Positions 1 through 64,000 of a stretch of 64,000 nucleotides of DNA are shown here, piece by piece; position 1 is the stretch's first letter; each line of letters starts with the position of its first letter. The notes beneath the pieces are model-generated. The model saw only the letters and a list, made by a program, of their open reading frames with translations, searched no databases and was not told the origin of the DNA. A program made the position numbers and the translations under genes. Source of the stretch: Mustelus asterias (Eukaryota); the NCBI RefSeq assembly GCF_964213995.1, contig NC_135806.1:105524001-105588000 (forward strand), given 5' to 3'.

Positions 1-931
1 AGGTGTAACTGGTGTAATCAGCAAGTTTGCGGATGACACGAAGATGGCTGGAATTGCGGATAGCGAAGAGCATTGCCGGGCAATACAGCAGGATATAGAT
101 AGGCTGGAAAATTGGGCGGAGAGGTGGCAGATGGAGTTTAATCCGGATAAATGCGAAGTGATGCATTTTGGAAGAAATAATGTAGGGAGGAGTTATACAA
201 TAAATGGCAGAGTCATCAGGAGTATAGAAACACAGAGGGACCTAGGTGTGCAAGTCCACAAATCCTTGAAGGTGGCAACACAGGTGGAGAAGGTGGTGAA
301 GAAGGCATATGGTATGCTTGCCTTTATAGGACGGGGTATAGAGTATAAAAGCTGGAGTCTGATGATGCAGCTGTATAGAACGCTGGTTAGGCCACATTTG
401 GAGTACTGCGTCCAGTTCTGGTCGCCGCACTACCAGAAGGACGTGGAGGCATTGGAGAGAGTGCAGAGAAGGTTTACCAGGATGTTGCCTGGTATGGAGG
501 GTCTTAGCTATGAGGAGAGATTGGGTAGACTGGGGTTGTTCTCCTTGGAAAGACGGAGAATGAGGGGAGATCTAATAGAGGTATACAAGATTATGAAGGG
601 TATAGATAGGGTGAACAGTGGGAAGCTTTTTCCCAGGTCGGAGGTGACGATCACGAGGGGTCACGGGCTCAAGCTGAGAGGGGCGAAGTATAACTCAGAC
701 ATCAGAGGGACGTTTTTTTACACAGAGGGTGGTGGGGGCCTGGAATGCGCTGCCAAGTAGGGTGGTGGAGGCAGGCACGCTGACATCGTTTAAGACTTAC
801 CTGGATAGTCACATGAGCAGCCTGGGAATGGAGGGATACAAACGATTGGTCTAGTTGGACCAAGGAGCGGCACAGGCTTGGAGGGCCGAAGGGCCTGTTT
901 CCTGTGCTGTACTGTTCTTTGTTCTTTGTTC
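1..931 (+). mobile_element. CR1 LINE 3' portion (RT C-terminus, 3' UTR, short-repeat tail)
   Basis: KFADDTK at window start; ORF 44-760 has [34 protein letters not shown]; frameshift at a T run near 713; tail (tgttctt)n. Confidence 0.92.
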
Positions 932-2755
932 AATTTTGTCATTCATTTTTATTCTGATCCCAACTCAGATACAGAATGTTTCTGTTTTTTCAGTGAAAAT
1001 CTTATACAAAATCCCTTCAAGCTTCATTTTACAGGTAAAGTAACAGGAGGGGCAGGACTGGCAGCTCAATGTTCCAGGGTTCCAATGTTTCAGGCGGGAT
1101 AGAGGCAGAGGGATAAAAGGTGGGGGGGGTGGCATTGTTGGTCAGGGAAAATGTTACAGCGGTACTCAGGCAGGATAGATTAGGGAGCTTGTCTGCAGAG
1201 GCCCAATGGGTGGAGCTGAGAAACAGGAAAGGTATGACCACATGAATGGGGTTGTATTATAGACCACCCAATAGTCAGCGAGAATTGGAGGAGCAAATCT
1301 GCAGAGAGATAGCTGACAACTGCAAGAAACACAAAGTTGTGATAGTAGGGGATTTTAATTTTCCACATATAGATTGGGACTCGCATACTGTTAAAGGTTT
1401 AGACAGGATAGAGTTTGTAAAATGTGTTCAGGACAATTTTCTACATCAGTATATAGAGGTGCCAACTAGAGAGGATGCAATATTGGATCTCCTATTGGGA
1501 AATGAGTTAGGGCAGGTGATGGATGTGAGTGTGAGGGAACACTTTGGATCCAGTGATCATAATGCCATTAGTTTCAACCTGATCATGGATAAGGATAGAT
1601 CTGGTCCTCGGGTTGAAGTTCTGAACTGGAAAAAGGCCAAATTTGATTAAATGAGAAGGGATCTGGGAAGTGTGGATTGGCACAGGCTGTTCTCTGGTAA
1701 GGATGTAAATGGAAAGTGGGAGGCCTTCAAAGGAGAAATTTTGAGAGTGCAGAGTTTGTATGTTCCTGTCAGGATTAAAGGCAAAGTAAATAGGAATAAG
1801 GAACCTTCCTTCTCGAGGGAGATTGTAACACTGATTAAGAGGAAGAGAGAGTTGTATGAAATGTACAAGCAGCAAGGAACAGATCAGATGCTCGAGGAGT
1901 ATAAAAAGTACAAGAAGCTACTTAAGAGGGAAATCAGGAGGGCTAAAAGAAGACATGAGGTTGCTTTGGCAGACAGAGTGAAGGAAAATCCAAAGAGCTT
2001 CTATAGGTATGTTAGGAGCAAAAGGATAGTGAGGGATAAAATTGGTCCTCTTGAAGACCAGAGTGGTAGACTGTGTATGGAACCAAAAGAGATGGGGGAG
2101 ATACTAAATGGTTTTTTTGCATCCGTATTTACTGAGGAAACGGGCATGGAGTCTACGGAAATAGGACAAACAGGTAGGGAGGTCATGGAACCTTTACAGA
2201 TTAAAGGGGAGGAGGTGCTCGCTGTCTTGAGGCAAATCAGAGTGGATAAATCCCCAGGACCGGACAGGGTATTCCCACGGACCTTGAGGGAAGCTAGTGT
2301 TGAACTTGCAGGGGCCCTGGCAGACATATTTAAAATGTCAGTATTCACGTGGGAGGTGCCAGATGATTGGAGGGTGGCTCATGTTGTTCCGTTGTTTAAA
2401 AAAGGTTCCAAAAGAAATCCAGGAAATTATAGGCCAGTAAGTTTGACGTCGATGGTGGGCAAGTTATTGGAAGGTGTGATGAGGGATAGGATCTACAAAT
2501 ATTTGGATAGACAGGGACTTATTAGGGAGAGTCAACATGGCTTTGTGTGTGGTAGGTCATGTTTGACCAATCTATTAGAGTTTTTCGAGGAGGTTACCAG
2601 GAAAGTGGATGAAGGGAAGGCGGTGGATGTTGTCTACCTGGATTTCAGCAAGGCCTTTGACAAGGTCCCTCATGGGAGGTTAGTTAGGAAGGTTCAGTCG
2701 CTAGGTATACATGGGGAGGTAGTACATTGGATTAGACACTGGCTCAATGGAAGAA

Positions 2756-3221
2756 CACAGTAAGAAGTTTAACAACACCAGGTTAAAGTCCAACAGGTTT
2801 ATTTGGTAGCAAAAGCCACACAAGCTTTCGAAGCTCTAAGCCCCTTCTTCAGGTGAGTGGGAATTCTGTTCACAAACAGAGCTTATAAAGACACAGACTC
2901 AATTTACATGAATAATGGTTGGAATGCGAGTACTTACAACTAATCAAGTCTTTAAGAAACAAAACAATGGGAGTGGAGAGAGCATCAAGACAGGCTAAAA
3001 AGATGTGTATTGTCTCCAGACAAGACAGCCAGTGAAACTCTGCAGGTCCACGCAACTGTGGGAGTTACAAATAGTATGACATGAACCCAATATCCCGGTT
3101 GAGGCCGTCCTCGTGTGTGCGGAACTTGGCTATCAGTTTCTGCTCAGCGACTCTGCGCTGTCGTGTATCGCGAAGGCCGCCTTGGAGAACGCTTACCCGA
3201 ATATCAGAGGCCGAATGCCCG
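2756..3221 (-). mobile_element. Penelope-like element 3' fragment (GIY-YIG C-terminus + pseudo-LTR with hammerhead), 8-bp TSD
   Basis: TSD tggaagaa at 2748-2755 and 3222-3229; minus strand encodes GHSASDIRVSVLQGGLRDTRQRRVAEQKLIAKFRTHEDGLNRDIGFMSYYL*, homologous to the 31.9-32.1 kb ORF. Confidence 0.9.
2819..2855 (-). ncRNA. Minimal type-I hammerhead ribozyme motif (PLE-borne)
   Basis: cac CTGAAGA a ggggc ttaga gcttc GAAA gc tt gtg. Confidence 0.78.
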
Positions 3222-3351
3222 TGGAAGAAGCCAGAGAGTGGTTGTGGAGGATTGCTTCTCTGAGTGGAGGCCTGTGACTAGTGGTGTGCACAGTAAGAAG
3301 TTTAACAACACCAGGTTAAAGTCCAACAGGTTTATTTGGTAGCAAAAGCCA

Positions 3352-3388
3352 CACAAGCTTTCGAGGCTCTGAGCCCCTTCTTCAGGTG
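3352..3388 (-). ncRNA. Minimal type-I hammerhead ribozyme motif (left arm of fold-back PLE)
   Basis: cac CTGAAGA a ggggc tcaga gcctc GAAA gc tt gtg. Confidence 0.8.
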
Positions 3389-3918
3389 AGTGGGAATTCT
3401 GTTCACAAACAGAACTTATAAAGACACAGACTCAATTTACATGAATAATGGTTGGAATGCGAATACTTACAACTAATCCAGTCTTTAAGAAACAAAACAA
3501 TGGGAGTGGAGAGAGCATCAAGACAGGCTAAAAAGATGTGTATTGTCTCCAGTCAAGACAGCCAGTGAAACTCTGCAGGTCCACGCAACTGTGGGAGTTA
3601 CAAATAGTGTGACATAAACCCAATATCCCGGTTGAGGCCGTCCTTGTGTGTGCGGAACTTGGCTATCAGTCTCAACCGGGATATTGGGTTTATGTCACAC
3701 TATTTGTAACTCCCACAGTTGCGTGGACCTGCAGAGTTTCACTGGCTGTCTTGACTGGAGACAATACACATCTTTTTAGCCTGTCTTGATGCTCTCTCCA
3801 CTCCCATTGTTTTGTTTCTTAAAGACTGGATTAGTTGTAAGTATTCGCATTCCAACCATTATTCATGTAAATTGAGTCTGTGTCTTTATAAGTTCTGTTT
3901 GTGAACAGAATTCCCACT

Positions 3919-3955
3919 CACCTGAAGAAGGGGCTCAGAGCCTCGAAAGCTTGTG
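3919..3955 (+). ncRNA. Minimal type-I hammerhead ribozyme motif (right arm of fold-back PLE)
   Basis: cac CTGAAGA a ggggc tcaga gcctc GAAA gc tt gtg. Confidence 0.8.
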
Positions 3956-5534
3956 TGGCTTTTGCTACCAAATAAACCTGTTGGACTTTAACCTGGTGTT
4001 GTTAAACTTCTTACTGTGTTTACCCCAGTCCAACGCCGGCATCTCCACATCATGACTAGTGGTGTGCCGCAGGGATCGGTGTTGGGTCCATTGTTGTTTG
4101 TCATCTATATCAATGATCTGGATGATAATGTGGTAAATTGGATCAGCAAGTTTGCTGATGATACAAAGATTGGAGGTGCAGTGGACAGTGAGGAAGGTTT
4201 TCAAAGCTTGCAGAGGGATTTGGACCAACTAGAAAAATGGGCTGAAAAATGGCAAATGGAATTTAACGCAGACAAGTGTGAGATATTGCACATTGGAAGG
4301 ACAAACCAAAGTAGAACGTACAGGGTAAATGGTAGGACTCTGAAGAGTGCAGTTGAACAGAGGGATCTGGGAATACAGGTACAGAATTCCCTAAAAGTGA
4401 CGTCACAGGTGGATAGGGTCGTAAAGAGTGCCTTTGGTACATTGGCCTTTATAAATCGGAGTATCGAGTATAAAAGTTGGAATGAGGTTATATAAGGCAT
4501 TGGTGAGGCCGAATTTGGAGTATTGTGTACAGTTTTGGTCACCTAGTTACAGGAAGGATGTTAATAAGGTTGAAAGAGTGTAGAGAAGGTTCACAAGGAT
4601 GTTGGCGGGACTTGAGAAGCTGAGTTACAGAGAGAGATTGAAGAGGTTGGGACTTTATTCCCTGGAGCGTAGAAGATTGAGAGGAGATTTGATAGAGGTG
4701 TATAAGATTTTGATGGGTATAGATAGAGTGAATGCAAGCAGGCTTTTTCCGCTGAGGCTAGGGGAGAAAAAGACCAGAGGACATGGGTTAAGGGTGAAAG
4801 GAGAAAAGTTTAAAGGGAATATTAGGGGGGGCTTCTTCACGCAGAGAGAGTGGTGGGAGTGTGGAATGAGCTGCTGGATAAAGTGGTAAATGCGGGATCA
4901 CTTTTAACATTTAAGAAAAACTTGGACGGGTTCATGGATGAGAGGGCTGTGGAGGGATATGGTCCAAGTGCAGGTCAGTGGGACTAGGCAAAAAATGGTT
5001 CGGCACAGACAAGAAAGGCCAAAAGGCCTGTTTCTGAGCTGTAATTTTCTATGGTTTCTAACAGTTTGGAATAAATTAAATGAATTGCAAATAAGATTGC
5101 TACCCTTGGCTGGAAAAGCATGGAAGGAAATGCTAGAAGACAGACAACCTGACAACCTTTTGAAAGTTCATTTTTTAAAACATTGTTTAGTTATTCACAA
5201 TACCAAACAGCAAGGAGAGTAGAGGGAGATTTGAAAAAAAACCCAAGGATTTTATTTGTACAACAATTGTACCAATATTTGAAAAAAGGGTGAACATCTA
5301 AATCACTGCAGGGAGAAACATTGATGAGGTAACGCAGAGAAGTTAATTAAATTGAGGCACAAAATGTTAAATGGAACTTGGAAGGATGGATAGGAAGTGG
5401 GTTGAAGGATAGGAAACAAAGAGCAATCATTAAGGATGTTTTTTTAAGACTGGAGCGATGCAAAATAGTAATGTCCCCCAAGATCAGTGTCAGGACAGTA
5501 CAGTGCTTTTTTCATACTTTTGATACATGGAGCA

Positions 5535-5945
5535 CATTTCTCTTTTTATTCATTTACAGAATGCAAGTGTCACTGGCAAGGCAGCATTTATTGTCCCTCC
5601 CCAATTACCCTCGAGAAGGTGAGCTGTCCCCTTGAGTACAACTGCCAGGTCATTTCAGAAAGCAGTGAGAGTCAATCACGTTGCAGTGGGTCTGGAGTCA
5701 CATTTAGGCTTGACCAGATATGGACGGTAGTTTTCTATCCGAAAGGATACGAGCAAACCAGATGGGTTTTTATAACAATTGAGTGGTTTCATGGTCATCA
5801 TTACTGATTATTAGCTTTTTATTCCAGATTTATTAACTTAAATTTAAATTCACTAGCTGCTGTGGCAGGATTGGAACATATTTCTCCAGATTATGAATTC
5901 AATCCTCCAGATTATTGGCCAGGGAATATGCTACTGTGCACCAGT
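5535..5945 (-). mobile_element. Degraded tRNA-derived SINE with L2-like tail (same family as 44861-45286)
   Basis: Reverse-complement similarity to 44861-45286 (aaccagatgggtttt, gcagtgggtctggagtcacat, gcatttattgtccctccccaattacc). Confidence 0.6.
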
Positions 5946-6042
5946 ATATAATATCAAATTTGACACAAAAACGGGGAGCATGGTTTAACATCAGAAGGAC
6001 TGTAATCAAACCAAGGAGAGAACAGCCAGGTTTATAAATACA

Positions 6043-6167
6043 GGGCAAATTCTACCATCTCATCCGCTATGGGAATCAGAGCAGGCGAGGGACAGACCAT
6101 GGAAAGGTCAGTTGACCTCGGGCAGGATTTTCTGGTTTCGGGGCAAGCGAGGGCAGAAAATTCACCC
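6043..6167. mobile_element. Short Harbinger/PIF-type MITE
   Basis: Imperfect TIRs gggcaaattct / gaaaattcaccc of the same type as 53026-53219. Confidence 0.5.
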
Positions 6168-6779
6168 TACATGTCACCTGATAGGTGGACATAAAACAGT
6201 TTATTTCAAAGAAGGGCAGGGAATTCTCCCCAGTGTCCTGCCCAATATTTATCCCTCAATGAGTAGCTAAAAAAGTAGCTGCATTTCCTACAGTGCAACA
6301 GTGACAATTGCAGCAATAAACTCCAAACGTACTTCGCTGTAAAGTGATTTGGAATGTCCTGAGGTTGTGAAAAATAGTAAGTATATCACTGCAAATTTTT
6401 ATTTTAAATAAATTGGCTGTAGAATTGGTAAACTATTTTATATAAATGCATGGTACTGTTGGACAGATGTACAACAATTTTAATGGCATTTGTGAGCACA
6501 ATCCTGCTGGTGTACTGATAGGATCTGCTGCTCTAGAATGCAATGTCAACAAAATACTGAAAATATCATATGAAATATACACTGCTGATAAAAAATAGAA
6601 TTTGGAACTGCTGTAATCCATTAAAAAAATGGAAAAAAAATCACGCACATATATATAACACTAAATATATTATGCTGATGTTTCAACAAGGTGATAAGGT
6701 CTGTTTGTCTCAGGGTTGGTCACTCAAATCTACTTTCAAGAATTCTTGTCAAAAATATTACAAATTGGGATAGGAGAAA

Positions 6780-7620
6780 GAGCATCAGAAGAAGATGACA
6801 CCAACCAATTTCTCCAGGTGTCAAATTTTAACAAAAGGTTAAGCAATACATCACACTGCTACTATGCAATAGTTACATGAGCAGTATTTTCCACAGGATG
6901 CTGCATACCAAACAATTGAGCAATTCCGTTGTCATTGTGATGCCAAGTACAGAGGTTTTATGTCCCAACAATTGGCTGACTGAATCAAAGAAATGTTCCT
7001 TCGGTTCTTCAAAATAGGCAGAGCACAGTGTGTACTCAACCAGCCTGTGTTTGCAAAACCCAAAATGTCTACTTTAAGATGCGATTCTGCAATTGGGCAG
7101 CACTTCCTGAACAAGCCTGATTCCATCGGCAGCTACACTAACAAACAATTTAAGATAATCAGTCAAACACATAATATGACTCATTTACACTTGTTAGAAG
7201 TATTTTGTTGACATTGCATTCTAGAGCAGCAGATCCTATCAGTACATCAGCAGGATTGTGCTCGCAAATGCCATTAAAATTGTTGTACATCTGTCCAACA
7301 GTACCATGCATTTATATAAAATAGTTTACCAATTGTATGGCCAGGCATATGCAGGGACCTGTTACTGAACACAAAAGGAACATGTTCAAGCCTTTCGTGA
7401 ATTATCCAGGAGGCTTGGGAGCCTATTGTTTCCCTGTTGCTTTCACTATGGCACTGCCTCAGCGAATCAGAGTTGACTGCCAAGCAATCAGCACCCTTTT
7501 CTCCAGTTGTGATCATTTGAGATTTGGCATTCTCGTGTTTGTCCTAACGGGTACAAGATGAAAAGTTTCAGCAACATGTCATTCTTTTCAGTGATATTAG
7601 CCAAAACCCCCCAAAAATGC
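6780..7620 (+). mobile_element. Ancient Penelope-like remnant (second family), GIY-YIG region and decayed hammerhead
   Basis: Residual peptides CHCDAKYRG and DSAIGQHFLNKP..FKIISQ; 3' gtc ctaacgg gtacaagat gaaa agtttc resembles a decayed CTGATGA..GAAA core; homologous to 24005-24690. Confidence 0.6.
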
Positions 7621-8635
7621 AGGGACCAAGTCCAAAGGGGGAAATAACTAATCTAAAAGTTGAATATAATATTCAGAAACGAAGTCCAATCGTGGAAATT
7701 ATTCCCCAGAAAGCATGGGCAGTCACATTACTGTAGATCTAGAGTTACACTCCAGGATGGCAGATATCCTTCCCTAAAGGATTAGAGAACCAGATGGGTT
7801 GTCACAACAATTGATGATTGTGCCGTGGTTACCATGACTAAGAGTGGCTTTATATTCCAGATTTATTAAACAAATTTAAGTTCCACCCGCTGCCATGATG
7901 GAATTTGAACACATGCACCCAGACAATTTGTCGGTGTCTCTGGACAACTTATCCAGTGACATTACCATCACGCCACTGTCTCGTGAGAGACATTTTGTTT
8001 TGAAGATCAGAGCCTAAATTCCTCCATGAGTGGCTAGTTAAGAAGTCTGACATTGGTGGCGACTCTTCATTAACTTGGGGCAGGATTTTTTGGTGGGGCT
8101 TCTCACCCAACAACCTGAAGAATCAGCAGGGAATGCATCCTCACCAATACCAGCTGTCCTACAACCATTTAACATTTGGTGGGGCATTAGCTGGCTAAGG
8201 ATAAGATGTCCATCCCCAATTAGGGAGGAAGTCCCACCTTAGAGATCTGACAGCCAATTGGATATCCAGCAGCTCGGTAATCCCAGCAGTACCAGTTTTG
8301 AACAGTGGCCGCTGCTGGGACAACTGCTAATCCCCGAAGAAGAGGAGCTAATGAAGGCCAGGCTTAAGTTCAATCCAGTGTATCGGCAGGGCCAGCCTGG
8401 CAGACGCCAGTGAGGCAAGTGAGGATGTCGGGGGCTGGGTTTGAGAGGCTGGGGGGTAGGGTTAAAGGTAGGGTATGACCTTGGGGCATGCCTCTGATGG
8501 ACATAGGGGACCCCCAAAGGAAGTATACCTACTTGTCTGACACCAGCTCATCCAACTAAAGTTGTCAGGTTCCCCACATGGCATGAGTCTACGCTTGCTG
8601 CGGATAATACAGCAACAGGGGCAGGATGGAGGTTT

Positions 8636-9400
8636 AGAGCATGGAAACAGGCCCTTTGGCTCAACTTGTTCATGCTGCCTCTTTTTTTAACCACTAAACT
8701 AGTCCCAATTGCCCATGTTTGGCCCATATCAGTCTATACCCATCTTACCCATGTAGCTGTCTAAACATTTTTCAAAAGACAAAATTGTACCCGCCTCCAC
8801 TACTACCTCTGGCTGCTCGTTTCAGACACTCACCACACTCTGTGTGAAAAAATTGGCCCTCTGGACAAGTTTGTATCTCTTCCTTCTCAGCTTAAACCTA
8901 TGCCCTCTAGTTTTAGACTTCCCTACCTTTGGGAAAAGATATTGACTAGCTGATCTATGCCCCTCATTATTTTATAGACCTCTATAAGATCACTCCTCAG
9001 CCTCCCACACTCCAGAGAAAAAAGTCCCAGTCTATCCAGCCTCTCCTTATAACTCAAACCATCAAGTCCCAGTAGTATCCTAGTAAATCTTTTCTGCACT
9101 CTTTCTAGTTTAATAATATCCTTTCTATAATAGGGTGACCAGAACTGTACACAGTATTCCAAGTGTGGCCTTATCAATGTCTTGTACAACTTCAACAAGA
9201 CATCCCAACTCCTGTATTCAATGTTCTGACAAATGAAACCAAGCATGCCGAATGCCTTCTTCACCACTCTGTCCACCTGTGACTCCACTTTCAAGGAGCT
9301 ATGAGCCTGTACCCCTCGATCTCTTTGTTCTATAACTCTCCCCAAAGCCCTACCATTAACTGAGTAAGTCCTGCCTTGGTTCTGTTCTATAACTCTCCCC
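8636..9400 (-). mobile_element. CR1 LINE 3' fragment
   Basis: ORF 8923-9627(-) contains [34 protein letters not shown]. Confidence 0.88.
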
Positions 9401-12400
9401 AACACCCTGTGCATTGGGAAGGATGAGACCCTTAAGTGGCCATTAATTATCGCAAATAGGTCCAAAGGCAGGTGGGCCACCACATGCCACCACTGCCTCC
9501 TGCAAAATAAGAGACAGATCAAATGCAGGAAATTAAATAATGAGCAGACCAGGTACTGCATTTTAAAGCCCATCCACCATACCTCACACACTTTCTGTAA
9601 AATTCCATCCTTTGGGTTGATCTCCATCAGGTCAATGGCAGATGAAAGAGCTCACTGCTCTGGGGAGGGCAATAAAGAGACTGTGTGGTTGCACCTTTAC
9701 TGGATGGAGCAACAGAAAAACAGAGGACCAATTTCCAACTGACAAATTCATGAGCCGTGCCCAACCATCTTGGTTGCCTTATTTGGACTAGTCAATTTAA
9801 ACGAACATCAACCAAAACTGGTAATAACCTGATTGGCAACCAGCAAGCCAAAGATCTATTATGGCAGACCTGTTAAAACCACAGGGATCAAGGCTGCACC
9901 ACCATTGGTCACCTTGCCTCCAGAATTGATTTTCAGTTCACTATCAGCATTTCTGAAGTGCATCAGATGCATTTTGCTCTCAGGTTCTCAGTCCAATTTG
10001 ACAACCCCTTGAAACCTCATCACTAACCCCCATTGAGAACTGCTGATCTAGACCACAATTGCAGCAAACACATGGTTATTAAACCAAGATTGAAAGTTAA
10101 TATGAATGTTGCAATAGTAGCACATGCACATTTAAAAATAATACATTTCACATAATTCTTGTTAAATCCACTGTGACTACACAACAGGGTATAAACTATA
10201 AGTAAATAACATATGATGATTAACATTCCCAGGGACTGGTAAAATTGAAAAAGAAAATCTGTTTAAAAAACACTAACAAATATATTTAAAAAAGCAAATT
10301 GCACAAGAATTTCTGTTGGTTTACTTACAAAAAGAAAGGTGATGTTTTAGTTGTTGTTTTGGAATCTATGAACTGGATTAATATCAATTGCAAGGCATAC
10401 CACAACACACTACATGATTATACTATTCTCTGTGGGTTGATCATTTGAAAACATTCATAGAAGGAAATCTTGCAAATTGGGACATGGTAATTAAGTGTAT
10501 TATCTACCATTAAATGGAACAAAATGCACGATGAATGTGTTTGAATCTTCATAACTGGACAACGAAAGTGAAAACAAACAAGTATTGATCTGTTTTCATT
10601 CAAAAGGTATCACTTATCCATTGAGCATTTTCTCAAAAATGCCATTTTCTTTTCAACAAACAACATGTAACAATTTACTAGACTTTGTCCTAAGGAAAAC
10701 TTTATTTGCCAAGCAAAAAGTAATGGAAATAATTTATATCTGGGTATCCTTTGAAGCTTTAGCATTCTGCTTATTAAAATAGCTAACATTTAACACATCT
10801 GCCCTTTAATTTGGAATTAAATTGGCCTGAAATTTGTCATAATAGTGACAGTGAAAATGTAGCTATTTGGCATCGTTACTTCTCTGAAACTGACTACAGC
10901 CTCTGGAGTCTGTACATAAGCAGGTAAACACAGATGTAGAAGCTGCTGCCAGTGATTCTACTCCTGACAATAGGGTACGCTGTTGAAGTCCCCACAGACC
11001 GCAAACGAATAGAAATCACTGAATTGATGAGAATTTGAATTTCCAGGCTGACATGATGATGATCAATGATGAAATCACTGTTGCTGGATGCCTGGAAATC
11101 CCCTTAACTTGGTGTCAAATTTAAATTAAAGTCGGGAGTGGAGATATCTACAACACAGAGATTGCTAACCGTTATGGGCAGCTTCTTCGAAGCCAGCAGC
11201 GAAGCTGTTGCTTCACTGTTGACCAGGAAATCTAAGCTAGTGTATCTCAGAAGGACCATAAAAAAGCTAGTATATGAAAGATGCAAATATCACATTTGTG
11301 TAGCATCCTGTGTTATTCTGAGATTGTGGCAAAATATTGAGAGCTTTAGTCTTTAGCTGACTGGGAGTGCTTGTTTGATGGCACTGTGGGTGTTTCAAAT
11401 GTGAAAAATATTGAGTGAACATTACCTTTTTAAATAGTTAAATAATTCCGAAAGGAAAACTGCTATTATATATGGAAGATATAGAAACCGATACAGTAAC
11501 CAAGTAAAAAATATCCCCCAAGTGGGGCTTGTTTTTATCTGTTAGGTTCAAGCCATATGGGTAGAATTCCCTGCACATTTGGGACAATTAGAGAATGAGA
11601 CACGCTAATGCACTGGATAAAATCTATGGATTTTGAAATACAACTGCATAAATGCTAGACAGATCAGGATATTTTAGATTCAGGGAAACAGTATGAGATT
11701 AGTTAACTGGATTGAGAACTAGTTTAGGCATAGAGCAGACAAATCAAAAAATATCTGGGTGAGAATGCAAACGCACAAGGAAGAAATTTAGCTGAAGTTT
11801 TTGCTATTCTGACGAATTTAGATACAGTAAATAGGGACAGAATGATTCCTCTAGTTGGAGAGTCAGTAACAAAGGATCACTTCCAGCTGTAGAGTCACAA
11901 ATTTGATTGCCTGTCATAAAAAGTCATTAGGTCAGGGGTAAAAGAGAACACAGTTACAGTCTGGAGACCACAGAATGGAAATCAATAATGGTAGTATGGA
12001 AAGGTTTGCTGATCAAAATGAATTAGAAACAAATTTGATAGAGAACATTGAACAAAGACCAAGAGGGAACAGGAATTGTCCAAAGATTTTATGAGAAGAT
12101 GTACACCAACTACATATTTCTAACTCATGATCTTATGATACTAAAATGTGTTACAGAATGGAAAAACTATGATCTGTGCTGGATTATTTCTGAAAGTCAT
12201 TTTTTAAAACCACAATCAAGAGTGAAGGAAAAGCGAAAACGCACGAGGCACAGTGTGTGTACCAAAATAGCAGCAATTTTTTAATTACAGGCACAGAATG
12301 TAGAACTTCTCAGCACCAGAACAAATCTATCGGAAGTCAAATGTCATACTGCACACTTTAGACCTGAAAAGCTCTGCACAAAACAAAAACTAGAAAAGTT

Positions 12401-13242
12401 AGGGAACAAGAAGGAGGAATTTGTACAACAATCAAAACAAAGAAATTGGATATTACCTCACTGTTCAATTCTGAATTTCCAAAATAAAATATCCTTGGTC
12501 CCAAATAAATACAAATGCCACTATATATAAAAAATATAGAAGTGTGAACCCACACACATAGAACACATTTCTACTGCAACAACTGGGCAATGCAGAGCAA
12601 TACTTTAAAATTCTGATTGTGAACTTTCATTGCACTGGAGTAGTACAAAGTACTCAGGCACTTACAGCAACACAACAAAAGTAGACCTGCAAATGTGACA
12701 ATGAATACTGTTTTCACAGCAAGCAAAAGCACCCCAGAGAAAGGAGTAAAAATGCACAAATAGCCAAAAATCAATATTGAAAAATTATAATTGTACAACT
12801 CAGTATTACTAAACAAGATTTCAGTTTGCTGAGCTAAAAGCAAAAACACCATTTGAAATATTTTTAGCACATAATACATTCACTTCTAAACCTTGTACTA
12901 TATAAACAAACTAGAATGACCAAAAAGTAAAACTAGTATCAGCCATAACTTTCTTAAGCAATTTCTGTATTACAGGAGACAGCTAACCTTGAATCAATAT
13001 TAAATTCTGTATTGCACACACCTCACATAAGAGATGAAAATATCTAATCTTATCAATGATTCTTTGGATGAAAATTCAAATTTAGTCAACAAATGTTCTG
13101 GTTTGTTTGCAATTATAACTGAATGAAAATACCCCCGATTTTACTTCTAGAAGTTCTACATTTCCCATACCGTCTAATTCTTGAACATTACTAATATCAC
13201 AATAAAAATTGCAAATACTAACTACTGTTTTGAATACTCACT

Positions 13243-15020
13243 AAAAGAATATAGGAAGTGCAAGAGGGAACTTAAGAAAGCAATTAGAAGAGCAAAAAGA
13301 GGCATAAAAAAGGACCGATGAACAAGATTAGGGAGAATCTTATAATACTCTATAAATACATTAAGGGAAAGTGGTTAACCAGGGAAAGAGGCAATTAGAG
13401 GCAAAGGGGGAGATGTGTGTGTGAAGCTGCAGGACATTGGAAGGGTGTTAAATGAATACTTCTCATTAGGGGCTCTGGCGCAAATTTTTAATTCTTCTCT
13501 AGCCACTGGAGAAGTACCAGAGGACCGGGGGATGGCTAACGTAATTCCACTTTTCAAGAAGGGTGAGGGCCAGGGTTCCTGCAATTTCCTGCCTTGCCTA
13601 CCACAGCAGCCTGGGATGCAAATCATCTGGCTGGGATTTGTCCATTTTTAAGCCTGTCAAAGCCTCTAATACCTCCTCACCTCCTATGTCAAACTGTTCA
13701 AGGTCCTCACAGTCCCTTTTCCTGAATTTAAGAAGGGTGGTGGAGATGAACTAGGGAATTACTGGCTGGTGAGTCTCACATTAATGGTAGGGAAATTATT
13801 GGAGAAAATTCTGAAGGAGAGAATTAATATCCACTTGGAAAGGCATGGGTTGATTAGGGATGGTCAGCATGGCTTCATCAGAGGGAGGTCATGCCTAACA
13901 AATTTGATAGAATTTTTCAAAAAAGTGATTGATGTAGCTTATATAGATTTTAGCAAAGCCTTCGCCAAGGTCCCACAATCGGACACAAAGGATGGTGGTA
14001 GAGTGCTGGTTGAGTAACTGGAGGCTGGTGTCCAGTGATGTGCCACAAGATTCAGTGCTGGGTCCCTTATTGTTTATTATATACATAAATGATATAAATG
14101 ATAATGTGCGGGGAATGATAAGTAAGTTTGCAGGTGACACCATGATTGGTAGGGTGGTTAATAGTGAAGAAGAAGATCATAGATTACAGGAAGATATAGA
14201 TGGGTTGGTCAGATGGGACACAGCAGTGGCAGATGTTATTTAACCCTGATAAATGTGAGGTGATGCACTTTGGAAGAAGTAACAAAGGAGTATTTAATGA
14301 ATGGCAGGACACTAGATAGCTCAGCACTTATTCATAGATCCCTGAAGGCGGCAGAGCAGGTGAATAGGGTAGTTAAGAAGGCATATGAGGCACTTGTTTT
14401 TATCAATCATGGAACAAGAGTATATGAGCAAGGAGGTTATGTTGGAGCTGTACAGAACATTGGCTAGGCCATAGCTGGAATAGTGCGTGCAGTCCTGGTC
14501 ACCTCATTATAGAAAGGATGTGATTACACTAGAGGGGGTTCAGAGGAGATTCACCAGGATGTTGCCTGGGATGAAGCATTTGAGCTTTAAGGAGAGCCTG
14601 GATAGGCTTGGATTGTTTTCTTTCAAGCAGAGAAGGCTGAGGGGAAATATGATTGATGTGCATAAGATTATGAGCGGTATGGACATGATGAATTGGAATC
14701 AGCTGCTCTCCTTAGTTGAGGGGTCAATCACAAGGGGGCATAGTTTTAGGGTGAGGGGCAGGAGATTCAGAGGGGATTTGAGAAAAAAATATTTTTACTC
14801 AGAGGGTGATGAGAATCTGGACTGCACTGCTTAAGAAGGTAGTGGAGGCCAGAAATCGTACAACCTTTAAAAACGATTTGGATGAACACATGAAATATCA
14901 TAACATTCAAGGATATGGGACAAGTGCTGGAAAATGGGATTATTGCGAATTTAGTGGTAGTTATCGTCGGTGCAGACTTGATGGGCCGAATGGCCTTTTC
15001 TGCACTGTATGACTCTATCA
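13243..15020 (+). mobile_element. Degraded CR1 LINE with an internal inverted segment
   Basis: Broken ORFs with NVIPLFKKG, QHGFIRGRSCLTNL, DFSKAF, VPQDSVLGP, QRRFTRMLPG; tail ctgtatgactctat. Confidence 0.88.
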
Positions 15021-15773
15021 CTCTATGTCAACCCACCTTCGCACTGAACTCAGTAACTGACACAACCGTGTTAGTCTTTACAATGCCAAGTTTCTTAAAG
15101 TATCATGTTGTCTTTTTTTCAAAAAACAAAAAAAATGCAAAATTCAGCCTATTTATTGTACAGTAAAGGTACACAATCGATTTTGGTGGCGTACCAAAAA
15201 AATGCATCACTACGTCAAGCAACTATATTTCACTACCTGCATTTTATTTTTCAGTAAATCATCAGGATCAATTACACCCAACAACTATTTATAAATGGCA
15301 CACTTTCAGTATAACATTCAATGGCACAGCTTAATAAGCAAAAGCTTTGAATTAACGGAAAGGTACTTGCTCACAAAAGCAAAATTGCACCAGCTCTGAA
15401 CCAAGTAATCAGTGCAAGAAGTTAAAATGTGGCAAAATGACCAAGGTTTCAAAACAGAGGGTGAAGAAAGTCAAGACATTTTGCAAGTAAAAATAGATTA
15501 CTTTCATCAGTTTTTACTTCTGCAACACATCTCAAATTATAATTACAACTCAGAACCTTGTTGCAGTCCACTGGAGACCTCCAATGAGCTGGCAAACCCA
15601 TTTTGAACCCAATATTTTCCAGGCAGAAATTTGTCTCTCACAACTTGGCTGAAACTAAGATTTGTACTCGATCCCAGTGAGGGGGCAATACGTTCAAACC
15701 ACTAAATTCCAGGCTCCTGATATGACAATAGACATCACTGAAGGATTCCTCCCAGATCTGATCTATGACTTAC

Positions 15774-15858
15774 ATAATCGTGAAAGGCTTTTGCTTCACT
15801 TGAATGTTCACAAGTTTCTCTTCTTTCAGGTGCCGCACAGTAAAGGTCCCAAAATACA
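15774..15858 (-). CDS. SSBP2: SSBP2 coding exon (exon 4 equivalent): (C)[28 protein letters not shown]
   Basis: tttatttcttgcag|T GTA TTT TGG GAC CTT TAC TGT GCG GCA CCT GAA AGA AGA GAA ACT TGT GAA CAT TCA AGT GAA GCA AAA GCC TTT CAC GAT TAT|gtaagt; 85 nt, phase 2 matches exon 3. ERRETC favours SSBP2 over SSBP3 (ERRDTC) and SSBP4 (DRREAC), from recalled paralog sequences. Confidence 0.93.
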
Positions 15859-17146
15859 CTGCAAGAAATAAACTTTTATTAGTACTCCATATAACTTCAT
15901 CTTTCTTCTGAGAGAATGAAAAATTCATACAATTTATCCATATTTATCTCTAAAAAGAATCAGTATTAAGACCATTAAAATCATTCAATTTTGTTTTTAC
16001 ATGAGCTAAATGACAAACCATTGTAATGAATACTTCTAAGAAAACAGCAGGAGGTCAAAGTATTCTATAGGCTCGCCTTCATTGACAGTTTCGAAAGAGC
16101 TGCCAAAATCAAAACACAACAACTTTTAATGATGCAGGCTTTACTTATAATGAGTTAGTTTGTGGTACGGTACCCCACCATGCCAATCAGCCACTTAAGA
16201 GCCTTAATTAGCCCAAGGGTGAGTGGGCTGCCTGGCCCCTCCCTCAACCTGGGTAAAATATCTGTGGGGAACAGGTGGGCCAGCAGTCATGGTGCCATTG
16301 TCAAAGCACCCAATTTTACCTCCTCAACCCTGTACCACTGCAGGCCCAGCTGCACAGATTTGATTTCCCACTAACAAAAAGGTTTTAGAAATTGAACAGG
16401 CATGTCTAACTTATTGTGGGTGCTGCTCATTACCACCTCCTAGCAAATTCTGGTTCCATGATTTTGAAACAGCAATGAACCACTTGAGCCCTAGAAATTT
16501 AAAGAACCCTTGAAAATCCAGGATGGATTGGTCGAAAGTGGCTCCAATTCAGCAACAAAATCAGCATGTTCGCAAGTTTTGACAAGCACTTATCATGAAG
16601 TGCTGCGGGCCCACCATGAAGAAGCCCAACTCCTTCCCTCTCCTCAAGCAGAGAAGGTATGAACCAAGATGATCAAGTAAACTTTGTCACCGATACAGGT
16701 TATGGAACTTCTGCATGTTCTGAGGCTTTGTAGGTGGCTAGGCAGCCATCCACCAGGGTTTCAACTTCACCTATGGAAATGCTCAACATTAACCATCAAG
16801 TTAAAGAAGTTCACAATGAAAACAAAATGTATCAGAAAAACACATTAAACATGCACATCATAGCACTGCACAACTTAAATGTCATTAAAAAATTGTGGTA
16901 GCATCTTTAATGCTGCTTTGAAACAATGTTCAAAGGAGCACCAAAAAAAAAATCAAACTTTTGGTACTTTTTCCTAACATTCCACCATTCTTGATTTGTA
17001 TTTGTTTGTTTCAATGATATCGACAGAAGTATGTCACCTCAAATTTATTAGAGGCTTTGCAGCTTTATTCTTCCAAAATATGCAAATGTTTTAGTGAATA
17101 CTTTCATCCCTCTCTTTGGTCTGTTCTTAGACCAGGATATTGTAGA

Positions 17147-17423
17147 GGGGCGGCACGGTGGCACAGTGGTTAGCACTGCTGCCTCACAGTGCCAAGGGCC
17201 TGGGTTCGATTCCCAGCTTGGGTCATTGTGCAGAGTCTGCATGTTTTCCCCGTGCCTGCGTGGGTTTCCTCCGGGTGCTCCAGTTTCCTCCCACAGTCTG
17301 AAAGGCGTGCTGGTTAGGTGCATTGACCCAAACAGGTGCCGGAGTGTGGCAACTAGGGGAATTTTGCAGTAACTTCATTGCAGTGTTAATGTAAGCCTTA
17401 CTTGTGACTAATAAATAAACTTT
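17147..17423 (+). mobile_element. HE1-type tRNA-derived SINE
   Basis: ggcacggtggcacagtggttagc (A box), gggttcgattccc (B box), core gggtttcctccgggtgctccagtttcctcccacag, tail taataaataaacttt. Confidence 0.85.
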
Positions 17424-17849
17424 ATTAGAGCTTGCACGTTTTATTGATAGCAATCATTTTCTGCTTCTCAACAGTTTTGCCACAAACTTTTCTTATGCAG
17501 TTAGACATTATGCAAAAGAAAGGGCATTAAATCAAACAGTTTTATCGTTAAATAGGTTTTTACTTTTGTACACATTGAAAGAAAATGTTTTGCTGAAACA
17601 CAAGGGTCATTTTTCCAGGGCCTTGGAGACACAGAGTCGGGTCAATTTTCAGTGATTATCCAGCACAAAAACATTTTGCCAGCATCACATAGGCTCCCCA
17701 TTGGCCTGGATTTTCACTACTCTGGCAGTGCCTTGAGTCAGAGAATAATAGATTCATACAGCGCAGAAAAGTCTCTTCGGCCTATCAAGTCTGCACTGAC
17801 AATAACTACTACTGAGAGTGTGCTAATCCCATTTTCCTGACTCTCTGCC

Positions 17850-19650
17850 CCCACCTCGATAGAAAGGCCTCCAACTGGTGCAATCTGTTAGACATTGCAA
17901 GCAGAACCTTTGCCCTTCCACCTACCTTTTCACCACCTATTAATCAAGGTGTGGTCATTTAACTGTGCCTTGCCCACAACCCTCACAGTGGCACAACGTC
18001 ATCACAGACCAGTGTGACTCAGAGAGTACAGATCAGCAGAATCCTGTGTGCTCGGGAATGCAACAAACCATGTTGACATGCCAGAAAGATATGCCAGGCC
18101 ATCCTGTATTCCCCCACCAGCATCAACCAGCGTTGAGCTAGAGAATCGTGTGAGTAGACAGAGGTTATGTGTAGTGATTAACAAAGCTGGAATCCTTACT
18201 TGCCCATGTGCTTTGTTCATTCTTACGCCAGGATATTGGAGAGGAAGCCAGCTGTTGAAGAAGCGGGAGGAGTGGCATCCACCTTCTGTGACTAGGACCT
18301 TCAGATTCTGGTCAAAGATGTGCAATGGAGAAGGGAGACCATATACCCCACAGGCAGGTATAACATGCCTACTGTGATAAACAGAGGGTGGCAAGAGATT
18401 ATATCCACTGTGAGCACAGCAGGTGAACATCAACTCACTTGCATCCATTGCCACAAGAGATTTGATGACCAGCTGTGCTCTGGCACAACAAATTGTTTGG
18501 CAGAAGCACACAGAGGTGCCAGTGTTGGATGACATCTGCATGCTGCACCTTGGCACATATGTCTGAGGCATTCATGTAGATCCAAGCAGATGAGGGTTAA
18601 CATCTGAATGACCACATCAAAAAACATTGTTCCTGGCAGCACGACATAATGTGTTTACATCTGTCTTTATGTTATATTTGCAAGAAGTCAGAGAGATGGC
18701 CCAGACTGGATGTGGTTCCTTGAGGCTACTGGCAATTCGTAACATCGAGGAGACAGCTATGGAAGTAGTAAGGGCTCCAACCAAGCTCTTTATTGGTGAT
18801 GGTGAATCGCCTATAGCAAGTGACAACGGTTGTGTTAGAAGCACTTTCATGCATGATGTCATGGTGGAGGTAATGCTGTTCATGCCTTAGGCAGAAGGGG
18901 AAATTGGTTTGAGGGTGAGTGCAAATGGTGGGTTGCATGATAAGGGTTCTGCAAAGATTGGTTGAAGGCAATGGCCTGGATCCACTCGTGCTCTCAAAAT
19001 ATTAAGGACTTATTCTAATTACCTCCTTTTGTGTCACAGAGGTACCAGGAAGAGGAAGAAATGCCCTTCCTCTTCCTGATACCCTCAGGTATCAGGAAGA
19101 GGAAGAAATGCACAATCACATCTGACCAGCCCACTATCTACTACAGGATACTTGCATTTCAGGTGGATGTAGCCCACATATAGAGTAAGTGGCATGTGGT
19201 GAAGGGCAGCCCACAGATTGCAGGAGAAGATGTCAGAGCCAGAAACGTCTAAGCACAATCCCTCTCAGAGGAGGGAAGGCAGTAACAATGAGGCCCTATT
19301 ACAACTTCAGGAGTCACCTTTTGGCACACAGTGCTTTGAACATCAGCAGTAGATACGCAAACATCTTGTGGAGTTCCCAGAAGCAGTAAGAACTCATACA
19401 CTTCGAGTGGAAGAGTCCATTGCGGTGATAAGCTCTTGCCTAAGGGGCTTGATCACATGAACCCCAAACAAGAAAGAATGGTCAATCTCACGGCCAATCT
19501 CATGGAAACACAGAATTAATGCAAGAGCAACATGACACCCTGAAAAGGGTTCAAGGCTCACTCAGTTGTCTGGAGCAGACTGTTCATAGTATGAGCACTG
19601 ATCTCCAAAGTGTATGTGAGGAGTTGCATACCCATAACCCCTAACAGGTA
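17850..19650 (+). mobile_element. Degraded PIF/Harbinger remnant with Myb/SANT-like ORF
   Basis: Frame of 18320-18532 reads DLQILVKDVQWRRETIYP..RGWQEIISTVS..LTCIHCHKRFDD, the W-E-I..VS..T..C-KRF-D pattern of the Harbinger Myb-like protein; boundaries approximate. Confidence 0.55.
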
Positions 19651-20731
19651 ATCTAGCATCTTCTCCTGTTCACAAGAAGTTATATTAGACTCGAAATGTT
19701 AAATGTTACTCTCTTGAGAGATGCTGAAGAATCTTGCCCACCCGCCCCCACACCCCCCCCCTCCCCACCCCCGCAATTCTCAACTACATATCTCCAATTA
19801 AATATTGCGTAACAGTAGGCAGTAATCAGCCAGAGATTTTTTATTTATTTATCATGTATCCATGAAACTTCATGAAGCCTAGAGTCAATGTTGAGGAATC
19901 CCATCTGATTGTATGCCACTTTGTCCTCCATCTGTGGATCCGCTCGCTATCTCTGGAACAGACATAACTAAGGATAATGATGGATGTGTCTGTAATGTTG
20001 GCTAATACGCATTGTTCAATGAATATATCAAGTTGTAGTATCTGTCAGGCAGGTCTCCTAACTTGAGAACCAATTCCCTAAATGTTCGAGAGAAGAGCTG
20101 GCAAGTTGACATTATTTTAATATTTATTCTTGGGATGTGTATGATCTTATCAAGGCTGCATCCTCAGTTGCCCTGACATTCAATGCGGTCTCCAGTTCTC
20201 AGTTTCTAATCTTCAGTCCTTAGTTTATTTCTAGTTTTTGTATTACTTTGTCCAGCATATGTAGAAGGGCATCTTTGTGAAACTGAAAGTTAATCTCTGA
20301 GAAAGTGAAAGGTTACAAAAGTTAAGGCTGTATAGCCATTCTAGCTAGATACATGCAGATGTGTGTGCCAATTAGATGTACAACTCACATGAAATGAAGG
20401 AATGTGAAACTTGAGCCCAATAATCCAGAAACAGCGACTAATATAAAAGGTGTAGTTAACCAGGAGCAGAGGATCGAGAAGGAAGGGGCAGAACATCAAG
20501 ATACAGACACATCTATGTCTCAGAAGACATAAGTGCTGTTGCTTTGTGGATAAAAACTGAAATATTATAAGATAGCTAACTCTAGGAAAGGCAAGAGTTA
20601 CATGGCAAAGGACTGTATCAATGGAAAATAAACTAGGAAATTTATTTTTTAGTTGGAGGTGAGTTCTCATTTAAAACAAACTAATGTTGTAGGCAAATGT
20701 CATCCTCTTCATTTATTAACATAACAGGCAC

Positions 20732-21904
20732 CAAGGTGCCTCACAAAAGGTTGCTGCAGAAGATTGGGGTACACGGAGTTAGGGGTAAGATGTTGGCGTG
20801 GATTGGGGATTGGCTATCTAACAGGAAGCAGAGAGTTGGGATAAATGGGTGCTTTTCTGGTTGGCAGTTGGTGACCAGTGGCGTGCCGCAGGGATCGGTG
20901 CTGGGGCCTCAATTGTTTACCATTTACATAGATGATCTGGAGGAGGGGACTGAATGTAGGGTATTCAAGTTTGCTGATGACACGAAGGTGAGTGGGAAAG
21001 CGAATTGCGTGGAGGACGCGGAAAGTCTGCAGAGAGATTTGGATAGGCTGAGCGAGTGGGCGAGGATCTGGCAGATGGAATATAACGTTAGAAAATGTGA
21101 GGTTATCCACTTTGGAAGAAATAATAGTAAATTGGAATATTATTTAAATGGAGAAAAATTACATCGTGCGACTGTGCAGAGGGACCTGGGGGTCCTTGTG
21201 CACGAATCGCAAAACCTCAGTCTGCAGGTGCAGCAGGTGATCAAGAAGGCGAATGGAATGTTGGCCTTTATCGCGAGGGGGATAGAATATAAAAGCAGGG
21301 AGGTCTTGCTGCAACTGTACAAGGCACTGGTGAGGCCGCAACTGGAGTACTGTGTGCAGTTTTGGTCCCCTTATTTGCGAAAGGATATATTGGCCTTGGA
21401 GGGAGTGCAGAGAAGGTTCACCAGGTTGATACCGGAGATGAGGGGTGTAGCTTATGAGGAGAGATTAAACAGATTGTACTCGTTGGAGTTTAGAAGGATG
21501 AGGGGTGATCTTATAGAGACATATAAGATAATGAAGGGGCTGGATAGGGTAGAGGTGGAGAGATTCTTTCCACTTAGAAGGGAAACCAGAACTAGTGGGC
21601 ACAGCCTCAAAATAAGGGGGGGCCGGTTCAGAACAGAGTTGAGGGGGAACTTCTTCTCTCAGATGGTAGTGAATCTCTGGAATTCTCTGCCCATTGAAGT
21701 GGTGGAGGCTTCCTCGTTGAATATGTTTAAATCACGGGTAGATAGTTTTCTGATCGATAAGGGAATTAGGGGATATGGGGAGCAGGCGGGTAACTGGAAC
21801 TGATTCACTTCAGATCAGCCATGATCTTGTTGAATGGCGGGGCAGGCTCGAAGGGCCAGATGGCCTACTCCTGCTCCTATTTCTTATGTTCTTATGTTCT
21901 TATG
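20732..21904 (+). mobile_element. CR1 LINE 3' fragment with open RT C-terminal frame
   Basis: ORF 20697-21803 ([32 protein letters not shown]); tail (ttcttatg)3. Confidence 0.93.
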
Positions 21905-22078
21905 AATTCTCCATAATTTTTTATCCTAATTTTGTTGACATATTCACTGTGCATTCAAACTGTTTTTAAAATTTTGCTTTAATTCAGCATGCATTTGTCT
22001 ATCAGGATTGCAATGACTAAAATGGTAAGAATATGCATGTATATACTGAGTATCTCTTGCATGTCATTGATTAAATCA

Positions 22079-22890
22079 GGCAGAATCTTCCCAGCCTAAT
22101 TGAGGCAGATTAGGAGGTGGGAGAAAATTAGGAAGATTGGGAATAAGTGCCCTGGGTCTTCGACTTGAAACTTTCATGCTTTGTGCCTTGGTACAATTTT
22201 GTTAGCGGCAGGGTGATACCAGCATCAGCTACATCTCCCAGTAGAGTGGCGGGTGGCTAATGATAAGCAATTATGGGCCCACTTGTGACTGCAACAGTTC
22301 AAGAAAGCAACTCACCACCATCTTCACAAGGACAATTAGGGATGGGTAATAAATGCTGGCCTTGCCAGTAGCACTCATATCCCATGAATGAATAAACAAA
22401 AAAAAATGGTGACCTGCTACCAGGATTTTACCAACAGAGGATAGGCCTTCTTGGCGGAGGAAGAAGCCCAACAGATACCTGGAGGTGGCCTCCCACTGCA
22501 GCCCAGGGAAGAGGGTCAGCATGCCCTGCTTCAAATGCCTCCTCCACTCATTCCCCACGCTGCACCACACCTCGAGGAATGATAGAGGGTCACAGCCATA
22601 GCTGCAGGCCTTACTGTGAAAGAGTTCCCCTCCACAATGTTGGTCTGACAGCTGCAACCAGTTTCTTAAATGTTTGATTGAAGTACTCAGAGGGTGCCTC
22701 AATCTTGGAGTGCCCTTGTAGGTTCCTTCCTACATCTGCATGACCATCCAGCGTTTTAGGCATTCCCATTGGTCCTCCAGTCAGTGCAATCCATTGCCAT
22801 CCTTAAATGAACTGGGGTCCAGGAGGTGGCTTCTTCACATCTCTGGCAAGATCATGCAAGTGGGAGGCCCTCATAGATCATCGGAAACTG
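22079..22890. mobile_element. Degraded Harbinger-type MITE containing an L2-like 3' end (22270-22407)
   Basis: Starts ggcagaatcttccc; inserted caattagggatgggtaataaatgctggcc...gaatgaataaacaaaaaaaaa. Confidence 0.45.
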
Positions 22891-24004
22891 GACCCAACAC
22901 TGGCCCAATCCACCGTTATTTGTATTACAGATGCCGATGTAACATACTGACTTTGTATCTGCAGGATAGAATGCTTATTTGTGCTTGTAAGTGGTGACAG
23001 AGCACTACAGAAGTACAATCTTGTAAGATCCTTTGGAGAACATGGATTCAAATATGATTTTCGATCCAGTTTCTACCGGTGTATGAGGTGGTTATTCACA
23101 ACTAGGTCATCTGAGAAAATGAGGAGAGTGATGATGGGGAGGTCACCATCTTTATCAATTTGCCATATTCTGCAGTAAACCAAGAAGTGACAGTGAATCA
23201 AACATATTCAAGGGTTATATTGTGGTTCTCTTGGGACCAAAAGAGAGTAAATGGATTGGAAATATGTTGGATAGGTGAGTAATATATGAAATGCAAGCAA
23301 AACATGCATTTGTTTACCTGATTTTTAATGAAATTAAAGTGTTGCTATATTGACTGCATTTAAACACCAGTGCTCCTACAGTTTTAGAAATTCTGCTACA
23401 TGAGAAAGAAATTAAGAAAAGATGTATTTCTCAATGATACTATAAAGAAAGACTTGCATTTATATAGTGTGCATCAGGACCTCCCAAAGAATCTTTGAAG
23501 CCAAATAGTACTGGTGAATGTCGTCACTTGGTATAAAATCATTAATATTAATTGGAGACATGGTTAATGTAAATTGAGGTAGAGCACACTGACGATAATT
23601 TTGACTTTGTACAATAATAGTGATTCAGCCGTCTCTTTCACATCTCTGCTGATTTAAATTTATTTGAACTCAATGGAAATAAAAACTAAGAGCTGTAAAT
23701 GGGCTGCTGATTCACTATTACAGAAAGTGATCAGTAACTCCATAATTTTTGTATGACACTCCACTAAGTGTTAGCCAAACCCCTCCAAGCTATAATGTGT
23801 ACATGTAAATGACAGGCAAAGTACTGAGTTTGAGCTTATAGCTATTCAGGTGGAAAATAAACATCATTCTATTCCTAGTACCAGGATGTCTTTGTACGAT
23901 TAATTTTAATATAAATGTGTTTTCCTATTTATCTTCTGTAATTCCTTAATTGAGCAATGAAATTGCAGAAGTGCTTTCATTTAAAGAATCGTTTGATAGT
24001 ACAG

Positions 24005-24690
24005 AACTTGAATGTTGCTGAAAAGAGACATGCTGCCAAAGCTTTTTGTCTTCCACTTATCAGGACATATGCAAGAATGTCAACATTCAAACGATCATGG
24101 CAATTTATACTATAGTTGATTGGCTAGAAGTCGACTCTGATCGGCCAACTCATTGCCAAGGAGAAAGCAAGTCAGATCATTCAAAAAATGCAAAATGCTT
24201 GAACATATTCCTTTTGATTGCAGAGAACAGGCCACTGCATGTAAATGTATATCACTTCTAGCAAGCGTATTATCTTACTGATTATCTTAAATTGGCTGTT
24301 AGTGTAGCTATTAGCATACTCAAGATTGCTCAGCAAGTGCTGTCCAATCACAAAATCATACCTAACAGTAGGCATTGTTTTTTGAGTTTGTGCAGGCTGG
24401 TTGAGTTAGGACTGTACTCTGCCTATTATGAAGAGAAGGGGGAACTTATTGCTCGATTTGATAAACCAATTGTTCCCGATTTATTTCATGCTACCTTAGA
24501 AAGGCAAAGTATATCAAAAATTTGAACAAGAGGTTAAGTGAGCCATTTCTTAGTGATCACACAAGTGGTATTTTTCACTAATAGCATGCTGCCACCAGTC
24601 CAAAAAGACATTCCACTACCACATAATTGACCAATACCATGTATAACTTCAGTGCCTATACAATGCCAGGATCATAGGCTGTATGTCCCA
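24005..24690 (-). mobile_element. Ancient Penelope-like remnant (same family as 6780-7620)
   Basis: ORF 24181-24375(-) VIGQHLLSN..YTNSQFKIIS; minus-strand gtc CTGATAA gtggaagac AAAA agcttt is a decayed hammerhead core. Confidence 0.6.
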
Positions 24691-25074
24691 AATGATTAGC
24701 AATAATGTAAGGTTTTTAAAAAAAATCAAGTTTACTGAAAAGTGAAATACAATAAAGATGAAGCAAAAGACACAAACATACATTCTAACTTTCCCATTCT
24801 GACTTGGTCTACCTTCAAAACCCAATTGGCTAGATGGCTAGTGTGTGATTTAGAATAACACCAACGGCATGGGTTCAATTCCAGCTCCAGCTTCTCAACC
24901 CTTTTACACTAGCTTTGTGAGTAAAAGGCAATGGCAAAGCAGCACTAAGAAAAACTGCCAAGGAAGTGACTCAGGATGATGCACCAGCAGACAATGAGCC
25001 AAAGGACGCCCTTTGAGCAGGGCAGGCACAAACGCTAAGTTTTACCAATTGGTGTACACAAGTGTTCCACTATT

Positions 25075-25425
25075 ATAGAATCACTGCAGTGTAGGAAGGC
25101 GGCCATTCGGCGCATTGGGTCTACACCATCTCTCCGAAAGAACATCTTACCCAGCACCTCCCCATATCCAAGCAACCCTGCACATTTACCACGGCTAATC
25201 CACCTAACCTGTACATCTTTAGACAATAAGGGGCAATTTAGCTTGGCCAATCCACCTAACCGGCACATCTTTGGAAGTGTGGAAGGGGGAAACCTGATCA
25301 CCTGGAGGAAACCCACACAGACACGGGGAGAACATGCAAACTCCACACAGACAGTCACCCAAGGCCGGAACCTGGATTCTTGGCACTGTGAGATAGCAGT
25401 GCTAACCACTGTACCACCTTTCCCT
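25075..25425 (-). mobile_element. HE1-type SINE
   Basis: Reverse complement of SINE head and core (cagtgctaaccactgtaccacc, ggaggaaacccacacagacacggggagaac). Confidence 0.82.
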
Positions 25426-26303
25426 CCATGTCCTTGGCAATTCTATGTAAAATTCTCCATTGGCACCAATGTGAGACTAAACTGGTCCCTAGTTAACTAT
25501 CCTTAACGTGCCTTTTAAATTTGGCATCGCATTTTCTGTCCTCATGAACCACATTTTTTTTCAAATGAGTTGCTAAATATTTCTGCTATACTAGTACTAG
25601 CACATTCCTGAGGTCCATCCAAACCAGGTGTTCTATTCACGTGGTTCTTAATCTAGTGACCAACTATCTCAACAGTATAGTTAATGTTATTATCTGGCTA
25701 AATTTGTCTTGGGATATTTATTTTGTTTCTATTCTACACCTTTTTTTAATCATAATGTCAAGTAGTAGTCATGTTGATAGAGTAAGTCACAATGTTGAAC
25801 AAATTACCAAAAATATATATTTGTAACACCACAAAAAAATAGTGTCCAGTTTTAAAAGATCTACTTTGCTAAAGCACTTCTCAGGAGATACAAATTACAG
25901 TCTGCTTTGCGAACGGTGAATGCACAAGAAAGGAGAAGTAAAAAGTCAAAGCAATGTAAAGGGGAGGGGGAAATATAATGGGGCAGTAAGATAAATGTGG
26001 AGAAATGGGGCAGTGGCTTTGAGGAGGGAGGAAAGTTTTGGGAGGGAAGAAAAAGTTGAAAATGGGATTTCAGGGGACGGAGAAACTGGGAAGAAAGTAG
26101 GAATGGTGGAGGAAGGAAGGAGAATGCCAGTGTCAACAGATGGAGAGTGAAAGAGCCAACCTAAACTTGGAGGAAGAGCAAAGATCATTGCCAGCTTAAG
26201 CTAAGACAGTTAGTTGAAGCAAACGAAAAAATAGAGAGCCAGCTTGAACTTGGGGAGAAGAACAATGGAGCCAGTTTGAAATGGGGGACATGTGATAATA
26301 ATG

Positions 26304-26345
26304 AATCAAATCAAATCAAATGATCAAATCAAATCAACCAACCAA
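26304..26345 (+). repeat. (AAATC)n microsatellite
   Basis: aatcaaatcaaatcaaatgatcaaatcaaatcaacc. Confidence 0.7.
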
Positions 26346-27049
26346 CAATATCTCCATGGCTCCTGCTCACCGTATAACAAGTCAACCCAATCCATGATCT
26401 CTCTCTGGGCTCCCCATTAAGTTTACCCTGTTATTTCATGATAGAATAAGGAGCAAGTCCTAGTAATAAATCCTTCTTCCAAAAACCTCCCACACCATCC
26501 CCGTTCATCCCTAGAAATCCATCACTAGCTCATGCAGACATTTGGAAGGAACGTGTTCAACTCAACAATTTACTGCCTAGATCTGACTAAAACTAACTGG
26601 AGAGAAAAAAGTATCAAATGCTTTTTAAATTTCATTTGCAAAGTTACAAAATTCAGGAAATGTTTCCTTTTTAAGTAGGGAAAAATATAATGCCCATGTG
26701 GACAACAAACCACTAGAAAATACAAAATGTCAAAAATTTGCATTTCCTCGCAGGAGGGAAATGGTTCCAGACATTCAAGCATCAAATTACAAATTTTCCA
26801 TGTGGTATTTCACATCCCCTTTGTGGTAAAAATAGAAACTGCTGCTGCTTGCTAGGTTCATGATCAATGACAGCACAGAGGCATTTTCTCCTGTACTTCG
26901 GAGAACAAGATTCCTAGGTACAGGAGGAATAATGCAGTGCTTCTAGCAGAGATACCAATTCAATGCACCAATTTAAAACAAACATGGAACAATATTTTTA
27001 TACATCACATTAGTACTCAGGCGTAACTTATAAATATTAGACCCTAGAT

Positions 27050-27517
27050 CAGTGATGGGCAACCAAGGCTAGTGAGTGGCCACATGAGTGGCCCTCCTTC
27101 CCAGCAGAGCTTGAAATCAGGCTTGTTCACTAGCCATGACCCCATGGATAAAATTGAATACATTTAATACAAGCCAATTATTTCACAATAAGTTAAGGAA
27201 TATGCTTAATCACCTATACATTAATAAAATTATCAACTTCAAATAATAAAAACAAAATGAATAGTTGCACTATGGATGCAGAGCATGGCTCTCACAGTCA
27301 ATGTTATGTCAATCAGCAGGCACCTCACTTCATGTGCTCCAACTTTACATGCTTATCACTTCAGTCATACTAGTAGGAAAAAAATCTAAGCAGACGGAAA
27401 CCAGTGGAATATGGCAAACCCTGCATCTGGGCAATGGTCAACAAAATGTCTTTTGGGCCGTGTTCAAAACCCAGATGGGCTGCATATTGACCCCAGGCCG
27501 CAAGTTGCCCACCACGA
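27050..27517. mobile_element. hAT-type MITE
   Basis: TIRs cagtgatgggcaac / gttgcccaccacg; near-identical 8-bp TSD ccctagat (27042-27049) / ccccagat (27518-27525). Confidence 0.7.
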
Positions 27518-28979
27518 CCCCAGATTTTCCTCCATAATCTTCAACAGAACATTTATGGTTCATCTGGGAAGGCTAAATCATATGGCATAATTTTTACCAG
27601 TCTGGGAATATGTAAGCTTCCTTCACTCTTAATCAGAGATTTATGTGCAACTTTCTTTGAAACTCCTACAAAGCACAAGTCTTTAGACAGCGGAAACTAA
27701 CTAGGATCTTGGATATCTGCAATCTTGGCAGGCTGATAGGAATTAGATCTTGTCAACGAGTTGTCTTAAGTTGTCTTAATAAAGATACATATGGAGCTGG
27801 TGAGGACATTGGTGGATTAGCACCGCAAAATTTTGGCAAACAAGGACTAATGCTTTAGAAAATTTCAAACAAAGAATGATTTTAAAACTGAAGATGCACT
27901 CACTTCATGGAACTTGCCCTCAGTAGAGAAAAAGTTGAGAAAGGATACAATCCAAGTATTCAAATTACTGAGGAATGTGGATAATGTACTTATCAATCTA
28001 TTGGTTAACTTGGATTGTGTTAGAGGGATTCAGAAAACCCTGGGATTTAATAACTAATAAGATTACTAAACAAGGAAAATTAACTTAGAATAAGGACTAC
28101 AATGTGCCTTATACTTTTATTTTATATTTTATACAAAGACACACACATAACTACTGTTATAGAAAGTAAACATGTATTGTAGATTTAAACAAGTATTCTT
28201 GAATGTATTGTGCACCTTGGCCAAAATACAAACTGCCCTGGAGCATAATGGGAAGAGAGTTAAACCAGACATGCCACATTCTTTGGGAACAATAAGCCAG
28301 AGAATACAGTTATGTTATCAGGAGAAATTCATGGTGACTACAAATTCCCATACTTTAGAAAATGAATAGAAGTATTCACAAAGTATATAAAGTATTCAGT
28401 TCCTAGTGATAATAAGGCAGGGCCCGACAGTGGGAACGTCACCCTTTTCAAATCTGTGGCTTACAGTGAGAAAGCAACCTTTGAACCTTACGGATTTACA
28501 TAAGTAAGGTTGCTCAGTAACTGTGGTTAAGAACTTCCAGGTCCTATAGACCAATTCTGCTCGAAGGTAGGATGCAATTGGCCAAGGTAAATAATGTGTA
28601 CTAATGTGATTGGAGCATCCAGTTACGATGACAGGGTAGGCAGGAGAAATGAATTTTCAAAAATGTATAACCGTTTTGCCATTGCATTGTAAACTTCAGA
28701 AACGAGTTAGCGTGTCCGGCTGCCTTTCTCCCGGCACGTGTTGGTCAATAAAAAACATCTTTAACAAACATACTGTCTTTCGTGAATCTTTGTATATAGC
28801 TGGGTTCAGCTCGATACTTAGCATCTGAGAGAAAACCCCCGCTTCAGATTGTAAGCGTGGAACTAGCAGGCAAGTACAGGATGAGCAAGCCCAAAAATAG
28901 AGAGGAGAATAAAATCACCCCCATTCCGATTCATGAATACATGGGAATTACTTCCAACAAATTTATTCCTTGCAAAACA

Positions 28980-29710
28980 TTTGAATGATGTTTTGGGACC
29001 AGTTCTGGGGGAGGTGGGACCTGTACAAGCCAGGTGATTTCCATCTCAGCAGGACTGGGACAAATATCCTTGTGGGGAGGTTTGCAAATGCTGTTGGACA
29101 GGAGTATGGGAACTTGAGGGTGAATTCAGATGGGGACAAAATCAGAAATGCAAGTAGAACTCAGCAAATGAATGAGTCTGGAAGGGAGAGGAAACAAAGG
29201 TTAAAAAGGGCAGTGCTCAAGGGTATACATTTCAATGCAAGGAGTATAGCAAGTAAAGCAGACGAGTGATTGATTAATATATATAATATATATATAGCTA
29301 CAGCAGAAACATGGCTGAAAGAGGGAAAGGAATGGCAGTGCTCCTGGTTTAGGGTTTTCAGAGGACATAGAGGCAGGAATAAGAAAGGGAAGGGAGAGGT
29401 AGCAATTCTGTTAAAGGAATCATATACAGCTGTGAGGAGGGATGATATGAAAATGATCAAATGAGGCTATACGGATTGAGCTAAGGAACAAAAAAGTGGC
29501 AGCCACACGACTGGGACAGTGCAATAACCCCAAATAATCAGAAAGAGACAGAAGAGCAAATGTGGAGACAAATTGCTGAGAAGCACAAATACAATCGAGC
29601 AGTGATAGTAGGAGATTTTATCTGGAATAGTTTTAGTGTGAAAGGAATGGAGGAAAGATCATTCTTAAGGTGCATTCAGGAGAACCCTTTTGACCCAAAT
29701 GTAACAAGTC
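28980..29710 (+). mobile_element. Old CR1 fragment (ORF1 end + APE endonuclease start)
   Basis: FWGRWDLYK..HLSRTGTNIL; FNARSI; ATAETWL; IVGDF. Confidence 0.75.
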
Positions 29711-31500
29711 TAACTCTGTCCTTGTCTCTTCCTGGGACTTGTTTCTGATCCCAGTCTTCATCACTGCCTCGGTCCTCTCCCTGTCCCACTCCCTGGGACA
29801 CCTTCCTTCTAAATGGCGCTCTGGTTCAGATCACCTGACCTGAAGTTTTGCACAGTTTCACTTTTTTGTTTCCTTTTCTTCTACACATGTGCACAGGGCT
29901 AGTTCCTGGCCTAAAGGACGTTAAAAAATCAACTGCGCATATGTGACTTCTTCCTGTCGAGCGCATGCACAGGAGGCCCACTTCCTATCCTCTGAACTCC
30001 AGATCTCCAACTTCTGATTTAAAATGTGAGGGGATAAGACCTCAGCAGCTATGTTTTTCAATAAAATATATTGAGATATGCCCACTGCTATCTCTGAAAA
30101 TTTCAAACTGGACAAAGACCCAAAATGGCTGAATCAATGTATGTCTGTAACCCTGAACAAAAGTAGCTACCTGACAGTATCAGGTGAGAGGCGAAATTAA
30201 TGCTAATTAAATTAAACCCCCTCGTGTCCCGAGCAGAAAAGTAAGTATTCGCGCTTTGTCACAATGGTTGATAGTGAGGATGAAAGCTGTCGACTGCAGG
30301 AAGATATCAATGGACTGGTCAGGTGGGCAGAAATGTGGCAAATGAAATTCAACCAAGAGAAGTGTGAGCTGATACATTCAGGGAGGTCATACACAATTCC
30401 CAATTAAGGAGAAAAAAAGCTGTACACAGTAATCCAGCTGTGGTCTAACTAAGGCCACTTATAGCTGGACAAATGTCTCCTTACTAAGGATGTGTTGCAA
30501 AACTTCCTTTTTATACTTGATTCATGGTGCAGGGGATCACATACTGCATGGAAAGAAAATTGGCTAGCTAACAAGAAACAGAGGGTAGCCATAAATGGGT
30601 ATTTTTCTGCTTAGCAGGATGTAATGAGTGGTGTGCCACAGGAATCAGTGCTGAAGCCCCAATTCTTTGCAATTTGTAAATGGATGATAAACTTGGATGA
30701 AGAGACTGAAAGTACAGGTGCTAAATTTGCTGATGACACAAAGGCAGGTAGAAATGTAAGTTGCGAAAAAGACATAGAGCCTACAAAAGAATATAGACAG
30801 GTCAGGTGAGTGGGCAAAGACCAGGCAAATGGAATATAATGTGGGGAAATGGACAAAACGGTCCATTTTGGGAAAAATAAAAAAAAACATATTACCTAAA
30901 TGGTGAGAGATTACAGTGCGATGCAGATGGATCTGGGTGCCCTTGTGCATGAATCACAATAGGCTGGTATGCAGACATAGCAAGTAATTAGGAGTGCAAA
31001 TAGAATGTTATTGTTTACTGCGAGGGAAATTGAATATCAAATTAGGGAGGTTATGCTTCAGTTGTACGAGACACTGGTGAGACTACATCTGGAGTACCGT
31101 ATACAATATTGGTCCGTTCACTTGAGGAAGAATGTAAATGCATTAGAAGCAGTTCACAGAATGTTTAAACTAATACCTGGAAGGGTGGTATGTCTGCTGG
31201 AGTTTAGCAAAGTAAGAGGCAACTTGGTTGAAACATAATATCCTGAGGGGTCTTGAAAGGGTGGATGTGGAGAGGATGTTCATTCTATTGGGAGAATCTA
31301 GAACAAAGGGTCAAAGTATAAAAATTAGGGGTCTCTGATTTAAGACAAAGCTGAGAAGAAATTTATTCTCTCAGAGGGTAGAGTGTCTTTGGAACTGTCT
31401 TCCTCAACAGACAGTGGGAGCAGAGTCTTTGAAAACTTGGGGGTGAAAGGTTATTGGGGATAGGCAGGAGGTAACAGTCAATTCACCTATGATCTTATTG

Positions 31501-32432
31501 TGGTCCAGTCCAGTACTTCCCCGGAGTGGAGAAACGACATCTTCTTCGAAGCTTTCAATATGTCATCGATGAAGACAAACATCTTGCCAAGGCCATCTCC
31601 ACACTCCCACTACTTGCCTTCAAACAACCGCACAACGTCAAACAGATCATTGTTCAAAGCAAATATCCAGCCTTCAGGAGAACAGCAACCACACCACTAC
31701 ACAACCCTGCCACGGCAACCTCTGCAAAACGTGCCGGATCATCAACACGGATACCACCATCATACATGAGAACACCACCCATCAGGTACACAGTACATAC
31801 TCATGCGACTCGGCCAACGTTGTCTACCTCACACGCTGCAGGAAAGGATGTCCCGAGGCGCGGTACATTGGCGAGACCGTGCAGATACTACGACAATGGA
31901 TGAACGGACACCGCGTGACAATTGCCAGGCAGGAGTGTTCCCTTCCAGTCGGGCAACACTTCAGCAGTCAAGGGCATTCAGCCTCTGATTTTCAGGTAAG
32001 CATTCTCCAAGGTGGCCTTCAAGACACACGACAATGCATAATCGCCGAACAGAAACTGATAGCCAAGTTCCACATGCATGAGGACGGCCTCAACCGGGAT
32101 CTTGAGTTCATGTCACACTACATGTAACCCCCCACCATTTGGCCTAGGCTTGCAAAATCCTACTAACTGTCCTGGATTGAAACAATTCACACCTCTTTAA
32201 CTTGTTATTATTTCTCTCTCCACTCGCACTGTCTGTACCTGTAAAGACTTGATGACCTGTAAAGACTCGCATTATCATTAACATAACCATTACCTTGCAA
32301 TTGTGTCTCTGTCTACACATGCTGTATTTGTGAACCCACCTCTCCACTCACCTGATGAAGGAGCAGCACTCCGAAAGCTCGTGATTCCAAGTAAACTTAT
32401 TAGACTTTAACCTGGTGTTGTGAGACTTCTTA
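31501..32432 (+). mobile_element. Neptune-type Penelope-like element 3' fragment (Cys-rich linker + GIY-YIG endonuclease + pseudo-LTR), frameshifted
   Basis: PLLAFKQPHN..QPCHGNLCKTC..SCDSANVVYLTRCRKGCPEARYIGETVQILRQWMNGH..VGQHF..AEQKLI..GLNRD; TSD ctatgatcttattg (31487-31500) / ctatggtcttattg (32433-32446). Confidence 0.9.
32348..32384 (+). ncRNA. Minimal type-I hammerhead ribozyme motif
   Basis: tcac CTGATGA a ggagc agc actcc GAAA gc tc gtga; one stem II mismatch; CUC cleavage triplet. Confidence 0.8.
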
Positions 32433-32669
32433 CTATGGTCTTATTGAATGGCAGAGCGGGCTTAAGCGCCGAGTGGCCTACTCATGCTCCTAACTCATAT
32501 ATTCCTATGAAATACCCTTACAATAAATGCCAACCAACATTCCATTTGCCTTCCTAATCATTTGATGCGCCTACATACTAACTTTTTGTACCAGGACACT
32601 GACATCCCTCTGTACTGTAGAGCTTTACAGTCTCCATTCAAATGGTAAATTGTTTTTGTGTTCTTCCCA

Positions 32670-33170
32670 CCTTGAGGAGATGCAATTGCATTAGAAACCG
32701 TTCAGAGGAGGTTCACTAAACTGATTCTTGGGAGGAAGGCTTATGAGGAAAGATTGAGCAGGTTGGGCATATCCCCATTTGTGTGTTTAGAAGAATGAGA
32801 TCTTATTGAAACACAAGATCTTGAGGGGATTTGACATGGTGGATGCTGAGAGGATGTTTTCCCTTGTGAGGGGAGTCTAGAACAAGGGGACCCAACTTAA
32901 AAATTAAGGGTCTCCCATTTAAGACTGATAAGAGGAGGAATTTCTTCTTTCATTGGGTCAGTTAGTCGGCAGAATTCTCTTCTCCTGAGGGCAGTGGAGG
33001 CTGGGTCATTAGAATACATCCAAGATTGAGTAAAATTTAATTCAAAGGTTATGAAGGAAAGACAGGAAAATAGAGCTGAGGCCACAATTAGGTCAGTCAT
33101 TATCTTATCAAATGTTTGACGGGTCAATGTTGATGGGTCAAATGGCTTATTCCTGCTCATAATTCTTGCA
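32670..33170 (+). mobile_element. Old CR1 3' fragment
   Basis: gttcagaggaggttcact, atcttattgaaaca, aaaattaagggtctcccatttaagactga, similar to the other CR1 3' ends. Confidence 0.65.
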
Positions 33171-33840
33171 TTCTTTTCACTTTATTCTCCTAATATACTG
33201 AGAAAGCCTCCTGATAACCACAAACTTTATTCTTCTCTTTTTCTCTTGCAAACTCTGTGTTTTTGAAAATAAATTCCAACTTACATAATGCGAGTCTGAC
33301 ATTCTTTTTATGGCCAAATTTCCAAATTCAGAAATGAATTGCACTATTTCTTTTTAAAAGTCCTTTTTTAAGCTTTTTTGAAATTAACTGGTCGACTAAC
33401 ATTTGATGGCATTACATTCATTACTAAATTACTAATGGCATACATTTCAAAATATACAAACAGCTATGGCAAATAATTAAACATAAACATTACTACAGAC
33501 ATAAAAATATAATTCTCATCTCCATAGTTCAACACTATTTGCATTAACCAAGCATAGACAAACATCAACTCATCCAAGATAAGAAACTGAGCTACTTGCA
33601 CTGAATGAGTCACTTGCAGTGGGCAGCAGCATACCAATTTAAAGGAAGTGACCTTCTTAACCCTCAAATAACCACATTTTTTGGAAAAGAACACAAGCAC
33701 TACCACCCATCCAATTGCAACTTCTAGTAAAGTTTATGGTTCAAAAGAAATAAAAGCCATAACCTTCATCTCTCAGAAATCAGATACATTTGGCAGAGAT
33801 ATTAAGGTCTTGAAGTTTAACCACATATTAGTAAATATTA

Positions 33841-35342
33841 GGACCTGATTTTACCATTTTCATTCTAAGTGCTGAATCTGGGCGTAGTACGGATCCGACT
33901 TAGAAATCTGCTTTCAGGCGCCCCCATACTCTCTCAGCCATCTCCAGTCCCATTCGCGCTGTGGGCGGGGCTTAGCGTGGCCGGAATGATCGGAGCTCTG
34001 AACTGCGCATGTGCAGTTAGAAAATAATTGGAAAAAGCGCGCCCGTGTCAGATCGCTCCCGAGCCGCAGAAAAGTGGGAGCGAGGGTGTATCTCGGGGGG
34101 GGAGGGGGGGGGGAGGCGGGTAAGATGAATCTGGAGGGGGGGGGGCAGATGGATCTCTGGGGGAGGGCAGATGGATCTCTGATGGGGGGCCAGGGGGGTC
34201 CACTGCCACTCTGTGGGTGATCGGTGGGGGGGGCAGGGGGGGGCGATCGATCTGGATAGTGGGGGGGTGGATAAGGGGGGCAGTGATGTGTGTGGGTAGT
34301 GGGGGGGTGAATAAGGGGGGCAGTGATGTGTGTGCATAGTTGGGGGTAGATAAGGGGGGCAGTGATGTGTGTGGGTAGTGAGGGGTGGATAAGGGGGACA
34401 CACACACATCACTGCCCCCCTTATCCAGCCCCCCACTACCCAGACCGATCGCCACCCCTGCTCCCTTCCCCCCATCGATCGCCCGCAGAGTGGCAGCAGA
34501 CCCCCCTGCCCCCCCACCAGAGATCCATCTGCCCCCCCACCAGAGATCCAATTGCCCCCCCCCCCACCAGAGATCCATCTGCCACCCCCCCGAGATACAT
34601 CTTACCCACCTCCCTCCTCCCCCCCCCCGCCAAGACAACGATCTGGCCTCACTCCCCCTCCCCTCCAGAAGGACATCTGACCTGCCTCCTCCCCCCCCCA
34701 CCACCAGACAACCATCGACCCTCCCCCCACCACCAGGCAATGATCAGCCCTCCCCCCCCCACCACCAGACAACAATCGGCCCTCCCCCCCACCACCAGGC
34801 AACGATCAGCCCTCTCCCCCACCACCAGGCAACAATCGCCCCTCCCCCCCCCGCCAGAGATACATCTGACCTGCCTCCTCCTCCTCCTCCCCAACCAGAC
34901 AACGATCTGACCTCACTCCTCTCCTCCCCCCTCCAACCAGAGAATGATCTGACCCACCTCCACCCCCACCCCCACCACTGATCTGAGTCAGAGAGCCGTT
35001 GGAAGCACTGAACGCGCTCTTCAGAGGCTGGAGCACCCGACTCAGACTTTTATTCAGCAGGTCCCTAAAAGTGTGGTTCCGGATTGGTAAATGCGGTGGT
35101 AAATGGGGAAATGCTGATAGAGTTGGGCGGGCAGTTCATTAATTCAATTTAAATGCATGCAAATGCATTTAAATCGTCGTTGCGCCCAATTTGGGTGCAG
35201 AACGGATCCCTGCCATTCGCGGGTCTCGGTAAAGTGGCGATTTGCGCGGACGCGGGTGCAGATCACAGTAAAGGTCTCACACCCGACTTTACCACGATTT
35301 CGCGCCCGAAAACGGGCGCAAATTGTTGGTAAAATCGGGCCC
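33841..35342. mobile_element. Non-autonomous PIF/Harbinger-type DNA transposon (~1.5 kb) with GC-rich internal minisatellites
   Basis: TIRs ggacctgattttacca / tggtaaaatcgggccc (14/16 match); 3-bp TTA TSD at 33838-33840 and 35343-35345; CpG-rich, so relatively young. Confidence 0.85.
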
Positions 35343-36611
35343 TTAGTGTATTTATTGGAAATGCCCTTCCACTGTTTTAGTTGGGCTACAATCAGTTTAA
35401 AGTAAACAGATTACTATTTATGTGAGAACAGCAGAGAGAGGAACACAAAGTGCCTGTACCTATCTGTATTAAAAACGATAAGTGAAAAATCTTGGTAATT
35501 GCACACCAGAGCAGTGCAGAAATCATTGGGCTGACTGTATACCAGGAGAGGACTGAATTAGGAGCACTATCTCAGAGAGAGCACTGAATTAGGAGAGCAG
35601 GCCTTACACAAAGTTATCTTCAGTCTATAATTAAGTTCCTTTCTATAATGTGCACAAACCTCATTAAAATCCCAGATTTCATGCAAAAGTATTTAAATTA
35701 GCACAGTGCAGTTCATGACAGGGTTTGCCTTTTTCCAGGATTTCAGCAGGATTTGCTTCTTTCCCCCTTGAGTACCCATTTTGAACACAAGTAAAGGAAA
35801 CTTCATGGATGTATGAGTTGTTAAATATGATTTTGTAATGTTCCAATAGCTTTTGGTGGTTTTTGGTCGATATTTGAACATTTTTATTGAGTCATGTTTT
35901 TAAAAATTGGAATTTTTTCCTTACTCTTTTGAGTAAGTTTATTTTAAAAGCACCTCAAAAATAAGTCCTTCATGGTTGAGGTGACACAAGATGAAAGAAA
36001 ACATGCTGAGATCCATTGGGCTTTCAAATTCACAGAGGCCTGTTAATGACTTAAGACAACTACGTAAGATTGCTACAGGTGGGTGGCCAGCTTACAATAT
36101 AAATGGTACCCCAAGCAACTGACAAGGTCAACAGTGCTCCTAATGCTGTGCCTATTCTTTGTTCCTGGTCAGGTACATTGCTTCCCACATATAGATCAAA
36201 AAGGGAACTGATGTGTTTGATGTGGCTTTGAAAGACGAACAGCCCGTAGCAAGCCACTGTCAGGGACTTAGTGGGTTTTCTAAGAGATCATTAAACCTGA
36301 CAGAAACAAGTCAGTCCGCAAGAATCTGAGAGTGAAAGCAGAGAGATCGAGGCAGCAGATCTCTATCGTTCCTCACCATGCAGAATGAGAGTGGGAGCTT
36401 GTGCAAATTTGAGAGAATTTAAATAGTGTTGGGAGATTTGTCTTGCTTCAACTAGATGGAAGGATCTCCAGGGTAACCTACACCACAAAAGTCAGTTCAG
36501 GGATTGGAAGTTATCTGACTGGAAAAGGAAAAAGGAAGAAAGTCACCGGAAACTGAGAAGAGCTTTCAACTGGTTCCTGGAGAATGAAGTATCCACTTAA
36601 GGAATGGGCAT

Positions 36612-37020
36612 AGTCATAGAGCTTTACAACACAGAAAGAGGCCCTTTGGTATATCGTTTCTGCAGTGGCCAGCAAGCATCTATCTATTCTAATCCCATTT
36701 TCCAGCACTTGGTCTGTAGCCTCATCTAAATGCTTCTTAAATGTTATGAAGGGTTCCTGCCTCTACTACCCTTTCAGGCAGTGAGTTCCAGATTCTGGGT
36801 GAACAAATTTTTCCTCAAATCCCCTCTAAATCTCCTGTCCCTTATCTTAAATCAATGCTCCTGGTTATTGACCCCTCTTCTAAGGGGGAAAAGTTTCTTC
36901 CTATCGACCCTAGCTGTGGCCCTCAATTTTATACCTCGATCAGGCCCCCCGCATAACAAAACCCCGCCCCCTCAGTCTTCTCTGTTCTACTGAAAACAAC
37001 GCCAGCTTAACCAGCCTAAC
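36612..37020 (-). mobile_element. CR1 3' end fragment
   Basis: Reverse complement of CR1 3' UTR (aatcccattttccagcacttgg, ttcctcaaatcccctctaaa). Confidence 0.7.
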
Positions 37021-37815
37021 AGAGTAAAGCATAACTGAGGAGGTTGATTTTCAATCATTTTAAAAGTTAAATTGGAGATTTTTTCTGTCGTTTGCACTAT
37101 AATTAGCCTAATGTTGCAAAGTTGAGTAGAATGTTAGAATTTGGTGTTTGTAAAATTATATATTAAATTGCAAAATGCGAAGAGGTGAAAGTATTGCATG
37201 GTTCCTTTAAAAGGTGGTGTTTTTTCTGTGCTTAGAAAGTTTTTAAAATGCCGGTGCATATAGAGAACTCAGACTGAAACTTTGTATCGAAGGGCCAAGC
37301 AGCAGGGTTGCCTTGGCAACAGGCTTCAGGCATTTGAATGTTTTTGGATTCAACCTATCAGTTTAAATTAGGCACTTGGATACCAGCAACCTATTAGATT
37401 TTAATTTGATGGTTTTGGCAACCTGTGACCAATCCTATTGTGGAGGATGTGGATATGTCATCACAGGTATAAAAGAACAGGCAGTGGGGCAATAAGCAGA
37501 AAAAACAACTGCCATCTGCCTAGCTCAAAGCCCTCAGCTCAAAGCACCATCTCGATAGCGAAGGTACCAGAGAGGAAAGCAGTTCCAGACAAAAGAATTA
37601 ACAGAGAAAGCCCAGAATATTTCAGAAGATGAAAAACTTGGTTGAAATTTAGAGAATGACTAAAATTCTAGTTTTTTTTTAATAAGTGGGATTTGTATTT
37701 ATTTAAACGGCATCCATTAGAATTGTGTTTTATTTAGTTTCTTAATAGTTTAGTTAACTTGTTCACTTTTAGTCAGATAAATAAACTGTTACTCGTTGAT
37801 TTTAAAGAGAGAGTC

Positions 37816-40227
37816 TCAGGGAGTTTGGATGGAGAGGAGTTTGTTAGGTGTGTCTAGGAGAGTTTCCTGACACAGTATGTGGATAAGCCTACTAGAGAAG
37901 AGGCTGTACTTGATCTGGTGCTGGCTAATGAACCTGGACAGGTGGAGGATCTCTCGGTGGGTGAGCATCTTGGGGATAGCGATCATAATTCTATCTCCTT
38001 CACGATAGCATTGGAAAGAGATAGGATCAGGCAGGCTAGGAAAGTGTTTCTCTGGAGTAAAGGGAAATACAGTGTCATCAGGGAGGAAATTAGACGGGTA
38101 AATTGGAAGGAGGCATTCTTGGGGAAAAGTACCGAAGGAAAGTGGAGGATTTTCAAGGAATGTTTGTCTGGAGCTCTGCATGACAACATTCCGATGAGAC
38201 AGGGGGGTGTTGGTAGGGTATGGGAACCGTGGTGCACGAAGGTTGTGATGAACCTGGTGAATAAGAAAAGAGAGGCGTACAGAAGGTTCAGAGAGCTAGG
38301 AGGTGTTAAGGATTTAGAGGAGTATACGGGATGTAGGAAGGAGCTTAAGAAGGAAATTAGGAGAGCGAGAAGGGGTCATGAGAAGACCTTGGCGGGTAAG
38401 ATTAAGGAGAATCCCAAGGCTTTCTACAAATATGTCAAGAGTAAAAGGATGAGATGTGAAGGCATAGGACCCTTAAAAGGTGAAGGGGGAAAAGTTTGTG
38501 CGGAACCGTTAGAAATGGCGGAGGTGCTTAATGAATACTTTACCTCGGTATTCACGGTGGAAAGGGATCTGGGTGGTTGTACTGCTGGTTTGCGGTGGAC
38601 AGAAAGGATCGAGCATGTGGACATAAAGAAAGAGGATGTGTTGGAACTATTGAATGGCATCAAGGTTGGTAAGTCGCCGGGACCGGATGGGATGTACCCC
38701 AGGTTACTGTGGGAGGTGAGGGAGGAGATTGCGGAGCCTTTGGCGATGATCTTTGCATCGTCGATGGAGACGGGAGAGGTTCCGGAGGATTGGAGGATTG
38801 CAGATGTGGTCCCTATATTCAAGAAAGGGAACAGGGACAGCCCGGGAAATTACCGACCGGTGAGTCTAACCTCAGTGGTTGGTAAGTTGATGGAGAGGAT
38901 CCTGAGAGACAGGATTTATGATCATCTAGAGAAGTTTAGTATGATCAAAAGTAGTCAGCACGGCTTTGTCAAGGGCAGGTCGTGCCTTACGAGCCTGGTT
39001 GAGTTCTTTGAAAATGTGACCAAACACATTGACGAAGGAAGAGCGGTGGATGTGGTCTATATGGACTTCAGCAAGGCGTTCGATAAGGTCCCCCATGCAA
39101 GACTTCTTGAGAAAGTGAGAGGGCATGGGATCCAAGGGGCTGTTGCCTTGTGGATCCAGAACTGGCTTGCCTGCAGAAGGCAGAGAGTGGCTGTGGAGGG
39201 GTCTTTCTCTGCGTGGAGGTCAGTGACCAGTGGAGTGCCCCAGGGATCTGTTCTGGGACCCTTGCTGTTTGTCATTTTCATAAATGACCTGGATGAGGAA
39301 GTGGAGGGATGGGTTGGTAAGTTTGCTGACGACACCAAGGTAGGTGGTGTTGTGGATAGTTTGGAGGGATGTCAGAAGTTGCAGCGAGACATAGATAGAA
39401 TGCAAGACTGGGCGGAGAAGTGGCAGATGGACTTCAACCCGGATAAGTGTGTGGTGATCCATTTTGGCAGATCCAATGGGATGAAGCAGCAGTGTAATAT
39501 GAAGGGTACCATTCTTAGCAGTGTAGAGGATCAGAAGGACCTTGGGGTCTGGGTCCATAGGACTCTTAAATCGGCCTCGCAGGTGGAGGATGCGGTCAAG
39601 AAGGCGTACGGCGTACTGGCCTTCATTAATCGAGGGATTGAGTTTAGGAGTCGGGAGATAATGCTGCAGCTTTATAGGACCCTGGTTAGACCCCACTTGG
39701 AGTACTGCGCGCAGTTCTGGTCACCTCATTACAGGAAAGATGTTGAAGCCATTGAAAGGGTGCAGAGGAGATTTACAAGGATGTTGCCTGGATTGGGGGG
39801 CATGCCTTATGAGGATAGGTTGAGGGAGCTTGGTCTCTTCTCCCTGGAGAGACGAAGGATGAGAGGTGACCTGATAGAGGTTTACAAGATGTTGAGAGGT
39901 CTGGATAGGGTAGACTCTCAGAGGCTATTTCCAAGGGCTGAAATGGTTGCTACGAGAGGACACAGGTTTAAGGTGCTGGGGGGTAGGTACAGAGGAGATG
40001 TCAGGGGTAAGTTTTTCACTCAGAGGGTGGTGGGTGAGTGGAATCGGCTGACGTCGGTGGTGGTGGAGGCAAACTCGTTGGGGTCTTTTAAGAGACTTCT
40101 GGATGAGTACATGGGATTTAATGGGATTGAGGGCTATAGATAGGCCTAGAGGTAGGGATATGATCAGCGCAACTTGTGGGCCGAAGGGCCTGTTTGTGCT
40201 GTGGCTTTCTATGTTCTATGTTCTATG
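37816..40227 (+). mobile_element. Young 5'-truncated CR1 LINE with uninterrupted 754-aa frame (APE end + complete RT)
   Basis: ORF 37879-40143: [49 protein letters not shown]; tail (ttctatg)3; possible TSD gagtc (37811-37815 / 40227-40231). Confidence 0.95.
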
Positions 40228-40231
40228 AGTC

Positions 40232-40560
40232 ATTTTTTAATACTTTTCCAATTCAATCAAATCAAGTCCAATTCAGAGTCTCAACAAGTTGAGACATTTC
40301 CGATCCAAGCTGACAAGGCAGGGTATGCGACCCTTTACCCTGTCTTGGGCCTGATCTACATGAGCCAAGCTGATTGGAGTAGGCAGACGTCTCCGCCCCC
40401 AAGGCTTGATCTCATTTGCATCTTAGCCAAAAGGCCGAGATGCCGCTTTTAAAAATTGCTTCATATGAAAATGAAGCTTAAATGCAACCTAATGACTTCA
40501 ACCAAGTGCAGCATCCGATCCATACGGAGTTATTTTGATTTAACCACTAAAGCTTGCTGA
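40232..40560 (-). other. Unclassified structured insert carrying a U2 snRNA 5' segment
   Basis: 40440-40420(-) = tctcggccttttggctaagat, identical to U2 nt 7-27 as recalled; followed by gcaaatg agatcaag; ends in attaaaaaa. Confidence 0.6.
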
Positions 40561-41404
40561 AACGCAGATAGTACCACTTCATATTCACTTTTAGAAGATT
40601 ATGAGGCTAGGTACTCCTCTTTGAGGGGTTAGGTGTTAGTTCTTAGAGGGGGGATCCACCTCCACGTTGTAACACTAGTGATTAGACAAAGTTGCTTTTA
40701 GGTTGCCTGTTACAGTAGAGATCTTAAAACTTGAAATCTCATCAGGTGATTCTTTCAGTCATTCATTGAAAATTCAAATATTTTTTTAAAGCTATCAGTC
40801 TCTACAAGGCTCGTAACAATTTGGTTGACACAACCACACGTTGATGGGCCACACTTGATGCATTTATCAACATAGTACTGTTGCGGTTAATTTTATCTTA
40901 CCAGATTTCTAGACATTTACCATTTTCTCCTATATCTGCAGGCATTGTAGAGAGATTTAAGCTGTTAGCATATTCTGCCAGACAAGGTATACTGTAATGC
41001 AGTGAGCTTGGTGTCCTGGACTATGAAAGAGGGCAAACGTGCTTATACCATCCTTATACAACAGAATGTGAATTTTATTGTCATGAAATAAGTATTTAAG
41101 AGAAGCAAGCTCTGCCTGTTGCTCTCAGACTATTTTTAATTTCATATTGTGCTCTTGGTTCTTTCTGCTTAGCTTGTCATGTTTTCTCTTTCCAAAGAGT
41201 GAAAGACTGATAACTCAAGTGAAACTTTCCAAAGACTGGAAACTCGAATAAATCATTTTGAAAAGGCTCATTATACGTCTCTTGAGGGGCTTCATGCTTC
41301 TGCAGGCCTCCCTTCAGTACAACCCTTAAGCAAAAGAAAAATAAAGTGATGCAGAAACTCTGAAATAAATAGAAACTTATTAAAATAATCAGCAGGTCGT
41401 ACAG

Positions 41405-43040
41405 AGAGAATCATCTATCCCTACAGTACAGAAAGAGACCATTCGGCCCATCGAGTCTGCACCGACTCTCCCCCAACACCTTATCTTGTGTAGCAGCCTT
41501 TTATATAGCACTTTACTGAACGCCTTTGGAAATTCAAACACACTATCATAAGACCAAAAGATATAGGAGCAGAATTAGGCCATTTGGCCCATCGAGTTTG
41601 CTCTGCCACTCAATCATGGCTGATAAGTTTCTCAAACCCATTCTCCCGCCTTTTCCCTGTAGTGTTTGATTCCCCTTATCAATCAAGAACCTATCTACCT
41701 GACTTGAATATACTTAATGATCTGACCTCCAGAGACTTCCCCACATTGTATTCCATCTGCCATTTCTTTGCCCACTCTCCTAACCTGTCCAAGTTCTTCT
41801 GCAACCCCCCTGCTTCCTCAATACTACCTGTCCCTCCACCTACCTTTGTATCATTTGCAAACTTAGCCACAATGTCCTCAGTTCCTTCATCTAGATCATT
41901 GATGTATAAGGTGAAAAGTTGTGGTCCCACCACTGATCCTTGCAGAACTCCACTAGTCACCGGCTCCCGTCCTGAAAAGGAATCTTTCATCCCCACTTTC
42001 TGCCTCAGTACATCTACTGATTCCCATTTATCCACCCGGCTTGTTACATCCTCGAAGAACTCTAATAAATGTTTTAAACATGTTTTTCCTTTCATAAATC
42101 AATGTTGACTCTCTTTGATTATATTATGATTTTGTAGAGATCCTGCTACTACTTCCTTAATAACAGGTTCCTGCATTTTCTCCTTTTGATCGATGTCAGC
42201 TAACTGGCTAATAGTTTCCTGCTTTCTGTCCTCCATTACATTTGTAGATTTCCCAATCTTCTGGCCTACAGCATGGTACTCCTTTTCTTTCAACTTGATA
42301 CACTACTTAATTTCCTTAAGTTAGCCACAGATGGTTTATCCTTCTCATAGTGTCTTTCTTTCATAATGCAAACTATCTTTCTTGAGCGATATGAACTATG
42401 TCTACTACTTCTCGTTTGCTATATATTACCCTTTAACCTATTTTCCCAATCCACTGTAGCCAATGTTATCTTCATACCTTTGCAGTTGCCTTTATTTAAG
42501 TTTAAGACGCTAGTTTCAGACCCAGGTTTCCCACCATCAAACCAAATGTGAAATTTTATCATATTATGACCACTATTACTTAAAGTAATGTTTCATTGAA
42601 CATTATCAGGTCTAAAATAGCCTGTTTCCTGGTTTGTTCCTGAATGTCTTATTTCAAGACACTGCCCCAAATAGATGCTATGAACTTATCCTCAAGGTTA
42701 TTTTTGTCAATCTGATTTGTTCAATCTATGTTTAAAATCACCCAAATTATTGCAGCTCTTTTTTCACAAGCTCCATTATTTCCTGATGTATACTCTGTTC
42801 TACAGTGTAGCTAGTGTTAGAGGCCCCATAAACTATTCCCACTATTGACTTCTTCCTTTTTTAAAATCTCTACCCAATCTGATTCTACATCTTTATCTTC
42901 CAAGCCAAAATAATTACTTTGCTATTGTACTGAACTCATCCTTTATAAGCAGAGCTAGTCCAATTCCTTTCCTTTCTTCCAACCTTCCAAAATTTCAAAT
43001 ACTCTTGAGTATTCAGTTCCCATCTTTGGTCACACTGCAA
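41405..43040 (-). mobile_element. Degraded, internally deleted CR1 fragments
   Basis: ORF 41691-42095(-): CLKHLLEFFE, TSGVLQGSVVGP, KFANDTK, WQMEYN. Confidence 0.8.
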
Positions 43041-43044
43041 ACAT

Positions 43045-43560
43045 GGGCAAAATTTAATGTTCTCCCCTGTGGAGTATGGTGATGGGGGTGCATTTAATCA
43101 GGCAAGGGGGCTTCAGGTGGACACCCTCCCATCTTCCTGTCTCAACCCCGATGAAATCATTGGTGGGAAGGCCTGTGGACCGCCTTCTCAACCCCATTGT
43201 CAATGGTGGCCTTAAGTAGGCAATTAAAGCCCTTTAAGTGCCTCATCCTGCTGTTGGTATTAACCCAGTTGGGGCTCACCAAACGGGAACCATGACACAC
43301 AAGCCCATGCGGGATTGCTAGTGAGCTCCCAGAGGGTCCCTCATTCAAATACACTCAGTGCTTGGTTGAGGGACCTGGCAACGGTAATGGGGGAGCCCAC
43401 TGAGATTCATCCCGCTGCCTTTTTCGATTGCCACTGCTCCTTGCCATGATCCACTCTTGCCATCACTCACCTGTGGTCTGGGTGGGCAACTAAACCTCTG
43501 AGTGCAGTACCTGCAATGGCCACCACCTCATCAGTGGCGCAAGTGTTCAGTAAAGCTGCC
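43045..43560. mobile_element. Old Harbinger-type MITE
   Basis: Starts gggcaaaattt; shares ggccttaagtaggcaattaa-like motif with 54997-56014. Confidence 0.4.
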
Positions 43561-43569
43561 ATCGGAATA

Positions 43570-43850
43570 TAGGAGAACATAGAACATTGAATTAGGAGCA
43601 AAAGTAGGTAAATTCTGCTCTTCGAGCCTGCTCTGCCATTTAATCAGATCATGGCTGATCTCTCCCCGGTCTCAAATCCACCTCTCTGCCTGATCCCTTT
43701 GTCCCCTTATCCCTCTTTTATTCAAATATATCTATCTCCTGCTTGAAACCATTCAACAATTCAGTTTCCACAAATTCACCACCCTTTGCAAGTAGTAGTT
43801 CCTCCTCATCTCAGTTTTAAATCTACTGCCTCTCAACCTGCCATCCTCTA
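43570..43850 (-). mobile_element. CR1 3' end fragment
   Basis: RGSRFKTEMRRNYYLQRVVNLW in ORF 43753-43959; tail (agaacat)n. Confidence 0.75.
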
Positions 43851-44860
43851 ATCCAGTAGTTCCCAACCAGCGTGCTGTGCCGCAAAGACCCCCTAAATGT
43901 GCCAGGAAAGATTCAAAATGATTAAAAATTAATGTAATTAAGCTAAAACTAATCTTCAACTATGTGGTTGACATCTCCAAGCATGCGCTGGCTGGAAAAG
44001 AGCTGCACATGCACGGTTTAGATTTTTTACGTTGGTCAGCCCATGCACATGACCAAGGGGACTCGGAGCTGAAGACAAAGGTTCCATACACCTGCACAAA
44101 AAGTGAAAACTCAAAAGGGGTGCAAAAACTCTGGGAGAAATGAGAAAACTGAGGTAAAAAATGGCATATGCTGTTCTGAAAATCACAATATTGAAACCAT
44201 GCCAATAGCTTGGATCTATTGTCATGTTTAGCTAATGCCCAGTTATGAGCACTATGCTGAAATTTCTGTCCTGCACTTCAGCTTTCTTTTTAACTATGTT
44301 ACCACTTTTTTCTCATACTTCATTTTTCTACCTGAGGAAATAGTACTCATAATGTTAATACGAAAGCAAAATACTGCTGATACAGGAAATGTGGCATAAG
44401 AAAAAAAACACTGGACAAACTCAGATAAAAGACAGCAACTGTGGAGAGAAACAATCAACATTCATGTTGATGACTGTTTCAAAATGTTAATCTTGTACGA
44501 AATGGATAAATTATTTGTGAACTGTGTTTTTAAGGAACTGGAGATTCCCTTTACACAGTTTACATTTATATTGCATTGTTTACATTTTTCCAAGTCAATG
44601 GCCCAGGTTTTGCAATAGCTAGAACTGAAGCTATCAGTGTTCAGCATTATTATGGCGGAAATCAGCTTTTTGGCATCCACACATGCATAGTAAAACATGG
44701 AAACCGGCCTGGGTGGGATGCTCTTTCGGCGAGTCGGTGCAGACTCGAGGAGCCAGATGCCTCCTTCTGCACTGTAGGGATTCTATGGCTCTATGGGTCC
44801 TTGACCTTGGAAAAGGCCCATCACTGATCCGGTAAGTACGTGCATGACACTTAATACAAT

Positions 44861-45286
44861 GGGGGAGGTGGTGGCATAGTGGTTTTGTCACTGGACTAGT
44901 AATCTAGGGAACCAGGATAATGCTTTCAGGGCCCAGGTTCAAATCCCACCATGGCAGATGGTAAAATTTGAATTCAATATAACATCTGGAATTAAAAGCT
45001 AAACTCAAGTGTGCTATTGAATGGCTGCATCCCTGCACATGGAAACCAAAACCATTGTCGATCGTCATAAAAACCCATCTGGTTCACTAATATCGTTTAG
45101 GGAAGGAAATCTGTCATCCTTACTTGGTCTGGCCTACATGTGACTCCACACCCACAGCAATGTGGCTGATTCTTAAATGCCCTCTGAAATGGTTTAGCAA
45201 GCCGCTCAGTTCAAGGGTAATTTGGGATGGGCAACAAACTGGTCCAGTCAGTGATGCCAACATACCCTGAACAGATAAACAAAAAG
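44861..45286 (+). mobile_element. tRNA-derived SINE with L2-like 3' tail
   Basis: ggtggcatagtgg (A box), ggttcaaatccc (B box), aaacccatctggttcactaa core, gggatgggcaac..ataaacaaaaa tail. Confidence 0.7.
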
Positions 45287-46449
45287 CAAGCCTTCCCTAA
45301 AAAGCAGGTGACGCAGGTTCTCATTGGCTTTCCAGCCAGCGTGTGACAGCACCATCATCTCCATCAAATGCCATCCCATGTCACTGAAATGGTTTCAGTA
45401 ATGCAAATAGCTAACATCTCTCCTCCTCTCCACCTTTTGTACCAAGGTTTCCAGGGCAGCCTTGCAAATCTTGGAGCTTGCAGTCTGTCACACTGTGCCA
45501 TTCTGGTGTCTATCCCAGGTCAGAATCATGTGTAAAATTACTTCCAGCACCTGTTCTATGCAGAACCCCCTTCAAGAAGTGCAGGTTGATTTTAAATAGT
45601 GCAGATCAGATTAATGCATCTCAGCCCTTCATGATTTTTCATCCATGCTCAGGCATGCTGTAATTCAAAAGATTACTTACAATTGGCTGTATATTCCAAT
45701 CAGAAGAAACAGGCACAGATTGATTGTGTATCAAAGGCTCAATGTCGATTTTTTGTGTGCATATGTGTGTGGTTGGGGAGGCGGGGGGGGGGGGGGGGGG
45801 GGGGCGTTTAGCACATTTTTCAGACAATACTTTATGTGCTAGCAGGCTATAAAACTGGCTCATGCACTGGCCCGGGACTTCAGCTTGTATAACGATGCTT
45901 TTTCTCCATGCATTGTTCAAATTATGCTTGACATTATTTTTGGGTGGTAAGTAATGAGTTAATCTGAGGTCATTAGATAAACGTGAGCAGAAGAAATCAT
46001 AGGGGGCTAGCTGTGGAGTTCTCTTTCAAAACAAAATCTGGTTTCCTTACCAAAAAAAATCAATGGCATGCAGAAGAAACAAAAACAAAACAGAATTTAT
46101 TACTTCAATTTAAAGTCCAGTACCAAAATAAAATGTTATAACACACCACACTGTTAGTTTCCACTGTTGGCCTGCAGTGTAGGCTTTACAGAAGCCAGGT
46201 TCCAAGTTCAAATTCAGACATTCAATATCACTTCAAGGATCTTTCAGTTGTCAATCAGAACAGAGAGTACTTATTTTTTTTCTGCAGTTGTTCTTAGATA
46301 TTAACAGAATAGAAATGAGAAGAGGCCATGTTTAGTTTGATGCTCAGGACCCAGTTAAACCACTGCAAGACTTTCACTGTGTCGGTCCCTCACGTTTTGG
46401 TTTCCATGTGCAGGAATGCAGCCATTCAATAGCACACGTAGTTTTGGCT

Positions 46450-47239
46450 GTATGAGTACAGGAAAGAGATAGAGAACCTGGTGAACTGGTGCGACAACAA
46501 TAACCTTTGTCTCAATGTCAACAAAATGAAGGAGATAGTCATCGACTTCAGGAAGCGTAGTGGAGGACATGCCCCTGTCTACATCAATGGGGACGAAGTG
46601 GAAATTATCGAGAGCTTCAAGTTTTTAGGTGTCCAGATCACCAACAACCTGTTCTGGTCCTTCCATGCCGATACTATAGTTAAGAAAGCCTAATAATGCC
46701 TCTACTTTCTAAGGAAATTTGGCATGTGCGCTGCAATTCTCACCAACTTTTATCGATGCACCATAGAAAGCATTCTTTCTGGTAGCATCACAGCTTGGAA
46801 TGGCTCCGGCTCTGCCCCAGACTGCAAGAAACTACAAACGGTCGTGAACAAAGCCCAGTCCATCACGCAAACCAACCTCCCATCCATTGACTCTGTCCAC
46901 ACTTCCCACTGCCTCGGAAAAGCAGCCAGCATAATCAAGGATCCAACCACACGCACCCTGGACATACTCTCTTCCACCTTCTTCCATCAGGAAAAAGATT
47001 CAAAAGTCTAAAGACACGTACCAACCAACTCAAGAACAGCTTCTTCCCTGCTGCAATCAGACCTTTGAATGGATCTACCTCATATTAAATGGATTTTTCT
47101 CTACACCCAAGCTATGACTATAACACTACATTCTGCACTCTCTCCTTTCCTTCTCTATGTACGGTATGCTTTGTATAGCACACAAGAAGCAATAATTTTC
47201 ACTGTATACTAATACATGTGACAATAATAAATCAAATCA
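46450..47239 (+). mobile_element. Rex1/Babar-type LINE 3' fragment
   Basis: WCDNNNLCLNVNKMKEIVIDFRK, FKFLGVQIT, LTNFYRCTIESIL..ITAW; tail aataaatcaaatca. Confidence 0.85.
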
Positions 47240-47240
47240 T

Positions 47241-47568
47241 GGGCAGCACGGTGGCACAGTGGATAGCACTTATGCCTCAAAGTGCCAGTGACCCGGTTCA
47301 ATTCCAGCCTCGGGTCACTGTCTGTGTGGAGTTTGGACATTCTCCCCGTGTTTGCGTGGGTTTGCTCCGGGTGCTCCGGTTTCCTCCCACACTCCAAAGA
47401 TGTGCAAGTTGGGTTGATTGGCCTTGCTAGGTTGCCCCTTTGTGTCAGAGGGGTTGACAAGGTAAATGAATGGGGTTACGGGGATAGGGCCAGGGCGAGA
47501 TTGTGGTCGGTGCGGACTCGATGAGCCAAATGGCCTCCTCCTGCACTGTGGGGTTCTATGATTCTATG
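47241..47568 (+). mobile_element. HE1-type SINE inserted in the (AAATC)n tail of the Rex1 fragment
   Basis: gggcagcacggtggcacagtgg head; CR1-like ttctatgattctatg tail; aaatca repeats on both sides. Confidence 0.85.
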
Positions 47569-48239
47569 AAATCAAATCAAATCAATCATGGGCTCCAAAT
47601 TCAGCTAGGTAGCCAGATTTTCTGTCACCATGGGTGCAGCTTTTCCTCCAAAATGGCATTTTCAATACGCAAAACCTCTGGTGCTGGCCATAGCATATGC
47701 CATTTTGATACAGTGATTAGAGTGAGTGCAGGGACTATCTGCTAGAGGTTTGCAGAGTAGGTTTGATTTGATGCCAGTGCTGTCACAGTGGAGCTCAGCG
47801 TTCCAGCTCATGCTCCAATCACCTCCCATAGTTGAAACAGACATTCAGCAGAAGGAAGGATTCTCAACCAGTGCTATTTAAAGGGATGATCAACTAATTT
47901 CAGTTTAGTCGCTGAATGATTTCTACTGGATCTTGTTGACATTTTGGAAGTATTTGCTGATTTCCAGAGTTGTTAAAAGCTGCTAAGATTGACAGGGCGC
48001 AGGTAGGGTACATGGTGAAGAACTCTGTCCTGACTTAAAGGATTCTCCATAAACCACTTTCTCCCAGACACAAATGCAGTAGTATGCATTCCCCTGAGGC
48101 CATACCATGACAGCAGGAATGAGCAAATGACACGCAAGCTGTGGGAAGAGGGAGGAGGTGGGCCTGGAGAGCGGCACCCAGCATAACACGATATCCATTC
48201 AGTATGTTCATGGAGCAATTCTCCTACCTGAAATTCAAT

Positions 48240-48312
48240 AAGTAGTCTCACAACACCAGGTTAAAGTCCAACAGGTTTATTTGGTAGCATGAGCTTTCGG
48301 AGCGCCGCTCCA
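48240..48312 (-). mobile_element. 73-bp PLE pseudo-LTR stub truncated inside the hammerhead
   Basis: Same caacaccaggttaaagtccaacaggtttatttggtagc end; TSD aaattcaat at 48231-48239 and 48313-48321. Confidence 0.85.
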
Positions 48313-48825
48313 AAATTCAATGACAAACTAAGTGTTAAACATCCGTTCACCAAAATCTGCCACTTGCTGCAGCCATAGTTGCAACTTCAGAGCAGAGCAA
48401 AGAATACTTGGTTAGTGGCTCTGAAAGTCAACATGGTCATGAATATTTATGTTTCTGGCAACTTCCAGACCCGGGAGCAGAAACACAGGGCAGAGATGGA
48501 AACTGCCAGCTGCCAGGTAGTATTTGCTCTCAGTCTGCCATGCACTGCTGCATAAGGGAAGTCAGCGATTTCTGTATTCCAAGACAGCCAAACACATTTG
48601 ATTCTCTCTTGTCAGTGTGAGCACATATAACTTCACAAGGATTGCATGTTTCCTTGGTACAGGCGTCACTAAAAAATACAAATATTACATTGAAGTTATG
48701 ACTATTGGAGATTGTCGTCTGGTGAGTCATGATGGTGTGGTGCATTGAACAGTGCATGGGGCTGATCGTGCAATTGGTGTGATGTGGTATTTAAAGATAG
48801 TCATTGCAGCAAGTCCTCAATTGCT

Positions 48826-49127
48826 TAAGTTTAAGTTTATTTATTAGTGTCACAAGTAGGCTTACATTAACACTGCAATGAAGTTACTGTGAAAATCCTC
48901 TCGTCGCCACATTCCAGTGCCTGTTCAGGTACACTGAGGGAGAATTTTGCATGGCCAATGCACCTAACCAGCACATCTTTCGGACTGTGGGAGGAAACCA
49001 GAGCATCCGGAAGAAACCCATGTAGACACGGGGAGAATGTGCAGCCCCCACACAGACAGTGGCCCAAGCCGGGAATCGAACCCGGGATCCTGGCGCTGTG
49101 AGGCAGCAGTGCTACTACTGTGCCAAC
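48826..49127 (-). mobile_element. HE1-type SINE
   Basis: Reverse complement of the 17147-17423 family. Confidence 0.85.
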
Positions 49128-50323
49128 CGAAGTTACCCCATTTAACATTGTTGCGTTTTAACATGTTTATTCTTTAGGACCTGTTCTTTCAATTTGCATC
49201 ACCATTACCGGTTTCGCATTCTGGTCTAGCCCATGCCCATGTTTTGCTGCCGGAGCTGCAGCTGCTGTCACCAGAGACCAAGACTGCGGGAAGAGACTGA
49301 GGTCCGAGACCCGGGAGCAGAAACACAGGCAGAGAAGGAAACTGCCAGCTACCAGCGGCCACAGTGGTAGTGAAATGTGAGTAACCAGGGACAGGGTAGG
49401 AGGAAGCATTGGCTCAATCTATCCCCCTCTCTCCCCCACCGGCTTTATCAGTGTCCCCCACAGTTCCATCCACAGACCGGGTAAAGGGCTTGGCCCCCTG
49501 CAGACTGCCAAGAACAGGACCAAGCTCCCGGCACAGGTGCAAGCCTTGATCAGAACCTTAGGTAGTTGACGCATTTCCCTGAGCTGGGCAGGGGAGTAGA
49601 GTAGGATGGGGGTGAGACGGAGTAGGAAAAGAGAGAAAGAGAGGCAAAATGGAAAAGGAGAGAGAGAAGGAAAGGAGAGAGGGGGAAAGGAAAGCAAGCA
49701 AAAAGTTAAGCTGGGTTTCCGGATTGCTGTTGGTGAGATACAGAAACTGTGCTACTCATGGCTTGTTTGGGGATTTAGAGTTATCTAATTTCAATCTGCA
49801 TAGTATTTGTGTTAGATTTAGTGATTTATTTTGGAAGTTATTCCAGCTAGGAGTGCACAGTTCTGCAGAGGTACAGTACAGTATTAAACTTGCACATGTG
49901 ATTTTTATGGGCCTGATAGAACCCAACTCTAGCTTTAACACTGATTCCTGTGCAACCCATGATCCACTTGGAGTTGTTTCATTTAAAGTTGTGATTTTCA
50001 GGGACACAACCATAAATTTATGCAAGGACTTTCTGGTGGTAATCTGAAATAAAACAAGAAAATACTGGAAAAACTCAACAGGTCTGGCAGCATCTGTGGA
50101 GGGAAAAACAGAGTTAACGTTTCAAGTCTGAATTGTAGTTATTCCCAAGCTTTATTGATTTTTCCTTAAGGCAAATGATTCCCTCCCTTCTTTGGCACAA
50201 CCTTAGAGAACCTTTGAGACTGCTCTCTGGCCTACTGTGCCCTGTAGTGTTCTTCTTACTCACACTCTCTTATGCAACCAATTCCAGCATCCACACCAAC
50301 CAGAATGCACTTCCCCTGTAAGT

Positions 50324-50730
50324 TCATAAGATACAGGAGCAGAATTAGGCCATTCAGCCCATTGCGTCCGCTCCACCATTCGATCATGGCTAATGTGCTC
50401 CTCATCCCCATTTTCCTGCCTTCTCCCCATAACCCTTCAACCCATTACCAATTAAAAATCTGACTCTTCTTTAAATTTACTCACTGTCCCAGCGTCCACT
50501 GCACTTTGGGGTAGTGAATTCCACAGATTCACAACCCTTTGGGAAAAGTAGTTTCTCCTCAACTCTGTTTTAAATTTGCTACCTGTTATCCTAAGGCTAT
50601 GACCTCTCATCCTATGCCCTATAAGAGGAAGCATCCGCTCCATGTCTACTTTATCCATACCTTTTATCATCTTGTATATCTCAATTTGATCTCCCCTCAT
50701 TCTTCGAAATTCCGTAGAGTATAGGCCTAA
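50324..50730 (-). mobile_element. CR1 3' end fragment
   Basis: ORF 50452-50700(-): MRGDQIEIYKMIKG..RGHSLRI..RRNYFSQRVVNLWNSLP. Confidence 0.85.
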
Positions 50731-51656
50731 ACTGTTCGGGCCAGTTTTAACTGGTGTGAGTTGGGTTTAAATGGTATCAATGTTCCATAAACCTGGGCCC
50801 CCTGCTGAGTCATGCAGCCACTGAGCAGCACAGCTAGTACTGATAGCACACAGATATTATGCAAATCAATGGGTAGCACAAAGTAATTATAATGCATCGT
50901 GATACCTGCAGGTGTTTCCAAGGCCAGTCCAATTTCGTGGCATTGGTATTTATTCAATGAGTTAGCTCAAAATATGGAACAGGCACTCCTTAAATTGAAA
51001 AGCACTCCCCCTGTATTTTTAAATCTTCTTTCAGACATGCTAAGGAGTACAAGTAAACATTAAGTCCTACAGTCAGGAAGACAGAAAAAAAACAAACTGG
51101 CAGTGGTGGCAAATAATCTGCTTGTACTTCTCACTGTGAGTGCAATCAGTTTCAACAGAACAACCACATTCAGTGACCTCCAACAATTGATTAAATCCAA
51201 TCTCTGTTTGTGCTGGGTACATCAGAATCCAGAGTATACTGATGAGAGGGGAGGGGAGGAATGATAATGATTTATATGATTTTCAACAGTTCTAAAGAAA
51301 GCAGTCAGTTGCTGACAGTCTATGCTTTTCTGCTTTCAAACTGTCACTTAATTACATTTCTCCCTTGTACATTATTATCATAAATAATTAAAGGTTACAT
51401 ATTTTCACTAATATTTTTGGTGGAAATATGATACTGAAATGCTATTTAAATAATGATGCAGCCATTTATATTAAAACTTATATTTTAAGGAATGTTACTG
51501 GACCAAACAAGAAGAGAAACGTCAGTGATGAGATTTATAATAGTGTGTGCTTTTGTCATCCACTACGTGTGGCAGACACTCCAAAGCCAAGTACTATTGT
51601 AGAATAAACCTCTTCCTTTTTTAACTTCTCAGCTTTAGAAGATATCCAATGTCCAT

Positions 51657-51825
51657 GATCAATAGCTCAGTAAACAGGTTTATTGGTGGGAGGGCGTGCA
51701 ACGTTGCAGGTCCTTTTGTGGGCCAGATCAGATTCACTCCAAAGACACATGCCAGGTTTGAAGGGTTCATTTTATTAAAAATACTCCTGGGACACCATGT
51801 TAAGGAAGCATATCAGGTATCCCAG
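51657..51825 (-). pseudogene. ARHGAP8: Captured ARHGAP8-like (RhoGAP domain C-terminal) coding fragment with a 2-nt frameshift
   Basis: Minus strand translates [14 protein letters not shown]/(S)[42 protein letters not shown], close to recalled ARHGAP8 [57 protein letters not shown]; frameshift at cag gag|t att ttt aat. Confidence 0.8.
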
Positions 51826-52499
51826 TCATCTTTTGGGCCCGAATGAAGTTGCCAATTGTGACCAATGTGCACCAAACCACGAATAACAACTGCTCACATA
51901 CATTTCATTTGGAATCCTTGATGGCAACACACAGTGAGAGGCCTTCTATTCCATCAGAAATGGCTAGATCCCAAACCATGTCCCAAGGGTGAAAGAATCT
52001 GATTTTATCCACATTGATACAAAAATGAAGCTTGCATATAATCAATTTAGAACTGAAATGTCAAATGTCTCTTTTATCCATTAAAAGCCATGGTCATCAA
52101 TTCATTTCAATCTCATGTTCTGCTGTCCGTCTTTTCCTCAAGGTGGTAACTGTAAGTGCAGTTAAAACCAGGTTTTGATTTTTAAATAAACATTATAATA
52201 TTAATTTCTATAGCCATCAATAAAAAATTAAAAACATGTGCATTCAACTGATTTATGCATTTAAACATCTCTGAAATAAAATCCAAATTGTAAAATTGAA
52301 AAAGCTCTATATTGCAGGCAGCTGTTATGCAGGTGTAAATATCTGTCTGATGTGCACCATTATCCAAACAAGCATGTTGCCAACATATACAAACAACTCA
52401 GTTGACAATGTATGCATAAGTTGTATCAAGAATCCGCACAAAGTGGAATCCTACATTAGTATCATGTATTTAGAGTGTGAAAACATATGGGTATTTTCA

Positions 52500-52675
52500 A
52501 CATAAAAGCAAAATATGCTGGAAATCTGAAATAAAAACAAAGTTCTGGAAATACTCAGCAAGTCTGGCAGCATCTGAAGAAGAGTCATATTTGACTCAAA
52601 GCATTAACTTGATTTCCCTCTCCACAGATGTTACCAGACATGCTGCGTATTTCCAGCACTCTCTTTTTTATTTTT
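52500..52675. mobile_element. Old palindromic PLE-derived element (third family) with decayed hammerhead
   Basis: ctggaaatactcagcaagtctggcagcatctg inverted to cagatgttaccagacatgctgcgtatttccag, around CTGAAGA a gagtca tatt tgactc aaag; half-copies at ~50040-50130, ~44360-44480, ~19670-19730. Confidence 0.55.
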
Positions 52676-52831
52676 GGGCATTTTTAACACCATAATAAGA
52701 CATTCCGTACATGAGGATGATTTTTTAAAAATCACAATGTATATTTAAATCATTTAATAATATCCAGCCTTATTCTTCATTTCAAAGTACTGGAAGGAAT
52801 ACATTAGATCTATTTATTAAAATAAACTTAC

Positions 52832-52893
52832 CACCACCACGAATGTAAGAATCCTGGTGGTTCTCCTAATGTGATGTTTTTCTCCCATCGTAT
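52832..52893 (-). CDS. SSBP2: SSBP2 coding exon (exon 3 equivalent): IRWEKNITLGEPPGFLHSWW(C)
   Basis: ttatcttttag|ATA CGA TGG GAG AAA AAC ATC ACA TTA GGA GAA CCA CCA GGA TTC TTA CAT TCG TGG TGG TG|gtaagt; 62 nt, phase 0 to phase 2, continues the previous exon in frame. Confidence 0.96.
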
Positions 52894-52947
52894 CTAAAAG
52901 ATAAATTGAGATCACACCATTGTATTGACAGGTGTACTGTATGTTTA

Positions 52948-53440
52948 CAACAACAACTTGCATTTATACAGCACCTTTTAATGTAATGAAACATCCCAAA
53001 GCACTTCACAGCAGCATTATAAAGAGGGCAGGATTTTCTGGCCCTTTCCACCAGTGGGATCTTCTGGTGGGACAGATGAGCCATGCAAAACGCCGTAGAC
53101 ATCAGAAGGACTGGAAGATCCCACTGGCGGCCAATGGTGAGCAGTCCCCAACGCCAGAACACACACCGCGTGGAGGGCGGGGGGGGGGGGGGGGGGGGGG
53201 GGGTCAGAAAATCCTGCCCAAAGTTTGACACCAAGCCACACAAGGAGATATTAGGTCAGATGAGCAAAAGCTTGGTCAAGAAGGTAGGTTGTAAGAAGTG
53301 TCTTAAAGAACGAAAGCAATGCAGAAAGGCAGGACGATGTAGAGACGGAATTCCAGAGCTTTAGGCCGAGGCAATTGAAGGCATGGTCACCAATGGTGGA
53401 GCAATTATAATTGGGAATGCACAAGTGGCCGAATTAGAGA
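52948..53440 (-). mobile_element. L2-like 3' fragment interrupted by a MITE
   Basis: caacaacttgcatttatacagcacctttt..aaagcacttcacag end motif; continues after 53220. Confidence 0.55.
53026..53219. mobile_element. Harbinger-type MITE with poly-G tract
   Basis: Perfect 15-bp TIRs gggcaggattttctg / cagaaaatcctgccc. Confidence 0.8.
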
Positions 53441-54085
53441 TAATTAGAAGTTATCAAAGGAATAATTAAAATAATGTCCAAAATATATCTAGCCACCCTA
53501 CACTCACTAGCTTAAAAATGTGATTTTATATCACAATAACATGTTGGATGTGCATCCAGATTTGTTGCAAATGTATGGTTTTTCTTCATCATAATCTACT
53601 ATGTAATCAATACACATTTGTGTCCCTCAATTTACAGATTTTAAACATTCACCTCCTGATTCCATTTTAAAAATGGCTCCAGAAGTAACTGGATGCAAAT
53701 TCAAATCCCCATTTTCAGATTACCACTGTGTATAGCATAGTGCATCTGCCAGTTTGCAACAATATGGCATGGTGTGAGGCTTCTGCATTTGATTTGGAGA
53801 GAAAGTTCCATGTGAAGTATTCAAAACTCAGATCCATCTTCAGTTTGAAAATAGGATATTAGGAATCCTGAAGATGTCTACCAAAACCCACAAGGGTTTA
53901 AAACTATTCTAACTTATTTTCACAACAATAAATAATATGCATATTATGTTATTTAAAATGTGCACAATTCCTAGTTAAGGCATATTTTAGCCAGTTTACT
54001 ACAGAAGGTAGAATCTGCAAGTACGCAAGGTTGAAAATTCATAACAAACAGAGCCAAAAAAAATCAAGCTTGAAGGAAGGCTCAC

Positions 54086-54158
54086 CTCTGATAAAAATGT
54101 TTGTGCTGATTTTTGTGCTCCTACATGGAGTAGATATTCATATACATACAGTGCTAAC
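54086..54158 (-). CDS. SSBP2: SSBP2 coding exon (exon 2 equivalent), LisH part of the LUFS domain: (x)[24 protein letters not shown]
   Basis: Minus strand reads tttgtatttcag|G TTA GCA CTG TAT GTA TAT GAA TAT CTA CTC CAT GTA GGA GCA CAA AAA TCA GCA CAA ACA TTT TTA TCA GAG|gtgagc; 73 nt; matches the SSDP-family N-terminus as I recall it. Confidence 0.96.
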
Positions 54159-55499
54159 CTGAAATACAAACACAAATGGTTTCAGTGCTTTACCAGTTTT
54201 GAATAAATAAAAGTTTCAAGTTAAAATTATTCACTCAACCATATATGGCATGCTTCAGCCATCTCAGTCATGGTATTATATTGATGTACCAGCCTAAAGA
54301 AATTCAGACATTTTTTAACAAAATGAAACAAGTCAGCAAGAAAACATGGATCGTACGTTAATGTCAAAATTTTATCAAATTTTGATGTTCTATAGTAAAC
54401 GCCTGAGTTGATGGACACAGTTTTTATCAAAACCAAACCGAAATGATATTTTTTTTATGATGAATGTCAATGTTTGTTTTCAATTTTGATGCAATTAGTG
54501 TCCATCTACAACAAATTTTTATAATGGGGCAAAGTGAGTAAATAAAGTTAGAAGGGAAAAACAGTCTTGAAATCTGAAAGCTCTTGAAATCATCACCCAG
54601 TTAACATTCTAAGGAAAACCAAGCATCCTCCCACCTGCAATGATGTAAACTGGATTTATCCACAACACAGCAAAATGGATTCAGAAAGTTCCAGATTTTT
54701 GTGATGGTGCAATATCATTGGGACAGAAACTTACTGAAATGCCCTGTTGCAGAAAATGTGATAGGCTCCTGTAACTTTATTTGGTGATGCATTATGAAAT
54801 TTTCAATGTATGGATACCTCCTTTAAAAACAGCACATCTTTGTTTCATGAATTCAAAGCATGCAATGCTCCAGTTCTGTGATAAGAGGGAACAAAGAATG
54901 CCACTGTTAAGTCATTAAAGTCTGGCACATGTGGAATAATTATTGAAGAAGACCTTCCCTATCTGATCCTTATTTTCAGCAAAATAAAGACTACATGGCC
55001 AGAATTTTATGTTCCTCCCACTGCACCCCGTCCCCCCTCCCCACTTCCCCATCAGTGGGTTCTGAGACCCAGGGTGGGGGACTGGGGGAGAACTATAGGG
55101 AAGTAAAATAACATAGACGGGATTCCCTCCGGGATCCTGCCCACCCTGACCTGGGTGTGATTTTACAGTGGGTGGGCAAGGAATCAGGCGAGAAGCCTGC
55201 CAATGTCTCAGTTAAGGCCTTTAAGTAGCCACTTAATGGCTACTTCAGGGCTTTTTCTGCCCAGCCCCAATCTTTAGGTTAGCAGGCATCCAATGACTGT
55301 GGGTAGGAATCAGAAACGGTTCTCATCCTTGATCTCGGGCAGGAAGGCAGGGGGAGGAGTGCATCTCCATCACGTGGCCCTGTCAGGCAGGAGGCACCCA
55401 CCCATCCCACTGGCCAACTTCCCGACAGTGAGATTGTCCAACTCATGACCCTCCAGAGCTTCCCCTACCCTCCCCAGGAGCCCTGGTACTTACCAACGC

Positions 55500-55749
55500 C
55501 GATGGTAGTCATGATGTGGAGATGCCGGCGTTGGACTGGGGTAAGCACAGTAAGAAGTCTCACAACACCAGGTTAAAGTCCAACAGGTTTATTTGGTAGC
55601 AAATACCATAAGCTTTCGGAGCACTGCTCCTTCGTCAGATGGAGTGGTCTCTGTTCCTGACGAAGGAGCAGTGCTCCGAAAGCTTATGGTATTTGCTACC
55701 AAATAAACCTGTTGGACTTTAACCTGGTGTTGTGAGACTTCTTACTGTG
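55500..55749. mobile_element. Miniature fold-back PLE (99-bp arms, 18-nt spacer, tail), 11-bp TSD
   Basis: Arms 55540-55638 and 55657-55755; TSD cttaccaacgc at 55489-55499 and 55750-55760. Confidence 0.9.
55606..55642 (-). ncRNA. Minimal type-I hammerhead ribozyme motif
   Basis: ccat CTGACGA a ggagc agt gctcc GAAA gc tt atgg. Confidence 0.82.
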
Positions 55750-56858
55750 CTTACCAACGCAACAGTTCCCGGGACTTAGTCTCAAGCAGTACCTCTTCCA
55801 GCCACTGCAGTACTGTTCCTAGATGGGCAGGGGAACTATCAGCCAATATGATTAGTCAATAACTCTTCAGGGCAGAACTTCCTCCAAGTGTGGCCGGGCG
55901 TCCCACCGGCTACCAGTCATCGCTTATTAGAGTGTGAAATGGCAGCAGCCCTGTCAGAGTCTGCGGGCGTGCATTCCTCTGAAAGTTCCCCTTGGCATCC
56001 TGAAAATTCAGGCCTATTAGATAATTTGACTTATTCTCAGATGCCGATCATTCAAACTTATTGTACAATGTCGATTTCATTGTGGACTGCTACAGCAAAC
56101 AAATTCCTAAGTCAAGTTATTTCACCAAGAGCCAGGAACGTACTGGATGATGATATGGAATGCAGAACACAAATAAACATACACGCACTTTCCTCATCTT
56201 TTTGGGTCTCCCTTTACCAAACGCCTTGTTGCTCTTCAACTATGGCAGCAGGTCGACAATCTATTTTCAGACCTTGGCGAACCTCAATATAAAAACGTAT
56301 GAATTAGAAGCAGCAGTACATACAAATTAGGCCACTCAGCCACTCGAGTCTGCTCCATCATGCAATAGGTTCATGACTAATCTGATTGTAACCTCAACAC
56401 CACATTCCCACCTAGCCCTGATTAACCTTTCACCCTGTGTTTATTATGAATCTATCTAACTCTGCCTTAAAAATATTCAAAGACTCTGGCTGGGGTTTTT
56501 CCAGACCAACCGTGCAGCCCAGCCAAAGATCCACTAACTTTCAAGCAGGACTGGACGATCCCAGGGATGGCTGAGGCTAAAAAATCCCACCTTCTTCATC
56601 CACTTGCCTTTGAGGAAGTGAGTTCCAAAGACTCAGAACCCTCAGAGAAAACAAATTCTCTTAATCTCTGTCTTAAATAGGCGACCGCTTATTTTTAAAC
56701 AGTGACTCATAATACTAATTAGATTCTCCAACAGAGGTAACATTCTTTCCATATCTGCCCCTGTCAAGACCCCTATGGATCTTTTATGTTTCAATCAAGT
56801 CAACTCCTACTCTTCTAAACTCTAGTGAATACAAGCCTGGCCTGTCCAACCTTTCCTC

Positions 56859-57208
56859 TTACTGTGTTTACCCCAGTCCAACGCCGGCATCTCCACACTA
56901 TCAGTAACCCCCACAGCTTGCCTCCTGGACTTGCAGAATCTCACTAGCTGTCCTGTCTGGAGACAATACACATCTCTTCAACCTGTGCTTAATGCTCCCT
57001 CCACTCACATTGTCTGTATCTTTAAGACCTGGTTGGTTGTAGAGATTCGCATTCTAATCAGTATTCTGTAACTTGATTTTGTGTCTCTGTGCCCTGTTTG
57101 AGAGCAGATTTCCACTCCATCTGACGAAGGAGCAGCGCTCCGAAAGCTAATGGCATTTGCTACCAAATAAACCTGTTGGACTTTAACCTGGTGTTGTTAA
57201 AACTCTTA
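56859..57208 (+). mobile_element. ~350-nt ORF-less, unit-length PLE derivative with hammerhead (retrozyme-like), 12-bp TSD
   Basis: Order: tail (ttactgtgtttaccccagtccaacgccggcatctccaca), ORF end (ctatcagTAA), pseudo-LTR, hammerhead, ctctta; TSD caacctttcctc at 56847-56858 and 57209-57220. Confidence 0.88.
57117..57153 (+). ncRNA. Minimal type-I hammerhead ribozyme motif (CUA triplet)
   Basis: ccat CTGACGA a ggagc agc gctcc GAAA gc ta atgg. Confidence 0.85.
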
Positions 57209-57487
57209 CAACCTTTCCTCATCAGACAACCTGCTCATACCAGGTATTAGGCTACTAAAACTTCTCTGAACTGCTTCATTATGGTTGTGGAAGACCAATC
57301 AGCCCTATTTAATTCATTAAATATAAACTCCTCCCTATTACAAGATCTAATTGTTTCAAATCATTCCATGCATCTTTCCTCCATGATCTTACCTGGAGGT
57401 CTATTCCAAATGATCATTTATTTGTATTTCAAGAACCATAAAACCACATATTTACCCCACTAATCCCCCTTAATCTACACACCTTGG

Positions 57488-57690
57488 GATAGTAAAGGAC
57501 AATTTACCATGACCAACCACCCAACCTGCACATTTTTGGACTGTGAGAGGAAACCAGAGCTCTCAATGGAAACCCATGCAAACATGGAGAGAACATGTAA
57601 ACGCCACACAGTCACCCAAGTCAGGAATTGAACCGGGGTCCCTGGCACTGTGAGGCAACAGTGCTAACCACGGTGCCACCGTGCTGCCCT
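57488..57690 (-). mobile_element. HE1-type SINE
   Basis: gtgctaaccacggtgccaccgtgctgccc (reverse complement of head). Confidence 0.8.
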
Positions 57691-57699
57691 CGATTTTGG

Positions 57700-58680
57700 T
57701 TGATTTCAGTGGTCTCAACTCCACTTTCCTGATTGCCCCCCATAACTCTCGACTCTCTTGTCTATTTCTAAATCTATCTAACACAGCCTTGAATAAATTC
57801 AATGACCCAGTCTCCATTGCTTTCTGCGGAAGAGAATTCCACAGACTAATGACTCCGAGGGAGAATTTCTTTTCACCTCCATGTTAAAAAGGAGACCTCT
57901 TATTTTTAAACTGTTTTCTTGGTTCTAGATTTCACCCCCAAGTGAAATATCGATCTGGTCTTCACCCCCTCAAGTCCCTTCAGGATTTTATATACTTCAA
58001 TAAGATCACCTGTCATTTAAATTTGAATGGAGATAGACCACTTATGGCTGTTTAACTGTTCTTCATAAGATAAGCCCTTCATTGCAGGAACGAGTCAAGT
58101 GAACCTTGTCTAAACTGCACCTAATGCAATTATATCCTATTTCAAACAAGGAGACCAAAACTGTACACAATAATCTAGGTCTCACCAAGGCCCTGCACAG
58201 CTGCTGCAAAATGTCCCTACTTTTATATTCCATTCTCCTTGCAATAAATAGCAATAGTCTATTTGACTTGCTGTACCTGCATACTAACTTTTTGTGATTA
58301 ATGTACCAGGACATGCAGATCCCCCTCTGCGACAGGGTTCTACAGTCACTCTGCATTTAAATAGTACACTGTTTTTCTATTCTTCCTGCCAAAAAGTGGA
58401 CAAGTTCACATTTTCCCACATTATACTCCCTCTAGCTGCATCTGCCAAGTTTCTGCCTACTCACTTAAGCTTTCTATATCCTCTGTAGACTCTTCACCCC
58501 TCTTGACAACTTACTTTCCTACCTATTCTGATGTCATTGGCAAATTTAGCTAGCATTCATTTGGTCCCTTCATCAAAGTCATTGATATAGTTTGTAAACA
58601 GTTGAGGCCCCGGCACTGATCCCTCTAGCACTTTACTAGTTACAGCTTGCCAACCCGAATATTACCCATTTCTTGCTACA
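57700..58680 (-). mobile_element. Old CR1 3' part
   Basis: ORF 58063-58356(-) FIARRMEYKSRDILQQLCRALVRP; minus-strand cagtgccggggcctcaactgtttaca. Confidence 0.75.
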
Positions 58681-60171
58681 GTGCATAGGTTTACACATTT
58701 AGCTGCTTAGGCTCGCAAGTCTCTTTCAGCTTCATCCAATGCTTTGTTAACCATGTTCATGGAGTACACGTGTCACCTGTTTTTCTTTCCTATCTTTATA
58801 TTTGCACTTCTCTAGATTAAAATTCATTGGTTTCCCACTGACATTTCTTGTCTAAATTATTCTGTAATTTCTTAACTGGCTCCACAGATTCCACTGCCCC
58901 TGGAAGTTTGGAATATTTGGCAAACTTTATCACTTATTGAGTTTCTGCGACTAGGTAATCTATGTATTTGTTTTACTTTTCAGTTGGGGTATTATCCATT
59001 CTCTGGTTTACCCTTCATGTATAACTTTTGGAAGTCACAGTACACCACATCACTAACTTTCCATAGTCCATTTTTGGGGTCATTTACCCAAACAGAATCA
59101 AGGAATGTCTTCAGCCAGGATCTTCCCTTTCTGATTTATTGTTAACTATTTCAGAGGAAAAACGCAGGGCTCTGGGATCAGAGCAAAGGAGTGGATTTAA
59201 TGTGATACCTCTACCAAAGAGGCATGGGCATAATGGAATGAATAACCTCGGATGTTGTATGGTTCACGTGGTCAGTTTTACTCCTGATAATCAATTTCAT
59301 TAAGTTACATGGAATGGAAGATGAAAGGATCTATACAGTTTCTATTTGTTTCATTACCCTATATCAGTGCCTCACAAATCTCCTCGCTGGTCTCTGTCAG
59401 CCCTCTAATCCAGGGACAGATTTGTTTAAAAAGGCCTTTTAACTCTTTTCACAACTTTCATCTTATTACTAGCTTTAAGTTATTAATTTTATTTGCGATA
59501 TCTTTGAAGAACACAGGATGCTTTTGACTTCCCTGTGATCACTTGGAAGAAATAGTCAGAGCATGTACTCATGGTTTGCTCCTTCTGTTTCCAGGCTCTT
59601 TGCACTTTTTATGATTTTAATCCCTTCACTGACTGCTCCATTTTGTCATCATATTGGAATATTTTTACTGTTCTTGGTTAGCGTTGGTAGCTACGTCTTT
59701 TTGCAAATCTCTGTTGAATCACTCAGCATCACATTTCTTCAGACTGAGCGTGTTCCTTTTGGGAATGAATTTATCCTGCATGCTCAGCATTTTACCTTTG
59801 AAAGTATTTCAGGTATCTTATAATAGTGTTCTAATCCAGTCATGCTCCATAATATGGATCGTATTTTCTGAACTCCAGTAGAATTTCTTCCACAGGTTTT
59901 GGTACAAACAGAGCGGAATTGCACAAAGTTTAGCATTATAAAAGCAGTCTTCATTTCACATCAATTAAGGCACAAGGACAAGAGTAATTTGAACGTAAAT
60001 GAGTACTGCACATTAAGTGGCAGAATTCTGGATAAGCTAAGAGTTTGCGTAACAACTACTTGCGAGGCCAAAAAAAGAAAGCATTGAACTAGTTGATTTT
60101 AGCGAGAATAAAGTTGAGGAGAAATTTAAAAACCTGGAGAAAGGAAATCGGGCAGGAAGGTGGAATATTAA

Positions 60172-60323
60172 AATTTATTTATTAATCACAAGTAGGCTTA
60201 CATTCACGCAGACACAAGGAGAACACGCAAACTCCATACAGACAGTGACCCAAGGCCAGATTTGAACCCGGCTCCCTGGCACTGTGAGGCAACAGTGCTA
60301 ACCACTATGCCACCATGCCAGCC
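60172..60323 (-). mobile_element. HE1-type SINE, internally deleted
   Basis: SINE head and tail present, core largely missing. Confidence 0.75.
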
Positions 60324-60600
60324 TTGACAATTATAGGTAATTTTTTAGAGATGAAAAAGGGTGGTTTAGTGATGAACTGAACTGAACCTTGGAATTTAGA
60401 TTCCTAAGTGTGCATTACGTTGATGCTACACACGATTAATTGCATTCCGAGTGATCAAACAGAAACAGGGATGGATTGGGTGGTTTAGTCGAACGTTTCG
60501 GGCAAGAATCAAACAGGGCTTCGGTCTTGCTTATGTTTCAGGGAACCTCAAACATAATATTGGGGTTAAAATTACCTATTCCCTGAAGAATCTTCAATAA

Positions 60601-60880
60601 GGATGGCACAGTATCACAGTGGCTAGCACTGCTGCCTCACAGCACCAGGGTCACTGTCTGTGTGGAGTCAGCACGTTCTTCCCGTGTCTGCGTGGGTTTC
60701 CTCCGGGTGCTCCGGTTTCCACCTACAGTCCGAAAGATGTGTTGGTTAGGTGCACTGGCCATGCTAAATTCTCCCGTAACGTACCCAAACAGGCGCCGAA
60801 GTGTGGTGACTAGGGAATTTTCACAGTAACTTCATTACAGTGTGAATATAAGCCTACTTGTGATTAATAAATAAACTTTA
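60601..60880 (+). mobile_element. HE1-type SINE, B-box region deleted
   Basis: Head gcactgctgcctcacagc, core gggtttcctccgggtgctccggtttcc, tail taataaataaacttt. Confidence 0.8.
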
Positions 60881-61382
60881 ATGTTCCACCTCCCTGCCCG
60901 ATTTCCTTTCTCCAGGCTTTTAAATCTCTCCTCATAGCTTCGGTTTTCAGAGCTTGGTGTTGGTAGCATTATCCTACACTGCCTCCAATGTCTGAATGTC
61001 TTGTTATGATGCTGTAAAGAATGCTGTACACTCCAGAAACCAAATTTCAGTCGACCTGGGAAAAAGCACCTTAGTTGCCTCAATTGATTGTCCACTGCTT
61101 GTGGACAGGTAGATGTATCATCTCAGACCCTGCCTTCTTGATAATGACTTGGGAGCACGATGGTGCTGGTAAACTAGCAAAGCCAACTAGCAGTGCCACG
61201 TAGAAACCAAAAACATAACCGAGTAGTCAGCAGGGGTTTCGAAAGGAAAGATCATGCTTGGACGACCTTACTGATTTATTTGAAGAAGTAACAGAAATAG
61301 CAGACAAGGGAAATGCATAGTAGGCGCATGACTCATTTTAGAATCAGCAAACAGGTAGAAGGACAGATAGCAAGCTGGCTAC

Positions 61383-61570
61383 TTTAAGACCTGGCTGGCT
61401 GTAGGGATTCGCATTCTAATCAGTATTCTGTAACTTGATTTTGTGTCTCTGTGCACTGTTTGAGAGCACATTTCCACTTCATCTGACGAAGGAGCAGCGC
61501 TCCGAAAGCTTATGGTATTTGCTACCAAATAAACCTGTTGGACTTTAACCTGGTGTTGTTAAAACTCTTA
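61383..61570 (+). mobile_element. 5'-truncated PLE pseudo-LTR (same subfamily as 56859-57208) inside a CR1 fragment
   Basis: Near-identical to ~57020-57208; short ctac duplication at the ends. Confidence 0.85.
61479..61515 (+). ncRNA. Minimal type-I hammerhead ribozyme motif
   Basis: tcat CTGACGA a ggagc agc gctcc GAAA gc tt atgg. Confidence 0.8.
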
Positions 61571-62754
61571 CTACAAAACAGAAAACAGAGGGTATGTTTC
61601 AAATGTTAGTGAGGGCAGTACTGTTGGCTGGTGGGCCCAGAACGTGGCACTGCTAGTTGGCACTGCTAGTTTACCAGCATCATCCTGCTCCCAAGTCATT
61701 ATCAAGAAGGCAGGGTCTGAGATGGTACATCTACCTGTCCACAAGCAGTGGACAACCAATTGAGGTAACTAAGGTGCTTTTCCCAGGTCGACTGAAATTT
61801 TTGGCTTGCAAACCCCAAACTGTGGCTGAAGGATGGCCAGTGAAAACAGGTGACCTCCTGAGGGGAGACCATAGTGGGCAGGACTCCAGAAAAGATTCCC
61901 TCTCCACAATAGCAGTTGTGGACGATCTGATTATTCAAAACTTTCAAAATGCTGAGAAGGCAATTCCATCATCCATCGCTCTCTCCCTTCCATTGACAGG
62001 CTGCAGCTCTCTCAGCACTGGACAGTCTCCTATTGGCTCCCCAGAATCAGGAGCACACCCAGCATCCTTAGTTGGACAGCAAGTGCATCATTTGGCCAGT
62101 AATTGGCCATTGCTACAAAAAATTGTGACAGATGACCGTTTCCAACATGATGCAGGGTTGAGACCTGAAACTTGTCCCGGGTCGAGCTCCCCACTCCAAA
62201 TGAAAATTCAGCCCTGAGAGTAGCGGGTATTATGTCTCAAGTTTCTCAGAAGTCTGAAAAAAAATCACATTTTAGACACAAATACTGGAGCTGAGATTGA
62301 GTATACTTTTCAGATCTAACCACCTTCTACGGAATGATACACTCTCTCTAACAGACCTTGAAGCGAGGAGAACACGAGAGTTCCATGGCAAGAGCTTGCA
62401 CATGGCATCCTTTAACATGGACGTACTGGTGCGCTGCGTCTACTGCATGGCCGACCAGTAAGCTCTTCCATTCTTACCTCCTGCCATAGATGTGTTTGAA
62501 TGACTTACAGGTTGACAATCAATTCAATGAACACACCTTTCATGGAAATCAAGTTCTGCATGGACTGGAACGTGAACTCAGATCACCCAGGTTGCAGTTA
62601 TGGACATACCTGCTGCAACACAAGCCCTCCTGCAGAATGATACACTGTTGATTTGGTACACCGATCATAATGCTGTAGTGAGTGATGTGGCATCCTGGAT
62701 TAGCATGTATACATGCACATAACAACATAGTTCCTGACTCTTATTGAATAAAAT

Positions 62755-63740
62755 AACAATATAACAGGTGATTAAGGGTAACTACTCAACTCAGCAAAGG
62801 TTCCATTGGTATCAGTGTTGGGATCAATGTTTTTCACAATTCACATTAACGATTTGGACTCTAGGATCAGAAATACAATTTCAAAATCCGCAAATTACAC
62901 CAAATTAGGGGTGCACTTAACACAACAGAAAGAATTTGAACAAATACAAGAAAGACATTAATAAGCTTACAAAATAGGTGTGTGATTGACAAATCAACTT
63001 CAATATGGCTAAGCGCACATCTTGGTAGGAAGAATAAGTCAGGTAAATATTACTTCGTAAAGAATCTGAACGGGGTACAGAAGCAAAAGGGATCTAGGAT
63101 ACAGATACACAAATTGCTAGAAGTACAAACATGGGATAATAAGTCATAAACAAAATCAAACAAAGTACAGAGGGGTATTTCTAGAGGGATAGAATTGAAA
63201 ATCAGAAAGGTTATATAGAACTTGCATCAAATCTTTGTTAGACAACACTTGGGGTACTGTTAACTGTCTTGATCTCCATACTATAAAAATATGGAAGCAT
63301 TAGAGACAGTGCACAAAGATTTAAAAGGATGTTACCAAAACTGAGACCGGAATCTCCGACCTCGCCCATGGCTGGGATTCTCCAGGGTAGGGTGACTGAG
63401 ATCGGAGAATCCCGGCCAAACTTATCAGGAACACTAAACAGACTGAGATTCCTTTCTCTTGGAAAGAGAAGTTTGGGTGAGGGATGACCTGATGGAGGAG
63501 AAGTTTTAAGCGAAGTTCTTTGGGAGGGCTAACAGAGAAAGACGGCATAGTATAAATGGCAGAGTTTTGAAAAATGTAGATGAACTGAGACACCGAGTGT
63601 TTATATATACAACTCCTTCTAAGTGGCAAGACAAGTTGATAAGGAGGTTTTTTAAAAAAATTGGCAGAAGATTTGGAGGGGAGATGAGGAGAATTTCTTT
63701 TCAACACAGGAAGTTGTTGGAATCTGGATAGCGTAGATTT
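62755..63740 (+). mobile_element. Very old CR1 remnant
   Basis: ggttccattggtatcagtgttgggatca (GVPQGSVLG-like), gttagacaacacttggggtactgt, gtgcacaaagatttaaaaggatg. Confidence 0.55.
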
Positions 63741-63901
63741 AATAGATAGACTGAAGGAGGTCATTCAGATGGGAAGAGATTTTCCTCGTCTACCTTATCC
63801 AAGTCTGTCATAATCTTGTGCACCTCTATCAAATCTCCCATCACCTTTGTTCCAAGGAGAACAACCCCAGCCTTTCCAACCTAGCCCCTGTAACTAAACT
63901 T

Positions 63902-64000
63902 TTAGGTGGATTGGCCATGCTAAATTGCCCCTTAGTGTCCCAAGATGTGTAGGTTAGGTGGATTAGCCATGGGAAATGTGTGGGGTTATGGTGATGGGAC
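63902..64000 (+). mobile_element. HE1-type SINE fragment running off the window end
   Basis: ggattggccatgctaaattgccccttagtgtcccaagatgtgtaggttagg. Confidence 0.65.

Follow-up and report, generated by a model that had tools for sequence, protein, structure and literature searches.

A truncated EN+ PLE insertion with an unusual direct tail-first join in Mustelus asterias, probably the product of a one-off template jump

According to the available parts of Craig et al. 2021 (PMC8557442), a CX2-5CxxC linker before the GIY-YIG domain is a mark of Neptune and Nematis PLEs, and tails at either end of a copy are a known PLE feature. In an Anolis PLE the tail was shown to lie between two internal start sites (PMC11167929); the portions of that paper at hand describe no template jumps between the two sites, and RNA ends at the hammerhead cut site were looked for in that study and not found. 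Single minimal hammerhead motifs were not cleaved in vitro and dimers were cleaved at a low level, as far as the accessible text of PMC4209133 goes. Circular RNA of retrozymes was shown in coral, mussel and axolotl (excerpts of PMC7229834 and 10.64898/2026.07.22.740005), and in the accessible part of the latter paper Li et al. 2026 argued for an origin of animal retrozymes in PLE pLTRs. A literature search on sharks yielded nothing beyond the ecology of hammerhead sharks and related subjects.

The DNA analysed was a window of 64,000 nucleotides from Mustelus asterias (contig NC_135806.1, positions 105,524,001 to 105,588,000). The insert proper at 56859-57208 comprises 350 nt inside a single 12-bp target-site duplication (TSD) and is a truncated EN+ PLE insertion with an unusual direct tail-first join (Table 1). 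A sequence-only reading had already described the TSDs, the start with the family tail, the jump at CACA to the last ORF codons and the run through the pLTR and a hammerhead, and all of these were confirmed. The flanks, less one copy of the TSD, aligned across the join with intact copies of an older host repeat (L011, L019, L058) at 70-77% identity; the TSD is therefore a true insertion scar. The tail (56857-56897) was identical to 4009-4049 at 41 of 41 positions and showed 97.6% identity to 55555-55515. No duplicated target was present between tail and body, and the final CTC of the left TSD also matches the element just upstream of the tail, giving microhomology at the 5' join. The body differed from the nearest of 25 compared copies at 4 of 314 positions and is therefore fairly young; two of its letters were absent from all 25 copies.

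The sequence-only reading had further placed the same 7-mer, CTCTTAC, at both ends and had taken the insert for one full turn of a unit. The letters are indeed present at both ends, but the 5' CTC and the final 3' C belong to the TSD, and the insert proper exceeds one turn by 3 nt (TTA). In this PLE family CTCTTAC is just the common short 3' end, where reverse transcription presumably starts. The stretch 61383-61570 had been assigned to the same subfamily; a 95%-identical, 5'-truncated relative does lie at 61382-61572, but nothing links it to the junction.

Table 1. Features of the insert and its borders, in positions of the window.
Feature	Position	Strand	Remark
Left target-site duplication CAACCTTTCCTC	56847..56858	.	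12 bp
Right target-site duplication CAACCTTTCCTC	57209..57220	.	
PLE tail (5' leader immediately before ORF start), from short end site to CTCCACA	56859..56897	+	
Tail joined to ORF end through CACA microhomology; junction single-copy	56894..56897	+	
Last GIY-YIG ORF codons, His-Tyr-Gln-stop	56894..56907	+	TAA at 56905-56907
pLTR / 3' non-coding part, abundant subfamily	56908..57208	+	
Minimal type I hammerhead, one copy	57117..57153	+	
CTCTTAC, short 3' end of the family	57203..57209	+	final C common to TSD

Both outer borders of the insert were covered by contigs of sequencing run X1, which may be the source sample. The inner join was bridged by none of the sequencing-run contigs among the matches listed. 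One contig of run X3, which carries another organism code, covered 57182-57490 with 8 differences; it had fewer than 31 letters on the insert side and was not counted as bridging. Contig joints that seemed to go backwards were rejected, as in other copies the pLTR ordinarily runs on into the tail in this way.

On their upstream side, copies of this subfamily extend into an ORF that has a GIY-YIG domain, and in most of 30 loci the ORF end was contiguous with the pLTR type of the insert. One such copy (L006) matched Pfam GIY-YIG with an E value of 3.5e-4 and 21.3 bits, just below the cut-off of 22.6, and the fragment in the window gave no Pfam GIY-YIG match. A CX4CxxC linker before GIY-YIG, of the PCHSNLCKTC type, was present in most of 28 translated matches. 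By these sequence features, namely the GIY-YIG end, the linker, the pLTR with hammerhead, the optional tail and the TSD, the parent would be classed as an EN+ PLE of Neptune/Nematis type. The Neptune origin proposed earlier was thus supported at the level of type by the C-terminal GIY-YIG domain and the CX4CxxC motif preceding it; the label itself rests on the linker motif and the reported vertebrate distribution.

In the genome (3.68 Gb) a 22-mer of the ORF end occurred in 3,195 exact copies and a 26-mer of the tail in 67,692. As 61 pLTR 3' ends were found in 614 kb of unselected sequence, the family was estimated at a few hundred thousand copies; the copies examined were mostly short and 5'-truncated. 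Judged by eye, the 61 ends fell mostly into a short class (CTTAC/TGTG) and a long class (CTCCACATC/ATG), between which lies the tail of about 40 nt, and inverted pairs usually carried an end of either class. With matched filters, 352 tail starts were counted at -4..0 of the short site and 277 at +4..+8, so that a stop at the short site is barely enriched; the pile-up there is weak and the stop is not a strong rule.

Several subfamilies of the family are present in the window itself (2744-4058, 55506-55755, 31800-32437, 48236-48311 and 61382-61572); among these copies are inverted pairs in which a short end is combined with a long one. Elsewhere, TSD-flanked micro-insertions of about 45 nt that consist of the tail only were seen (L203-L218; about 12 of 20 examined). 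Short end and tail start together read CTTAC..TGTGTTTACCCCAG (57195-57209 with 56859-56876; also 4005-4028), which we take to resemble a branch point and 3' splice acceptor immediately before the ORF start.

The hammerhead of the insert corresponds to the minimal type I motif as defined in the available text of Cervera and de la Pena 2014 (PMC4209133). It consists of stem I CCAU/AUGG (4 bp), CUGACGA, an extra A, stem II GGAGC/GCUCC (5 bp) and GAAA-GC-UA; the CUGANGA/GAAA/UH core, the extra base after A9 and the palindromic 15.2-16.2 (AGCU) are all present. The cut site is predicted between 57149 and 57150, and the motif is predicted to be of the dimer-dependent type. Stem I varies on both sides between subfamilies (CAC/GUG versus CCAU/AUGG), and H17 was a G in only 2 of 222 motifs from partly overlapping loci. 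Rfam at the gathering threshold gave no match in the window, because minimal hammerheads are too reduced for its models. Folding of the approximately 350-nt unit was unremarkable (z -0.38), and neither the unit nor its parts gave a signal over shuffles. Since the insert has only one hammerhead core, no cut-to-cut monomer can be released from it.

The insert is probably the outcome of a single template jump in the course of target-primed reverse transcription, an explanation in which good confidence is placed. After target cleavage, the Neptune-type reverse transcriptase/endonuclease would start at the short site, copy about 310 nt and stop within the last ORF codons. The end of the cDNA would then re-prime through CACA on a tail; a different RNA might have supplied it, or it might lie farther downstream in the same molecule, or upstream across the ORF. 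This tail would be copied to about the short site, and the cDNA would be joined to the target through the CTC microhomology. The apparent full turn would then follow from the two start sites, and no circle is needed.

For such a jump speaks that the junction is single-copy while both of its halves are abundant. The two end classes agree with the pair of internal start sites known from the Anolis PLE (PMC11167929). Joins of tail to body also occur at many different positions, five anchors giving 2, 56, 16, 114 and 7 exact matches in overlapping sets, and near-analogues exist as single inserts inside one 10-14-bp TSD (L235, L083, L073, L094, L098, L108). Against it stands the rarity of the exact layout, tail and body following directly on each other in 0 of 20 target-flanked short-site tails (the first 20 matches in which the 13 letters upstream bore no resemblance to the element), together with the scarcely enriched stop at the short site. 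The jump itself is presumed from the arrangement of the letters, which would fit a later deletion equally well. The insert, with one hammerhead and no ORF, is most likely a dead-on-arrival copy without function or descendants. Of the origin proposed in the sequence-only reading, the microhomology join and the copying by PLE reverse transcription can be kept, but not the mini-element.

A later deletion is an unlikely alternative to the template jump. A near-full-length copy starting at the short site would have been inserted with the same TSD, and the ORF would have been lost afterwards between two CACA words. The 4 nt of microhomology at the join agree with this course, microhomology deletions in PLE copies are reported in the available part of PMC3846280, and the ORF start is joined to the pLTR at other loci (L139, L157, L094, L097). 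A copy of about 3 kb whose start falls no more than a few nt from the short site would nevertheless be required, while the copies examined were mostly short and 5'-truncated, and the identity of start and end position would become a coincidence.

It is very unlikely that the insert was copied, in a single turn, from a tandem or circular RNA of an ORF-deleted mini-element of about 347 nt, a retrozyme. The geometry of the insert fits one turn. Three identical turns of 94 or 99 nt inside one TSD at other loci (L083-L085, L105) indicate that rolling or repeated copying occurs in the family, and retrozyme units average 363 bp in one surveyed chondrichthyan, according to the accessible text of 10.64898/2026.07.22.740005. 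The insert also resembles a retrozyme in being non-coding, in its length within 150-400 nt, in its type I hammerhead and in its large TSD, but it is neither a tandem of at least two complete hammerhead units nor a member of a multi-copy family with a shared unit. The earlier proposal of a non-autonomous mini-element or retrozyme copied from circular or tandem RNA had named a junction confined to this locus as evidence against itself; at the DNA level this is what the genome search gave, as a 22-mer across the junction occurred once in 3.68 Gb. When 2 mismatches were permitted, only two extra matches appeared, both of them a tail followed by chance flank, and a gapped search (tail, 0-30 nt, stop region) recovered, besides this locus, a single join of another kind. 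The genome searches gave no donor and no further copy of the CACA junction, permuted and tandem ones included. Head-to-tail arrays of the approximately 350-nt unit, for which a search had also been suggested, were absent from the 30 examined of 446 same-strand pairs spaced 316-376 nt; these were mostly independent neighbours, with a few unique internal joins and one 158-nt array. Further points against a circular or tandem template are the single hammerhead, of a minimal kind that in the available part of PMC4209133 was not cleaved in vitro as a single motif, and the unremarkable fold of the whole unit. At the DNA level this origin is largely refuted.

Least probable, and highly improbable in itself, are two insertions at one target, with a micro-insertion of the tail alone at the 5' border of a truncated copy: TSD-flanked inserts of this tail-only kind are frequent, one target can receive successive inserts (L069, L071, L072, L081) and a nested self-insertion hot spot lies elsewhere in the pLTR, but the known cases have target letters between the pieces or the 5' part of the older copy upstream, both absent here, and one TSD encloses both tail and body.

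Near the ribozyme, the 56 tail-to-body matches represent 49 distinct strings. Eleven of the 49 join exactly at the predicted cut site and 17 lie within 0 to +2 of it (p ~1e-8 under a crude uniform null of 45 positions that ignores truncation bias). The 11 strings correspond to 10 loci, 7 enclosed by a single TSD and free of target letters at the join, 1 with target copies inside and 2 without assignment. The joins were mostly blunt, and microhomology is therefore not their explanation. The 11 joins at the cut site may record cleavage in vivo, after which the template was switched by a jump. Ordinary 5' ends showed no clear peak at the cut site (71 matches, filter pass 0.094); at -5 there were 64 (pass 0.176), many from one recurrent internal deletion, and at +4 there were 137 (pass 0.094), about half of them fold-backs, all pass rates having been estimated by hand from base composition.

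The cut-site joins were found at L068, L073, L083-L085, L089-L090, L097, L098 and L112 (also L074, L087, L094, L105 and L108). The three turns at L083-L085 (G000:C11:97707650-97707885; 94 nt each) and at L105 (G000:C20:76093080-76093231; 99 nt each) run from the cut site to the tail and are compatible with rolling on a minicircle or with repeated jumps on one RNA. At L089/L090 two turns differ by one G.

One junction recurred at 35 loci (L225-L244 examined among them). Of the 20 loci examined, 9 had an exact TSD of 12-16 nt behind older pLTR sequence, and about 5 more were recognized by eye; in these, a new copy has entered an older pLTR at a point some 25 nt upstream of the hammerhead core. 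These insertions were primed with ATG/TG microhomology, and several of them leave two hammerhead cores 158-162 nt apart. The junction had been considered as a 158-nt retrozyme family; this was rejected, as with these TSDs it represents mainly nested self-insertion. One array of 158-nt units (L135/L136, G000:C1:15480205-15480694) has grown from a nested insertion and contains three intact hammerheads, and it is therefore a tandem in the sense of Li et al. 2026, as far as the available text defines it. A route from the hot spot through hammerhead dimers to the birth of retrozymes would thus be plausible.

Other short tandems were seen at G000:C3:13497675 and G000:C8:21788744, and pieces of the hammerhead region form short tandem arrays of about 77 and about 31 nt (G000:C4:112498296, C18:34326135). 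The same tail-to-pLTR join, at TGGAG, was present at G000:C3:22126796, C5:118936942 and C10:104803226 and may mark a second self-insertion hot spot.

A wider reading, held at slightly better than even confidence, places the locus in a class of fossil template jumps. In the germ line the minimal hammerhead would cut the RNA of the element; on reaching the cut end, the reverse transcriptase would run off and jump or roll to the tail. The hot spot upstream would build 158-nt dimers that seed retrozyme arrays.

The locus at 56847-57220 is itself of little weight, being a single scrambled copy in a family whose size is estimated at a few hundred thousand; the pattern across the family weighs more. 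A genome with so many PLE copies allows in vivo hammerhead cleavage to be tested by the statistics of joins, and the 2024 Anolis study (PMC11167929) found no RNA ends at the cut site. For the proposed origin of retrozymes in pLTRs, the self-insertion hot spot supplies a concrete initial event. A literature search, with subscription papers such as Arkhipova 2006 and 2017 outside its scope, found no paper reporting either the cut-site join pattern or the hot-spot dimers.

Compared with the Neptune/Nematis-type PLEs of Craig et al. 2021 (PMC8557442, as far as available), the parent has the same GIY-YIG domain, linker, pLTR hammerhead and optional tail of 30-40 nt, and partial tandems, inverted 5' pieces and a short TSD are likewise shared. 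The insert differs in that the tail stands at the 5' end in direct orientation and is joined to the ORF end, while the usual extra 5' piece is inverted. In the Poseidon element PAc of Anolis two end classes bound the tail as they do here, and insertion into its own pLTR, proposed there in the accessible text of Frangieh et al. 2024 (PMC11167929), was seen here at the hot spot; PAc belongs to another clade, however, and in the present family the tail extends as far as the ORF start codon, with the entire hammerhead upstream of the ORF. With the animal non-LTR retrozymes, as described in the available parts of Cervera and de la Pena 2020 (PMC7229834) and Li et al. 2026, the insert shares its non-coding nature, a length of about 350 nt, the type I hammerhead, the large TSD and the kinship with PLE pLTRs. 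Those retrozymes form multi-copy families with tandems of at least two hammerhead units, whereas the insert occurs in one copy only, as a monomer that carries a single minimal hammerhead.
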